From: Shigella phage SH7
DNA length: 64,000 bases
Direction: 5' to 3' (one strand)
Sequence record: KX828711
Position numbers and translations under genes: made by a program. Positions within the stretch are counted from its first letter, which is position 1. Each line of letters starts with the position of its first letter. Below are positions 1 to 64,000 of the stretch, piece after piece. Below the pieces are notes generated by a model. The model searched no databases. It saw only the letters and a program-made list of their open reading frames with translations, and was not told the DNA's origin.

Positions 1-318
1 AACGTAGCAGGCGATCGTACATTCGATGACTGGACTGTTACAGTAATGAACGATGAAGCTCATGATGCTCGCCAGAAGTTCGTTGATTGGCAAAGCATTG
101 CTGCGGGGCAAGGAAACGAAATTACTGGTGGAAAACCTGCAGAGTATAAAAAGAGCGCTATCGTTCGTCAATATGCTCGTGACGCTAAAACAGTAACAAA
201 AGAAATCGAAATTAAAGGTCTGTGGCCTACTAACGTGGGTGAACTTCAATTAGATTGGGATTCAAACAATGAAATCCAAACATTTGAAGTAACTCTTGCT
301 CTCGATTATTGGGAATAA
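1..318 (+). CDS. 19: tail tube protein gp19, 3' partial (gene begins upstream of window)
   Basis: Frame open from position 1 to stop at 316-318; sits immediately upstream of the portal gene as in T4-type order. Confidence 0.6.
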   Translation, partial: NVAGDRTFDDWTVTVMNDEAHDARQKFVDWQSIAAGQGNEITGGKPAEYKKSAIVRQYARDAKTVTKEIEIKGLWPTNVGELQLDWDSNNEIQTFEVTLALDYWE

Positions 319-350
319 AATGAATGGGGAGAAATCCCCATCCTGCTTAA

Positions 351-1975
<1,625 letters not shown>

Positions 1976-1976
<1 letters not shown>

Positions 1977-2233
1977 TGGAAGGTTTAATTGAAGCTATTA
2001 AATCAAACGACCTCGTAGCCGCTCGTAAATTCTTTGCTGAAGCCATGGCTGCAAGAACGATTGATTTAATTAAAGAAGAAAAAATCGCTATCGCTCGCAA
2101 TTTCTTAATCGAAGGTGAAGAACCCGATGATGAGGATGATGACGAAGACGAGGATGATGAAGATAGCGATGATAAAGACGACAAAAAAGACAAAGACTCT
2201 GACGAAGATGACGAAGACGAGGATGATGAATAA
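1976..2233 (+). CDS. 67: prohead core protein gp67 with poly-acidic C-terminal tail
   Basis: 85 aa ORF, TAATG overlap with gene 20 stop; D/E-rich tail; position between 20 and 68. Confidence 0.8.
2116..2232 (+). repeat. GAT/GAA/GAC codon low-complexity tract encoding poly-acidic tail of gp67
   Basis: Near-continuous D/E codons. Confidence 0.7.
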
Positions 2234-2658
2234 TGCTTCTGATCCCTGAAACTCATGAATTAGTTCTCGAGAATGTCGAAGCACTTATTCCTGAAGCACA
2301 GGGTCGCTTTGACGAATTGTCTTCTGCTTTAAATAAAGACGATATAAATACAATTGTCGAGAATATGCTTGATGATGAAACTGATTTAGCGGTTGCATTA
2401 GCTTCTATTAATGAAAATATGCCGTTAAATGAATTCATCGTTAAACATGTTTCTGCCCGTGGTGAAATTACTCGCACTAAAGATCGCAAAACCCGCGAAC
2501 GAAATGCATTTCAAACCACTGGGTTGTCTAAAGCAAAACGTAGACAAATTGCTCGTAAAGCTACCAAAACGAAGATTGCCAATCCAGCAGGTCAATCTCG
2601 TGCTCAGCGTAAGCGTAAAAAAGCTCTTAAACGCCGTAAAGCATTAGGATTAAGCTAA
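2233..2658 (+). CDS. 68: prohead core protein gp68
   Basis: 141 aa ORF, TAATG coupling to gp67; basic C-terminus; position before protease gene. Confidence 0.8.
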
Positions 2659-3296
2659 TGAATGAACCCCAATTACTAATTGAAACTTGGGGTCAACCTG
2701 GCGAAATTATTGATGGCGTACCAATGCTTGAATCTCATGATGGAAAAGACTTAGGTTTAAAACCTGGTTTATACATCGAAGGAATATTCATGCAAGCGGA
2801 AGTCGTCAATAGAAATAAACGTCTTTATCCAAAACGTATATTAGAAAAAGCGGTAAAAGACTATATTAATGAGCAAGTTTTAACTAAACAAGCTCTCGGA
2901 GAATTAAATCATCCTCCACGCGCTAATGTTGACCCGATGCAAGCCGCTATCATTATAGAAGATATGTGGTGGAAAGGAAATGACGTATACGGACGAGCTC
3001 GTGTTATTGAAGGTGACCATGGTCCTGGAGATAAATTAGCAGCTAATATTCGTGCCGGATGGATTCCAGGAGTTTCTTCTCGTGGATTAGGTTCATTGAC
3101 TGACACAAATAAAGGTTATCGTATAGTAAACGAAGGATTCAAATTAACTGTAGGTGTTGATGCAGTATGGGGCCCAAGTGCTCCAGATGCATGGGTAACT
3201 CCTAAGGAAATTACCGAATCACAGACGGCGGAAGCCGATACAAGTGCCGATGACGCCTATATGGCTCTCGCAGAGGCCATGAAAAAAGCGTTATAA
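2658..3296 (+). CDS. 21: prohead core protease gp21
   Basis: 212 aa ORF, same length as T4 gp21; TAATG coupling; position. Confidence 0.9.
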   Translation: MNEPQLLIETWGQPGEIIDGVPMLESHDGKDLGLKPGLYIEGIFMQAEVVNRNKRLYPKRILEKAVKDYINEQVLTKQALGELNHPPRANVDPMQAAIIIEDMWWKGNDVYGRARVIEGDHGPGDKLAANIRAGWIPGVSSRGLGSLTDTNKGYRIVNEGFKLTVGVDAVWGPSAPDAWVTPKEITESQTAEADTSADDAYMALAEAMKKAL

Positions 3297-3300
3297 ATAT
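3293..3300 (+). promoter_or_regulatory. late promoter TATAAATA for gene 22
   Basis: Exact TATAAATA 27 nt upstream of gene 22 ATG. Confidence 0.6.
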
Positions 3301-3326
3301 TATTATCTAAACAACAGGACTACAAA

Positions 3327-4136
3327 ATGCTTAAAGAACAACTGATTGCCGAAGCGCAGAAAATTGATGCTTCTGTTGCTCTTGATAGTATTTTCGAATC
3401 AGTTAATATTTCTCCGGAAGCAAAAGAAACTTTCGGCACTGTATTCGAAGCTACCGTCAAGCAGCACGCCGTTAAATTAGCTGAATCTCATATCGCTAAA
3501 ATTGCTGAAAAAGCAGAAGAAGAAGTAGAAAAAAATAAAGAAGAAGCCGAAGAAAAAGCTGAGAAGAAAATCGCTGAGCAAGCTTCTAAATTCATTGACC
3601 ATCTTGCAAAAGAATGGCTCGCTGAAAATAAATTAGCAGTTGATAAAGGCATCAAAGCTGAACTGTTTGAATCCATGCTTGGTGGATTAAAAGAGCTCTT
3701 TGTTGAACACAACGTTGTTGTTCCAGAAGAATCAGTTGATGTTGTAGCTGAAATGGAAGAAGAGTTGCAAGAACATAAAGAAGAATCAGCTCGTCTGTTC
3801 GAAGAACTCAATATGCGCGACGCATATATCAATTATGTGCAGCGTGAAGTGGCATTGAGCGAAAGTACTAAAGATCTGACTGAGTCTCAAAAAGAAAAAG
3901 TCTCTGCTCTGGTCGAAGGTATGGATTATTCAGATGCATTCTCAAGTAAATTGAGTGCCATCGTAGAAATGGTGAAGAAGTCTAATAAAGATGAAAGCAC
4001 TATTACTGAGGGTATAAATACTCCTGATACTGAAGCAGCCGGACTGAATTTCGTCACTGAAGCTGTAGAAGATAAAGCTGCACAGGGTGCAGAAGATATT
4101 GTAAGTGTATATGCGAAAGTCGCATCTCGTTTCTAA
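3327..4136 (+). CDS. 22: prohead core scaffold protein gp22
   Basis: 269 aa, E/K-rich coiled-coil-like sequence; position before major capsid gene. Confidence 0.9.
   Translation: MLKEQLIAEAQKIDASVALDSIFESVNISPEAKETFGTVFEATVKQHAVKLAESHIAKIAEKAEEEVEKNKEEAEEKAEKKIAEQASKFIDHLAKEWLAENKLAVDKGIKAELFESMLGGLKELFVEHNVVVPEESVDVVAEMEEELQEHKEESARLFEELNMRDAYINYVQREVALSESTKDLTESQKEKVSALVEGMDYSDAFSSKLSAIVEMVKKSNKDESTITEGINTPDTEAAGLNFVTEAVEDKAAQGAEDIVSVYAKVASRF
4013..4020 (+). promoter_or_regulatory. late promoter TATAAATA for gene 23, inside 3' end of gene 22
   Basis: Exact TATAAATA about 135 nt upstream of gene 23 ATG. Confidence 0.55.
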
Positions 4137-4154
4137 TTTTAAAGGTTAACACAA

Positions 4155-5720
4155 ATGACTATCAAAACTAAAGCTGAACTTTTGAACAAATGGAAGCCAT
4201 TACTGGAAGGTGAAGGTTTACCGGAAATTGCTAATAGCAAACAAGCGATTATCGCTAAAATCTTTGAAAACCAGGAAAAAGATTTCCAGACAGCTCCGGA
4301 ATATAAAGACGAAAAAATTGCTCAGGCATTCGGTTCTTTCTTAACAGAAGCTGAAATCGGTGGTGACCACGGTTACAATGCTACTAACATCGCTGCAGGT
4401 CAGACTTCTGGCGCAGTAACTCAGATTGGCCCAGCTGTTATGGGTATGGTACGTCGTGCTATTCCTAACCTGATTGCTTTCGATATTTGTGGTGTTCAGC
4501 CGATGAACAGCCCGACCGGTCAGGTATTCGCACTGCGTGCAGTATACGGTAAAGACCCAATCGCTGCCGGTGCTAAAGAAGCATTCCACCCAATGTATGG
4601 TCCAGATGCAATGTTCTCTGGTCAGGGTGCTGCTAAGAAATTCACAGCTCTGGCTGCTAGCACACAAACCACAGTAGGTGATATCTATACTCACTTCTTC
4701 CAGGACACTGGTACTGTGTATCTGCAGGCTTCTGCTCAAGTAACAATTAGTTCTACTGCAGATGATGCAGCTAAATTAGATGCTGAAATTAAGAAACAAA
4801 TGGAAGCTGGTGCACTGGTAGAAATCGCTGAAGGTATGGCTACTTCTATCGCTGAACTTCAGGAAAGTTTCAACGGTTCCACCGATAACCCATGGAATGA
4901 AATGGGCTTCCGTATCGATAAGCAAGTTATTGAAGCTAAATCTCGCCAGCTGAAAGCTGCTTACTCTATCGAATTAGCACAGGACCTCCGCGCTGTTCAC
5001 GGTATGGATGCTGATGCTGAACTGTCTGGTATTCTGGCTACCGAAATCATGCTGGAAATCAACCGTGAAGTTGTTGATTGGATTAACTACTCAGCTCAGG
5101 TTGGTAAATCTGGTATGACCCTGACTCCGGGTTCTAAAGCTGGTGTATTTGACTTCCAGGATCCGATTGATATTCGTGGTGCTCGCTGGGCGGGTGAATC
5201 CTTTAAAGCTCTGTTGTTCCAGATTGACAAAGAAGCAGTTGAAATTGCTCGTCAGACCGGTCGTGGTGAAGGTAACTTCATTATCGCTTCCCGTAACGTA
5301 GTTAACGTTCTGGCTTCAGTTGATACCGGCATTTCTTATGCTGCACAAGGTCTGGCTACCGGCTTTAACACTGATACTACCAAGTCAGTATTTGCTGGTG
5401 TTCTGGGTGGTAAATACCGTGTATATATCGACCAGTATGCTAAACAGGATTATTTCACTGTAGGTTATAAAGGTCCGAACGAAATGGATGCTGGTATTTA
5501 CTATGCTCCATATGTAGCTCTGACTCCGCTGCGTGGTTCCGATCCGAAGAACTTCCAACCGGTAATGGGGTTCAAAACTCGTTACGGTATCGGTATCAAC
5601 CCATTTGCAGAATCCGCTGCTCAGGCTCCGGCTTCTCGCATCCAGAGCGGTATGCCTTCTATTCTGAATAGCCTTGGTAAAAACGCTTACTTCCGCCGTG
5701 TATATGTTAAAGGTATCTAA
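4155..5720 (+). CDS. 23: major capsid protein gp23
   Basis: 521 aa ORF, T4 gp23 length; strong codon bias typical of highly expressed late gene. Confidence 0.96.
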   Translation: MTIKTKAELLNKWKPLLEGEGLPEIANSKQAIIAKIFENQEKDFQTAPEYKDEKIAQAFGSFLTEAEIGGDHGYNATNIAAGQTSGAVTQIGPAVMGMVRRAIPNLIAFDICGVQPMNSPTGQVFALRAVYGKDPIAAGAKEAFHPMYGPDAMFSGQGAAKKFTALAASTQTTVGDIYTHFFQDTGTVYLQASAQVTISSTADDAAKLDAEIKKQMEAGALVEIAEGMATSIAELQESFNGSTDNPWNEMGFRIDKQVIEAKSRQLKAAYSIELAQDLRAVHGMDADAELSGILATEIMLEINREVVDWINYSAQVGKSGMTLTPGSKAGVFDFQDPIDIRGARWAGESFKALLFQIDKEAVEIARQTGRGEGNFIIASRNVVNVLASVDTGISYAAQGLATGFNTDTTKSVFAGVLGGKYRVYIDQYAKQDYFTVGYKGPNEMDAGIYYAPYVALTPLRGSDPKNFQPVMGFKTRYGIGINPFAESAAQAPASRIQSGMPSILNSLGKNAYFRRVYVKGI

Positions 5721-5735
5721 TCTTTGACGATTTAA

Positions 5736-5751
5736 GGGACCTTCGGGTCCC
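5736..5751 (+). terminator. GC hairpin (gggacc-UUCG-ggtccc) followed by T-run; terminator after gene 23
   Basis: Perfect 6 bp stem with UUCG tetraloop then tttagttgttttt. Confidence 0.75.
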
Positions 5752-5768
5752 TTTAGTTGTTTTTATGG

Positions 5769-5776
5769 TATAAATA
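5769..5776 (+). promoter_or_regulatory. late promoter TATAAATA for gene 24
   Basis: Exact TATAAATA about 28 nt upstream of gene 24 ATG. Confidence 0.6.
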
Positions 5777-5803
5777 AATCATATAAACCAAAAGGAAAGC
5801 GCA

Positions 5804-7087
5804 ATGGCTAAAATCAACGAACTTCTGCGCGAATCAACCACAACGAATAGCAACTCAATCGGTCGCCCAAATCTCGTTGCTTTGACTCGCGCTACCACTA
5901 AATTAATATATTCTGACATTGTAGCAACGCAAAGAACTAATCAACCTGTTGCTGCTTTTTATGGTATCAAATACCTTAACCCAGACAATGAATTTACATT
6001 TAAAACTGGTGCTACTTATGCTGGCGAAGCTGGATATGTAGACCGAGAACAAATCACAGAATTAACAGAAGAGTCTAAATTAACTCTCAATAAAGGCGAT
6101 TTATTCAAATATAATAATATCGTTTATAAAGTATTAGAAGATACACCATTTGCTACCATTGAAGAAAGCGATTTAGAATTAGCTCTTCAGATTGCAATTG
6201 TTCTTTTAAAGGTTCGTCTATTTTCTGACGCAGCGTCAACGAGCAAATTTGAAAGCTCTGATAGCGAAATTGCGGATGCTAGATTCCAGATTAATAAATG
6301 GCAAACCGCAGTTAAATCTCGTAAACTTAAAACTGGCATCACAGTTGAATTAGCACAAGATTTAGAAGCAAATGGATTCGATGCTCCTAATTTCTTGGAA
6401 GATTTGCTTGCAACTGAAATGGCAGATGAAATCAATAAAGATATTCTGCAGTCTTTGATTACAGTATCAAAACGTTATAAAGTTACAGGAATTACTGATA
6501 CTGGATTCATTGATTTGAGTTATGCATCTGCACCTGAAGCTGGTCGTTCATTATACCGAATGGTGTGTGAAATGGTTTCACATATCCAGAAAGAATCAAC
6601 TTATACAGCAACGTTCTGTGTTGCTTCAGCTCGTGCTGCTGCGATTCTTGCTGCATCAGGTTGGTTAAAACATAAACCAGAAGATGACAAATATCTTTCA
6701 CAAAATGCCTACGGGTTCTTAGCTAATGGTTTACCGCTTTATTGCGATACTAACAGCCCATTAGATTATGTAATCGTTGGTGTAGTAGAAAATATCGGTG
6801 AAAAAGAAATTGTCGGATCAATTTTCTATGCTCCGTATACAGAAGGTCTTGACTTAGATGACCCTGAACATGTAGGTGCATTTAAAGTTGTAGTTGACCC
6901 AGAAAGCTTACAACCATCTATCGGTTTATTGGTTAGATATGCTTTATCTGCAAATCCTTACACTGTAGCAAAAGATGAAAAAGAAGCAAGAATAATTGAT
7001 GGTGGAGACATGGATAAAATGGCTGGTCGTTCAGATTTGTCTGTTTTATTAGGTGTTAAGCTACCAAAAATTATTGTTGATGAATAA
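5804..7087 (+). CDS. 24: capsid vertex protein gp24
   Basis: 427 aa ORF (T4 gp24 length); gp23-like fold region; position. Confidence 0.93.
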   Translation: MAKINELLRESTTTNSNSIGRPNLVALTRATTKLIYSDIVATQRTNQPVAAFYGIKYLNPDNEFTFKTGATYAGEAGYVDREQITELTEESKLTLNKGDLFKYNNIVYKVLEDTPFATIEESDLELALQIAIVLLKVRLFSDAASTSKFESSDSEIADARFQINKWQTAVKSRKLKTGITVELAQDLEANGFDAPNFLEDLLATEMADEINKDILQSLITVSKRYKVTGITDTGFIDLSYASAPEAGRSLYRMVCEMVSHIQKESTYTATFCVASARAAAILAASGWLKHKPEDDKYLSQNAYGFLANGLPLYCDTNSPLDYVIVGVVENIGEKEIVGSIFYAPYTEGLDLDDPEHVGAFKVVVDPESLQPSIGLLVRYALSANPYTVAKDEKEARIIDGGDMDKMAGRSDLSVLLGVKLPKIIVDE

Positions 7088-7093
7088 AACAAA

Positions 7094-7109
7094 GGGACCG
7101 AAAGGTCCC
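7094..7109. terminator. bidirectional hairpin terminator (gggacc-GAAA-ggtccc) between convergent genes 24 and rnlB
   Basis: Perfect stem with GNRA loop flanked by A-run and T-run. Confidence 0.7.
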
Positions 7110-7119
7110 CTTTGTTTAT

Positions 7120-8124
7120 TTAGCTCACCAACTCAATCCAAGCTGGACGAAGTACATCTTGTACCATTTTAACTAATTCCTTCTTAATCAAAGAAGGATT
7201 ATCCGCTTGAGTTAGAGTAATACCTTCACGAGAAGTTTCTTCCAAAATATCTTGAACAGTTAGTCCCATCACCTTTCCAAAATCTTTAGGACCAATTTCA
7301 CCAATTTTAGAAATAACGTTATTTACTCGGTTCAGTGTAACGTAACAAGCTAAAATTCCTACCAATTTGTTATCAGCTTCTGATAGTTCAACTTTAACTT
7401 TAATAGGCTTATCAGACTTTTTCTTTTCACTAAATTTGGAATTCTTGCATTTAATTGCTACACGATTGCCATTAGGCATCCAAGAAGGATAACAAGGTTT
7501 CAATACATATCCTTCAGCGGTAAATACTTCGCCTTTTGCTTCGGCATTCCAAACGCATTTATTTGCATCAACTAATCCAGCATGGTCTACTGTAAAATTA
7601 TAATCTTGGACGACAGAATCTAAATCATTTGGCAATTTAATAAGCTCTTCAAATTTACCGCGACCTAAAAGTGGAGCAATTTTAAATTTAAATGTATTGC
7701 AGAATGATTCCATCATATAATCATCGACATAAGTCACGTCACCACTTTCCATAGTAACAATAATGTCAAATACATAGAAATCTTTATCACCATAATCAAC
7801 ATTCTTCTGAATGCCAGGCCCAGCGAATTCACCAAAGACTTGATAAGATACAACTGCTGAAGTTTCCATAATATCTTGTACTGCTTTAATGGAATCATCG
7901 TAATTCTTTAGAATAATTTCATACCCAAAGAAATCTTCAGCAGGAAGAATCGGTCCAGTACGTTTAGCGCAAGTTACTTTATCACGCTCGATAATTAGTG
8001 AAAAGTTTGTGCCGTGAATCTTTTCACGAGCTACCCACTCCCCACCAGTCAATCCCAGGCTATAAAGTTTTTCAATAAATTTAGAGTTGTAATGATTTTC
8101 AAGACTGCTATACTTTTTAAACAT
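7120..8124 (-). CDS. rnlB: RNA ligase 2 (Rnl2)
   Basis: 334 aa; N-terminus [16 protein letters not shown] and nucleotidyltransferase lysine motif EKIHGTN. Confidence 0.9.
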
Positions 8125-8133
8125 AATTAATCC

Positions 8134-8412
8134 TCAAAATGTAATTTCTAACCAATCACCATCACGCTGATCACTATTGACTTTAAAGCTGAATCCTTCT
8201 TTTCTCAGCCAATCACCAATTTCTTCAGTAATCAATTTATCACGAGCAATACAATAATAATTAAAATGTGTTTTACCTTGTTCAGCTGCTTTATTAGCAA
8301 GTTCCGAAAAATCTTTAATAAAACACTCTAGTTTAAACTGTTTACTTTTAAGTGCTTTTTCGCGCAATTGATTAGCAAAAGATTCATTTTCATAAAGATC
8401 ATACTGTTCCAT
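8134..8412 (-). CDS. hypothetical protein (position of T4 24.2)
   Basis: 92 aa ORF with start overlapping neighbour. Confidence 0.55.
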   Translation of the reverse strand: MEQYDLYENESFANQLREKALKSKQFKLECFIKDFSELANKAAEQGKTHFNYYCIARDKLITEEIGDWLRKEGFSFKVNSDQRDGDWLEITF

Positions 8413-8614
8413 TTTTCACCTTTTTATTGATATGTCTTTTTCTATAGACAACTTTTTCTCGAGTTTCAAATTTATTCTTAGCAGTCATAGCTCGAGCCCA
8501 TAATACAGCCACTTCTTTTGCCTGTAAGTTTAATTCACGAGCAATTTCAATGAATGACTTTCCAGACTCATGAAGAGTAAACACCACAACCTCAGTTCTC
8601 ATAATCAATCTCAT
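8399..8614 (-). CDS. small putative helix-turn-helix protein (position of T4 24.3)
   Basis: 71 aa ORF; segment GKSFIEIARELNLQAKEV resembles an HTH. Confidence 0.45.
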   Translation of the reverse strand: MRLIMRTEVVVFTLHESGKSFIEIARELNLQAKEVAVLWARAMTAKNKFETREKVVYRKRHINKKVKNGTV

Positions 8615-8683
8615 GTTATCGAGTTGATGCCATTATATACATCGTTTTCTGATTGTGTTTTGTGTGCTTTCAAAATGAAGAAA

Positions 8684-8697
8684 GGGGCCGAAGCCCC
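8684..8697. terminator. GC hairpin (ggggc-CGAA-gcccc) downstream of hoc
   Basis: Perfect 5 bp stem with CGAA loop. Confidence 0.55.
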
Positions 8698-8702
8698 TGA
8701 GA

Positions 8703-9833
8703 TTATGGATAAGTATAGATGATACCAGTTTCTAAAGCAGTTTTATGAATGATGTATCCATTACGTGATTCTTGAACATCAACTTCTGGATAGTCTTTCA
8801 TCATTTTCTGAAGAGTGTAACGGTGCAAGTAGTACTTACTATCTGGGTCGTCAGTTTTCCAATCTTTACCTTCTTCAGTCATTTTTTGGATTTCATCCAT
8901 AACCCACCAACCGCACCAGATATAAGCTGAAGTACGATGTGGAAGAGGATGAACATAAGGCAATTCACCTTTTGGTTCCGTAGCAACTTTATCAGTTACC
9001 TGAACTTGACCTGTTGTTTTAACTGTTTTGCTATCATAGTCAGTTGCTGTAACGACAGCAGTAACTTCAATAGTTTGACTTCCAACAGATGAGGTATCAA
9101 CAGTATATACGTTAGTTGACCCTTCTACAGGAGAAGAATCTTTCTTCCATGAATAAGTAATTTGCGCTTCTTCTGGAGCATCAGTGACATTAGCAGTAAA
9201 TGTAGCCGAAGCATCTTGCTGAACATTAATAGAAGGAGGAGTCAATGTAACCTGTGGATTCATTGTCTTTTTATTAACCGTCAGTGACACTTCATTAGAA
9301 GTAACGCTCAGTGCATCATAATCTGTCGCAGTTACTTGAGCTATGCACTTGATTTTTTTAACTCCGCTTGTGTCAGGAGTGTAATTGAATGTAGCAGAAG
9401 TTGCTTCGCCCACAGGAGAACCGTCAACGTACCATTGATACGTAGCAGATGCACCTGATGGCTGCGAAGCCAAAGCAGCGGTAAATTCAATAGCTGTTCC
9501 GATTACTCCAGCGTCAGGGCTATTAGGAGTTACAGCTAAGGTGGTCGTTTGTGTCTTATTTTGAACTGTGATAGTTGTTGTCGCTTCAGCCGTTTCCGGG
9601 CCTCCTTCAGAAAGTGTATTTGTTGCAACTACTTTAATAGTCTTTTGACCGGCAGGTCCTTTTAGTACATAACTAAAAGTTGCTTCAGCTCCATCTTGTG
9701 GAGCATCATCTACAGTCCAAGCATATGTAATAGTTCCGCCTCCAGTTTCACCACTGGGTGTAGCAGTAAACTGCTGAGTCTGATCTATAACTCCAGTAGG
9801 TGTTTTAGGAGTTATATCAACTGTAAAAGTCAT
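8703..9833 (-). CDS. hoc: highly immunogenic outer capsid protein Hoc (Ig-like domains)
   Basis: 376 aa (T4 Hoc length); repeated T/S-rich Ig-like segments; position. Confidence 0.88.
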   Translation of the reverse strand: MTFTVDITPKTPTGVIDQTQQFTATPSGETGGGTITYAWTVDDAPQDGAEATFSYVLKGPAGQKTIKVVATNTLSEGGPETAEATTTITVQNKTQTTTLAVTPNSPDAGVIGTAIEFTAALASQPSGASATYQWYVDGSPVGEATSATFNYTPDTSGVKKIKCIAQVTATDYDALSVTSNEVSLTVNKKTMNPQVTLTPPSINVQQDASATFTANVTDAPEEAQITYSWKKDSSPVEGSTNVYTVDTSSVGSQTIEVTAVVTATDYDSKTVKTTGQVQVTDKVATEPKGELPYVHPLPHRTSAYIWCGWWVMDEIQKMTEEGKDWKTDDPDSKYYLHRYTLQKMMKDYPEVDVQESRNGYIIHKTALETGIIYTYP

Positions 9834-9842
9834 AAGTTATCC

Positions 9843-10523
9843 TTATTTTAATGTTACGAAAGAAGAATTGCGTGTTTCACGAATTAAAACTGATCCATCG
9901 CGATTAATGTAATAAATTAAGCTAAATAAAGTTTGGTGCGCTGACGCATGTTCAAAACTAGTTGGGTGAGATTTCCAATCCGGAGTTTCAGCAATCCATT
10001 GATAAATCCACCAAGGAACAGTACAGAATCCTGGATTTTTTCCAATCAGCTGAAGATTCGGACTAAAGTTTTCTGGAAGAGTAAATACAGACGGCTTTTC
10101 AGATTCAATAATCTCAGCTACAGCCTGTTCAAACTTTTCTTCAACAAAGGGAGTATCTTCAATCAAAACATAGGTATTTTCAGGAATTTTATCCGTTTCT
10201 ACTACTTCAATTTTAATGTCAGATTTAACTGGAGAATCAATCAGAAGTGCTGCTTCTGGATTGACTTCTTCATCGTCATATTTTAATCCCTCTGCGGCAT
10301 CAGCAGCATCAATTAAGTCTTTAATAGATAACCCATCAGTCTCTGGCATAGGTTCACTAGCGAGCTTCTGGAGGGCTTCTTCAATATCAGCAACGATATT
10401 ATCAAAAGATTTATTCTTTTTGACCTTTATACCAAACTGTTCAGCATATTCAGCTAATTTAGCTTTAGCTTCTTTGTTATCATCAAGAGCCTTCAGCTCT
10501 GCAATATAATCTTTATCTATCAT
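9843..10523 (-). CDS. inh: Inh, inhibitor of prohead protease
   Basis: 226 aa ORF between hoc and uvsW. Confidence 0.75.
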   Translation of the reverse strand: MIDKDYIAELKALDDNKEAKAKLAEYAEQFGIKVKKNKSFDNIVADIEEALQKLASEPMPETDGLSIKDLIDAADAAEGLKYDDEEVNPEAALLIDSPVKSDIKIEVVETDKIPENTYVLIEDTPFVEEKFEQAVAEIIESEKPSVFTLPENFSPNLQLIGKNPGFCTVPWWIYQWIAETPDWKSHPTSFEHASAHQTLFSLIYYINRDGSVLIRETRNSSFVTLK

Positions 10524-10537
10524 AATATTTCCTCAGT

Positions 10538-10545
10538 ATAAATAT
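10538..10545 (+). promoter_or_regulatory. late promoter TATAAATA for uvsW
   Basis: Exact TATAAATA 28 nt upstream of uvsW ATG. Confidence 0.6.
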
Positions 10546-10573
10546 AGATATATTTATTACATGGTATTTAGAC

Positions 10574-12085
10574 ATGACTGACATTAAAGTACATTTTTAT
10601 GATTTTAGTCACGTGAGAATTGATTGTGAAGAAAGTACATTTCATGAACTCCGTGATTTCTTTAGCTTTGAAGCTGATGGGTATCGTTTTAATCCGAAAT
10701 ACAAATATGGCCACTGGGATGGACGAATCCGTCTTTTAGATTATAATCGCCTTCTTCCATTCGGCTTAGTCGGGCAAATTAAAAAGTTCTGTGATAACTT
10801 TGGCTATAAAGCCTGGATTGACCCACAAATTAACGAAAAAGAAGAATTATCAAGAAAAGATTTTGATGAATGGCTTTCTAAATTAGAAATCTATTCAGGA
10901 AATAAAAGAATTGAACCACACTGGTATCAAAAAGATGCAGTGTTCGAAGGATTAGTTAATCGTCGTAGAATTCTTAATCTTCCAACATCCGCCGGTAAAT
11001 CTTTAATTCAAGCTTTGCTTGCACGTTATTATTTGGAAAATTATGAAGGTAAAATTCTTATCATTGTTCCAACAACTGCTTTAACAACTCAGATGGCTGA
11101 TGACTTCGTTGACTATCGTTTATTCAGTCATGCAATGATAAAGAAAATCGGTGGAGGAGCATCAAAAGATGATAAATATAAAAATGATGCACCAGTCGTT
11201 GTTGGTACATGGCAAACTGTAGTAAAACAACCAAAAGAATGGTTCTCACAGTTTGGAATGATGATGAATGATGAATGCCATCTTGCTACAGGAAAAAGTA
11301 TTTCATCTATCATATCAGGTTTAAATAACTGCATGTTCAAATTTGGTCTATCTGGTTCATTACGTGATGGCAAAGCCAATATCATGCAGTATGTTGGAAT
11401 GTTTGGTGAAATATTTAAGCCAGTAACGACTTCTAAGTTAATGGAAGATGGACAAGTAACTGAGCTAAAAATTAATAGTATTTTTCTTCGCTATCCCGAT
11501 GAGTTCACTACTAAATTAAAGGGAAAAACTTATCAAGAAGAAATAAAAATTATTACGGGGCTTAGTAAAAGAAATAAATGGATCGCTAAATTAGCTATTA
11601 AGCTTGCGCAAAAAGATGAAAACGCTTTTGTCATGTTTAAACATGTATCGCATGGTAAAGCTATTTTCGATTTAATTAAAAATGAATACGATAAAGTTTA
11701 TTACGTATCAGGAGAAGTTGATACCGAAACCCGCAATATAATGAAAACCTTAGCTGAAAATGGTAAAGGAATAATTATAGTAGCTAGTTATGGTGTATTT
11801 TCTACTGGTATTTCAGTTAAAAATCTGCATCACGTTGTTTTAGCGCACGGTGTTAAATCTAAAATTATTGTATTGCAAACAATCGGTCGTGTATTACGTA
11901 AGCATGGTTCTAAGACAATAGCAACAGTCTGGGACCTCATAGATGATTGTGGCGTTAAGCCAAAATCTGCTAATACGAAAAAGAAATATGTTCATTTGAA
12001 CTATCTTTTAAAACACGGCATTGATCGTATTCAGCGCTACGCAGATGAAAAATTTAATTACGTAATGAAAACAGTTAATTTATAA
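10574..12085 (+). CDS. uvsW: UvsW SF2 DNA helicase
   Basis: 503 aa; Walker A LPTSAGKS, DECH box MMMNDECH. Confidence 0.95.
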   Translation: MTDIKVHFYDFSHVRIDCEESTFHELRDFFSFEADGYRFNPKYKYGHWDGRIRLLDYNRLLPFGLVGQIKKFCDNFGYKAWIDPQINEKEELSRKDFDEWLSKLEIYSGNKRIEPHWYQKDAVFEGLVNRRRILNLPTSAGKSLIQALLARYYLENYEGKILIIVPTTALTTQMADDFVDYRLFSHAMIKKIGGGASKDDKYKNDAPVVVGTWQTVVKQPKEWFSQFGMMMNDECHLATGKSISSIISGLNNCMFKFGLSGSLRDGKANIMQYVGMFGEIFKPVTTSKLMEDGQVTELKINSIFLRYPDEFTTKLKGKTYQEEIKIITGLSKRNKWIAKLAIKLAQKDENAFVMFKHVSHGKAIFDLIKNEYDKVYYVSGEVDTETRNIMKTLAENGKGIIIVASYGVFSTGISVKNLHHVVLAHGVKSKIIVLQTIGRVLRKHGSKTIATVWDLIDDCGVKPKSANTKKKYVHLNYLLKHGIDRIQRYADEKFNYVMKTVNL

Positions 12086-12097
12086 GGGCTTCGGCCC
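12086..12097 (+). promoter_or_regulatory. GC hairpin (gggc-UUCG-gccc) immediately upstream of uvsW.1 Shine-Dalgarno
   Basis: Hairpin abuts GGAG at 12101-12104. Confidence 0.5.
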
Positions 12098-12110
12098 TTT
12101 GGAGAAAAAG

Positions 12111-12341
12111 ATGTTACTAGAATTTAAACAATTTCTTTATGAAGCTTCTATTGATGAATTTATGGGTAAAATTGCCTCTTGTCAAACATTAGAAGGTTTA
12201 GAAGAACTTGAAGCTTATTATAAGAAAAGAGTTAAAGAAACTGAATTAAAAGATACTGATGACATCTCTGTGAGAGATGCTTTGGCAGGAAAAAGAGCTG
12301 AATTAGAAGATTCAGACGATGAAGTAGAAGAAAGCTTTTAA
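12111..12341 (+). CDS. uvsW.1: UvsW.1 small acidic protein
   Basis: Track start is TTG 12099; ATG 12111 with GGAG 7 nt upstream gives 76 aa. Confidence 0.8.
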   Translation: MLLEFKQFLYEASIDEFMGKIASCQTLEGLEELEAYYKKRVKETELKDTDDISVRDALAGKRAELEDSDDEVEESF

Positions 12342-12350
12342 ATTAAAAAA

Positions 12351-12373
12351 GGCCCAACCAAAAAGGAAGGGCC
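12351..12373. terminator. hairpin between convergent uvsW.1 and small minus-strand ORF
   Basis: ggccc ... gggcc stem with 13 nt loop, A/T-rich flanks. Confidence 0.35.
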
Positions 12374-12396
12374 AAAACTATAGACTAAAGGTCACA

Positions 12397-12564
12397 CTAT
12401 AGCAAAAGTTGTGTTTCATTTAATTGTTCTTCCGAACTTTCTGAAACTGGTAGTTCTTTAATGTAATTATAGCAAGGCCCAGGATGTACAGGACCTTTGT
12501 CTGTTTCAACAACCAATGCAGAATCGATTGGAGTTTTACAGACAACACAAATCTTATCTGACAT
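12397..12564 (-). CDS. small Cys-containing protein, 55 aa (below track threshold; position of T4 uvsY.-2)
   Basis: ATG at 12564 preceded by GAGGAG; MSDKICVVCKTPIDS...HPGPC; stop TAG 12397-12399. Confidence 0.5.
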   Translation of the reverse strand: MSDKICVVCKTPIDSALVVETDKGPVHPGPCYNYIKELPVSESSEEQLNETQLLL

Positions 12565-12589
12565 GATTGTCTCCTCTGAATTATATATC

Positions 12590-12597
12590 TATTTATA
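12590..12597 (-). promoter_or_regulatory. late promoter TATAAATA (minus strand) upstream of the 55 aa ORF
   Basis: Plus-strand tatttata = minus TATAAATA, 26 nt upstream of ATG. Confidence 0.5.
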
Positions 12598-12687
12598 ACC
12601 CCATCTTAAAACGCATTTCTTGTACACGCTTTAAACATGCTTCCATTTCTGCTAAAAGTCTAAATACTTCTTTATAATTTGTCATAT

Positions 12688-12915
12688 TTACCCCATATCT
12701 CTCATATGCATATCAATGCCCATATCTTTAGAATAAAAATATTCATCAAGATATCCGGCAAATTTTCCTTTAATATAAAGGACATCTTCACCACATGGGT
12801 GATCGGCCAGGATACGAATATCCTGACGCTTAAGATTATGCTTTTTCATTAAGAATTGAATTTCCGTTTCAAATTCTTCTTCATAATTAAAAGCATCATC
12901 AATGCTATATCTCAT
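12688..12915 (-). CDS. hypothetical protein (position of T4 uvsY.-1)
   Basis: 75 aa ORF ending where uvsY begins. Confidence 0.55.
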   Translation of the reverse strand: MRYSIDDAFNYEEEFETEIQFLMKKHNLKRQDIRILADHPCGEDVLYIKGKFAGYLDEYFYSKDMGIDMHMRDMG

Positions 12916-13328
12916 TATTTTCCAGCCTCAAATGCTCGCATGTCTTGAATATGCTTAATAGCAAATCCGCGTGATTTGATAGCATCAAGAGCTCCGCTAC
13001 AGAAATCCAATAAAATTCCCCAATATTGTAATGAAGTATCAACTTTTAAAACATCCTTATCAGCTGATAGAACTGTCTTCATTTCTGATTTCTCATAGCG
13101 GTCCATACTAAATTCATCACCATCTCCTCGTCCCGAGTAGTAGTCTAATTTAGCTTTAAGAGCAACTTTTTTCTGTGCATCAATTCTAAGCATTTCCTTT
13201 TTAATACTTGAATGCTTATTAAGCCATTTACTATATAACATCACATTATTAGCTGCTTCATACTGTAATTTAGTCGAATCTATAAACACATCTTTCTTCA
13301 ATTCTTCTTGAAGATCTTCTAATCTCAT
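12915..13328 (-). CDS. uvsY: UvsY recombination mediator protein
   Basis: 137 aa (T4 UvsY length); position before gene 25. Confidence 0.88.
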   Translation of the reverse strand: MRLEDLQEELKKDVFIDSTKLQYEAANNVMLYSKWLNKHSSIKKEMLRIDAQKKVALKAKLDYYSGRGDGDEFSMDRYEKSEMKTVLSADKDVLKVDTSLQYWGILLDFCSGALDAIKSRGFAIKHIQDMRAFEAGK

Positions 13329-13368
13329 ATTGTTCTCTATTCAATTGTTATTGGATGGACTTAGATTC

Positions 13369-13394
13369 ATTATACCACGTTTATACGTGAAGCA
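13369..13394 (-). promoter_or_regulatory. candidate MotA-dependent middle promoter for uvsY
   Basis: Minus strand reads TGCTTCA, 13 nt spacer, TATAAT. Confidence 0.5.
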
Positions 13395-13793
13395 TTATAC
13401 TCTATTACTGGAAGCCAGCTGCAGTTTTATCTGCTCAATATCATCAGGATTATCGATGACCGAAAAGCGTATTTCTACTATCAGAGTATAATCATCATAA
13501 ACTGGTATCACATTAACTGATAATTTATCAATACGTGGCTCATAGTTTCTTACTGCGCTTTCGATATTGCGCTCAACTGTGTCAGCAGTAAGAGGAGTCA
13601 TATTTTCAAAAAGTTGGTCTGATAAATCACATCCAAATTCAGGGTCAAACGGTCTTGAACCTTTTCTTGTTGTAATAATTCCCAAAAGGCTATTTTTAAT
13701 TGACCTTAATCCAAGGGATCTAGAAACGTCTTTGTCCCAATCCATTTTCATTTCTGGGTCGATGTCAGAATAAAGCTTATTAATATTTGCCAT
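13395..13793 (-). CDS. 25: baseplate wedge protein gp25
   Basis: 132 aa (T4 gp25 length); position. Confidence 0.88.
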   Translation of the reverse strand: MANINKLYSDIDPEMKMDWDKDVSRSLGLRSIKNSLLGIITTRKGSRPFDPEFGCDLSDQLFENMTPLTADTVERNIESAVRNYEPRIDKLSVNVIPVYDDYTLIVEIRFSVIDNPDDIEQIKLQLASSNRV

Positions 13794-14419
13794 TATAGTA
13801 ACTCAAAGAACTCTTTGAGGCCTCTTATTACATGAGCATGGGTTTTTCCACACTCTGGACATTTAATTGGAACAGCCAAATAAACGGTAGGCTTTAAAAG
13901 CATATCTTTTATAGCCACAATATCTGACTCTGTGATGATAGAATATAAATCTTCTAGTTCCTTTTCATTTAAGTCTTCAACTGGAATGCTTTCCCCGTTA
14001 GCATGAATCGTTTCTATGCATGATACTATCATGTGGGCTATATTTTTATCATCAAAAATTTTAGGGTATCGGAATTTAATTTTAATGTCACCCAGTGTAT
14101 ACCAGAGGTCTTCTGGTGCATCTATTTGTGTATGTAATAGATTTATATGGGTCGGTATTTCAGTTCCACAGGTGCACTTCCAGGAGTTTTCGTGATTAAC
14201 TTCGCCGAGAGAATGTGCCCATAAATGAATCAACAATAGTTCTGATTCTTGGCGGTTTAAATCTTTTGCATTTGTGCAGTCTTTGATTAGCTTTTTAACA
14301 ATTACTTCTACAGAACCATTATTTTTGGCAGTAATAAGTTCTAGATATTCTTTAAGCGTGAATGCGCGACAATTGATTATTTTAGAACCAACTCTCACAT
14401 CAAATTTGTATTCATACAT
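13793..14419 (-). CDS. 26: baseplate hub protein gp26
   Basis: 208 aa; position. Confidence 0.85.
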
Positions 14420-14432
14420 ATTTAGCTCCTTT

Positions 14433-14444
14433 ATTTATCATATT
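14433..14444. promoter_or_regulatory. overlapping divergent late promoters (palindrome TATTTATAAATA) for gene 26 (minus) and gene 51 (plus)
   Basis: tatttata 14433-14440 and tataaata 14437-14444. Confidence 0.55.
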
Positions 14445-14469
14445 TATAAATAGAATAAAAGGAGCATCT

Positions 14470-15219
14470 ATGGCAAACATTATTCGTTGTAAATTACCAG
14501 ATGGTGTTCATCGTTTTAAACCATTTACGGTAGAAGATTATCGAGATTTTTTGTTAGTTCGAAACGATATAGAACATCGGTCACCACAAGAACAAAAAGA
14601 AGTAATTGCTGATTTAATTGCTGATTATTTTGGAGACTATCCAAAGACTTGGCAACCATTTATATTTTTGCAGGTATTTGTAGGGTCAATAGGTAAAACT
14701 AAAGTACCAGTCACATTTGTATGTCCAAAATGTAAAAAAGAAAAGACAGTTCCATTTGAAATATACCAAAAAGAATTAAAGGAGCCTGTTTTTGATGTAG
14801 CTAATGTTAAAATTAAATTAAAGTTTCCTTCTGAGTTTTATGAAAATAAAGCAAAGATGATTACTGAAAATATTCATTCTGTTCAAGTAGATGAAATATG
14901 GTATGATTGGAAGGAAATTAGTGAATCAAGCCAAATAGAACTTGTTGATGCCATCGAGATAGAAACATTAGAAAAAATTCTCGATGCAATGAATCCTATT
15001 AATTTAACATTGCATATGTCCTGCTGTGATAAGTATGTAAAAAAATACACTGATATAGTAGATGTGTTTAAGCTATTAGTTAACCCAGATGAGATATTTA
15101 CTTTTTATCAAATTAATCACACACTCGTAAAAAGTAATTATAGCTTAAATTCAATAATGAAAATGATTCCTGCCGAGCGCGGATTCGTATTAAAACTGAT
15201 TGAGAAGGATAAACAATAA
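14470..15219 (+). CDS. 51: baseplate hub assembly catalyst gp51
   Basis: 249 aa; position. Confidence 0.85.
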
Positions 15220-16394
15220 TGAGTATGTTGCAACGCCCCGGATATCCAAATCTCAGCGTTAAATTATTTGATAGCTACGACGCTTGGAGTAATAATAGAT
15301 TTGTTGAATTAGCTGCTACTATTACCACATTAACTATGCGTGACTCTCTTTATGGTCGAAATGAAGGAATGCTACAATTTTATGATTCTAAAAACATTCA
15401 TACAAAAATGGATGGAAATGAAATAATTCAGATTTCTGTAGCTAATGCAAATGATATTAATAATGTTAAAACACGAATTTATGGATGTAAGCATTTTTCC
15501 GTGTCAGTAGATTCAAAAGGTGATAACATCATTGCTATTGAATTGGGAACTATTCATTCTATAGAAAATCTTAAATTTGGTAGACCGTTTTTCCCTGATG
15601 CAGGTGAATCTATAAAAGAAATGCTTGGTGTCATTTATCAGGATCGCACATTATTAACTCCAGCAATAAATGCTATAAATGCTTATGTTCCTGATATTCC
15701 ATGGACTAGCACATTTGAAAACTATTTGTCCTATGTAAGAGAAGTTGCTCTAGCTGTAGGAAGTGACAAATTTGTATTTGTATGGCAAGACATCATGGGA
15801 GTTAACATGATGGACTATGATATGATGATAAATCAAGAACCATATCCAATGATTGTCGGCGAGCCATCTTTAATAGGTCAATTCATCCAAGAATTAAAAT
15901 ACCCATTAGCATATGATTTCGTTTGGTTGACTAAATCGAATCCTCACAAACGTGACCCAATGAAAAATGCTACTATCTATGCGCATTCATTTTTAGATTC
16001 TTCATTGCCAATGATTACTACAGGAAAGGGTGAAAACTCTATTGTAGTGTCAAGGTCAGGTGCTTATTCTGAAATGACTTATAGGAATGGATATGAAGAA
16101 GCTATTCGTCTTCAAACTATGGCGCAATATGATGGCTATGCTAAATGTTCTACTGTCGGTAATTTTAACTTGACTCCTGGTGTTAAAATTATTTTTAATG
16201 ATAGTAAAAACCAATTTAAAACAGAATTTTACGTTGATGAAGTTATCCATGAATTATCCAATAATAATTCAATAACTCATCTATATATGTTCACTAATGC
16301 AACGAAACTGGAAACAATAGACCCAGTTAAGGTTAAAAATGAATTTAAATCTGATACTACCACTGAAGAAAGTAGTTCTTCCAATAAGCAATAA
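15219..16394 (+). CDS. 27: baseplate hub protein gp27
   Basis: 391 aa (T4 gp27 length). Confidence 0.9.
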
Positions 16395-16872
16395 AGAAGT
16401 TTCTATTCCTAAAATGGGTCTTAAACATTATAACATTTTAAAAGATGTTAAAGGTCCTGATGAAAATTTAAAACTTCTTATTGATTCTATTTGTCCGAAT
16501 TTATCACCGGCAGAAGTTGATTTCGTTTCTATTCATTTATTGGAATTTAATGGAAAGATTAAATCTCGTAAAGAAATAGATGGTTATACTTATGACATTA
16601 ATGATGTTTATGTGTGCCAAAGATTAGAATTTCAATACCAAGGAAATACATTTTATTTTAGACCTCCTGGAAAATTTGAACAATTTTTAACGGTGAGCGA
16701 TATGTTATCCAAATGCTTGCTTAAGGTCAATGATGAAGTTAAAGAAATTAATTTTCTTGAGATGCCAGCATTCGTTTTAAAATGGGCAAATGATATTTTT
16801 ACAACTTTAGCAATTCCTGGCCCTAATGGTCCAATAACCGGAATTGGCAATATTATTGGATTATTTGAATGA
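16339..16872 (+). CDS. 28: baseplate hub distal subunit gp28
   Basis: 177 aa ORF overlapping end of gene 27; true start may be internal. Confidence 0.75.
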
Positions 16873-18641
16873 AAAAGCCACAAGAAATGCAAACGATGCG
16901 TAGAAAAGTTATTTCAGATAATAAACCGACACAGGAAGCGGCTAAATCCGCTTCCAACACTTTATCTGGGCTTAATGACATTTCTACAAAATTGGATGAT
17001 GCTCAAGCTGCTTCTGAATTAATTGCTCAAACTGTCGAAGAAAAATCGAATGAAATAGTTGGAGCAATTGACAACGTAGAAAACGCAGTGAGTGATACTA
17101 CTGCTGGTTCTGAGTTAATTGCCGAGACCGTTGAAATTGGCAATAATATCAATAAAGAAATAGGCGAATCACTCGGAAGCAAATTAGATAAATTAACGAG
17201 TTTATTAGAACAAAAAATTCAGACAGCTGGAATTCAACAAACAGGAACCAGTTTAGCTACGGTTGAAAGTGCTATTCCTGTTAAAGTTGTTGAGGATGAT
17301 ACAGCTGAATCTGTGGGTCCTTTATTACCGGCTCCTGAAGCAGTTAATAATGATCCTGATGCTGATTTTTTCCCTACCCCTCAGCCAGTTGAACCCAAAC
17401 AAGAATCACCAGAAGAAAAACAGAAAAAAGACGCATTTAACTTAAAATTATCTCAAGCTTTAGATAAATTAACGAAGACTGTTGATTTTGGATTTAAGAA
17501 ATCCATTTCAATTACTGATAAAATATCAAGCATGCTATTTAAGTATACTGTCAGTGCTGCTATTGAAGCCGCTAAAATGACTGCAATGATATTGGCTGTT
17601 GTTGTTGGAATAGACTTGTTGATGGTTCACTTTAAATACTGGTCAGATAAATTTTCGCAAGCCTGGGACTTGTTTAGTACTAACTTTACTAAATTCTCTA
17701 GCGAAACCGGAACATGGGGTCCTTTATTACAGAGCATCTTTGATTCTATTGATAAAATTAAACAGCTTTGGGAAGCTGGAGATTGGGGTGGATTGACAGC
17801 AGCTATTGTTGAAGGACTCGGAAGTGTTCTTTTTAATTTAGGTGAACTTATTCAATTAGGTATGGCTAAATTATCTGCAGCAATTCTTCGAGTCATTCCT
17901 GGCATGAAGGATACTGCTGATGAAGTAGAAGGAAGAGCACTAGAAAATTTCCAAAATTCTACTGGAGCATCTCTCAATAAAGAAGACCAGGAAAAAGTTG
18001 CAAATTATCAAGATAAAAGAATGAATGGAGACCTTGGTCCGATAGCAAAAGGATTAGACAAGATTGCGAACTGGAAAACTCGCGCATCTAACTGGATTCG
18101 TGGTGTTGATAATAAAGAAGCACTAACTACCGACGAAGAACGTGCAGCAGAAGAAGAAAAATTAAAGCAACTTTCTCCTGAAGAAAGAAAAAATGCTTTA
18201 ATGAAGGCTAATGAAGCTCGAGCCGCGATGATTCGTTTTGAAAAATATGCTGATTCAGCTGATATGAGTAAAGACTCAACGGTTAAATCAGTTGAATCTG
18301 CCTACGAAGACCTTAAAAAACGGATGGATGACCCGGATTTAAATAATTCACCGGCAGTTAAAAAAGAACTTGCTGCTAGATTTTCTAAAATTGATGCTAC
18401 TTATCAAGAGCTCAAGAAAAATCAGCCTAATGCCAAACCTGAAACTTCTGCTAAATCACCAGAAGCAAAACAAGTCCAGGTAATAGAAAAGAACAAAGCA
18501 CAACAAGCTCCTGTTCAACAAGCATCTCCTTCGATCAATAATACTAATAATGTTATTAAGAAAAATACTGTCGTTCATAATATGACACCTGTCACAAGCA
18601 CAACTGCTCCTGGTGTATTTGATGCGACTGGAGTTAATTAA
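16869..18641 (+). CDS. 29: baseplate hub / tail tube length determinator gp29
   Basis: 590 aa (T4 gp29 length). Confidence 0.9.
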   Translation: MKKPQEMQTMRRKVISDNKPTQEAAKSASNTLSGLNDISTKLDDAQAASELIAQTVEEKSNEIVGAIDNVENAVSDTTAGSELIAETVEIGNNINKEIGESLGSKLDKLTSLLEQKIQTAGIQQTGTSLATVESAIPVKVVEDDTAESVGPLLPAPEAVNNDPDADFFPTPQPVEPKQESPEEKQKKDAFNLKLSQALDKLTKTVDFGFKKSISITDKISSMLFKYTVSAAIEAAKMTAMILAVVVGIDLLMVHFKYWSDKFSQAWDLFSTNFTKFSSETGTWGPLLQSIFDSIDKIKQLWEAGDWGGLTAAIVEGLGSVLFNLGELIQLGMAKLSAAILRVIPGMKDTADEVEGRALENFQNSTGASLNKEDQEKVANYQDKRMNGDLGPIAKGLDKIANWKTRASNWIRGVDNKEALTTDEERAAEEEKLKQLSPEERKNALMKANEARAAMIRFEKYADSADMSKDSTVKSVESAYEDLKKRMDDPDLNNSPAVKKELAARFSKIDATYQELKKNQPNAKPETSAKSPEAKQVQVIEKNKAQQAPVQQASPSINNTNNVIKKNTVVHNMTPVTSTTAPGVFDATGVN

Positions 18642-18649
18642 GGAATAAT

Positions 18650-19744
18650 ATGGCAATTGTTAAAGAAATAACTACTGATTTAATTAAAAAGTCCGGTGAG
18701 AAAATTTCAGCTGGACAGAGCACTAAATCAGAAGTAGTAACTAAAACATACACTGCCCAGTTTCCAACTGGGCGTGCTAGTGGTAATGACACTACAGGGG
18801 ACTTCCAGGTAACAGATCTATATAAGAATGGATTATTATTTACTGCATACAATATGTCATCTAGGGATTCTGGAAGTCTTAGATCGATGAGATCTAACTA
18901 CTCTTCTTCATCTTCGAGTATTTTACGTACAGCCAGAAACACTATTAGTAGTACAGTATCAAAACTATCAAATGGATTAATATCAAATAATAATTCAGGA
19001 ACAATAAGTAAAGCTCCTGTCGCAAACATTCTTTTACCGAGATCTAAATCTGATGTTGACACATCATCGCATAGATTTAACGATGTTCAAGAAAGCCTTA
19101 TCAGTAGAGGCGGAGGTACTGCTACTGGTGTGCTAAGTAATATTGCTTCAACTGCAGTATTTGGTGCACTGGAAAGTATAACACAAGGTATAATGGCTGA
19201 TAATAATGAACAGATTTATACGACAGCCAGAAGTATGTACGGCGGTGCTGAAAATAGAACTAAAGTGTTTACATGGGATTTGACTCCACGTTCAACAGAA
19301 GATTTAATGGCTATTATTAATATCTATCAGTATTTTAACTATTTTTCTTATGGTGAAACAGGTAAATCTCAATATGCTGCTGAAATAAAGGGGTATTTAG
19401 ATGATTGGTATCGTTCTACATTAATTGAACCTTTATCTCCGGAAGACGCAGCTAAAAATAAAACACTATTTGAGAAAATGACAGCAAGTTTAACGAACGT
19501 TCTTGTAGTTTCAAACCCGACAATTTGGATGGTGAAAAACTTTGGTGCAACATCTAAGTTTGATGGAAAAACGGAAATATTTGGTCCATGCCAAATACAA
19601 AGCATCAGATTTGATAAAACGCCTAATGGTAACTTTAACGGATTAGCTATTGCTCCAAACCTCCCTAGTACATTTACTCTCGAGATTACTATGAGAGAAA
19701 TTATCACGTTAAACCGTGCTTCTTTATATGCGGGGACTTTTTAA
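18650..19744 (+). CDS. 48: baseplate-tail tube junction protein gp48
   Basis: 364 aa (T4 gp48 length). Confidence 0.9.
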   Translation: MAIVKEITTDLIKKSGEKISAGQSTKSEVVTKTYTAQFPTGRASGNDTTGDFQVTDLYKNGLLFTAYNMSSRDSGSLRSMRSNYSSSSSSILRTARNTISSTVSKLSNGLISNNNSGTISKAPVANILLPRSKSDVDTSSHRFNDVQESLISRGGGTATGVLSNIASTAVFGALESITQGIMADNNEQIYTTARSMYGGAENRTKVFTWDLTPRSTEDLMAIINIYQYFNYFSYGETGKSQYAAEIKGYLDDWYRSTLIEPLSPEDAAKNKTLFEKMTASLTNVLVVSNPTIWMVKNFGATSKFDGKTEIFGPCQIQSIRFDKTPNGNFNGLAIAPNLPSTFTLEITMREIITLNRASLYAGTF

Positions 19745-20709
19745 TGTATTCTTTAGAGGAATTTAATAATCAAGCAATAAACGCAGATTTCCAACGTAAT
19801 AATATGTTTAGCTGCGTTTTTGCGACAACTCCATCAACTAAAAGCTCATCGTTGATAAGTTCAATTAGCAATTTTTCTTATAATAACTTGGGTCTAAATT
19901 CAGATTGGTTAGGATTGTCTCAAGGCGATATTAATCAGGGAATTACAACGTTAATTACAGCTGGCACACAAAAACTAATAAGAAAATCAGGAGTCAGTAA
20001 ATATCTTATTGGTGCCATGAGTCAACGTACTGTCCAGAGTTTATTAGGCTCATTTACAGTTGGTACATATTTAATTGACTTCTTTAACATGGCATATAAC
20101 TCATCTGGATTGATGATATACTCTGTAAAAATGCCAGAGAATAGATTATCCTATGAAACTGACTGGAACTATAATTCTCCTAATATTCGTATAACTGGAA
20201 GAGAATTAGACCCTTTGGTTATTTCATTTAGAATGGATTCAGAAGCTTGTAACTATCGTGCAATGCAAGACTGGGTTAACGCTGTTCAAGACCCAGTAAC
20301 TGGATTGCGTGCTTTACCGCAAGATGTCGAGGCAGATATTCAGGTCAATCTTCATTCTCGCAATGGATTACCACATACTGCGGTGATGTTCACTGGCTGT
20401 ATTCCAATATCTGTGAGTGCTCCTGAGTTATCATATGATGGAGATAACCAAATAACTACATTTGATGTTACTTTCGCTTATAGAGTCATGCAGGCTGGAG
20501 CAGTTGATAGACAAGCTGCCCTTGAATGGCTTGAATCTGCTACTATAAATGGTATTCAAAGCGTTCTCGGAAATAGTGGAGGTGTTACTGGACTATCTAA
20601 TTCGCTTTCACGACTTAGTAGATTAGGGGGAACTGCAGGAAGCATTTCAAATATTAATACTATGACAGGAATTGTCAATTCGCAAAGTAAAATATTAGGA
20701 GCAATATAA
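19744..20709 (+). CDS. 54: baseplate-tail tube initiator gp54
   Basis: 321 aa; TAATG coupling to gene 48. Confidence 0.9.
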   Translation: MYSLEEFNNQAINADFQRNNMFSCVFATTPSTKSSSLISSISNFSYNNLGLNSDWLGLSQGDINQGITTLITAGTQKLIRKSGVSKYLIGAMSQRTVQSLLGSFTVGTYLIDFFNMAYNSSGLMIYSVKMPENRLSYETDWNYNSPNIRITGRELDPLVISFRMDSEACNYRAMQDWVNAVQDPVTGLRALPQDVEADIQVNLHSRNGLPHTAVMFTGCIPISVSAPELSYDGDNQITTFDVTFAYRVMQAGAVDRQAALEWLESATINGIQSVLGNSGGVTGLSNSLSRLSRLGGTAGSISNINTMTGIVNSQSKILGAI

Positions 20710-20713
20710 CAAT

Positions 20714-20731
20714 GGGGACCGAAAGGTCCCC
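20714..20731. terminator. bidirectional hairpin terminator (ggggacc-GAAA-ggtcccc)
   Basis: Perfect 7 bp stem, T-run follows; between convergent genes. Confidence 0.7.
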
Positions 20732-20737
20732 ATATTT

Positions 20738-21028
20738 TTATTTACGGAATGAAATAAAGGCAGCAACTGAAGCAACAGAGGTTTCTTCAATATAAACCTC
20801 AATTTTTACCGGAGCTTCTGACTCAAATTTACCTGTTACTACACCTTGGAAAATACTTTCAGTCTGTTCTGGCTTTGAAAAATTTTCAGAAGGAAAAATT
20901 CCAAACTTTTTATCGGTTCCGAAAATTTTAATAAATTCATCGTAAACTGCTTCATTAAAAGCATTATCAGCAGGAATAACGCCTTCAACTACAAGTTCTT
21001 GACCTAAAAAGCGCAAAGAAGATTTCAT
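20738..21028 (-). CDS. hypothetical protein (position of T4 alt.-3)
   Basis: 96 aa ORF with GAGGA RBS. Confidence 0.6.
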   Translation of the reverse strand: MKSSLRFLGQELVVEGVIPADNAFNEAVYDEFIKIFGTDKKFGIFPSENFSKPEQTESIFQGVVTGKFESEAPVKIEVYIEETSVASVAAFISFRK

Positions 21029-21036
21029 TTTGTGTT

Positions 21037-21090
21037 CCTCATGTTATGTCAGTAAGACTACTATAACACAACACGAGGGACTTGTAAACT
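21037..21090 (-). promoter_or_regulatory. early promoter cassette (GTTTAC -35, TATAGT -10) plus leader; copy 1 of a 54 bp repeat
   Basis: Near-identical to 36806-36859 (1 mismatch). Confidence 0.55.
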
Positions 21091-23146
21091 ACATTTTGAA
21101 CTTTTTAGACATTCCGTTAATGTTAACCAAAGAAGCTAAGATTTGAGAAACTTCGTTTTCCTCTTCTTTTGATTCTTCTACAAGGAATTGATTAAATCCA
21201 GCCATTGGACGAACTTCACCAGTTTCCATTAGATGGTCGCCATCATATACTGATTCTTCTAATTGTTCAGAAGGAGGAACGATTGTACCTTCGATTAGAT
21301 ACTTGTTATAAGCAGTTTCTTTCATAAAGTAAGTACTTACTTTATTAATCTTCAGTAAAATTCCACGTGGTAGAATAACTTCAGCTTCTGATGGAAATCC
21401 TGATAAATGACCCGGAACGATAACTTTAACTCGTTCAGCTCCTTTAATTACCATACCCACGCTAGTTTCAGCATCTTCATTAGCATATGTAGAATGACTA
21501 CCCATATGCATCAAATCTTCTGCATCAACGGAACCTTCTCCTTCACCAGAAAATACTGCTCCGGAATCATCTAAGGCCATATAATTTTTACCATACTCAC
21601 CAAAGATATTTGGTTTAAGTGATGTAGATACGAAGTTCTTGAAATAGAACATTTTATTTTCAATGTTATGACGCAAAGTTTTAAAAGTAACTTCTTGTCC
21701 ACGGTAAAGTGTAGTTCCTGGAGGAAGAACTGAACCTTTAGCAAACGCAGAATCCATAGTCTCGATGTGCTTAATAGCGCGCTCCATGTATTCTTCACGT
21801 GTAGAATCAGGTTTACCTAAAAGGAATGAGTTCATTTCAACATACGAATCTGCACAATAATCTTCAATTACATCAGATTCAGCCTGAGTCAATCCTTTTG
21901 GAGTTACTTCAGTGCTTGCATATTCATACGCCTGAGCAGCGGATTCATCAATTAATTTATAAATGCCATTCATGACAAATTGAATAATAGCTGTCTTTTC
22001 ATCTGGCGTAGCTTTAGAACCTTTAACTAAATCATTGACAATTTTCTTAATAACATCAAAGCTATTAGAAATATTAATGTCAGCAAGATCGCTTAAAATT
22101 TTATCAGTTTTATAATCAAAAAATTCTTTATTCTTTAAATATTCTTGAGAACTTTGATATGTTATATCGCTCTGCAACTTGATAGATGGATCACGTAAAC
22201 GTGCATGGGCTAATGCAATATGACTTCGGAAGCTTTCTAGTTCATAATCACTAGATTTAAAACGAGAAGCACTCCTCATATCACCGATAGCTCCTTTGCC
22301 GAAGTTTGAACCAATCTGAATAACGCCAGAGTTCATTGGTCCTTCTGCTTTATATACCGGAACTTTAGATTCAAACTCTTGATATTTCTTAGCAGCAAAG
22401 CTATCACCCTGAAGTGAAGCATCAACAGTAGAATATTGAGCTTGTGCTGCTAATCGACGACTAATTTTAGTTTTCTGAATAACAGCTTGATCCGTACGCT
22501 TATCATTTTCTAAAGCAATAGAAGCAGCAACTGCGACAGCTTTAGGAACAGCATTACCTGTTTTAACGTCTACATAAACATCACCGACTTTCGATTCAAC
22601 TTTTGTGAATAACTCAGTTGAAATAGGAGGTACACCTGGAATGTCTTCTAAATTGGCATTTTTACGGTAAACCATAATATATGCATATTTCTTATCATAG
22701 TCCCAGATTTCCTTTAAAAGAACATATCGACCTGCTCCTTTAGTACGTACTAAACGGTCAGCAATAACTTGCATTTGACGAGCAGCGCCATTTGTTTTAC
22801 TTTTTAGTACGCGGAATAGGCATGCATCAATTTTATACTGTTTCATTGTTTGAAGAGCAGTATCAAAAACAGCATTAATGACGCCAATTGGATTTCCACC
22901 CAAGTTTTTAAGCTTAACTAATGATAATTTTTCATTAACACCTATCATTACGATATGCATCATTTTGTCGCCTGGCTTAACGTTTTTATTCGTATCACCG
23001 CCAGAGGTGTATGTACAAAATCTAAATCCAGGAAGCACGCTTTCTTCACCGGCTTGAATAGCAAAAATTTGTGGTATTTTATGCTTAGGATTTAAGTTAA
23101 CAACCGGCGCCGAAGCGCCGTCAAATAATTCTGTAATAAGTTCCAT
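21089..23146 (-). CDS. Alt-family ADP-ribosyltransferase paralog (occupies alt.-1/alt.-2 position)
   Basis: 685 aa; N-terminus MELITELFD shared with neighbour; C-terminal ART motifs LYRGQ, STS, EAEVILPRG. Confidence 0.85.
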   Translation of the reverse strand: MELITELFDGASAPVVNLNPKHKIPQIFAIQAGEESVLPGFRFCTYTSGGDTNKNVKPGDKMMHIVMIGVNEKLSLVKLKNLGGNPIGVINAVFDTALQTMKQYKIDACLFRVLKSKTNGAARQMQVIADRLVRTKGAGRYVLLKEIWDYDKKYAYIMVYRKNANLEDIPGVPPISTELFTKVESKVGDVYVDVKTGNAVPKAVAVAASIALENDKRTDQAVIQKTKISRRLAAQAQYSTVDASLQGDSFAAKKYQEFESKVPVYKAEGPMNSGVIQIGSNFGKGAIGDMRSASRFKSSDYELESFRSHIALAHARLRDPSIKLQSDITYQSSQEYLKNKEFFDYKTDKILSDLADINISNSFDVIKKIVNDLVKGSKATPDEKTAIIQFVMNGIYKLIDESAAQAYEYASTEVTPKGLTQAESDVIEDYCADSYVEMNSFLLGKPDSTREEYMERAIKHIETMDSAFAKGSVLPPGTTLYRGQEVTFKTLRHNIENKMFYFKNFVSTSLKPNIFGEYGKNYMALDDSGAVFSGEGEGSVDAEDLMHMGSHSTYANEDAETSVGMVIKGAERVKVIVPGHLSGFPSEAEVILPRGILLKINKVSTYFMKETAYNKYLIEGTIVPPSEQLEESVYDGDHLMETGEVRPMAGFNQFLVEESKEEENEVSQILASLVNINGMSKKFKM

Positions 23147-23149
23147 GAT

Positions 23150-25210
23150 TTATCCTTGAACGAACTTGTAAGGCATGTTTGTAATATCTATGCAAGACGC
23201 AATAATTCCAAGAGATGATTCTACTTTCTGTTTAACATTTGATGAAACAAATGATGCAAAGTCAACTCTGTCTTCTATTTCAATATCACCTGTCATTGCA
23301 ACCAATTCACCAGTTTCCATTAGACGGTCACCGTCATAAATGACTGATTCGGTGAGTTCTTCCGTAGTCATAACTTCAGCTTGAATAAGCTTGTTGTTAG
23401 TTTTGACTGTTCCATCATTGTAAGATGCATCAGTTATTTTATTAACTTTGACCATTAATCCACGTGGCAAAATGACTTCCATTTCATTTGAAGGCGCTAA
23501 ACTTCCGCCTGGTAAAACAACATTGACTTTATCAGCCCCAGTAATAACCCATCCAATTCCGACTAAATTATCGCTAGAATTAACAAGCCCTTCATCATTT
23601 TTATCGATAGAAATGTTTAGACGCTTTTCATCTGGTAAAACACCAACAGCTGAATCAGTCATCCAAGTACCAAAAATGTTTGGATATAATGATGTTGATA
23701 CAAAATTTCTAAAATAAAAAACTCGATTTTTTACCAATGCTTCATATATTGAAGGTAACATTCGCTGTGAACGATATAAAGTAATACCCTTTGGCAATCG
23801 ATCACCATTTTTAAAGGCTGAATCTAAATTATCGATGGCTTGTTCTATTTCAGGTGCTGTTAAAATACTTGTACGCTCATCTGGATTATATAATCCCAAA
23901 AGAGCATTATTCATGTCTACATATCCTGAACCTACATATTCACGAATTCCGCGTTTTTGCGCTGGCGTGTATTTAGATGAATCTTTATTTTCGACTATAG
24001 AATGCAATGACCATCCAACAGTAAGAGCATATCCACGTAATTCTCTTCGAATAATCTTTGTTTTTATTGCATTCCAAGAATTTTGCACTAACTCATTATT
24101 CGCAGTGTCTTGATTTAAATGCGAATGCTTGTTAATATTTCTTTCTAACCAAGCACCTTTATATTTTTCTAAAGTATCATCGACTATAGAAGCAATAGTT
24201 TCTAAAGTTTTTATTGAAGTAATAGATTCTTTTCGTAATCTTTCTAAAGCTTTATTTTTTATTTCTGTATTAACATCAGATTCTTTATCTTCAGGAATTA
24301 TAGAAGCTTCTCTGAATGCCATTCCAGCTGTAACACTATTAAGAGCATTCTCTAATGCAAATCCTGAAGTAGAAATAACAGTTAATTCATTAGCATCAGA
24401 AATTAAAGGAGCGTCAGCGGGTTTATTTAATTCTGCTGCTGAAGCCTCAAATTTTTGAAACATCGGCGTTTCAAATCTAGAAGATTCCAACGACTGACTT
24501 TGTGCAATTGCTCTACGGGAAATTTTAACTTTAACGATTACAGCTTGGTCAGAACGTTTATCATTTTCTTGTGCAATAGATGCTGCAATTGCCTCATTTT
24601 TAGTTACTTGGGCTCCAGTATCTTTATTGATATAAACATCACCGACCTTCGATTCAACTTTAGTAAAGAGCTCGGTACTAATTTCCGGAACTCCTGGAAT
24701 GTCTTCTAGTGATACATTTTTGCGATGTATAAGAATATATGCATACTTTTTATCATAATCCCAGAGTTCCTTAAGAAGGACGTATCTGCCACCTGAACGA
24801 CTACGGATAAGTCTATCAGCAATAACTTGAATTTGTCGAGCTTGGCCAGCAGTTTTAGACTTAAGAATACGAAGCATACAAGCATCAATTTTATACTGAC
24901 GCATCGTTTGCATTGCAACAGTAAAAACTGAATTGATATAATTAATTGGGCTTGGACCAAGACCTTTTAATTTAGCAATTGAACCTTTAGCAGTTAATGT
25001 AAAAGGAACAATATGCATCATTTTATCGCCCATTTTTAAATCGCGATTAGTATCACCTCCAGATGTATAGGTACATAAACGAAAGCCTGGTTGTTCAATT
25101 GCGTCATCGACATGAACTGAAAAAATTTGTGGTATCTTCTTCTTTGGATTTAAGTTTGTAATCGGAAGAGTAGTATCTTCGTCAAATAATTCTGTAATAA
25201 GTTCCATCAT
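23150..25210 (-). CDS. alt: Alt ADP-ribosyltransferase (packaged, injected with DNA)
   Basis: 686 aa; ART motifs LYRSQ, STS, EMEVILPRG. Confidence 0.85.
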   Translation of the reverse strand: MMELITELFDEDTTLPITNLNPKKKIPQIFSVHVDDAIEQPGFRLCTYTSGGDTNRDLKMGDKMMHIVPFTLTAKGSIAKLKGLGPSPINYINSVFTVAMQTMRQYKIDACMLRILKSKTAGQARQIQVIADRLIRSRSGGRYVLLKELWDYDKKYAYILIHRKNVSLEDIPGVPEISTELFTKVESKVGDVYINKDTGAQVTKNEAIAASIAQENDKRSDQAVIVKVKISRRAIAQSQSLESSRFETPMFQKFEASAAELNKPADAPLISDANELTVISTSGFALENALNSVTAGMAFREASIIPEDKESDVNTEIKNKALERLRKESITSIKTLETIASIVDDTLEKYKGAWLERNINKHSHLNQDTANNELVQNSWNAIKTKIIRRELRGYALTVGWSLHSIVENKDSSKYTPAQKRGIREYVGSGYVDMNNALLGLYNPDERTSILTAPEIEQAIDNLDSAFKNGDRLPKGITLYRSQRMLPSIYEALVKNRVFYFRNFVSTSLYPNIFGTWMTDSAVGVLPDEKRLNISIDKNDEGLVNSSDNLVGIGWVITGADKVNVVLPGGSLAPSNEMEVILPRGLMVKVNKITDASYNDGTVKTNNKLIQAEVMTTEELTESVIYDGDRLMETGELVAMTGDIEIEDRVDFASFVSSNVKQKVESSLGIIASCIDITNMPYKFVQG

Positions 25211-25230
25211 ATCCTCTCTAGTGTTTATTC

Positions 25231-25238
25231 TATTTATA
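25231..25238 (-). promoter_or_regulatory. late promoter TATAAATA (minus) upstream of alt
   Basis: Plus tatttata = minus TATAAATA about 20 nt upstream of alt ATG. Confidence 0.55.
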
Positions 25239-25243
25239 AAATT

Positions 25244-25261
25244 AAAGGCCCGAAGGCCTTT
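25244..25261 (-). terminator. hairpin (aaaggcc-CGAA-ggccttt) overlapping stop of upstream ORF
   Basis: Perfect stem with CGAA loop. Confidence 0.5.
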
Positions 25262-25448
25262 AGTAATCTAGTGGTAAGAGAGTACGATATATTTCAAACT
25301 TTGGTCCTTTTTCATAGGCATCAAATGTTTCTGTAAATTTATTGTAAGCGTATGCATCTACAAATTCGAGAATGACTTGTGATACAGAAGTAGAAACATC
25401 TCCACCTTCTTTTTGAGCAATGACAATTGTTTCTAAGTAAGCTTTCAT
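25260..25448 (-). CDS. hypothetical protein (position of T4 alt.1)
   Basis: 62 aa ORF overlapping ligase stop. Confidence 0.5.
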   Translation of the reverse strand: MKAYLETIVIAQKEGGDVSTSVSQVILEFVDAYAYNKFTETFDAYEKGPKFEIYRTLLPLDY

Positions 25449-26908
25449 AAACCAGTTACCTCATGAAAATCACCAAATACATCCTCGAATGTATTAGCTT
25501 TAGTTTTATCTTCACGTAAACGAATCGCAATCGGAAGAAATAATTTAACGTAATCGGTGCGGCCATCAGATTTTAACCAACCGTTGCATTCGCACTCTAG
25601 AATTTTTCCAATATAATAATTTTGGTTTTCCATAATGCGAGTACGGTCAAGTTCATGCGATTTTACACCGGCTTTATCTTTTAAGCCTGAACCAGCATTT
25701 ACTTTAATTTTTCCACACTCTGACTCAAGAATAAATCCACCAGCTTTAGTAGGGTCTTTACGGTGAGGATAAATTCCTACAATTTTTAAATCAACATCAA
25801 TTACTTCTTTAAATTTATAAAGATTTTTTGAACGAGCATTTTCCCATAATCCATCGGTATTTTTGAGAATAATACCTTCAAGACCTTGGTCAATATACTT
25901 TTTGTAAATTACCTTAGCTTCATCTAGGTTATTTACTAGCTGGTTTTCAATTAAAATTACTTTATCATAGCCTGATGTCATTTGTTCTAGTTTAGAAAAA
26001 CGTACATCATACTTTAAACGAAATGCAGGAAGACCATATATTTCTACTAATGGAACATAGTCCCAGACCTGAAACTTCATGCATTGAGCTTCTTTTTCTG
26101 AAATAGTTCCCTTTAAAGATTTATTAGCGATTCCATTAGAAGCAGTACGTGATTCAGCTACTTCGGCGAATTCTTTAGCTTTACTAATTTCAGGATAAGC
26201 ATCAAAAAGAAAATCTAGGCCTTCTGGCTCCTTTTTAACTTGCTCATGGTATACCAATTCGCCATCAATTAACACACCTTCTGGATGAATCTGGCGAGCT
26301 TCTGCAGTCATTTTAATTAACTCTTCCTTAAGAAGATCTAATCCTAGATATTCATTACCAGCTCGTGATAAAAGACGAACATCATCTAATTCATCACCTC
26401 TGACTTCAGCAAAGCACCGAGCTCCATCAGCTTTTAATTGGGCAAAGGCTGGAAATTTGATATTCTTATTAATGCCTTTTTCATCATAAGAACTTGCCAG
26501 CATTTGAGGTTGTTCAGGAATTAAACCTGGCCAAACTTTGTTTGCAATAGATACTGAAGCACCGCATTCAAGGTCTCGCATCATCACCCGACGCAAAACT
26601 TCAACATCATCTTTTTTACCGTCAGTAATATATCCAGTTAATTCCTCAATTGCCGCATTTCCGGTCAATTTCCGAGTAGCTAACGTGAATTCAATGAAGT
26701 CAAGCATATCGGTAAGAGTTAACATTCCAAAACTCTGGGTAGCAATACCCGGTTTAGGCCATTTCTTGATATAATACTGTAACCCACGAGAATAAGTCAG
26801 ACGATATACTCGTTTAAGCAATTCATTATCTTTATTCTTTTCAAGAATTGCTTGCTTCTGTTTAGTTGAACCAATAGATGCTATTTCATTCAGAATTTTA
26901 AGAATCAT
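25445..26908 (-). CDS. 30: ATP-dependent DNA ligase gp30
   Basis: 487 aa (T4 ligase length); adenylation motif KADGAR. Confidence 0.96.
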   Translation of the reverse strand: MILKILNEIASIGSTKQKQAILEKNKDNELLKRVYRLTYSRGLQYYIKKWPKPGIATQSFGMLTLTDMLDFIEFTLATRKLTGNAAIEELTGYITDGKKDDVEVLRRVMMRDLECGASVSIANKVWPGLIPEQPQMLASSYDEKGINKNIKFPAFAQLKADGARCFAEVRGDELDDVRLLSRAGNEYLGLDLLKEELIKMTAEARQIHPEGVLIDGELVYHEQVKKEPEGLDFLFDAYPEISKAKEFAEVAESRTASNGIANKSLKGTISEKEAQCMKFQVWDYVPLVEIYGLPAFRLKYDVRFSKLEQMTSGYDKVILIENQLVNNLDEAKVIYKKYIDQGLEGIILKNTDGLWENARSKNLYKFKEVIDVDLKIVGIYPHRKDPTKAGGFILESECGKIKVNAGSGLKDKAGVKSHELDRTRIMENQNYYIGKILECECNGWLKSDGRTDYVKLFLPIAIRLREDKTKANTFEDVFGDFHEVTGL

Positions 26909-27174
26909 TGTTCATCCTTTAGAGTTTGGTTTACAGCTCTATTATAAATCAATTCATCATTAAGCTCAGGCAAAGACCTATGATATGTAGTTCTAACTTT
27001 ATTTCCTTGCATCCAGTGCTTGACGTAAATGAAACCTTGCTCTACACATTTTTTAAAAATTCGTTCGTCTTTTTGAGCTCGAAATTCTGGATTGCATCTA
27101 AAAAATTGATTTACGTGACCGTAATCACGTGTAGTATTACCTTCATTTTCATAAATAGTGTGAACAACAAACAT
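26905..27174 (-). CDS. hypothetical protein (position of T4 30.1)
   Basis: 89 aa ORF. Confidence 0.55.
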   Translation of the reverse strand: MFVVHTIYENEGNTTRDYGHVNQFFRCNPEFRAQKDERIFKKCVEQGFIYVKHWMQGNKVRTTYHRSLPELNDELIYNRAVNQTLKDEQ

Positions 27175-28013
27175 TAGAATGCTCCTTGGAAAATATTATC
27201 ACCACCAGTAGGTCTATTATACAAATACTCTATGCCACCAGGTTTAATATAGTTCCATGTCTGAAACGGATGTGTCTGATATGGATGATATAGATGATTA
27301 TAAGGATTAAATCCAGGAGTTCTCCAGGTAGTGTTCCAAGGAAAAGAATCGTTTTTAACCATCTTCTCAATTAAATCTTTTATAGCTTTTTCACTATCAA
27401 AACTTTCTTTATTTTCCTTCGATGGAAAAAGCTTATTCTCTACATCATTCCATGTATAAACTCGCTGCGCAGTTTTTGGAATACTGTCACGCTCCCCTCG
27501 AGCCATCCAATAAACAGGAACATTTAATATTTCACTCGCGTGATCGCAGTGGTGAGCGAGATCGTCAATATAACAAATTACGTTATATTTCTCTTTTGCC
27601 TTTTTGAACAACTCTTCTTTTGAAGAATCATGACCACACATCAATACTTCTGAGAAGGCACCAGGAAAAAGAGCATTCAAATTAAATTGACGATTTAGCA
27701 GAGCGTCAATAGAATCACCCAATGCTGTAACAGCTACAAAATTATAATCTTCTTTTAATTTGTTAATTACACACAGGGCATCTTTATACGGAGACAAGTA
27801 ACGAATAAAATCTGAACGATTGTATTTTTCAATTAACTTGACACCAAGTTCTTCATCGCAATTAAAGAGCTTACCAGGAGAAATAAATTTTTCGTCCTGA
27901 ATCATTTTTAAAATATGTTCCAACGGAAGATTATATTTTTGGGCAAAATAAGGAAGACCTGATTGCCAGCTTAAACATACACCATCAATATCAGTTAAAA
28001 TAGTAGGCTTCAT
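27174..28013 (-). CDS. HAD-superfamily hydrolase, deoxyribonucleotidase-like N-domain with aromatic-rich C-terminal extension
   Basis: HAD motif I ILTDIDGV; motif II VAVTALGD; motif IV YIDD. Confidence 0.65.
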   Translation of the reverse strand: MKPTILTDIDGVCLSWQSGLPYFAQKYNLPLEHILKMIQDEKFISPGKLFNCDEELGVKLIEKYNRSDFIRYLSPYKDALCVINKLKEDYNFVAVTALGDSIDALLNRQFNLNALFPGAFSEVLMCGHDSSKEELFKKAKEKYNVICYIDDLAHHCDHASEILNVPVYWMARGERDSIPKTAQRVYTWNDVENKLFPSKENKESFDSEKAIKDLIEKMVKNDSFPWNTTWRTPGFNPYNHLYHPYQTHPFQTWNYIKPGGIEYLYNRPTGGDNIFQGAF

Positions 28014-28474
28014 AGAGAGTCTCTTAATAGGTTTAACACATCAATAAATTCAGCTTCAGTTAGTATTGTATCATCTTTTGTTAGACCACTAGCCATGCTG
28101 TGCTTCAAAACTTTTCCTTTCGAGGCTTGTAATGCATCACGAAAGCCCTTGTTTTGGATCGCTGCCTCAAAATACGCATTTGTGTATAATTCTTTCCAGG
28201 CTGGGGAGTATCTTGAAAACGGAACTCCAAGCCAGAAGAGGGTCCCACGGTCCTGAGCTCTAGTATAAGACCTTCCAGCTTGTTGGGCGGCAAGCCCGGA
28301 TAACCCAAATATACGTCTTTGTTGTTCAACATTTTTCACCTTACATCCTTGGAGGAATCCTTCGAGACCTCCAAATTGAATGCCATCCATAACGAAAGGC
28401 CAATAGGCGAAATTACTTAATGCACATGATGGCCACCTAAAATTACTTCTAATCTCTAACTCAGACATTTTCAA
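28010..28474 (-). CDS. NADAR/YbiA-like (DUF1768) protein
   Basis: LSNFAYWPFVMDG...EGFLQGCK pattern resembles YbiA FSNFAAWPI...EHYFQAQK. Confidence 0.6.
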   Translation of the reverse strand: MKMSELEIRSNFRWPSCALSNFAYWPFVMDGIQFGGLEGFLQGCKVKNVEQQRRIFGLSGLAAQQAGRSYTRAQDRGTLFWLGVPFSRYSPAWKELYTNAYFEAAIQNKGFRDALQASKGKVLKHSMASGLTKDDTILTEAEFIDVLNLLRDSL

Positions 28475-28667
28475 TGCTTATAATTTCAACATCAGCCCAA
28501 TGACCATAGTTTGGTAGACGAAATTCAACTGGCCAGTCACTGCCTTTTTCTAATATAATAGACTTAACTTGCGGTTCTTCATGTTCATCAGTATATGGAT
28601 TTTTATCTGTTACTTTATATGTGACCTTAATGTACTGAATTCCAAAAATCTTATTAATTATATTCAT
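28461..28667 (-). CDS. hypothetical protein
   Basis: 68 aa ORF in overlapping-gene series. Confidence 0.5.
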   Translation of the reverse strand: MNIINKIFGIQYIKVTYKVTDKNPYTDEHEEPQVKSIILEKGSDWPVEFRLPNYGHWADVEIISIENV

Positions 28668-28861
28668 ACTAATTCCTTTAATCCGTAAATAGGAGATAAT
28701 TCATCACCCATACGAAGGTCTTCATTTCCATCTACCCAGGAAACAATATAAGCCTCTTTTATTTGAACACCACTCCATTTAAATGGAGGTAGAACCTTAG
28801 AAATTAATCCAGGTATACCAACTCCCTTTAATTCAACAGTTTGACCTAAAAAGAATTTCAT
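28664..28861 (-). CDS. hypothetical protein
   Basis: 65 aa ORF. Confidence 0.5.
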   Translation of the reverse strand: MKFFLGQTVELKGVGIPGLISKVLPPFKWSGVQIKEAYIVSWVDGNEDLRMGDELSPIYGLKELV

Positions 28862-29148
28862 CAGAACCTCATCTGAAAGCCGTGTGATTTAACATTACCG
28901 CCGCCAATATCAGAAATATTAATTTCACGCGCAATTGAAGGGTCAATGTCAATTTCACGATTAAGTTTAGCGATAGCTAAAGTATCACGCCCATTTACTG
29001 TACGGAATTCTAAAGGACAAACCACATCAACATAATTTTTAATCGATTCACTGGTAGGTTGCAAATGAGCAGGAAGGTCTTTAGGCGCCTTAGAGAAAAC
29101 AACTTCACAGAAATTTTTGCGGGTATCAAAATAAGTAGTCATAAACAT
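28861..29148 (-). CDS. hypothetical protein
   Basis: Likely start ATG 29148 (MFMTTYF) after GAGGAAAA; track N-extension runs through a hairpin. Confidence 0.5.
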   Translation of the reverse strand: MFMTTYFDTRKNFCEVVFSKAPKDLPAHLQPTSESIKNYVDVVCPLEFRTVNGRDTLAIAKLNREIDIDPSIAREINISDIGGGNVKSHGFQMRF

Positions 29149-29165
29149 AGTATTTTCCTCAGTAA

Positions 29166-29179
29166 GGGGCCGAAGCCCC
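29166..29179. promoter_or_regulatory. intergenic GC hairpin (ggggc-CGAA-gcccc)
   Basis: Same hairpin sequence as 8684-8697. Confidence 0.45.
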
Positions 29180-29188
29180 TGTTTTATT

Positions 29189-29554
29189 TTAAATATCAAA
29201 TTCGTTAAGAACTACATCAAAGATTGCTTCAAGATGCTCAGGTTTAGCTCTGTTACTCAGAATATGACGAATCCAAGTTTTAACCAGAAGCTTACGATTA
29301 ACGCCATTCCAGCAAGGATGAGTCCCTAAATCACGTTGACGAAAATCATCATCCAAAGCGATTTTGAAGTTGGAGCCTTCCATTGTGATTGAAACCGTGA
29401 TGCCATTTTCAAATCGCATATAAACGTAGTTAGGAGTCATATACTGTTCAATTTCGCATACTGATCCATTTTGATGTTTCCAAAGGCAGATAGTATCAAT
29501 AGAACCTGCAATACCATTAGAAACATATTTACGTTCAAAGTTGATGTAGTTCAT
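29189..29554 (-). CDS. hypothetical protein
   Basis: 121 aa ORF. Confidence 0.55.
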   Translation of the reverse strand: MNYINFERKYVSNGIAGSIDTICLWKHQNGSVCEIEQYMTPNYVYMRFENGITVSITMEGSNFKIALDDDFRQRDLGTHPCWNGVNRKLLVKTWIRHILSNRAKPEHLEAIFDVVLNEFDI

Positions 29555-29622
29555 TTTTATTCTCCGAGATGTTTAATTGCGGTACAGGTATATAATATCA
29601 TATCCTGTACCAAAGTAAACAA

Positions 29623-29955
29623 TTATTTTACTACTTTCCAATGCTTCATATCAAGTTTACCAACTTTTTTCATCTTCTCAATTAAGCGTTCGGCACGTTG
29701 GCGAGCTGTAACATAATACCATTCACCTAATTCATTTTGTTCAATTTTTCCAACGATTACTGTATTCAATTCATAAATCCAACCAGTAAAGAAATTATGA
29801 ACTTGAATTGTAAAGGTGAAATCTGTTCCCATACCTTCTGTTGTTTCTACTTCAATAATATCACCTTCAACTGCCATTAAGAACCACATAGTTTCATCAT
29901 ATTTACCAGTGAAGCATTTAGTTTTAACTGCAGCGTTCAGATTAATCGTTTTCAT
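29623..29955 (-). CDS. hypothetical protein
   Basis: 110 aa ORF. Confidence 0.55.
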   Translation of the reverse strand: MKTINLNAAVKTKCFTGKYDETMWFLMAVEGDIIEVETTEGMGTDFTFTIQVHNFFTGWIYELNTVIVGKIEQNELGEWYYVTARQRAERLIEKMKKVGKLDMKHWKVVK

Positions 29956-30042
29956 TTTATTCTCCTTTGTTTGTGTAAGATAATACTATCACAAAGGAAC
30001 CATACTGTAAACAACTTTATGCAATCTTTGGAAAATAAAAAA

Positions 30043-30060
30043 GGACTCCCGAAGGAGTCC
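30043..30060 (-). terminator. hairpin (ggactcc-CGAA-ggagtcc) downstream of small basic ORF
   Basis: Perfect 7 bp stem. Confidence 0.5.
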
Positions 30061-30065
30061 TCAAC

Positions 30066-30242
30066 TTATGCTTTCTGCTTACCAAAACGAGAAGCATCAT
30101 CTCGAAGAACCGCACGTGCTCGACGCATGATCTTCTCAACAGTTTGATTGATACGAGAGTTCGACCCACGCTTGTAGCCAGCGCGTTTAGAATCACCAAC
30201 TTTCTTTTCAACTGCTTTCTTTGCTTTAACTTGTTTTGCCAT
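30066..30242 (-). CDS. small highly basic protein, 58 aa
   Basis: Likely start MAKQVKAKK; K/R-rich throughout. Confidence 0.5.
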   Translation of the reverse strand: MAKQVKAKKAVEKKVGDSKRAGYKRGSNSRINQTVEKIMRRARAVLRDDASRFGKQKA

Positions 30243-30488
30243 TATAAATTCTCTTTTAAATGAAAATGCAGGACTTATTGGCATTGCCTGCGCAAGCCCT
30301 CAAGGGGAACATAGGTTTTTTGGATATTTAACGACCAGGATAACCATAAACCCGTCATCATTCACATTCAAGAGGTACACCGTAAAACTGCCGGGGTCTT
30401 AAAACTATAATGATTCGCAAATCATTAATCAGACAGTTCGACGGCTCCTCGATTTTAGCTCACGCTAATGCAGTGAATCTCCAATAAA

Positions 30489-30737
30489 TTACTTCAATGT
30501 TACCACAAAGTGACGAACTGCTTTTCGTGCAGCAGAAGCCAAAGGCTTAGCATATTTAAGTTCATCTTTTTCCTGAAGCTCAGCAGCTAATGCAGTTTGA
30601 GCAGGATTCAGATGTTTGAAATAACGCAGGATTTCAAGAGCTTCGGCTTCAACATCAATAGATGCACCATAGTTTTCGTGACCATTATTCCATGCGTTTC
30701 GTTGCAGTTCAAGAGCGTGTTGTAATTGTTTAATCAT
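30489..30737 (-). CDS. rIII: rIII lysis-inhibition accessory protein
   Basis: 82 aa (T4 rIII length); position next to gene 31. Confidence 0.75.
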   Translation of the reverse strand: MIKQLQHALELQRNAWNNGHENYGASIDVEAEALEILRYFKHLNPAQTALAAELQEKDELKYAKPLASAARKAVRHFVVTLK

Positions 30738-30876
30738 TTAAAAATTCTCGTTAGAGATTAAAACTCGGTAGTCACGTTCTTCTGAATTTCATCTTCTTTC
30801 GACAGATCTCTCAGTTGTAGACTACCACGTAGAATTGTTCGGTTAACTTATTATTCCGACACCCAATTCATATTAT

Positions 30877-30884
30877 TATTTATA
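30877..30884 (-). promoter_or_regulatory. late promoter TATAAATA (minus) at 3' end of gene 31
   Basis: Plus tatttata; about 140 nt leader to rIII containing an inverted repeat. Confidence 0.45.
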
Positions 30885-31220
30885 TCACTTATAAAGACAT
30901 GGAATAGCTTTATAGTGACAAGTAACGAATTTTTGTTTAATTTCTTTTGGCTGCTTAAGACCCAGAGCTACAAAAGGATGCGGAACATTTCGAATTTGAC
31001 CAACTGGAAGAGAAGTCAAATCACCAACTTCGCAGAAACCTTCAGGAACATCAGGACCGACAGAGTGAACTACACACAGTTCAGGAACTTCACCTTGAAC
31101 ACGTTTACCGATAATAAGTCCTGATTCTGTAACTTCTTCATCACCGGCTTGTGCAGGTTCAGAAACTAAAATAACATATTCACCGACAGCACGAATTGGT
31201 AGCTGTTGTACTTCAGACAT
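30885..31220 (-). CDS. 31: gp31 GroES-like co-chaperonin for capsid folding
   Basis: 111 aa (T4 gp31 length); position. Confidence 0.88.
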
Positions 31221-31276
31221 CGTTTTTCCTTTTTGTTAACAGATGAATTAATAATAACAAATAATTCTTAAAGCAT

Positions 31277-31585
31277 TTATTTACCAATAAATTGAAGCAA
31301 ATGCTCAACTTTCATACCATTAACAGAAATCAATTTGTCAATAGAAAAACCTCGCCATGCACCAAGTTCAACATCAAATACTGGAATCATATCCGTAGAT
31401 TCTTTCCGAGTAGATTCAGTCAATTTACCAGTTTGCATGGTTGGCATAAAATCTGCATCACGAGTACCTTCCATAGTACGAATAGTACCATCAGACTTTT
31501 CAAAAACTACGTTTGAAACACCCATGGACAGTTTAGTTTTCAAAATTTCACGAATTGCTACTTTCTGCTCAGTTGTCAGTTTCAT
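31277..31585 (-). CDS. hypothetical protein (position of 31.1)
   Basis: 102 aa ORF. Confidence 0.55.
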   Translation of the reverse strand: MKLTTEQKVAIREILKTKLSMGVSNVVFEKSDGTIRTMEGTRDADFMPTMQTGKLTESTRKESTDMIPVFDVELGAWRGFSIDKLISVNGMKVEHLLQFIGK

Positions 31586-31822
31586 TTATTTACCTATTAC
31601 AGTTTTAATATGAGTTGTTCCACGTTCTTTAAGAGTGGAAAGCAATTTTTGGCATTTTTCTAAATCAGATTTCCAACTATACGGACTATCAATACAAACC
31701 CAGTTTGACTTATAATACTGCTTCCATTTAGAGAAAAAATACTTCTTATACTCTACAGCAAATGAAATATTCTCGTTGGAATAAGAACTAATTGCTGTGA
31801 GTTGTACCAAACGAAATTTCAT
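31586..31822 (-). CDS. hypothetical protein (position of 31.2)
   Basis: 78 aa ORF. Confidence 0.55.
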   Translation of the reverse strand: MKFRLVQLTAISSYSNENISFAVEYKKYFFSKWKQYYKSNWVCIDSPYSWKSDLEKCQKLLSTLKERGTTHIKTVIGK

Positions 31823-32403
31823 TATTCACCACAGAATTCGTTGATATTTTCCCAATTTAACTTATTCAAGTTTTTCTTAGGAACATTAAACACTTCAATA
31901 CCCGCATTTCGCAGAATATCATCCCAGCCAGGTTTATTTTTATCGTATGTTTCACAATAAACCAACTTTTTAATACCAGATTGAGCTATCGCTTTTGCAC
32001 AATCTGGACAAGGAGAAAGTGTTACATACATAGTAGCACCTTCAATAGAAGAACCATTTCGTGCAGCAAACAAAATTGCATTTAGTTCAGCATGAATTTC
32101 ATTTTTAGACGACCATTCAGAGTGAGCGCTACGGTGTTCTTTCGCCAAGACAAAACGATCAGTTGAACCAAATGATACACATTCAGGCTTATGACCTTGA
32201 ATGATAGTATGTTTAGGCTTATTCAGCAACCAACCTTGCTCGGCAGCATAATCACAGCAATTCACACCGCCTGCAGGCGAACCGTTATATCCAGTAGAAA
32301 TAATACGTCCATTCTTTTCAATTACTGCTCCTACCTTCCAGGAGCAACATTTGGATTCTTGTGATACTAAATATGCAATTTGAAGTACTGTACTCGCTTT
32401 CAT
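31822..32403 (-). CDS. cd: dCMP deaminase
   Basis: 193 aa; zinc motifs HAELNA and SPCPDCAK. Confidence 0.95.
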   Translation of the reverse strand: MKASTVLQIAYLVSQESKCCSWKVGAVIEKNGRIISTGYNGSPAGGVNCCDYAAEQGWLLNKPKHTIIQGHKPECVSFGSTDRFVLAKEHRSAHSEWSSKNEIHAELNAILFAARNGSSIEGATMYVTLSPCPDCAKAIAQSGIKKLVYCETYDKNKPGWDDILRNAGIEVFNVPKKNLNKLNWENINEFCGE

Positions 32404-32738
32404 TTCATAATCACCAGATAAGCAGATTTAGCAGTTTCAACACGATAAATTTCGTGACGAAGTTTAGTTATACTTTTAATAACAGAACTAATTATATTCT
32501 GCCCGTCTTTAAAGCGGTTTTTCTTATCAATAAAAACTGCGCCAACCATCTTTTTGTGAAGCTCAACTGGATACTTCGTCACAATAATAGCATCATACAC
32601 AGAAGGATGAATACTATTCACCAGAGTATCATTCATTAAAGTTATTCTAATGAACTGTGCTGTTTCAGAATCAAGCGCTCTATGATCGCCAGTATCATTT
32701 TCAAGACAATTATCAATTATATCAGTTAAATTCATCAT
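32400..32738 (-). CDS. hypothetical protein (cd.1 position)
   Basis: 112 aa ORF. Confidence 0.55.
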   Translation of the reverse strand: MMNLTDIIDNCLENDTGDHRALDSETAQFIRITLMNDTLVNSIHPSVYDAIIVTKYPVELHKKMVGAVFIDKKNRFKDGQNIISSVIKSITKLRHEIYRVETAKSAYLVIMK

Positions 32739-32974
32739 AGTACGCCATACACCCTTTGTGCTTCAACTAATCCATCAAAATCCAGTTTAAGATGCGATAT
32801 TTGATCGCCATCACCTGGATTCACAATTACTAATACTGAACGAGGAGTTTCGGTAATAACACGAACCGATGTTTCAGGAAATCGTTCAGAAACCTTATTT
32901 ACTAATTCCTGGGCAAATAGTTTAACTTTTTCTTGGAATTCTTTAACAGTAATTGGTTTTTCACTTAGCAGCAT
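32735..32974 (-). CDS. hypothetical protein (cd.2 position)
   Basis: 79 aa ORF with AAGGAG RBS. Confidence 0.55.
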   Translation of the reverse strand: MLLSEKPITVKEFQEKVKLFAQELVNKVSERFPETSVRVITETPRSVLVIVNPGDGDQISHLKLDFDGLVEAQRVYGVL

Positions 32975-33216
32975 GTTGATCCCAGCTCCTTACTTTCAAC
33001 ATTTTTAACTAATTTGACAGAAACTAATTCAGCATCTTGGGTAATCATTACCGGACCTTCTTCATACTCTTCAAGATATTCTAGAGCTTTCTTTTTAGCT
33101 TCTTCCTTCGTATCAGTTTGAGCATAGATATAGAACATACAACCAGTAATACCTACTACTTTCCACTTAATTTCTTTATCAGTTTTAATTTCAAATTTAC
33201 TTACAGAATCATCTTT

Positions 33217-33495
33217 TCAAACTTCTTCGAAAAAAGAATATTCTAACATATAAGCAATTGAAAATAACGGGCTAACTTTATAGGATTCACCCATTACATC
33301 AACAGCTTTATACCAACAATCATCAATTTCGCGTTTAATGCTAATAACATTTTTCGCAGGATCTATTTTTACTTTAAATGAATTTTCTCCAATAAACTGA
33401 GCAATTCGTTTATTAGCCCCGCAAGTTTCATTAAAAATATCTTTATATCCAGCTTTAAAGCGATAAACCTTATCTTCTTCAAACCATTCGCTCAT
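33217..33495 (-). CDS. hypothetical protein; in-frame open continuation beyond its TGA stop (see findings)
   Basis: 92 aa ORF; 80 further sense codons follow the TGA in the same frame. Confidence 0.5.
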   Translation of the reverse strand: MSEWFEEDKVYRFKAGYKDIFNETCGANKRIAQFIGENSFKVKIDPAKNVISIKREIDDCWYKAVDVMGESYKVSPLFSIAYMLEYSFFEEV

Positions 33496-33557
33496 TTCAA
33501 TTTCCTCGTTTGTTTTGGTAGAGCTATAATATCACAACTCTACCGTAAAGTAAACTA

Positions 33558-33833
33558 TTAAATTGCTTTGAATTCTGCTGTCTGCGATTCAAAACGAATA
33601 TCGCCTTTGATAACTAGCTCAGCATCAAGACCGAATACAACAATGATATGCGCGGAACCTGGATACAACGTAATGGCAATAGAATCCACCTGATCTGGAA
33701 GCAAAGTATTCAATACATGAGTCACTTGAGCATGAATTCGAAGCTCAGCTGCGTTATCAAGTTTTTCAAACATATTATTAGCGATAATTTGGCTAAACAC
33801 TACTTCTACGATTTTAGAGTAAGTCGGAAACAT
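33558..33833 (-). CDS. hypothetical protein
   Basis: 91 aa ORF. Confidence 0.5.
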   Translation of the reverse strand: MFPTYSKIVEVVFSQIIANNMFEKLDNAAELRIHAQVTHVLNTLLPDQVDSIAITLYPGSAHIIVVFGLDAELVIKGDIRFESQTAEFKAI

Positions 33834-33835
33834 AT

Positions 33836-34028
33836 TTACCTCACATAATTTTCTTCAAGCCAATCAATAACATCCAAAGCGTTATCAAAAGTTGAACCAT
33901 CTACTCTGTCTTCTGTTTCATAATCAAGAACATCTAAGCCTACTCTTCCATCAACAATAGGCCATAAACAAAATAGATATTTCTTTTCTTTTTCAATTTT
34001 ATCACAAAGATGATAAATCTTTTCTAGG

Positions 34029-34036
<8 letters not shown>
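33836..34036 (-). CDS. hypothetical protein
   Basis: 66 aa ORF. Confidence 0.5.
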
Positions 34037-35426
<1,390 letters not shown>

Positions 35427-35430
<4 letters not shown>

Positions 35431-35657
35431 TTATTTTTCTCAACTAATGATTGAATATAATCATGCAGGTCTTTAGATGCTTTACCCCACTTATTTTGGT
35501 ATTCATTTTTAAGATTAGCACGTGATTGAGCTAATAAAACATCATTAGTTGGAGGTAAAGATTCTAACCGCTGAATCTGACGTCCATAAATCATTGCAGC
35601 CATCTCGGATTCATAAATCAATCCTTTGAGATGTTCAAATTGATGACATGAAATCAT
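35427..35657 (-). CDS. hypothetical protein
   Basis: 76 aa ORF. Confidence 0.5.
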
Positions 35658-35953
35658 TTACATTTATCCTCTTTTAGCTCTTGACGATAATAACATATCA
35701 TAGTTTTCTGATCATGTACATATCGTTTTACATCATTAAGCCAAATACGAAATTCCTGAGAATCTTCAAATGGCATACCGACCCAAGCTTTACCATCGAT
35801 AACTTTAACTTGCCAAGATAATTTAGCTTCGTCATATGACTTTATTTGTACAGGCCAATTAGGATGAACTGTTTCTTTCTTTACTTCTAGAGGCTTTGTC
35901 GAACAACCAGCTAGAAGACCAATGGATAATATTACTGCTGATAGTTTAATCAT
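35654..35953 (-). CDS. outer-membrane lipoprotein, probable o-spanin
   Basis: Signal peptide with lipobox LLAGC; C-terminal cysteines; adjacent to TM/coiled-coil partner. Confidence 0.65.
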   Translation of the reverse strand: MIKLSAVILSIGLLAGCSTKPLEVKKETVHPNWPVQIKSYDEAKLSWQVKVIDGKAWVGMPFEDSQEFRIWLNDVKRYVHDQKTMICYYRQELKEDKCK

Positions 35954-36303
35954 TTAGAAAGGTCCTGGATGTCTTCTGCGAACTTGTTGAAGGAGTTGTT
36001 GATTTGTTTTTCAACCAATCCTGGCTTATGAGCCACCACATCCGCCTTCTTTGCGTCTTTGCGCAGCTTTTCATTTTCACGCTCAATAGCAGCAATTGCC
36101 TCACGATTTTTAGTATTCATCGCATCAATATAATTATACTGAATTCGCAAATTATTTAATGCTAAAGCGTTTTCATTGGCCGTTTTTGTAATTTCTACAA
36201 CAGACGTTTCTAATCTTTCTACCTTATTTTTTAAAATAATAGATGTTCCGCCCAATGCTATTACAATTAATAGCAAACCTGCTGTCGTATTACTTAATTG
36301 CAT
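35950..36303 (-). CDS. N-terminal TM helix plus coiled-coil protein, probable i-spanin
   Basis: AGLLLIVIALGGTSIIL hydrophobic segment then K/E-rich helical region. Confidence 0.65.
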   Translation of the reverse strand: MQLSNTTAGLLLIVIALGGTSIILKNKVERLETSVVEITKTANENALALNNLRIQYNYIDAMNTKNREAIAAIERENEKLRKDAKKADVVAHKPGLVEKQINNSFNKFAEDIQDLSK

Positions 36304-36800
36304 AAAGTTTTAATAACCTCTACAATATCGTCTTGAGAAAGACCGTTAATTAAAATATGATGTTCAGCCGGAGATTTAGAAATTTTAAAGCATGCCTCAA
36401 CATCTTCTGCCATATCCGATGCGCTACGATTTGGATTACTAATTCCAAGGCGGTGTTTTCCCGTCAAAGGATTAACAATAATGTAGCATTTACAGCTATT
36501 GATATGAACATTAGGCTGAGTCTGATTAATGAATACTTCACAATCGTATTTCGCAAGCTGATTTTCTAAAAAGACTTTCATCTCCTCAACTGCATCAGGA
36601 AGCATATCACGGGCTTGCTCAAGACGACGATTTCGATATTCTTTAATGGTCGTTTTCCGCTTGACTTGCTTTGCTAAATCTTTCTTAAGATCAGTGATAT
36701 ATCCAACTCGACGATTTCCTTTGAATACAGAAATCCCATCTGTAGTATCACCGTATGCTTCAACGACCATTTCAGTAGTAATAAGCTGTAAATCCATCAT
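36294..36800 (-). CDS. alc: Alc (host transcription unfolding/termination on dC-DNA), by position
   Basis: 168 aa ORF between spanin genes and rnlA. Confidence 0.65.
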   Translation of the reverse strand: MMDLQLITTEMVVEAYGDTTDGISVFKGNRRVGYITDLKKDLAKQVKRKTTIKEYRNRRLEQARDMLPDAVEEMKVFLENQLAKYDCEVFINQTQPNVHINSCKCYIIVNPLTGKHRLGISNPNRSASDMAEDVEACFKISKSPAEHHILINGLSQDDIVEVIKTLCN

Positions 36801-36805
36801 AAAGT

Positions 36806-36859
36806 CCTCATGTTATGTCAGTAAGACTACTATAACACAACATGAGGGACTTGTAAACA
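36806..36859 (-). promoter_or_regulatory. early promoter cassette, copy 2 of the 54 bp repeat
   Basis: Identical to 21037-21090 except one base. Confidence 0.55.
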
Positions 36860-36861
36860 GC

Positions 36862-38449
<1,588 letters not shown>

Positions 38450-38476
38450 AATAAAATGGGCCTTACGGCCCACTCC

Positions 38477-39655
38477 TTAAAAATATTTTTTAAAACTCAT
38501 CATAACTTTATCATCAACATCATTATCAATCTGTGCAACAAGGTAAGATGACAGTTCTACTTCTTGTGGCGCGGATTGAACATTATCAGAATTAAGATAT
38601 TCACGAATCCAAGGATATGGATGTTTAACCGGAGCATCGGTAATTGGGCATGGAAGACCACACTGTTTCATACGAGATACAGTTAAGTAATCAATAAAGC
38701 TCCACATGCTATTTGTATTTAATCCAGGAACATCGCCATCTTTAAATAAATGAACTGCCCAATCTTTTTCTTGGCGGTTAACTTCCATGAAAATATCAAC
38801 TGCTTCTTGTTCACACTCTTGAGCAATTTTAACCCATTCATCACCATCAGTACCGGATTGAAGTTGACGAATAATATATTGAGTGCCTTTAAGGTGAAGC
38901 TGCTCATCACGTGCAATGAACTTCATAATCTTGGCATTACCTTCCATGATTTCCATGTTCTTATGGAAGTTAAAGGTACATGCGAAAGATACATAAAAAC
39001 GAATAGCTTCTAGGGCATTAATAACGTGCAAACAGAGGTAAAGAGAACGCATTAGTTCGTATTTGCATTCTTCTACATGCATAAGGCTATTTGAATATGC
39101 GTCCAAATCATATTCATTCTCTGAAAAACACCTAAAAATTTCTTTTGCGTTTTCCCATTCACGAGTTTTCTCAATAACATCATCATAATAACGACCAATA
39201 GATTCAGCACGTTTCATGATAGCTTTATCTAATACAATCTCATCAAATACCTTCGATGGATCAGTATAAAGATTTCGCATGATATGTGTATATGAACGGC
39301 TGTGAATAGTTTCACTAAAAGTCCACGTAGCAACCCATGTATCAAGGCTCGGGTCTGAAATTAATGACATAAGTACAGCAGACGGTGCACGACCCTGAAT
39401 GCTATCCAAAAGTGATTGATACTTCAGGTTATTAGTAAAAATATTTTGCTGATACTGAGGAAGCTTATTAAACTGTGCAGCATCCATCATTAAGTTTACT
39501 TCTTCAGGACGCCAGAAAAATGATAATTGCTTTTCGGTCAAATCTTCAAAAACTTTATGGCGTTGAATATCATAACGCGCAATACCAAGACCTGAACCGA
39601 AGAACATAGGTTCTTTTAAAACATCAACTGGATTTGTATTAAAAACTGTAGACAT
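38477..39655 (-). CDS. nrdB: ribonucleotide reductase small subunit NrdB (intronless)
   Basis: Continuous ORF; start MSTVFNTNPVD with GAGGAAAA RBS; TAATG overlap with upstream HNH gene. Confidence 0.93.
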   Translation of the reverse strand: MSTVFNTNPVDVLKEPMFFGSGLGIARYDIQRHKVFEDLTEKQLSFFWRPEEVNLMMDAAQFNKLPQYQQNIFTNNLKYQSLLDSIQGRAPSAVLMSLISDPSLDTWVATWTFSETIHSRSYTHIMRNLYTDPSKVFDEIVLDKAIMKRAESIGRYYDDVIEKTREWENAKEIFRCFSENEYDLDAYSNSLMHVEECKYELMRSLYLCLHVINALEAIRFYVSFACTFNFHKNMEIMEGNAKIMKFIARDEQLHLKGTQYIIRQLQSGTDGDEWVKIAQECEQEAVDIFMEVNRQEKDWAVHLFKDGDVPGLNTNSMWSFIDYLTVSRMKQCGLPCPITDAPVKHPYPWIREYLNSDNVQSAPQEVELSSYLVAQIDNDVDDKVMMSFKKYF

Positions 39656-40386
39656 TAATTTTTCCTCTTTAAAATTCTGCCGTGTTTCCAACCTGGCGGT
39701 ATAATATCATCTTTACCTATAAGCGTGCATTCACTTCCATTATTAATCCATTTCTTACCGCGGATTCCTTTATAATCTCTTGGTTTTATTTTGTCAAACT
39801 TTGCATCAAGTTGATATGACCATCTAAATCCATAAGCATATTGAAATTTACCCTCGGCACAATATTTGATATTTGACCCGTTTCCATTAACTGACCGGGA
39901 CGCTGCCGCAATAGAGTGAAAGGTTTCTATGAAATCCCCATCTAATGAGAATTTATGTATTTCTACAGATGGGCACGCATATCTATTCACGTTAGATACA
40001 TGCTGTTTAGTTTCGTTTTTATGATGCTTGCCTAGCATCCCTTTAGGATGAGGATTATTTTTCCAATATTTCTTAAAGAACTCAGAATTAGCTTTAGCAA
40101 ATAATTTTCTGTGTAAGCTGTACAATCTGTTATTAATTCTATTGCCAGCTTTATCTGTTGCCATTAACGTTAACGCAGAGGCAAGACCAAAATGACCTTC
40201 ATTTATCTTACATAGTAATAGATGAGCTATAAAATGTTCTCTGGCTGTTAATTCAACTAAATTTTCCTTATCATCAGAACCTCCCATACATTTAGGGATT
40301 ATATGATGTGTCTCTTTATATTCTAGTAAAGATTCCCGAGCCTGAGCTCGGGAAATTAGGTCGTTATAGATTTTTTGATAATTCAT
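39655..40386 (-). mobile_element. free-standing HNH homing endonuclease (mobE-like) between nrdA and nrdB
   Basis: 243 aa; HNH motif HHIIPKCMGGSDDKENLVELTAREHFIAH; C-terminal CAEGK...YGFRW DNA-binding-type motif. Confidence 0.85.
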
Positions 40387-42650
40387 TACAATTTACACGC
40401 TGCGCAATCATCGGCTTTTGGAGTTTCTATTTCATAATCATCAGTACCGGAACCATCACGAGTATTATGATAATAGAAGTTTTTAATGCCATAATACCAT
40501 CCGTATAGCATGTCATCAATCATTACAGACATTGGAACCTTTCCTTTTGGAAAAATCTGCGGGTCATAATATGTATTCGCTGAAGCTGATTGACATACCC
40601 ATTTAAGCATAATAGCTACCTGCGTAAGATAAGGTTTATTACCTTTCTTAGCTAATTTCCACGTATAATCATATAGGTCTATGTTATGCTCAATATTGGG
40701 CACGACTTGATTAAAGGAACCCTCTTTTGATTCTTTAACAGAGACTGGTCCACGTGGAGGCTCGATACCGTTTGTACTGTTAGAAACTTGGGAAGATGAC
40801 TCACATGGCATAAGTGCTGATAATGTGCTATTACGGATGCCAAAGAGCTTAAGGTCTTCCCGCAGCGACGACCAGTCACAAACGTATTTTGGAGCTGCGA
40901 TTTGGTCAATCTTTTTATTGTACCAGTCGATAGGTAATTCGCCTCGAGACCAACGAGTGTCTGAATAATATTCGCAAGGTCCTTTTTCTTTGGCGAGCTT
41001 AATGGATGCTTTAATGAGTCCATACTGTAGTCTCTCAAATAGTTCATGTGTTAAATCGTTAGCATCTTCATAAGAAGCAAAATTACTTGCCAGCCAAGCT
41101 GCATAGTTAGTAACACCTACGCCAAGGTTTCGACGCTTTTTAGCTTTTTCTGCTTCAGGAACTGGATATCCTTGGTAGTCCAAAAGATTATCAAGAGCAC
41201 GAACTTGGACTTCTGCTAATTCATTAATTTTATCTTGGTCTTGCCAATCGAAGTTATCCAACACAAATGCAGATAACGTGCACAATCCAATTTCAGCATC
41301 AGGACTATTCACATCATTTGTTGGAATAGCAATTTCACAACACAAGTTACTCTGGCGAATAGGTGCCTTTTCGCGAATAAACGGAGTATAGTTATTCGTA
41401 TTATCAATGAACTGCACATAAATCCTTGCTGTTCCTGAGCGTTCAGTCATGAGTAATTCAAACAGTTCACGGGCTTTAATACGCTTTTTACGAATATTAG
41501 GGTCTTTTTCTGCGGCTTCGTATAATTCGCGGAAACGGTCTTGGTCTTTAAAATAAGAATAATAAAGTTCGCCACCCATTTCATGTGGACTGAACAAAGT
41601 AATGTAATCATTCTTTCCGAATCGTTCCATCATCAAATCATTCAGTTGAACGCCATAATCCATATGACGGATACGGTTTTCTTCTACGCCTTTGTTATTT
41701 TTCAAAACGAGAAGATTTTCAACTTCCAAATGCCAAATAGGATAATAAGCAGTAGCAGCGCCGCCACGAATTCCGCCCTGTGAGCATGATTTAACAGCAG
41801 TCTGAAAATGTTTCCAAAAAGGAATAACACCGGTATGGCGTACTTCACCTGTGCCAATCTTAGAACCTTCAGCACGAATCATACCAACGTTAATACCAAT
41901 TCCAGCACGTTTGGAGATATATTCAACAATCGAAGCGGAAGCCTTATTGATAGACTTTAATGAATCACCTGCCTCAATAACAACGCATGAACTAAACTGC
42001 CGAGTTGGAGTACGGCAACCAGCCATAATAGGGGTTGGCAGTGAAATCTGTCGAGTAGATACTGCTTCATAAAAACGAATAACATGTTTTAATCTATCAA
42101 CAGGTTCATCTTGATGCAATGCCATTCCAATAGTCATAAATGCAAACTGTGGAGTTTCATAAATTTGACCAGTGGTTTTATCTTTAACTAGATATTTTTC
42201 TTTTAATTGCATCGCCCCGGAATAAGTAAATTCCATATCCCGTTCATGCTTAATTTTTGATTCTAAAAATGTAATTTCTTCTGCTGAATATTTTGACAAC
42301 AATTCAGGGTCATATTTACCTTCATTTACGCAGTAAGAAATATGGTCAATAAATGAACGTGGTTCATACTGTCCATAAACATGCTTACGAAGAGCGAACA
42401 TTAAACAGCGTGCAGCTACGTATTGATAATCAGGCTCTTCAACTGAAATAGAATTCGCAGCAGCCTTAATTACAATGGTTTGAATGTCATCAGTTGTCAT
42501 TCCATCACGGAGATATGATTTAATATTTTCATATAATTCATAAGGATCTACAGATGTTCCTTCAGCTGCCCAAGATAAAACTTTAATAATTTTTTGTGGG
42601 TCAAAGCTCTGAGAAACACCACTACTTTTGATAACATTAATTAATTGCAT
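40386..42650 (-). CDS. nrdA: ribonucleotide reductase large subunit NrdA
   Basis: 754 aa (T4 NrdA length); ATP-cone N-terminus. Confidence 0.96.
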   Translation of the reverse strand: MQLINVIKSSGVSQSFDPQKIIKVLSWAAEGTSVDPYELYENIKSYLRDGMTTDDIQTIVIKAAANSISVEEPDYQYVAARCLMFALRKHVYGQYEPRSFIDHISYCVNEGKYDPELLSKYSAEEITFLESKIKHERDMEFTYSGAMQLKEKYLVKDKTTGQIYETPQFAFMTIGMALHQDEPVDRLKHVIRFYEAVSTRQISLPTPIMAGCRTPTRQFSSCVVIEAGDSLKSINKASASIVEYISKRAGIGINVGMIRAEGSKIGTGEVRHTGVIPFWKHFQTAVKSCSQGGIRGGAATAYYPIWHLEVENLLVLKNNKGVEENRIRHMDYGVQLNDLMMERFGKNDYITLFSPHEMGGELYYSYFKDQDRFRELYEAAEKDPNIRKKRIKARELFELLMTERSGTARIYVQFIDNTNNYTPFIREKAPIRQSNLCCEIAIPTNDVNSPDAEIGLCTLSAFVLDNFDWQDQDKINELAEVQVRALDNLLDYQGYPVPEAEKAKKRRNLGVGVTNYAAWLASNFASYEDANDLTHELFERLQYGLIKASIKLAKEKGPCEYYSDTRWSRGELPIDWYNKKIDQIAAPKYVCDWSSLREDLKLFGIRNSTLSALMPCESSSQVSNSTNGIEPPRGPVSVKESKEGSFNQVVPNIEHNIDLYDYTWKLAKKGNKPYLTQVAIMLKWVCQSASANTYYDPQIFPKGKVPMSVMIDDMLYGWYYGIKNFYYHNTRDGSGTDDYEIETPKADDCAACKL

Positions 42651-42967
42651 AAGTCCTCAACTTGAAAATCGTCTTTAAACAATCGGTTAACTATATGAGC
42701 TATTATATCACCATGACACGGCTTCGGTTTACATGTGCATCCTAGCCTCATTCCACGTAAAGGCTCTAAATGTGCTTTAGTTATTTCTCCGGATTTAATT
42801 CGACGTATAAAATCTTTTTTGAATAATTCAATGGCAGCCTCCCGGCTGCCAGCATCTTTACCGACGTAATTTCCCCAAAATGTACCACGGTGAATATTAA
42901 CATCAAAGTCGGATTTATATTTATTCACTACCTGGCATAGACGGCCCGCGCGGTGATAATTCGTCAT
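42641..42967 (-). CDS. hypothetical protein with CxC/CH cysteine cluster (nrdA.1 position)
   Basis: 108 aa; [13 protein letters not shown] motif. Confidence 0.55.
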
Positions 42968-43196
42968 ATTGTTGTTCCGTTAAAACAGTAATATCATAAT
43001 AACAATCAGAAGAAGTTTTAACTGTGGAAATTTTATTATCAAAATACTCACGGGTCATTTTATGAGTATAATATTTTTTGCCATAAATGATAATAGGCTG
43101 ATTTGGTCCTGGAACTTCTAACTCACTTGGATTAGGAAGTGTAAAAAGAACGACACCAGAAGTATCTTTAAATCGTAAAATCATATATCCTCGCAA
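42921..43196 (-). CDS. hypothetical protein (nrdA.2 position)
   Basis: 91 aa ORF; start uncertain. Confidence 0.5.
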
Positions 43197-43207
43197 TTAA
43201 ATTAAAA

Positions 43208-44068
43208 TTACACCGCCATCTTTCCTTTAATTGGCGGGTGAGATACATAGTTTTTAAGAACAAAATCATGTGGCTTTGCGAATTGACTCAACCAAAATAC
43301 CTGCGATTCTGTGTTCCATTCATCAAATTCATCTGGAAATTTTAATTGTAATTCGCATAAATCCATAGGTTCACGACGCAAAATTTCTTTACATTGTTCT
43401 ACGTGATTCATATAGATATGAGTATTACCACCAGAAAATATCAAATCTCCTGGAATAAGATTACACATCTTAGCTACAATATGAACTAACGTAGCATATG
43501 ATGCAATATTAAATGGAAGACCGAGGAAAACATCTACCGAACGTTGATACCACTGCAAATCCAAATAGCCATTACGCACATTAAACTGATAGAACATATG
43601 ACAAGGTGGTAATGCCATATATTTAAGTTCAGCTGGATTCCATGCAGAAACAATTTGACGCCTATCATTTGGTAGTTTTTTAATACGATCAACAACTTCT
43701 ATAATTTGGTCTACACCACCAAAATCGCGCCATTGTTTTCCATAAATTGGACCAAGTTCACCACTATGGTATCCTAAATCTTTTGCTTGATTTTCGTAAT
43801 TTTCATCCCAGACTGTTTTGCCTTGAATTAATGAATCATGTTGAATTAATCGCAAATCATTGACATTTGTGCTTCCCGATAAAAACCATATTAGCTCAGC
43901 AATGCAAGCTTTCCAGGCGAGCTTCTTAGTCGTTACTGCAGGAAAACCTTTAGTTAAATCCCAGCGCAATTTAGTACCGAACAAAGCAATTGTTCCTGTG
44001 CCTGTTCGGTCATCGGTTTCATAGCCATTTTCCAGGATATCTTTAATTAAAAATTGGTATTGTTTCAT
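43208..44068 (-). CDS. td: thymidylate synthase (intronless)
   Basis: Track start is TTG 44080; ATG 44068 gives MKQYQ...; continuous 286 aa ORF. Confidence 0.95.
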   Translation of the reverse strand: MKQYQFLIKDILENGYETDDRTGTGTIALFGTKLRWDLTKGFPAVTTKKLAWKACIAELIWFLSGSTNVNDLRLIQHDSLIQGKTVWDENYENQAKDLGYHSGELGPIYGKQWRDFGGVDQIIEVVDRIKKLPNDRRQIVSAWNPAELKYMALPPCHMFYQFNVRNGYLDLQWYQRSVDVFLGLPFNIASYATLVHIVAKMCNLIPGDLIFSGGNTHIYMNHVEQCKEILRREPMDLCELQLKFPDEFDEWNTESQVFWLSQFAKPHDFVLKNYVSHPPIKGKMAV

Positions 44069-45097
<1,029 letters not shown>

Positions 45098-45113
<16 letters not shown>

Positions 45114-45457
45114 TGAAAAGGGTCATGAGCATATCCGCTAGCGTCAATCATTTTAACTAAAGTTACCATTCCTCTGTTAACTGCTTGTGCGATTTCATCA
45201 AAAACTTCGTCACTATCGTCGTAAAGGTCATTAAAAAGTTCTAATACGTTCTTCTGAACTTTTAATTTACGGCCGACAATTTCGCCTACAGTAAATTCGT
45301 TTCCGCCAAATCCAGTGTAAAATGTAATTACACCCATTAACTGGCTTTCACGGGAATCTATGTCGTGTGATAAATTAATAAAAGCCGTCCCAGGCGCGGT
45401 TTTAAGTTGGCAACGAATTTTTACTTGGGTAATTCCAGTTATATGAATGTTAGACAT
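45098..45457 (-). CDS. hypothetical protein
   Basis: 119 aa ORF. Confidence 0.5.
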
Positions 45458-45467
45458 AATATTTTTC

Positions 45468-45710
45468 TCAAACAGACTTTTTCACAATTTTCCAATCAGC
45501 TTTAAACTGTTCAACGTCAGAATGGTAAATCCAGAATCCTGCGCTTTCTCCATCCTCATAAAGAGGGCATCCATCACATTCATCTTCCCATCCCATATCA
45601 CGCAAAAGACGTTCAGCTTTTTCAACAAGTTCAGAATCTTTACCGATGATATTAAAATACCATTTACCTCTAACTTCTGAATCTTTAATGCTCTGACGTT
45701 GTAATCTCAT
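45468..45710 (-). CDS. hypothetical protein
   Basis: 80 aa ORF. Confidence 0.5.
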   Translation of the reverse strand: MRLQRQSIKDSEVRGKWYFNIIGKDSELVEKAERLLRDMGWEDECDGCPLYEDGESAGFWIYHSDVEQFKADWKIVKKSV

Positions 45711-45764
45711 TTTATTCTCCTTAGTTAATAAGGCTATAGTATCACTACTATAGCCTGTTGTAAA

Positions 45765-46130
45765 CTACTTTTTGAAAGTTTTTCGCAAAATTTCAATGAT
45801 TTCATCTACATTGTTTTCGTCAACAATGCAGTGAATTTTCGTTACGCCAGAAACCTTGTCTTTAACTTCATCTTCTTCAGAAGTTGGTTCTTTATACTCA
45901 CGAAAACAATGAAATTCATCTTCGCAGACGTTAAAGTAAAAATGCTTTCCATTTGCGCATTCAATGTGTTTTATTACTTTAAATCCGTCAGCAAAGAAAG
46001 ATTCTTTAACTTCAAACCATCCGCCATTTTCTTGAATAATTTTAACTATTGATGAATTAGAACGTGGGCGATAACTAATAAATGTATCAATAAGTCTTGG
46101 AACAAGCTCATACTTTTTGCCATTATACAT
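45765..46130 (-). CDS. hypothetical Cys/His-containing protein
   Basis: 121 aa; HIECANGKHFYFNVCEDEFHC. Confidence 0.5.
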   Translation of the reverse strand: MYNGKKYELVPRLIDTFISYRPRSNSSIVKIIQENGGWFEVKESFFADGFKVIKHIECANGKHFYFNVCEDEFHCFREYKEPTSEEDEVKDKVSGVTKIHCIVDENNVDEIIEILRKTFKK

Positions 46131-46174
46131 TACGTTTTCCTCATTTTAATAGGGGCTATAAAGCCCCTTGATAA

Positions 46175-46402
46175 TTATTGTTCAATCAGTCCCATGTAAA
46201 ATTCTGCGTCTTCGGAATCCATACCATCACAATATTCATTAGCCATAAAACGAGTGAGGTCTTCAAGAGGACCTTCAATAACGATTTGAATACTCCAAAA
46301 ATTAGAATCTTGTACGCTTGTGATACTAAGTTCAGGATAACGATTACGAATAACTTCTTCAATATATTCAAAATCAACGATGTCAATATCAACTTTAGCC
46401 AT
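46175..46402 (-). CDS. hypothetical acidic protein
   Basis: Likely start MAKVDIDIV after AAAGAGGAAAA. Confidence 0.5.
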
Positions 46403-46436
46403 ATTATTTTCCTCTTTAATCATCAGCAGTATTGCC

Positions 46437-46500
46437 GATAGTTGTATAGTACCACAGTCCTTGTGGTATGTAAACCGTTTTGTGAAAAAATTTTTGAAAT
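46437..46500 (-). promoter_or_regulatory. early promoter element (GTTTAC -35, TACTAT -10), copy 1 of a repeated intergenic cassette
   Basis: Two blocks of 22 and 37 nt identical to 63131-63199. Confidence 0.5.
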
Positions 46501-46506
46501 AAAAAA

Positions 46507-46525
46507 GGGGACCTCTAGGGTCCCC
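46507..46525 (-). terminator. hairpin terminator downstream of gene 32
   Basis: ggggacc / ggtcccc stem, 5 nt loop, U-run follows on minus strand. Confidence 0.65.
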
Positions 46526-46547
46526 AATTAATTAGTAATATAATCTA

Positions 46548-47456
46548 TTAAAGGTCATTCAAAAGGTCATCCAGGTCCGTGTCATCAACACTAGATGAAC
46601 TGCCAGAGCTTGAGCTCATAAAATCATCTTCAGTTTTTGTATTGAAGTCATCAACATTGAATGCATCCAAATCATCAGCAACTTTATCAGCTTTCTTAGC
46701 GGCAGTCGCTGCGGCACCGCCCATAGCAGCAGTTCCCATAACTTGACTGAATTTAGTGCTCAGTTCTTCAAACGATTTGAATTTATCTTTAGAAGTCATT
46801 TCAGAAAGGTCAACCATTTGTTCGAACAGTTCTTTCTGGAAAGATTCATCATCAATGTTTGGAATCGCAGATTGATTCAGGAATTTAGATTCGTCGTAGT
46901 TACTAAAACCAGAAACTTGTTTAACTTTCAGTACAAAGTTAGCACCTTCCCACGGACAAGTTACATCAACCGGAGTTTCACCCATTTCAACATCAACTGC
47001 AATCATTGCATTGATTTTATCCCAGATTTTCTTACCGAAGCGGTATTTAAATACTTTACCTTCATTTTCTGGAGCAGCCGGGTCTTTTACTACAAGAATG
47101 TTAGCCCAGTAAGAAGTTTTACGTTTAACAAGACCGTACTCTTTATTGTCAGTGTTATACAAATCATTTTTACTGATGTACTGACATACTGGACAAGAAT
47201 CGTAATCACCGTGGGTAGATGAACAGTTTTCAATATACCATTTACCATTTTTCTTGAAACCGTGATTTACAAGAATTGCAAATGGTGCTTGTTCATCATT
47301 TTTAGACGGAAGAAAACGAATTACTGCTTGACCGTTACCCGCATTATCGAGTTTCAGTTTCCACTCGCCTTTATCTTCAGAAGAAAAACCACCTTTATTT
47401 CCAGCCAGTTTAGCCATTTGTGCAGCGAGTTCAGCAGTAGATTTACGTTTAAACAT
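46548..47456 (-). CDS. 32: single-stranded DNA-binding protein gp32
   Basis: 302 aa; zinc site residues in [10 protein letters not shown]; acidic C-tail. Confidence 0.96.
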
Positions 47457-47536
47457 TTTTATTTCCTTTTTAATTTAATTAACAGTTGGTGCTATGACGA
47501 TGTATGACCTCATAGCTGGTCAGTGAGATAATTATA
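47457..47536 (-). promoter_or_regulatory. gene 32 leader: A/U-rich translational operator, upstream stem-loop, and late promoter TATAAATA
   Basis: Minus strand UUAAUUAAAUUAAAAAGGAAAUAAAAAUG; inverted repeat GCTATGA...TCATAGC; tatttata at 47529-47536. Confidence 0.6.
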
Positions 47537-47555
47537 ATCTATTTATAATAAGCAA

Positions 47556-48209
47556 TTAATACTTGCAAGATTTCACAGTTTCAATGAAAACACTTTTAGC
47601 TTTCTGCGAATCAATATTTAAAATTTTTCTATAAGCCTTTAACTTTATAGAATAATTATTCCAGACTAAATTATCAGTCTGTTCATCATGTTTATCAATT
47701 ATATTTAAAAACGAATCAAGCAAGATAAACGTCTCAAACGAAATTATATTCGATTGAAGTAGTTTAAAAATATAACTTGATTGAACTTTTGGATTATACT
47801 CAAAGATTTCTTTAAAAGCAGAAACTTCAACTTTTTTACTAAAATAATAAATGTTGCGAATATCTTCTTCAAACTTAAATTTAATTTGCTTTAAGCGTCC
47901 GATATATTCACGATAAAACACAAGTGCATCAGCGTCAGAGATGTCACCAATCCAAGCATCTTGGTTAGCAACCAGATTGCTTATAAAGATTAAAGCAAGT
48001 TCCTTTAATTTATATTTTTCTGATAACTTCTGGAAAAAATACTTATCCCTTCGCTTTTGATAAGCGGCATCAGACACCCGCATGCACCAATTATACTTAA
48101 TTACATCATACTTTCCATTCATATGCTGTTTTATCATTAAGTATAATTTATAAACTGATTTACCATCAATATATCTTTCACCACCAGCAGGCATGCGGAG
48201 TTTAATCAT
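47556..48209 (-). CDS. 59: gp59 helicase loader
   Basis: 217 aa (T4 gp59 length). Confidence 0.88.
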   Translation of the reverse strand: MIKLRMPAGGERYIDGKSVYKLYLMIKQHMNGKYDVIKYNWCMRVSDAAYQKRRDKYFFQKLSEKYKLKELALIFISNLVANQDAWIGDISDADALVFYREYIGRLKQIKFKFEEDIRNIYYFSKKVEVSAFKEIFEYNPKVQSSYIFKLLQSNIISFETFILLDSFLNIIDKHDEQTDNLVWNNYSIKLKAYRKILNIDSQKAKSVFIETVKSCKY

Positions 48210-48544
48210 AGTAGAAAATCTAATGTATTAGTTTTTTCACAACGAACAACAGAAGGACGTAAAAGATTTTCGTCAATAGCTTCTGACTGAATTTTTTCAA
48301 TTATACCCGAAGGAATAAATTTAGCAAATTGAGTTTCAGGAATAGAATTTTCTTCTAAGAATGCTGTTGTAGCTTCAAGATAACTCATTCCAAACTCTTC
48401 TACCATTTTTTCAATAATAAATCCATTTTCTTGGCGGTCAAGAAGCTTTGCAATTTCATCCTTTTCTTTCTTAATTGAAAGTTCTTTTTCTGAAAGACCG
48501 GTCTCATCGACCGGACGAATATCATTTAGAGAAAACTGTGTCAT
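48206..48544 (-). CDS. 33: gp33 late transcription co-activator
   Basis: Likely start MTQFSLNDIRP (112 aa). Confidence 0.8.
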   Translation of the reverse strand: MTQFSLNDIRPVDETGLSEKELSIKKEKDEIAKLLDRQENGFIIEKMVEEFGMSYLEATTAFLEENSIPETQFAKFIPSGIIEKIQSEAIDENLLRPSVVRCEKTNTLDFLL

Positions 48545-48791
48545 AAAGTTCAACTACCTCTTCAGTTTCAGCTTCAAACACATCACGGTTATCTTTATGA
48601 TACAAAGCTAACAGACGATTAAACATCTTACCATCAACGCCAAGTTCATCTTTGGCACGAATTCGAATATCTTTAATCAATTCATTATAACCAGAAATTT
48701 TCAGTTTATGATCAGATGCTTCTTTAATAAATTTAGCCAAATCTTCGCCATGGATAGCTTCATCAAATTCAACCATTTCTTTTTTAGCCAT
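48522..48791 (-). CDS. dsbA: DsbA double-stranded DNA-binding protein
   Basis: 89 aa; position. Confidence 0.75.
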   Translation of the reverse strand: MAKKEMVEFDEAIHGEDLAKFIKEASDHKLKISGYNELIKDIRIRAKDELGVDGKMFNRLLALYHKDNRDVFEAETEEVVELYDTVFSK

Positions 48792-48799
48792 TATTCACC

Positions 48800-49717
48800 T
48801 CAAAATTCATTAATGCTATTAGTTAATTTAGAAAGACCCGCTTTTACAAAATATGAATAAATTTTGCCACGTGGTGGTAATTTATATGAATTATAGTAAT
48901 TCACGATGTTTGAAGCAATATTATCAGGAATATAATCAAAATCAATTAGAACTAAATTTTCTTTATAACGATTATATTCAGATTCAGTGAGAAGCACCTT
49001 AGCTTGCTCGCGGTCATTAGCAATAGCTTCGACAATAGATGTTTTCATTGAAGGAGTTCGTTCACCTTCAACTCTGGTAAACCAAAAGTCAGATCGTACT
49101 TTAACTGAAGCAACGTTATCCTTTTTGTCACCTTTAAGGATTTTAGTCATACAGTCAATTTCAGCAGAACCGCTTTTAATTTTAACCCATTTCTTGTGCA
49201 TCGGTGACCATTGCTTAACATTTGGGTATTTGTGAAGTTGAGTAAAGTCACCGTCCGATGAAATGATTAAAATCTTATGTCCTTCTAAAGAGAACTTTTT
49301 AACAAGAATAGCAATATGGTCATCTGCTTCATACTTATCAATATCCATAACGATGTATGGCATATAAGCTTTCAGTTCATCTATAACTTTATGACTGGAT
49401 TCAAAATAACCTTCCCAATCCCAAGTAGATTCTTCTCGTGCTTTTCCACGGTTTTTCTTATAATAATAAGCAAAATCACGACGCCAGTATCCAGATTTCG
49501 CGTTATCAATACACAGTACAATTTTAGTGTATCCAAGAGTTTTTGCTTTTTTGACATTAAACTTAATTGAGTTCAATATCAAATAACGAACCATTGATAA
49601 ATTAATTTTTTCTTTATCTGGAAAGTTTACCAAAGCAGTTGAAAGCGCAATCTGACTAAAGTCAATTAAGCAGATTCCTTCTTTGTAATCTTCATCCAGC
49701 ATCATTTCTAAATCCAT
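48800..49717 (-). CDS. rnh: RNase H (5'-3' exonuclease)
   Basis: Likely start MDLEMMLDEDYKEG; acidic metal-binding residues. Confidence 0.88.
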   Translation of the reverse strand: MDLEMMLDEDYKEGICLIDFSQIALSTALVNFPDKEKINLSMVRYLILNSIKFNVKKAKTLGYTKIVLCIDNAKSGYWRRDFAYYYKKNRGKAREESTWDWEGYFESSHKVIDELKAYMPYIVMDIDKYEADDHIAILVKKFSLEGHKILIISSDGDFTQLHKYPNVKQWSPMHKKWVKIKSGSAEIDCMTKILKGDKKDNVASVKVRSDFWFTRVEGERTPSMKTSIVEAIANDREQAKVLLTESEYNRYKENLVLIDFDYIPDNIASNIVNYYNSYKLPPRGKIYSYFVKAGLSKLTNSINEF

Positions 49718-49769
49718 ATGAACCTCGTTCAATTAGTGAGATTTCTATTATATACTATCCAAATCTTAA

Positions 49770-49777
49770 AGTAAACA
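49770..49777 (+). promoter_or_regulatory. late promoter TATAAATA for gene 34
   Basis: Exact TATAAATA 45 nt upstream of gene 34 ATG. Confidence 0.6.
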
Positions 49778-49821
49778 AGTATAAATACTTATTATTGAAA
49801 ACACAATAGGAGCCCGGGAGA

Positions 49822-52800
49822 ATGGCCGAGATTAAAAGAAAGTTCAGAGCAGAAGATGGTCTGGACGCAGGTGGCGATAAAATAATCAACGTAGCTTTAG
49901 CTGATCGTGCCGTAGGAACTGACGGTGTTAACGTTGATTACCTAATTCAAGAAAACACAGTTCAACAATACGATCCAACTCGTGGATATTTAAAAGATTT
50001 TGTAATCATTTATGATAACCGTTTTTGGGCTGCTATAAATGATATTCCAAAACCAGCGGGAGCTTTTAATAGCGTACGCTGGAGAGCATTACGTACTGAT
50101 GCTAATTGGACAACTGTTTCATCAGGACCTTATCAATTAAAGTCAGGTGAATCAATTTCAGTTAATACTGCAGCAGGAAATGATATCACATTTACTTTGC
50201 CAACTTCTCCAATTGATGGAGATACTATCGTTCTTCAAGATATTGGTGGAAAACCCGGAGTTAACCAAGTTTTAATTGTAGCTCCAGTGCAAAGTATTGT
50301 AAACTTTAGAGGCGAACAAGTACGATCAGTACTAATGACCCATCCAAAATCACAGATAGTTTTAATTTTTAGTAATCGTCTGTGGCAAATGTATGTGGCT
50401 GATTATAGCAGAGAAGCGGTAGTTGTGACGCCAGCAAGTCTCTACCAGGCGCAGTCAAACGATTTTATCGTGCGCAGATTTACTTCTGCTGCACCGATAA
50501 ATATTAAACTTCCGAGATTTGCTAATCATGGCGATATTATTAATTTCGTTGATTTAGATAAATTAAATCCTCTTTATCATACAATTGTTACTACATATGA
50601 TGAAACTACATCAGTACAAGAAGATGGAACTCATTCCATTGAAGGCCGTACATCTATTGATGGTTTCTTGATGTATGATGATAATGAGAAATTATGGAGA
50701 TTATTTGACGGGGATAGTAAAGCACGTTTACGTGTTATAACAACTAATTCTAATATTCGTCCAAACGAAGAAGTTATGGTATTTGGTGCGAATAATGGAA
50801 CAACTCAAACAATTGAACTTCAGCTTCCGACCGATATTTCCATTGGCGATACTGTTAAAATTTCCATGAATTACATGAGAAAAGGCCAAACAGTTAAAAT
50901 CAAAGCTGCCGGTGAAGATAAAATTGCTTCTTCAGTTCAATTGCTGCAATTCCCAAAACGTTCAGAATATCCGCCTGAGGCTGAATGGGTGACTGTTCAA
51001 GAATTAGTTTTTAACGGTGAAACTAATTATGTTCCAGTTTTACAACTTGCTTATATAGAAGATTCTGACGGAAAATACTGGGTTGTACAGCAAAACGTTC
51101 CAACAGTTGAAAGAGTCGATTCTTTAAATAATTCTACTAGAGCAAGATTAGGCGTAATTGCTTTAGCTACACAAGCTCAAGCTAACGTCGATTTAGAAAA
51201 TTCTCCACAAAAAGAATTAGCAATTACCCCAGAAACATTAGCTAACCGTACTGCTACAGAAACTCGTAGAGGTATCGCAAGAATAGCAACTACCGCCCAA
51301 GTGAATCAGGATACTACATTCTCTTTTGCTGACGATATTATCATCACTCCTAAAAAGCTGAATGAAAGAACTGCTACAGAAACTCGTAGAGGTGTTGCTG
51401 AAATTGCTACGCAACAAGAAACTAATACAGGTACTGATGATACTACGATCATCACTCCTAAAAAGCTTCAAGCTCGTCAGGGTTCTGAATCATTATCTGG
51501 TATTGTAACTTTTGTATCTACTGCAGGTGCTACTCCAGCTTCTAGCCGTGAATTAAATGGTACGAATGTTTATAATAAAAACACTAATAATTTAGTTGTT
51601 TCACCTAAAGCTTTGGATCAGTATAAAGCTACTCCAACACAACAAGGTGCGGTAATTTTAGCAGTTGAAAGTGAAGTAATTGCTGGACAAAGTCAGGAAG
51701 GATGGGCAAATGCGGTTGTAACACCAGAAACGTTACATAAAAAGACATCAACTGATGGAAGAATTGGTTTAATTGAAATTGCTACGCAAAGTGAAGTTAA
51801 TACAGGAACTGATTATACCCGTGCAGTCACTCCTAAAACTTTAAATGACCGTAGAGCAACTGAAAGTTTAAGTGGTATAGCTGAAATTGCTACACAGGTT
51901 GAATTCGACGCAGGCGTCGACGATACTCGTATCTCTACACCATTAAAAATTAAAACCAGATTTAATAGTACTGATCGTACTTCTGTTGTTGCTCTATCTG
52001 GATTAGTTGAATCAGGAACTCTCTGGGACCATTATACCCTTAATATTCTTGAAGCAAATGAGACACAGCGTGGTACACTTCGTGTAGCTACACAGGTCGA
52101 AGCTGCTGCAGGAACATTAGATAATGTTTTAATAACTCCTAAAAAGCTTTTAGGTACTAAATCTACTGAAGCACAGGAAGGTGTTATTAAAGTTGCAACT
52201 CAGTCTGAAACTGTGACTGGAACATCAGCAAATACTGCTGTATCTCCAAAAAATTTAAAATGGATTGTGCAGAGCGAACCTACCTGGGCAGCTACTACTG
52301 CGATAAGGGGATTTGTTAAAACTTCATCTGGTTCAATTACGTTCGTTGGTAATGATACAGTCGGTTCTACTCAAGATTTAGAACTGTATGAGAAAAATAG
52401 CTATGCAGTATCACCATATGAATTAAACCGTGTATTAGCAAATTATTTGCCATTAAAAGCAAAAGCTGTAGATAGTAATTTATTGGATGGTCTAGATTCA
52501 TCTCAGTTCATTCGTAGGGATATTGCGCAGACAGTTAATGGTTCACTAACCTTAACCCAACAAACGAATCTGAGTGCCCCTCTTGTATCATCTAGTACTG
52601 CTACGTTTGGTGGTTCAGTTTCGGCAAATAGTACATTGTCTATTTCTAACACTGGAACGACTTCTTCTCGATTTACATTTGAGAAAGGTCCTGCTTCTGG
52701 TAGTAATGCTGATTCTGCATTGCATGTTCGTGTATGGGGTAATAAGTACAGCGGCGGTTCTGATGTAACTCGCGCAACGATTATAGAATTCTATGATGCT

Positions 52801-53694
52801 TCCGGCACTCATTTCTATTCTCAAAGAGATACGTCAAATAATGTGTTGTTCAACATTTCAGGTACGATGCAATCAGTCCATGCTAGCGTTCGTGGTGTTC
52901 TGAACGTTACAGGTGTCTCAACGTTTAATAGTTCAGTTACAGCCAATGGTGAATTCATTAGCAAGTCTGCAAATGCATTTAGAGCAATTAGTGGTGATTA
53001 TGGATTCTTTATCAGGAATGATGGTGGCAGCACATATTTTATGCTTACTGCATCAGGCGATCAGACTGGCGGATTTAATGGATTACGTCCTTTAGCTATT
53101 AATAATGCATCCGGTCAAGTAACGATTGGTGAAAGCTTAATCATTGCCAAAGGTGCTACTATAAATTCAGATGGTTTGACTGTTAACTCGAGAATTCGTT
53201 CTCAAGGTGTTAAAACATCTGACTTATATACCCGTGCGCCAACATCTGATACTGTAGGATTCTGGTCAATCGATATTAATGATTCAGCCACTTATAACCA
53301 GTTCCCGGGTTATTTTGAAATGGTTGAAAAAACTAATGAAGTGACTGGGCTTCCATACTTAGAACGTGGCGAAGAGGTTAAATCTCCTGGTACATTGACT
53401 CAGTTTGGTAACACACTCGATTCACTTTACCAAGATTGGATTACTTATCCAACGACTCCAGAAGCACGTACCACTCGCTGGACGCGTACATGGCAGAAAA
53501 CCAAAAACTCTTGGTCAAGTTTTGTTCAGGTATTTGATGGAGGTAACCCTCCTCAGCCATCTGATATCGGTGCTTTACCATCTGATAATGCTATAATGGG
53601 GAATCTTACTATTCGTGATTTCTTACGAATTGGTAATGTTCGCATTATTCCTGACCCAGTGAATAAAACGGTTAAATTTGAATGGGTTGAATAA
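49822..53694 (+). CDS. 34: long tail fibre proximal subunit gp34
   Basis: 1290 aa; tandem peptide repeats (ITPKKL...ATETRRG...IAT). Confidence 0.93.
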   Translation: MAEIKRKFRAEDGLDAGGDKIINVALADRAVGTDGVNVDYLIQENTVQQYDPTRGYLKDFVIIYDNRFWAAINDIPKPAGAFNSVRWRALRTDANWTTVSSGPYQLKSGESISVNTAAGNDITFTLPTSPIDGDTIVLQDIGGKPGVNQVLIVAPVQSIVNFRGEQVRSVLMTHPKSQIVLIFSNRLWQMYVADYSREAVVVTPASLYQAQSNDFIVRRFTSAAPINIKLPRFANHGDIINFVDLDKLNPLYHTIVTTYDETTSVQEDGTHSIEGRTSIDGFLMYDDNEKLWRLFDGDSKARLRVITTNSNIRPNEEVMVFGANNGTTQTIELQLPTDISIGDTVKISMNYMRKGQTVKIKAAGEDKIASSVQLLQFPKRSEYPPEAEWVTVQELVFNGETNYVPVLQLAYIEDSDGKYWVVQQNVPTVERVDSLNNSTRARLGVIALATQAQANVDLENSPQKELAITPETLANRTATETRRGIARIATTAQVNQDTTFSFADDIIITPKKLNERTATETRRGVAEIATQQETNTGTDDTTIITPKKLQARQGSESLSGIVTFVSTAGATPASSRELNGTNVYNKNTNNLVVSPKALDQYKATPTQQGAVILAVESEVIAGQSQEGWANAVVTPETLHKKTSTDGRIGLIEIATQSEVNTGTDYTRAVTPKTLNDRRATESLSGIAEIATQVEFDAGVDDTRISTPLKIKTRFNSTDRTSVVALSGLVESGTLWDHYTLNILEANETQRGTLRVATQVEAAAGTLDNVLITPKKLLGTKSTEAQEGVIKVATQSETVTGTSANTAVSPKNLKWIVQSEPTWAATTAIRGFVKTSSGSITFVGNDTVGSTQDLELYEKNSYAVSPYELNRVLANYLPLKAKAVDSNLLDGLDSSQFIRRDIAQTVNGSLTLTQQTNLSAPLVSSSTATFGGSVSANSTLSISNTGTTSSRFTFEKGPASGSNADSALHVRVWGNKYSGGSDVTRATIIEFYDASGTHFYSQRDTSNNVLFNISGTMQSVHASVRGVLNVTGVSTFNSSVTANGEFISKSANAFRAISGDYGFFIRNDGGSTYFMLTASGDQTGGFNGLRPLAINNASGQVTIGESLIIAKGATINSDGLTVNSRIRSQGVKTSDLYTRAPTSDTVGFWSIDINDSATYNQFPGYFEMVEKTNEVTGLPYLERGEEVKSPGTLTQFGNTLDSLYQDWITYPTTPEARTTRWTRTWQKTKNSWSSFVQVFDGGNPPQPSDIGALPSDNAIMGNLTIRDFLRIGNVRIIPDPVNKTVKFEWVE

Positions 53695-53702
53695 GAGGTA
53701 TT

Positions 53703-54818
53703 ATGGAAAAATTTATGGCAGAGTTTGGACAAGGATATGTCCAAACGCCATTTTTATCGGAAAGTAATTCAGTAAGATATAAAATAAGTATAGCGGGTTC
53801 TTGCCCGCTTTCTACAGCAGGACCATATGTTAAATTTCAGGATAATCTTGTCGGAAGTCAAACATTTAGCGCAGGTCTTCATTTAAGAGTTTTTGACCCT
53901 TTCACTGGAGCATTAGTTGATAGTAAGTCATATGCTTTTTCGACTTCAAATGATACTACATCAGCTGCTTTTGTTAGTTTCATGAATTCTTTTTCAAACA
54001 ATAGACTTGTTGCTATATTAACTAGCGGAAAGGTTAATTTTCCTCCTGAAGTAGTATCTTGGTTAAGAGCAGCAGGAACATCTGCTTTTCCATCTGATTC
54101 TTTATTGTCAAGATTTGACGTATCATATGCTGCCTTTTACACTTCTTCTAAAAGAGCTATCGCACTAGAGCATGTTAAACTGAGTAACAGAAAAAGCACA
54201 GATGACTATCAAACTATATTAGATGTAGTATTTGATAGTTTAGAAGATGTTGGAGCGACAGGATTTCCTAAAAGAACATATGAAAGCGTTGAGCAATTTA
54301 TGTCAGCAGTCGGTGGAACTAATAACGAAATTGCACGTCTACCTACAGCATCTGCAATAAGTAAACTTTCTGACTATAATTTAATTCCTGGAGATGTTCT
54401 TTATCTTAAAGCACAACTATATGCTGATGCTGATTTATTAGCGTTGGGAACTACTAATATTTCAATTCGTTTTTATAATGCGTCGAATGGATATATTTCC
54501 TCGACACAAGCTGAGTTTACCGGACAAGCTGGGTCTTGGGAATTAAAAGAAGATTATGTAGTTGTTCCAGAAAATGCAGTTGGATTTACGATATACGCAC
54601 AGAGAACTGCACAAGCGGGTCAAGGCGGTATGAGAAATTTAAGCTTTTCTGAAGTGTCAAGAAATGGTGGCATTTCAAAACCTGCTGAGTTTGGCGTCAA
54701 TGGTATTCGAGTTAATTATATCTGTGAATCTGCTTCACCTCCGGATATAATGGTACTTCCTACGCAAGCATCGTCTAAAACTGGTAAAGTGTTTGGACAG
54801 GAATTTAGAGAAGTTTAA
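53703..54818 (+). CDS. 35: long tail fibre hinge protein gp35
   Basis: 371 aa; position. Confidence 0.88.
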   Translation: MEKFMAEFGQGYVQTPFLSESNSVRYKISIAGSCPLSTAGPYVKFQDNLVGSQTFSAGLHLRVFDPFTGALVDSKSYAFSTSNDTTSAAFVSFMNSFSNNRLVAILTSGKVNFPPEVVSWLRAAGTSAFPSDSLLSRFDVSYAAFYTSSKRAIALEHVKLSNRKSTDDYQTILDVVFDSLEDVGATGFPKRTYESVEQFMSAVGGTNNEIARLPTASAISKLSDYNLIPGDVLYLKAQLYADADLLALGTTNISIRFYNASNGYISSTQAEFTGQAGSWELKEDYVVVPENAVGFTIYAQRTAQAGQGGMRNLSFSEVSRNGGISKPAEFGVNGIRVNYICESASPPDIMVLPTQASSKTGKVFGQEFREV

Positions 54819-54823
54819 ATTGA

Positions 54824-54841
54824 GGGAGCCTTCGGGTTCCC
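54824..54841 (+). terminator. hairpin (gggagcc-UUCG-gggttcc) plus T-run after gene 35
   Basis: Stem with G-U pairs, followed by ctttttcttt. Confidence 0.65.
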
Positions 54842-54849
54842 TTTTTCTT

Positions 54850-54857
54850 TATAAATA
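54850..54857 (+). promoter_or_regulatory. late promoter TATAAATA for genes 36-37-38
   Basis: Exact TATAAATA about 24 nt upstream of gene 36 ATG. Confidence 0.6.
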
Positions 54858-54880
54858 CTATTAAAATAAAGGGGCATACA

Positions 54881-55537
54881 ATGGCTGATTTAAAAGTAGG
54901 TTCAACAACTGGAGGCTCTGTCATTTGGCATCAAGGAAATTTTCCATTGAATCCAGCCGGTGACGATGTACTCTATAAATCATTTAAAATATATTCAGAA
55001 TATAATAAACCACAAGCTGCTGATAACGATTTCGTTTCTAAAGCTAATGGTGGTACATATTTAAATAAAGTAATTTTTAATAAAGGAATGACTGTTCCTG
55101 GTGCTGGGTCAGGTGACAACGGTATTTTTGCCGGTCCTGGTGATAATGCTACATATGATACTACAAATATGGATATTGTTTCATGGTATGGTATCGGCTT
55201 TAAATCATCACAAGGGGCAGCAGGTAGAACTGTAGTAATTAACACACGAAACGGAGATATTAGCTCAAAGGGTGTAATTGAAGCATCACAAATACGCGCA
55301 ACTTCGTTATCACCAGTAAATAATTATGACCTTACGAGAAAAGATTATGTTGATGGAGCAATAAATATTGTTACAACAAATGCAAACTCTAGAGTATTAC
55401 GCTCTGGAGACACTATGACAGGAAATTTAACTGCGCCAAACCTTTTTTCACAGAATCCTGCATCTCAACCCTCGCATGTTCCGCGATTTGACCAAATCGT
55501 AATTAAGGATTCTGTTCAAGATTTCGGCTATTATTAA
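54881..55537 (+). CDS. 36: long tail fibre distal connector gp36
   Basis: 218 aa; position. Confidence 0.88.
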   Translation: MADLKVGSTTGGSVIWHQGNFPLNPAGDDVLYKSFKIYSEYNKPQAADNDFVSKANGGTYLNKVIFNKGMTVPGAGSGDNGIFAGPGDNATYDTTNMDIVSWYGIGFKSSQGAAGRTVVINTRNGDISSKGVIEASQIRATSLSPVNNYDLTRKDYVDGAINIVTTNANSRVLRSGDTMTGNLTAPNLFSQNPASQPSHVPRFDQIVIKDSVQDFGYY

Positions 55538-55545
55538 GAGGACTT

Positions 55546-58500
55546 ATGGCTACTTTAAAACAAATACAATTTAAAAGAAGCAAAACGGCAGGTCAACGTC
55601 CAGCTGCTTCAGTATTAGCCGAAGGTGAATTGGCTATAAACTTAAAAGATCGTGTACTTTTTACTAAAGATGATCAAGGAAATATTATTGACTTAGGTTT
55701 TGCTAAAGGCGGTAGTATTGACGGGAATGTTATTCATAAAGGCAATTATAACCAAACTGGCGATTATACTTTAAACGGTACATTCACCCAGACTGGTAAT
55801 TTTAATTTAACCGGTATTGCTCGAGTAACTCGTGATATTATTGCTGCTGGGCAGATTATGACTGAAGGCGGAGAACTTATTACAAAAAGTTCAGGAACGG
55901 CACACGTTCGTTTTCATGATTCCGCCGACCGTGAACGCGGTATTATTTTTTCTCCTGCTAATGACGGTTTAACTACACAGGTAGTTAACATCAGAGTTCA
56001 AGATTACAAAGCTGGTTCAGAAAGCACTTTCGCTTTTAATGGAAATGGTTTGTTTTCTTCACCAGAAGTTTTTGGGTGGAAATCTGTATCAACTCCGGTA
56101 ATTTATACCAATAAAGTTATCACCAATAAAAAAGTTAAAGATGATTATGACATCTATTCGACGGCAGACAATGTTCCATTGTCTGAAAGCACTACTGCTA
56201 TTAATCATCTTCGTGTTATGCGTAATGCAGTTGGTTCTGGTATTTTCCATGAAGTTAAAGATAATGATGGAATAACATGGTATAGTGGAGATGGATTAGA
56301 CGTTTATCTTTGGTCATTTACTTGGAGCGGCGGAATTAAATCAAGTCACTCAATTTCCATCGGTTTAACACCCGGACCTAAGGATTACTCAATATTAGGA
56401 CCGTCTAGTATCGCTTTAGGAGATAATGATACTGGATTTAAATGGCATCAAGACGGATATTATTTCAGTGTTAACAATGGCACAAAAACGTTTTTATTTA
56501 GTCCCAGCGAAACAACTAGCCTAAGAAAATTTGTAGCTGGATATTCTACTAACGGAACCGATTTAACTACTCCTCCAACTGAAAATTATGCTCTTGCTAC
56601 TGTAGTGACATACCATGATAATAACGCGTTTGGGGATGGTCAGACTCTTTTAGGATATTATCAAGGCGGTAACTATCATCACTATTTCCGCGGTAAAGGT
56701 ACCACAAACATTAATACTCACGGTGGTTTGTTAGTTACTCCTGGTAATATTGATGTTATTGGCGGTTCTGTTAATATCGATGGTAGAAATAATGCTTCTA
56801 CAGCGATGTTTAAAGGTAACACAACAGGTAGTAGTTCTGTGGATAACATGACAATTTCCGTTTGGGGCAATACGTTTACTAATCCTAGTGTAGGTAATCG
56901 TAAAAACGTCATGGAAATTTCTGATGCAACTAGCTGGATGAGTTATATTCAAAGACTTACAACAGGTGAAGTAGAAATGAACGTTAACGGTTCATTTGAA
57001 TCATCTGGTGTTACTGCTGGAAATAGAGGAGTTCACACAACGGGCGAAATTTCATCTGGGGCTGTGAATGCGCTTCGTATTTGGAACGCAGATTATGGAG
57101 CTATTTTTAGACGTTCAGAAGGCAGTCTTCATATTATTCCAACTGCTTACGGTGAAGGTAAATATGGCGATATCGGTCCACTTCGCCCGTTTAGTATGGC
57201 TTTAGATACCGGTAAAGTTACTATTCCAGATTTACAATCAAGTTACAATACGTTTGCTGCTAACGGTTATATTAAATTTGTTGGTCATGGAGCGGGTGCC
57301 GGCGGTTATGACATTCAATATGCTCAAGCGGCTCCTATTTTCCAGGAAATTGATGATGATGCTGTAAGCAAATATTATCCTATTGTTAAACAGAAGTTTT
57401 TAAATGGTAAAGCTGTTTGGTCTTTAGGTACTGAAATTAGTTCAGGTACATTCGTTATTCATCATCTGAAAGAAGATGGTTCACAAGGCCATACGTCTCG
57501 TTTTAATCAAGACGGTACTGTTAACTTCCCAGATAACGTTTCTGTCGGCGGCGGTGAAGCTACTATTGCTCGCAATGGTAATATCTGGTCTGATATCTGG
57601 AAAACGTTTACTTCAGCAGGCGACGTAACTAATATTCGCGATGCAATAGCTACTCGTGTTGCTAAAGAAGGTGATACGATGACCGGTAGGTTGACTTTAT
57701 CTGCTGGAAATGATGCCCTTGTTTTAACTGCAGGCGCGGGTGCTTCATCGCACATCCGTAGTGATGTAGGTGGTACAGGTAACTGGTATATAGGCAAAGG
57801 CGGCGGCGACAATGGTCTAAGTTTTTACAGTTACATTACACAAGCCGGTGTGAACATAACAAATAACGGCGAAATAGCGCTTTCTCCTCAAGGACAAGGA
57901 GCGTTTAATTTTAATAGAGACCGCCTTCATATAAACGGTACACAATGGGTTGCGCATAAATCTGGCGCCTTTGGTGACCAATGGAGTTTAGAAGCTCCGA
58001 TATTTATAGATTTTGGTAGTGTCAGTAATGACTGCTATTATCCTATTATTAAAGGAAAATCTGCTATTACTAATGAAGGATACATATCTGGTGTTGATTT
58101 TGGTATGCGTCGTATCACTAATAACTGGGCGCAAGGTATTATTCGTGTAGGTAACCAGGAAAACGGTTCTGACCCACAAGCTGTATATGAATTTCACCAT
58201 AACGGAACTCTGTATGTTCCTAACATGGTTAAAACTGGAGCAAGATTATCAGCTGGCGGCGGCGACCCGGTGTGGACTGGGCCATGTCTTGTTATTGGTG
58301 ATAATGATACTGGTTTAGTCCATGGCGGTGATGGCCGAATCAATATGGTTGCCAATGGTGTTCATATTGCTTCATGGTCATCTGCTTATCATCTCCATGA
58401 AGGTCTTTGGGATACTACTGGTGCTTTGTGGACTGAGCAAGGAAGAGCTATTATTTCTTTTGGTCATTTAATCCAACAGAGTGATGCCTATTCTACATTT

Positions 58501-58857
58501 GTCCGTGATGTTTATGTCCGTTCTGATATTCGCGTTAAAAAAGACCTCGTTAAATTTGAAAATGCTTCTCAGAAGCTTTCTAAAATTAACGGTTACACTT
58601 ATATGCAGAAGCGAGGCCTGGATGAGGAAGGTAATCAGAAATGGGAACCTAACGCTGGTTTAATTGCTCAAGAAGTTCAAGCTATTTTACCAGAATTAGT
58701 TGAAGGCGACCCTGATGGTGAAGCTTTACTTCGTTTGAACTATAACGGTGTAATTGGTTTAAATACAGCTGCAATCAATGAGCATACTGCAGAAATTGCG
58801 GAACTTAAATCAGAAATTGAAGAACTTAAAGCATTAGTTAAATCATTGTTAAAATAA
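55546..58857 (+). CDS. 37: long tail fibre distal subunit gp37 with C-terminal intramolecular-chaperone-like domain
   Basis: 1103 aa; C-terminal SDIRVKKDL...[15 protein letters not shown]...coiled coil. Confidence 0.9.
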
Positions 58858-58862
58858 TAAGA

Positions 58863-58876
58863 GGGGCTTCGGCCCC
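58863..58876 (+). promoter_or_regulatory. hairpin (ggggc-UUCG-gcccc) abutting gene 38 Shine-Dalgarno
   Basis: Hairpin followed directly by ttGGAGG and ATG 58889. Confidence 0.5.
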
Positions 58877-58888
58877 TTGGAGGTTTAT

Positions 58889-59683
58889 ATGGCAGTAACA
58901 GGACCGTGGGTAGGATCGTCTGCAGTAGTTAATACAGGACAAAATTGGATGGGCGGCGCGGCCCAACGATTAAGAATGGGTGCTCCATTTTGGATGAGTA
59001 ATATGATAGGTCGATCTGTTGAAATAATTCACACGCTTGGAGCAGACCATAACTTCAATGGTCAATGGTTCCGAGATAGATGTTTTGAGGCAGGTAGTGC
59101 ACCTATAGTGTTTAATATCACCGGAAATTTGGTATCATATTCCAGAGACGTTCCTTTATTCTTCATGTACGGAGATACACCTAATGAATATGTTCAATTA
59201 AATATTGGTGCTGGAGCTCATATGTGGGGTAGAGGTGGACAAGGTGGATGGACTCATTCTGGTGGAGATGGTAATGGTCAACAGGGTGGACATTGTATTC
59301 AAAATGACATTGGTGGTCGATTAAGAATTAATAACGGCGGAGTAATTTGTGGCGGTGGTGGCGGTGGTGGCGGTATCGCTTATCGTCCTCACTCTGGTGC
59401 AAACTGGCAGGATATTGGTGGCGGTGGAGGAAGACCATTTGGCCCAGGAGGTGGCGGTGGTTATTCAGGAGGTGCTGCTTCTTATGACGGCCCAGGAGGT
59501 GGTTATAATTATGGTAATGCTCATTCTGGCCAGGGCGGTGATGCTGGCGCAAATGGACAAAATGCCTGGCATGATGGCGGTAAAGTACTAAAAGTCGGTG
59601 CTGGCGGGGCCGCAGGTTATGCTGTCATAGGGTCTGCTCCAACATGGCAAAATGTTGGAATAATATATGGTCCAAGAGTATAA
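58889..59683 (+). CDS. 38: gp38 receptor-recognising adhesin, T2-type with glycine-rich motifs
   Basis: Start MAVTGPW; several poly-Gly blocks ([18 protein letters not shown]) separating variable segments. Confidence 0.85.
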
Positions 59684-59713
59684 TTTGAATAAATATCCTT
59701 AAAAGGAGGGTCT

Positions 59714-60370
59714 ATGGCAGCACCTAGAATATCATTTTCGCCCTCTGATATTCTGTTTGGTGTTCTAGATCGCTTGTTCAAAGATAACGCTACCGGGAAA
59801 GTTCTTGCTTCCAGGGTAGCTGTCGTAATTCTTTTGTTTATAATGGCGATTGTTTGGTATAGGGGAGATAGTTTCTTTGAGTACTATAAGCAATCAAAGT
59901 ATGAAACATACAGTGAAATTATTGAAAAGGAAAGAAATGCACGCTTTGAATCTGTCGCCCTGGAACAACTCCAGATAGTTCATATATCATCTGAGGCAGA
60001 CTTTAGTGCGGTGTATTCTTTCCGCCCTAAAAACTTAAACTATTTTGTTGATATTATAGCATATGAAGGAAAATTACCTTCAACAATAAGTGAAAAATCA
60101 CTTGGAGGATATCCTGTTGATAAAACTATGGATGAATATGCAGTTCATTTAAATGGACGTCATTATTATTCCAACTCAAAATTTGCTTTTTTACCAACTA
60201 AAAAGCCTACTCCCGAAATAAATTACATGTACAGTTGTCCATATTTTAATTTGGATAATATCTATGCTGGAACAATAACTATGTACTGGTATAGAAATGA
60301 TCATATAAGTAATGACCGCCTTGAATCAATATGTGCTCAGGCGGCCAGAATATTAGGAAGGGCTAAATAA
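59714..60370 (+). CDS. t: holin T
   Basis: 218 aa; single N-terminal TM segment VAVVILLFIMAIVWY; large periplasmic domain. Confidence 0.93.
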   Translation: MAAPRISFSPSDILFGVLDRLFKDNATGKVLASRVAVVILLFIMAIVWYRGDSFFEYYKQSKYETYSEIIEKERNARFESVALEQLQIVHISSEADFSAVYSFRPKNLNYFVDIIAYEGKLPSTISEKSLGGYPVDKTMDEYAVHLNGRHYYSNSKFAFLPTKKPTPEINYMYSCPYFNLDNIYAGTITMYWYRNDHISNDRLESICAQAARILGRAK

Positions 60371-60643
60371 TTATTTGTTTGTATACATCTCTAGATATCG
60401 ATATACACCCTCAAAACCCTCGTTGAATTCGTCGATGAGGGTTTTCTTATCTTCTTGAGTTAATTCAGAAACAATTTTACGGAATGAATTCTGATTTAAT
60501 TTTCTACCTTCATGCGTTACTCCAATCTCATTCAGAAATGCAATAAAATTAGCACGATTTTCAACAATATCTTCTCTGGAAAATTTAATTAAAATAGACG
60601 CAACAGTAATAATTTCACGAACTGTATCAATATTTTTATTCAT
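60371..60643 (-). CDS. asiA: AsiA anti-sigma70 factor
   Basis: 90 aa; MNKNIDTVREIITVASILIKFSREDIV. Confidence 0.95.
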   Translation of the reverse strand: MNKNIDTVREIITVASILIKFSREDIVENRANFIAFLNEIGVTHEGRKLNQNSFRKIVSELTQEDKKTLIDEFNEGFEGVYRYLEMYTNK

Positions 60644-60655
60644 TAACTATACCAC

Positions 60656-60808
60656 TCAATTAGTTGACTTTGTTATAATATCATCAGACGCTTGATTTGT
60701 AAACTGGTCTGTGTTATTTTCTTCAAAAATTTTTTCTACGAATTCCTTGAACGACTCGCGTTCCTGAGCTACATTATGCTCGATTACTTTTTCAAGATTA
60801 TGACTCAT
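60656..60808 (-). CDS. small acidic protein, 50 aa (below track threshold; asiA.1 position)
   Basis: ATGA overlap with arn stop; MSHNLEKVIEHNVAQERE... Confidence 0.45.
   Translation of the reverse strand: MSHNLEKVIEHNVAQERESFKEFVEKIFEENNTDQFTNQASDDIITKSTN
60675..60704 (-). promoter_or_regulatory. early promoter for asiA (GTTTAC -35, TATTAT -10)
   Basis: Minus strand GTTTAC, 18 nt spacer, TATTAT; about 30 nt upstream of asiA ATG. Confidence 0.5.
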
Positions 60809-61083
60809 TCGAAATAATCTTCAATTTCATAATCATGGACATAAATCATTATAGTTTTTAATACATCATCAATACTTTTTCCTGGAGCTGGAATTACGTA
60901 AAAATATCCTGCTTTTGAGAGGTCTTTATAAGTTCCAATCAAGAAATCATTATTCTCAAGATGCAGTTCTTCAACTAATTCATTAACAATTGAGTGGTAT
61001 AAATTTGGTAAAAACTTATATAGCTTTTCTAGAATATCAATTTTGATTGTGTATTGAACCACAGACTGAGAATCAATAATCAT
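60805..61083 (-). CDS. arn: Arn anti-restriction (McrBC inhibitor) protein
   Basis: 92 aa acidic protein; position after asiA. Confidence 0.75.
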   Translation of the reverse strand: MIIDSQSVVQYTIKIDILEKLYKFLPNLYHSIVNELVEELHLENNDFLIGTYKDLSKAGYFYVIPAPGKSIDDVLKTIMIYVHDYEIEDYFE

Positions 61084-61166
61084 AGACCTTCCCCTTATGT
61101 TTCTGTTTGCGATTAGATTCTTTAAACGCTTTCTTCTTATCCTTATGGACAGAAGCTTTATTAAAA

Positions 61167-61385
61167 TTATGTTTTGCGACTAAATTGTTCATAGTGCTGA
61201 ATTACCTCTCTCAAACATTTGCATGTGAATGAAAACTTTTTAGCTACACCACATTCAAATATATGTTCTCTTAAATCACGTGTGTCAGTATATCCCATCT
61301 CAACAATAAAATGTCGTATTAAATTTTTATCTTTATCATTGAGAGAATTAAAATAATCGGATTTTGAATTAATTTCCCTGGCCAA
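61167..61385 (-). CDS. hypothetical protein
   Basis: 72 aa ORF. Confidence 0.5.
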   Translation of the reverse strand: MAREINSKSDYFNSLNDKDKNLIRHFIVEMGYTDTRDLREHIFECGVAKKFSFTCKCLREVIQHYEQFSRKT

Positions 61386-61665
61386 ATTGAATCACCTTCA
61401 GTTGACGTTTTAGCTCTTTTATCATTTCTTCGTTCATCGCAATATAAAGATCGCGTAAAGCAGGTTTTAGCATTCCATTTATTGGGGAACTAAATGGACA
61501 TACATAATCTTTTCCTACGAGCTTTTTAGTGAATTCAATATTACAGAACTGAAATGCCGGCTCATTGGTATAAATTCCCCAATTAGTTGACATCATTTTA
61601 TTGGCATATTCCAGTGCCTGGATTTGATTCATAATTCCATCAATTTGAAACTGTTTAATATTCAT
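61369..61665 (-). CDS. hypothetical protein
   Basis: 98 aa ORF. Confidence 0.5.
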   Translation of the reverse strand: MNIKQFQIDGIMNQIQALEYANKMMSTNWGIYTNEPAFQFCNIEFTKKLVGKDYVCPFSSPINGMLKPALRDLYIAMNEEMIKELKRQLKVIQFGQGN

Positions 61666-62126
61666 TAGTAAAGGTCCTCAGAGTAAAGTTCTTTTTCACT
61701 ACCACCACGTTCAATACGTACTTGTCCAGCGTAAGTTGCAATAATCATTGCTTCTTCACGTGTCCAATAATTACTGTATTGGTCAATAAACCCTTGGTCA
61801 TCATCACAAACTTGTTGAGTAACTAATTGAGGTTTAACTACATCTAAAACTTCTGCCATATCTTTAGAATAATGACGAGCACCTGGAATAATAAGAGTTC
61901 GTCCATCTTTTAATTTAAAACGGTTGGCTGCGCAAACAATTCGTCGTTGATACTTTTGATTTTCGTCCCAATATGCAGACTGCCAACAGATTTCAGGAAC
62001 TTCTTTCAGAATATCTTCTTCTGTGCATTTATAACCATGTGCTTTAAATTTTTCAACAAGACTTTCTGGAGTTTCACGAGATAAAGGCACATTCAGCATT
62101 TTTAAACGATTAATAAATGGGTTCAT
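61665..62126 (-). CDS. hypothetical protein
   Basis: 153 aa ORF. Confidence 0.5.
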
Positions 62127-62452
62127 TTAAACCATCCTTTAATACGCTGCCACAAAGTTTTCTGTTGAGCTTTGTTAACACCAATTGAGCGAATAACTGG
62201 TTGAGATTCCTGGAATTCTTTATAATCAGCAAGGTAAATTTCGTAAGCTGCATCCGTAAATGAACTTATCGCCGCCATAAAATTATTGCGAATACCTACT
62301 GGAGCATCTTTACTTTCACGAATAATCATGTATTTACCAGTCTTAATCTTTACGATAGTTCCAAGATAAGCTCCATGATACCAGATGTCCCACCCCTCTT
62401 GAGTGGGTTCTGCACAACGACGAAGTTCATTGACAATTTCTAACTTGTTCAT
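62123..62452 (-). CDS. hypothetical protein
   Basis: 109 aa ORF. Confidence 0.5.
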
Positions 62453-62462
62453 TATTTATTCC

Positions 62463-63098
62463 TCACAGTTCAGATGCTACAGTGATTACAGCTTCAATGT
62501 TTTCTGCCGAGCGTTTAATGTCAAGATACACATTACCGTTTTTAGCGATTTTACATGACATTCCGATATCAGTAAATTTCTGAATATGATGTTCCATCAT
62601 TTTGTATCCAAAAATTCGCATATTTCCATTGTTGTTAATTTCAAAATTACGAATTCCGTGAGTGCGTTTTTCTAAAATAGCGAGATAATTACTACGATAA
62701 GTTTCAACCTTTTTAAGAACAAATCCATTTTCATCTAAAAGTTTTAACATGAGGTCTTTATCTTCTTCCATATCGGAAGTAATCTCGCGAGCTTTACGAG
62801 TTGCTCGTTTTTTCAGCAGTTCCGGAGCATTTTCCTGTGCATATAAAGTTGCTGCATTTGAAATAATATCCTGAGCTTCACCAGTAATGATTAATCCATC
62901 ACCAGATTTCTCCACCAGGCCTTTTTTAATCAATACCCCAATATTACTATTAACTACTGCGTTACCTAAATCTGGATGCACCTCACGAACTTCTGCAGCT
63001 GTAATGAAATCTTTCTTAGCAATGGTAATTAAAATCGTAGCAGTTTTTTCATTCAGAACATCGTTAGAAGCTTTGATGATGTAAGTTACTTTAGACAT
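62463..63098 (-). CDS. motA: MotA middle-transcription activator
   Basis: 211 aa (T4 MotA length); N-terminus MSKVTYIIKASNDVLNEKTATILITIAKK. Confidence 0.95.
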   Translation of the reverse strand: MSKVTYIIKASNDVLNEKTATILITIAKKDFITAAEVREVHPDLGNAVVNSNIGVLIKKGLVEKSGDGLIITGEAQDIISNAATLYAQENAPELLKKRATRKAREITSDMEEDKDLMLKLLDENGFVLKKVETYRSNYLAILEKRTHGIRNFEINNNGNMRIFGYKMMEHHIQKFTDIGMSCKIAKNGNVYLDIKRSAENIEAVITVASEL

Positions 63099-63130
63099 TT
63101 TCTAATCTCCGTAATTCTGTATCAGTAGTT

Positions 63131-63219
63131 GATAGTTGTATAGTACCACAGTATGCTTTGGTTGTAAACCGTTTTGTGAAAAAATTTTTGAAATAAAAAG
63201 GGAGAGCCAAGGCTCTCCC
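63131..63219 (-). promoter_or_regulatory. terminator hairpin plus early promoter cassette upstream of motA (copy 2)
   Basis: gggagagcc-aa-ggctctccc hairpin 63200-63219; GTTTAC, 17 nt spacer, TACTAT. Confidence 0.55.
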
Positions 63220-63224
63220 TAAAA

Positions 63225-63374
63225 TTACTGCATGACTGTGATAACTGTCATGATAACACGTTGAATTCCGAATGCAAGAAGACCTCCTGCTACGGCTGGA
63301 ACAACACCTAAACCCGCCAGTAAAATGCTACCAGATACTAATGCAGTGCTTGTAATACCTATGAATGGACTCAT
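63225..63374 (-). CDS. small hydrophobic membrane protein, 49 aa (below track threshold)
   Basis: ATGA overlap with gene 52 stop; MSPFIGITSTALVSGSILLAGLGVVPAVAGGLLAFGIQRVIMTVITVMQ. Confidence 0.45.
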   Translation of the reverse strand: MSPFIGITSTALVSGSILLAGLGVVPAVAGGLLAFGIQRVIMTVITVMQ

Positions 63375-64000
63375 TTGATTTCCTCTAAATCTTTAGTGTA
63401 TTCAGTAACTACATCAGTAGTTTTCCAATATTCGTTTTCTTCTTTTTTAGCTTTAGCTTCTTCAGCAAGTTTCTTCGCTTCATCGGAAGTCATATGAAAA
63501 ATATTCATTCCAACTAGTTTATCAACATAAGAAGAATACATATCGATTTTCGAAAGTTCTTCGGTCAGTTCTTTACGAGTTTTACCCTGTACAACAATTT
63601 CACCTGAAATTACTTTCTTAATGAAATGTGCCTTGGCAAAGGCTAAACGAAATGCTGATTCAGTTTCTTTAATTTTGTTATCAATTCGTTTTTGGACATA
63701 AGTTTTACGAACTTCAACGAAGTCTTCAATTAAATCGACTACGTTATCGTAAACTTGTAGTTTTCCTTTCTCATTAATAACCGTAATATTCTGAGAACGA
63801 CGCTCAATCAACCCGAAGTCTTTCATAATTTTTGCATGGCGTTCTTCTTCGTTATCGCTCAAAGAATATTCTTTACGGAATTTAACTTTAAAGCCAAAAC
63901 CATGCTCACCACAAGCATCATCCCATGTAATGAAGCCTTTATCTTCAAGCGGGTCTAAGATTTTACTCACATAAGTTTCACGATCATACTTATACGGAAT
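63371..64000 (-). CDS. 52: DNA topoisomerase II medium subunit gp52, 3' partial (gene continues beyond window end)
   Basis: Frame open to position 64000; assigned by position after motA. Confidence 0.7.
   Translation of the reverse strand: MPYKYDRETYVSKILDPLEDKGFITWDDACGEHGFGFKVKFRKEYSLSDNEEERHAKIMKDFGLIERRSQNITVINEKGKLQVYDNVVDLIEDFVEVRKTYVQKRIDNKIKETESAFRLAFAKAHFIKKVISGEIVVQGKTRKELTEELSKIDMYSSYVDKLVGMNIFHMTSDEAKKLAEEAKAKKEENEYWKTTDVVTEYTKDLEEIK

Follow-up and report, generated by a model that had tools for sequence, protein, structure and literature searches.

[quoted passage not shown] The question is raised by the gene directly downstream of g37, since T4 has an assembly chaperone at this genomic position and T2-type phages have an adhesin. 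We addressed it in a window of 64,000 nucleotides of SH7 DNA (record KX828711), the whole stretch that was analysed, and all positions below are positions in this window. The sequence-only reading had proposed a T2-type gp37/gp38 adhesin module that likely determines host range. On the evidence assembled here, 55546-59683 very probably specifies the distal end of a long tail fibre of the T2 type, made up of a gp37 predicted to cleave itself and a gp38 adhesin. Gene structures, protein families, the catalytic motif, the predicted fold, hypervariability, allele identity and mosaic junctions were computed directly, while gp37 cleavage, the stoichiometry of gp38 docking and the receptor were deduced from homologues.

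The module itself is already known. In a protein search, gp38 proved 100% identical to an NCBI entry, ‘tail fiber adhesin [Shigella phage SH7]’, and the published SH7 coordinates equal window positions plus 96000 (proximal fibre, 145822-149694 for 49822-53694; hinge connector, 150881-151537 for 54881-55537); the window is almost certainly SH7 bases 96001-160000. Hamdi et al. annotated the two genes in 2017 as ORF241, which is gp37 and 95% identical to that of AR1, and ORF242, a ‘likely tail fiber adhesin’ that is 95% identical to wV7 and lacks homology to T4 gp38 (PMC5238451). They credited the infectivity of SH7 towards O157 to the AR1-like gp37 (PMC5238451). Their paper names neither a receptor nor the chaperone domain of gp37 (PMC5238451), and we add both here, the receptor as a prediction. 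The module carries little weight as a discovery, since two crystal structures exist for the adhesin family and experiments have repeatedly mapped the rules of its specificity.

Arrangement of the locus and the start of gene 38

The tail fibre genes are of the T-even type (Table 1), and the list of open reading frames gives products of 1290 residues for g34, 371 for g35 and 218 for g36. g37 ends at 58857 and g38 begins at 58889, so that the adhesin gene follows immediately after a g37 whose product has a chaperone domain at its C-terminus.

Table 1. Features of the SH7 fibre tip locus, in window positions
Feature	Position	Strand	Details
Long-tail-fibre genes, T-even type	49822-60370	+	g34, g35, g36, g37, g38, then holin t
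T4 late-promoter consensus TATAAATA	54850..54857	+	Exact motif, upstream of g36
Gene 37, long tail fibre distal subunit	55546..58857	+	1103 aa, 118.8 kDa precursor
gp37 distal tip, residues 914-992	58285..58521	+	Ends DVYVR; aligns with crystallised S16 gp37 tip 6f45_A
gp37 putative intramolecular chaperone/autoprotease domain, residues 993-1103	58522..58854	+	12.3 kDa; PF13884; terminal helix
Intergenic g37-g38 hairpin, UUCG tetraloop	58861..58878	+	GAGGGGC-UUCG-GCCCCUU, directly 5' of the g38 ribosome-binding site
Gene 38, receptor-recognising adhesin	58889..59683	+	264 aa, 26.7 kDa
gp38 N-terminal attachment domain, residues 1-40	58889..59008	+	Pfam Gp38_N; W7, W20, W35
gp38 linker and beta-helix domain, residues 41-112	59009..59224	+	Aligns with beta-helix of 9v85 and 6f45_D
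gp38 polyglycine (PGII) sandwich and receptor-binding loops, residues 113-247	59225..59629	+	
gp38 predicted distal loops			A 120-128 (GWTHSGGDG), B 163-176, C 189-193, D 206-213 (YNYGNAHS), E 226-237
gp38 conserved C-terminus, returning to beta-helix	59630..59680	+	Kept in every T2-type adhesin aligned

The length of 264 residues first read for gp38 agrees with the frame that opens with the ATG at 58889 and whose stop codon ends at 59683. The start first given for this locus, 58863, had to be corrected: it lies 26 nucleotides too far upstream, inside the intergenic hairpin, and the real start of g38 is the ATG. A Shine-Dalgarno sequence, GGAGG at 58879-58883, forms the ribosome-binding site 5 bases 5' of this codon. 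The TTG at 58877, which is the start of the mechanically called open reading frame, was rejected because the homologues all begin with MAV(T/E/V)G at the ATG and because the Shine-Dalgarno sequence sits between the TTG and the ATG.

The hairpin between the two genes folds with -16.2 kcal/mol (z = -2.1), and it is conserved, with changes in the stem, in F1, KIT03, FL08, AV119, AR1, T2, T6 and RB32. Besides the exact late-promoter motif upstream of g36, a second match to TATAAATA is found at 49780, just 5' of g34; there is none directly before g37 or g38, and none between g36 and g38. By analogy with T4, the motif at 54850 is the probable start of a late transcript covering g36, g37 and g38, and these three genes are probably co-transcribed, given that the motif precedes g36 and is absent at g37 and g38. 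A scan for sigma-70 promoters gave a background level of 46 sites, with 40.6 expected, and the Rfam scan at gathering thresholds and the tRNA scan returned zero matches over the whole 64-kb window.

gp38 has the family, fold and variability of a T2-type adhesin

The family assignment of gp38 covers the whole protein. Residues 45-264 match Pfam GP38 (PF05268) from profile position 1 to 218 of 218, with E 5e-68 and 229.6 bits against a cut-off of 25, and residues 1-40 match Gp38_N (PF21721) with E 1.6e-21 and 76.4 bits. Together with Peptidase_S74 in gp37, these matches all exceed the gathering cut-offs of their models, and with E-values of 5e-68 (GP38), 1.6e-21 (Gp38_N) and 2.3e-12 (Peptidase_S74) the glycine, adhesin and chaperone features cannot be put down to chance. 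gp38 also matches PHROG 2056, ‘tail fiber protein; host specificity’, at E 2.5e-110, the receptor-binding domain of PP01 gp38 (PDB 9v85) at E 2e-72 and S16 gp38 (PDB 6f45_D) at E 2.5e-52. No result speaks against this family.

We built an AlphaFold2 model of the gp38 monomer from 51 homologues (pLDDT 86.9, pTM 0.80). A Foldseek search of the PDB with this predicted structure returned only 9v85 (TM 0.86) and 6f45_D (TM 0.83), the next match having E > 3, and the predicted fold is the beta-helix plus polyglycine-II sandwich of those two entries. The N-terminal 40 residues, the attachment domain, reach a pLDDT of only 41-64 in the monomer model, as expected for a domain that would fold against gp37. 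Within this domain, W7 and W20 reach a conservation of at least 90% in the 51 homologues and W35 is present in 13 of the 13 gp38 sequences aligned; in the S16 structure, three gp38 tryptophans plug into gp37 (PMC6851490). Residues 41-112 are modelled with short beta strands and pLDDT > 90, and their mean entropy of 0.66 bits is lower than that of any other part of the protein.

gp38 contains 15 runs of at least two glycines, among them eight glycines at residues 155-162 and five each at 177-181 and 187-191. Of residues 113-247, 39% are glycine. Across 95 homologues, column entropy is about 0 bits in the glycine motifs and rises to 1.5-2.4 bits, the highest values in the protein, in five loops. 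These loops, A to E, were placed by way of AR1 gp38, used as a proxy for PP01 with the same length of 259 residues, onto the loops of the PP01 crystal structure (PMC12892980). The representative of the Bp7 cluster, which has an aberrant C-terminus, was left out of the gp38 alignments. The hypervariable segments of gp38 set receptor specificity in the phages studied (PMC3157838, PMC12032242, PMC12892980, bioRxiv 10.64898/2026.04.02.716166). The sequence-only reading thus described gp38 well. Its poly-glycine blocks with non-glycine segments between them are there, its assignment to the T2-like adhesins is upheld by both Pfam families, by the two PDB entries and by a predicted fold that matches those entries alone, and the segments between the almost invariant glycine motifs are the most variable of the protein, their role as specificity determinants being borne out by the same literature.

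A glycine-rich reading frame could in principle be a compositional artefact or a pseudogene, a view that might appeal to the low-complexity glycine runs and to the open reading frames of 74-80 residues that overlap g38 in other frames. We regard this as practically negligible, since the sequence is intact and matches curated families and two crystal structures over its full length, and in view of the identical protein in an independent assembly, the strong and correctly spaced Shine-Dalgarno sequence and the conservation at codon level over 95 homologues.

gp37 ends in a putative self-cleaving chaperone

gp37 matches PHROG 1699 with E = 0 and contains a Pfam Gp34_trimer-like domain at residues 450-550. 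Residues 993-1052 of the 1103 match Peptidase_S74 (PF13884, ‘chaperone of endosialidase’) with E 2.3e-12 and 47.5 bits, against a cut-off of 22. Aligned to the S16 structure of tip plus chaperone (6f45_A), the last 190 residues give E 1e-42 and the chaperone domain by itself E 2.7e-34. The 1103-residue gp37 with an intramolecular-chaperone segment at its C-terminus was therefore read correctly from the start: the segment SDIRVKKDL begins at residue 993, in the Peptidase_S74 domain and within the S16 alignment. In this segment, S993-D-I-R-V-K998 has the Ser-x4-Lys spacing of a catalytic dyad and aligns with S-D-R-R-I-K of S16; the codons of the predicted dyad are at 58522-58524 (Ser993) and 58537-58539 (Lys998). 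SDIRVK also shows a weak match (E 0.021) to ADLRAK in the auto-processing domain of the myelin regulatory factor MYRF (7dc3).

The last 113 residues of S16 gp37 are removed by auto-cleavage at DLNVS^SDRRIKK (PMC7917993). Judged by its alignment to that site, SH7 gp37 should be cleaved at DVYVR^SDIRVKK, and the predicted products are a mature fibre of 992 residues and 106.5 kDa and a fragment of 111 residues and 12.3 kDa. The two phages share a chaperone with the S-D-x-x-x-K motif, and autocleavage, established for S16, is likely to extend to SH7. By analogy with the S16 structure, residues 914-992 of gp37 are predicted to be the surface on which gp38 docks after cleavage (PMC6851490, PMC7917993).

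The Peptidase_S74 domain is also present in gp37 of T2, T6, AR1 and RB32, whereas Pfam finds none in gp37 of T4, which has a receptor-binding tip of its own. This difference bears on whether gp38 of SH7 might instead be an assembly chaperone of the T4 type that stays outside the virion and leaves receptor recognition to the C-terminus of gp37. The gene does have the name of T4 g38 and its position between g37 and t, and several database records call homologues ‘distal long tail fiber assembly catalyst’. The position is, however, all that the T4 chaperone shares with SH7 gp38. BLASTP against the 183-residue T4 protein gave a best E of 0.77 over 20 residues, T4 gp38 has no Pfam match at all while SH7 gp38 matches the adhesin models, and the Collar and fibre-repeat tip found in T4 gp37 are missing from SH7 gp37, where the Peptidase_S74 chaperone domain stands in their place. 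Furthermore, a note in the T4 record calls the gp38 of the T2 subfamily unrelated. The statement of the sequence-only reading that T4 has a short chaperone gp38 instead was accurate, the T4 protein being annotated as a tail fibre assembly protein; the alignment it had named as able to overturn the adhesin assignment shows no similarity. We therefore consider a T4-type chaperone highly improbable and gp38 of SH7 an adhesin.

T2 itself has the gene order, the Pfam domains of both proteins and the intergenic UUCG hairpin seen in SH7. Its gp38 is just 44% identical overall to that of SH7, its gp37 is 1341 residues long and its receptor is FadL/OmpF. The crystallised S16 gp37-gp38 complex (PDB 6F45) has the same three-domain gp38, with three tryptophans and a ten-helix PGII sandwich. 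S16 gp38 is about 45% identical to SH7 gp38, and its loops differ. The receptor of S16 is Salmonella OmpC.

A model for the assembly of the fibre tip

Reasoning from S16 and T2, we propose that gp37 would be made as a 1103-residue precursor, with its last 111 residues acting as an intramolecular chaperone to make the beta-helical fibre trimerise. This domain would then remove itself by autoproteolysis between Arg992 and Ser993, catalysed by Ser993 and Lys998, and cleavage would leave exposed a flat, trimeric tip with DVYVR at its end. A single gp38 monomer, again as in S16 and T2, may dock on this tip by the three-helix attachment domain at its N-terminus, with Trp7, Trp20 and Trp35 entering three equivalent pockets of gp37. 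Among the rows covered of the SH7 virion-protein table (PMC5238451), gp38 does not appear. The rest of gp38 would consist of the beta-helix and a three-layered lattice of polyglycine-II helices formed from the conserved glycine motifs, and the five distal loops, which are the hypervariable segments, would contact a beta-barrel protein in the outer membrane of the host.

The SH7 module is a mosaic

In the SH7 module, the fibre and the attachment domain resemble those of AR1, and the binding domain is RB32-like. We mapped the junctions by nucleotide identity in 60-nucleotide windows against other phages. Starting in the 3' part of g37, SH7 is 87-100% identical to AR1 as far as about 59190 (about residue 100 of gp38), and identity then falls to about 50%; past this point, RB32, KIT03 and F1 remain 83-98% identical to SH7. 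This puts a recombination junction between SH7 and AR1 near 59190. RB32 is unrelated to SH7 (27-63%) before about 59010, the end of the gp38 attachment domain. Among the best nucleotide matches in the phage collection, which lacks SH7 itself, g37 reaches 93.3% identity to AR1 g37 and g38 at best 95.2%.

At the protein level, the SH7 attachment domain is 98-100% identical to that of AR1, F1 and FL08, 80-82% to KIT03, wV7 and AV119, and 57% to RB32. It is of the AR1 type in SH7, whereas RB32 has the T6 type and KIT03, wV7 and AV119 have a third. The subtype of the gp37 tip, of which SWGTMYQSHPGLWDSNGAFW is one, pairs with the N-terminal subtype of gp38, of which MAVEGPWVGWSARVQTGDPW is one, in 6 of 6 phages. 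Trojet et al. described a lock-and-key pairing of gp37 and gp38, together with shuffling at glycine motifs (PMC3157838).

PP01/AR1 gp38 (PDB 9V85), which is specific for OmpC, has the same fold as SH7 gp38 and a nearly identical gp37 partner. AR1 and SH7 gp38 are 98% identical in the attachment domain and 92% in the beta-helix, but just 46% in the loop region, and for this reason a receptor other than that of AR1 and PP01 is expected for SH7. The binding loops of SH7 gp38 come from the RB32/wV7 lineage. The published attribution of O157 infectivity to gp37 (PMC5238451) is probably misplaced, because the AR1-like part of the module comprises only the shaft and the docking module. SH7 provides a clean example of the shuffling of three modules (fibre tip with attachment domain, beta-helix, and loops) that phage engineers make use of.

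OmpA is the probable receptor

Since the gp38 loop region of SH7 is the ‘type 1’ allele of RB32, wV7 and FL08, OmpA is the most likely receptor, and on this comparison of sequences (Table 2) we predict that SH7 probably binds it. This gives a testable receptor call for a polyvalent phage.

Table 2. Identity to SH7 gp38 over residues 113-247 and receptors of the phages compared
Phage	Identity	Receptor
RB32	99%	OmpA (PMC3157838)
wV7, KIT03, F1	99% each	
AV119	96%	OmpA; plating lost on ompA deletion (PMC12032242)
FL08	95%	OmpA; plating lost on ompA deletion (PMC12032242)
FL15	51%	Tsx
T6	50%	Tsx
M1	47%	OmpA, type 2
AR1 (PP01-like)	46%	OmpC
FL18	45%	OmpA, type 2
T2	42%	FadL/OmpF

The type-1 OmpA adhesins of RB32, wV7, KIT03, F1, FL08 and AV119 (Trojet 2011, Lutz 2025) have the architecture and the length of SH7 gp38, are 95-99% identical to it in the polyglycine region, and share with it a loop A insertion of five residues (GWTHS) and the loop B sequence IAYR(P/V)HSGA. 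SH7 gp38 differs from them at a few single positions, namely I46, A108, A110, N172 and I258. The OmpA call rests on this group, because the type-2 OmpA adhesins of M1 and FL18 are just 45-47% identical to SH7 in the loop region. Receptors of wV7, KIT03 and F1 were absent from the literature searched, the search for KIT03 giving no usable result, and the classical OmpA phages K3 and Ox2, as well as LHE83, which is OmpA-specific and Bp7-like, were left out of the comparison. FL08 and AV119 infect hosts with all eight of the OmpA variants tested (PMC12032242).

The contacts of type-1 adhesins with OmpA have been predicted in silico as R165-A170, R181, D217 and R262 in FL08 numbering (PMC12032242), and the equivalents in SH7 gp38 are R166, H168, S169, G170, A171, R182, D218 and R263. 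The contact position V166 of FL08 is P167 in SH7, as it is in RB32, wV7, KIT03 and F1. At residue 172 in loop B, SH7 has N, as do FL08 and AV119, and RB32, wV7 and F1 have K. P167 and N172 occur together in SH7 and also in KIT03.

The adhesin could also be genuine and its receptor a different one, whether OmpC, Tsx, OmpF, FadL, or another or additional protein reached through the SH7-specific substitutions. SH7 infects E. coli O157:H7, as do the OmpC-dependent AR1 and PP01 (PMC5238451), and both gp37 and residues 1-100 of gp38 are AR1-like; porin specificity can be switched by single loop substitutions (bioRxiv 10.64898/2026.04.02.716166), and loop B of SH7 contains P167 and N172, positions at which relatives proven to use OmpA carry V or K. 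Specificity maps, however, to the hypervariable C-terminal half of gp38 and not to the attachment domain or gp37 (PMC3157838, bioRxiv 10.64898/2026.04.02.716166). In that half, identity of the loop region is no more than 46% with AR1, 50% with T6 and 42% with T2, as against 95-99% with three OmpA-dependent phages. Furthermore, P167 is common to RB32, and N172 to the OmpA-dependent FL08 and AV119. We judge a receptor other than OmpA to be unlikely, and OmpA remains our prediction.

Three considerations lowered our estimate for OmpA: a single loop substitution switches a gp38 between OmpF and OmpW (bioRxiv 10.64898/2026.04.02.716166), RB32 needs OmpA but is sensitive to LPS composition too (PMC3157838), and P167 is paired with N172 in SH7. 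It is conceivable, if distinctly doubtful, that the changes in SH7 (N172 on the P167 background, and A108 and A110 at the base of the sandwich) widen or alter recognition by gp38 beyond OmpA of E. coli, for example to OmpA variants of Shigella and Salmonella Paratyphi or to a second porin. If they do, it would be gp38, and not the AR1-like gp37 as published, that gives SH7 a host range unusual in crossing genera.

Receptor-binding module and host range

The infection of E. coli O157:H7 by SH7 has been ascribed to its AR1-like gp37, encoded at 55546-58857 (PMC5238451). The receptor-binding loops of SH7 are, however, located in gp38 rather than in gp37, and these loops are of the OmpA type found in RB32 and FL08, unlike the OmpC type of AR1 and PP01. 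The g37-g38 region is a mosaic with sharp junctions in 58222-59713, where SH7 resembles AR1 until ~59190 and RB32, KIT03 and F1 thereafter, and where the similarity of RB32 to SH7 begins only past ~59010. Among six phages, the subtype of the gp37 tip and that of the N-terminal part of gp38 vary together.

A nearly identical copy of this region is found in a bacterial whole-genome assembly (GCA_900013605.1), whose 5.8 kb contig FACG01000110.1 corresponds to 57495-63295 and differs from it only by two internal mismatches and at the contig end. The culture or library behind this assembly contained a near-identical phage.

Elements flanking the tail fibre genes

The g37 stop codon is directly followed by a second TAA, and a stable hairpin separates g37 from g38 (see table). 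This hairpin is conserved, its stem preserved despite sequence changes: it reads AGAGGGC-UUCG-GCCCUCU in T2 and GGGGC-UUU-GCCCC in both T6 and RB32. Since there is no T-run 3' of this hairpin on the + strand, its role is probably in mRNA stability or translation and not in termination. Another UUCG hairpin, this one with a T-run, lies 3' of g35 (54822-54843). The T4 late-promoter consensus, TATAAATA, occurs upstream of g36 and g34 and is absent upstream of both g37 and g38.

Hairpin and late-promoter matches near the tail fibre genes
Feature	Position	Location
Stable UUCG-tetraloop hairpin	58861-58878	between g37 stop and g38 ribosome-binding site
TATAAATA	54850-54857	after the g35 hairpin, immediately upstream of g36
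TATAAATA, further copy	49780-49787	immediately upstream of g34

Residues 58-123 of the hinge protein gp35 (g35, 53703-54818) match the Pfam model ILEI (interleukin-like EMT inducer) marginally, scoring 30.7 bits where the cut-off is 27 (E 4.4e-07).
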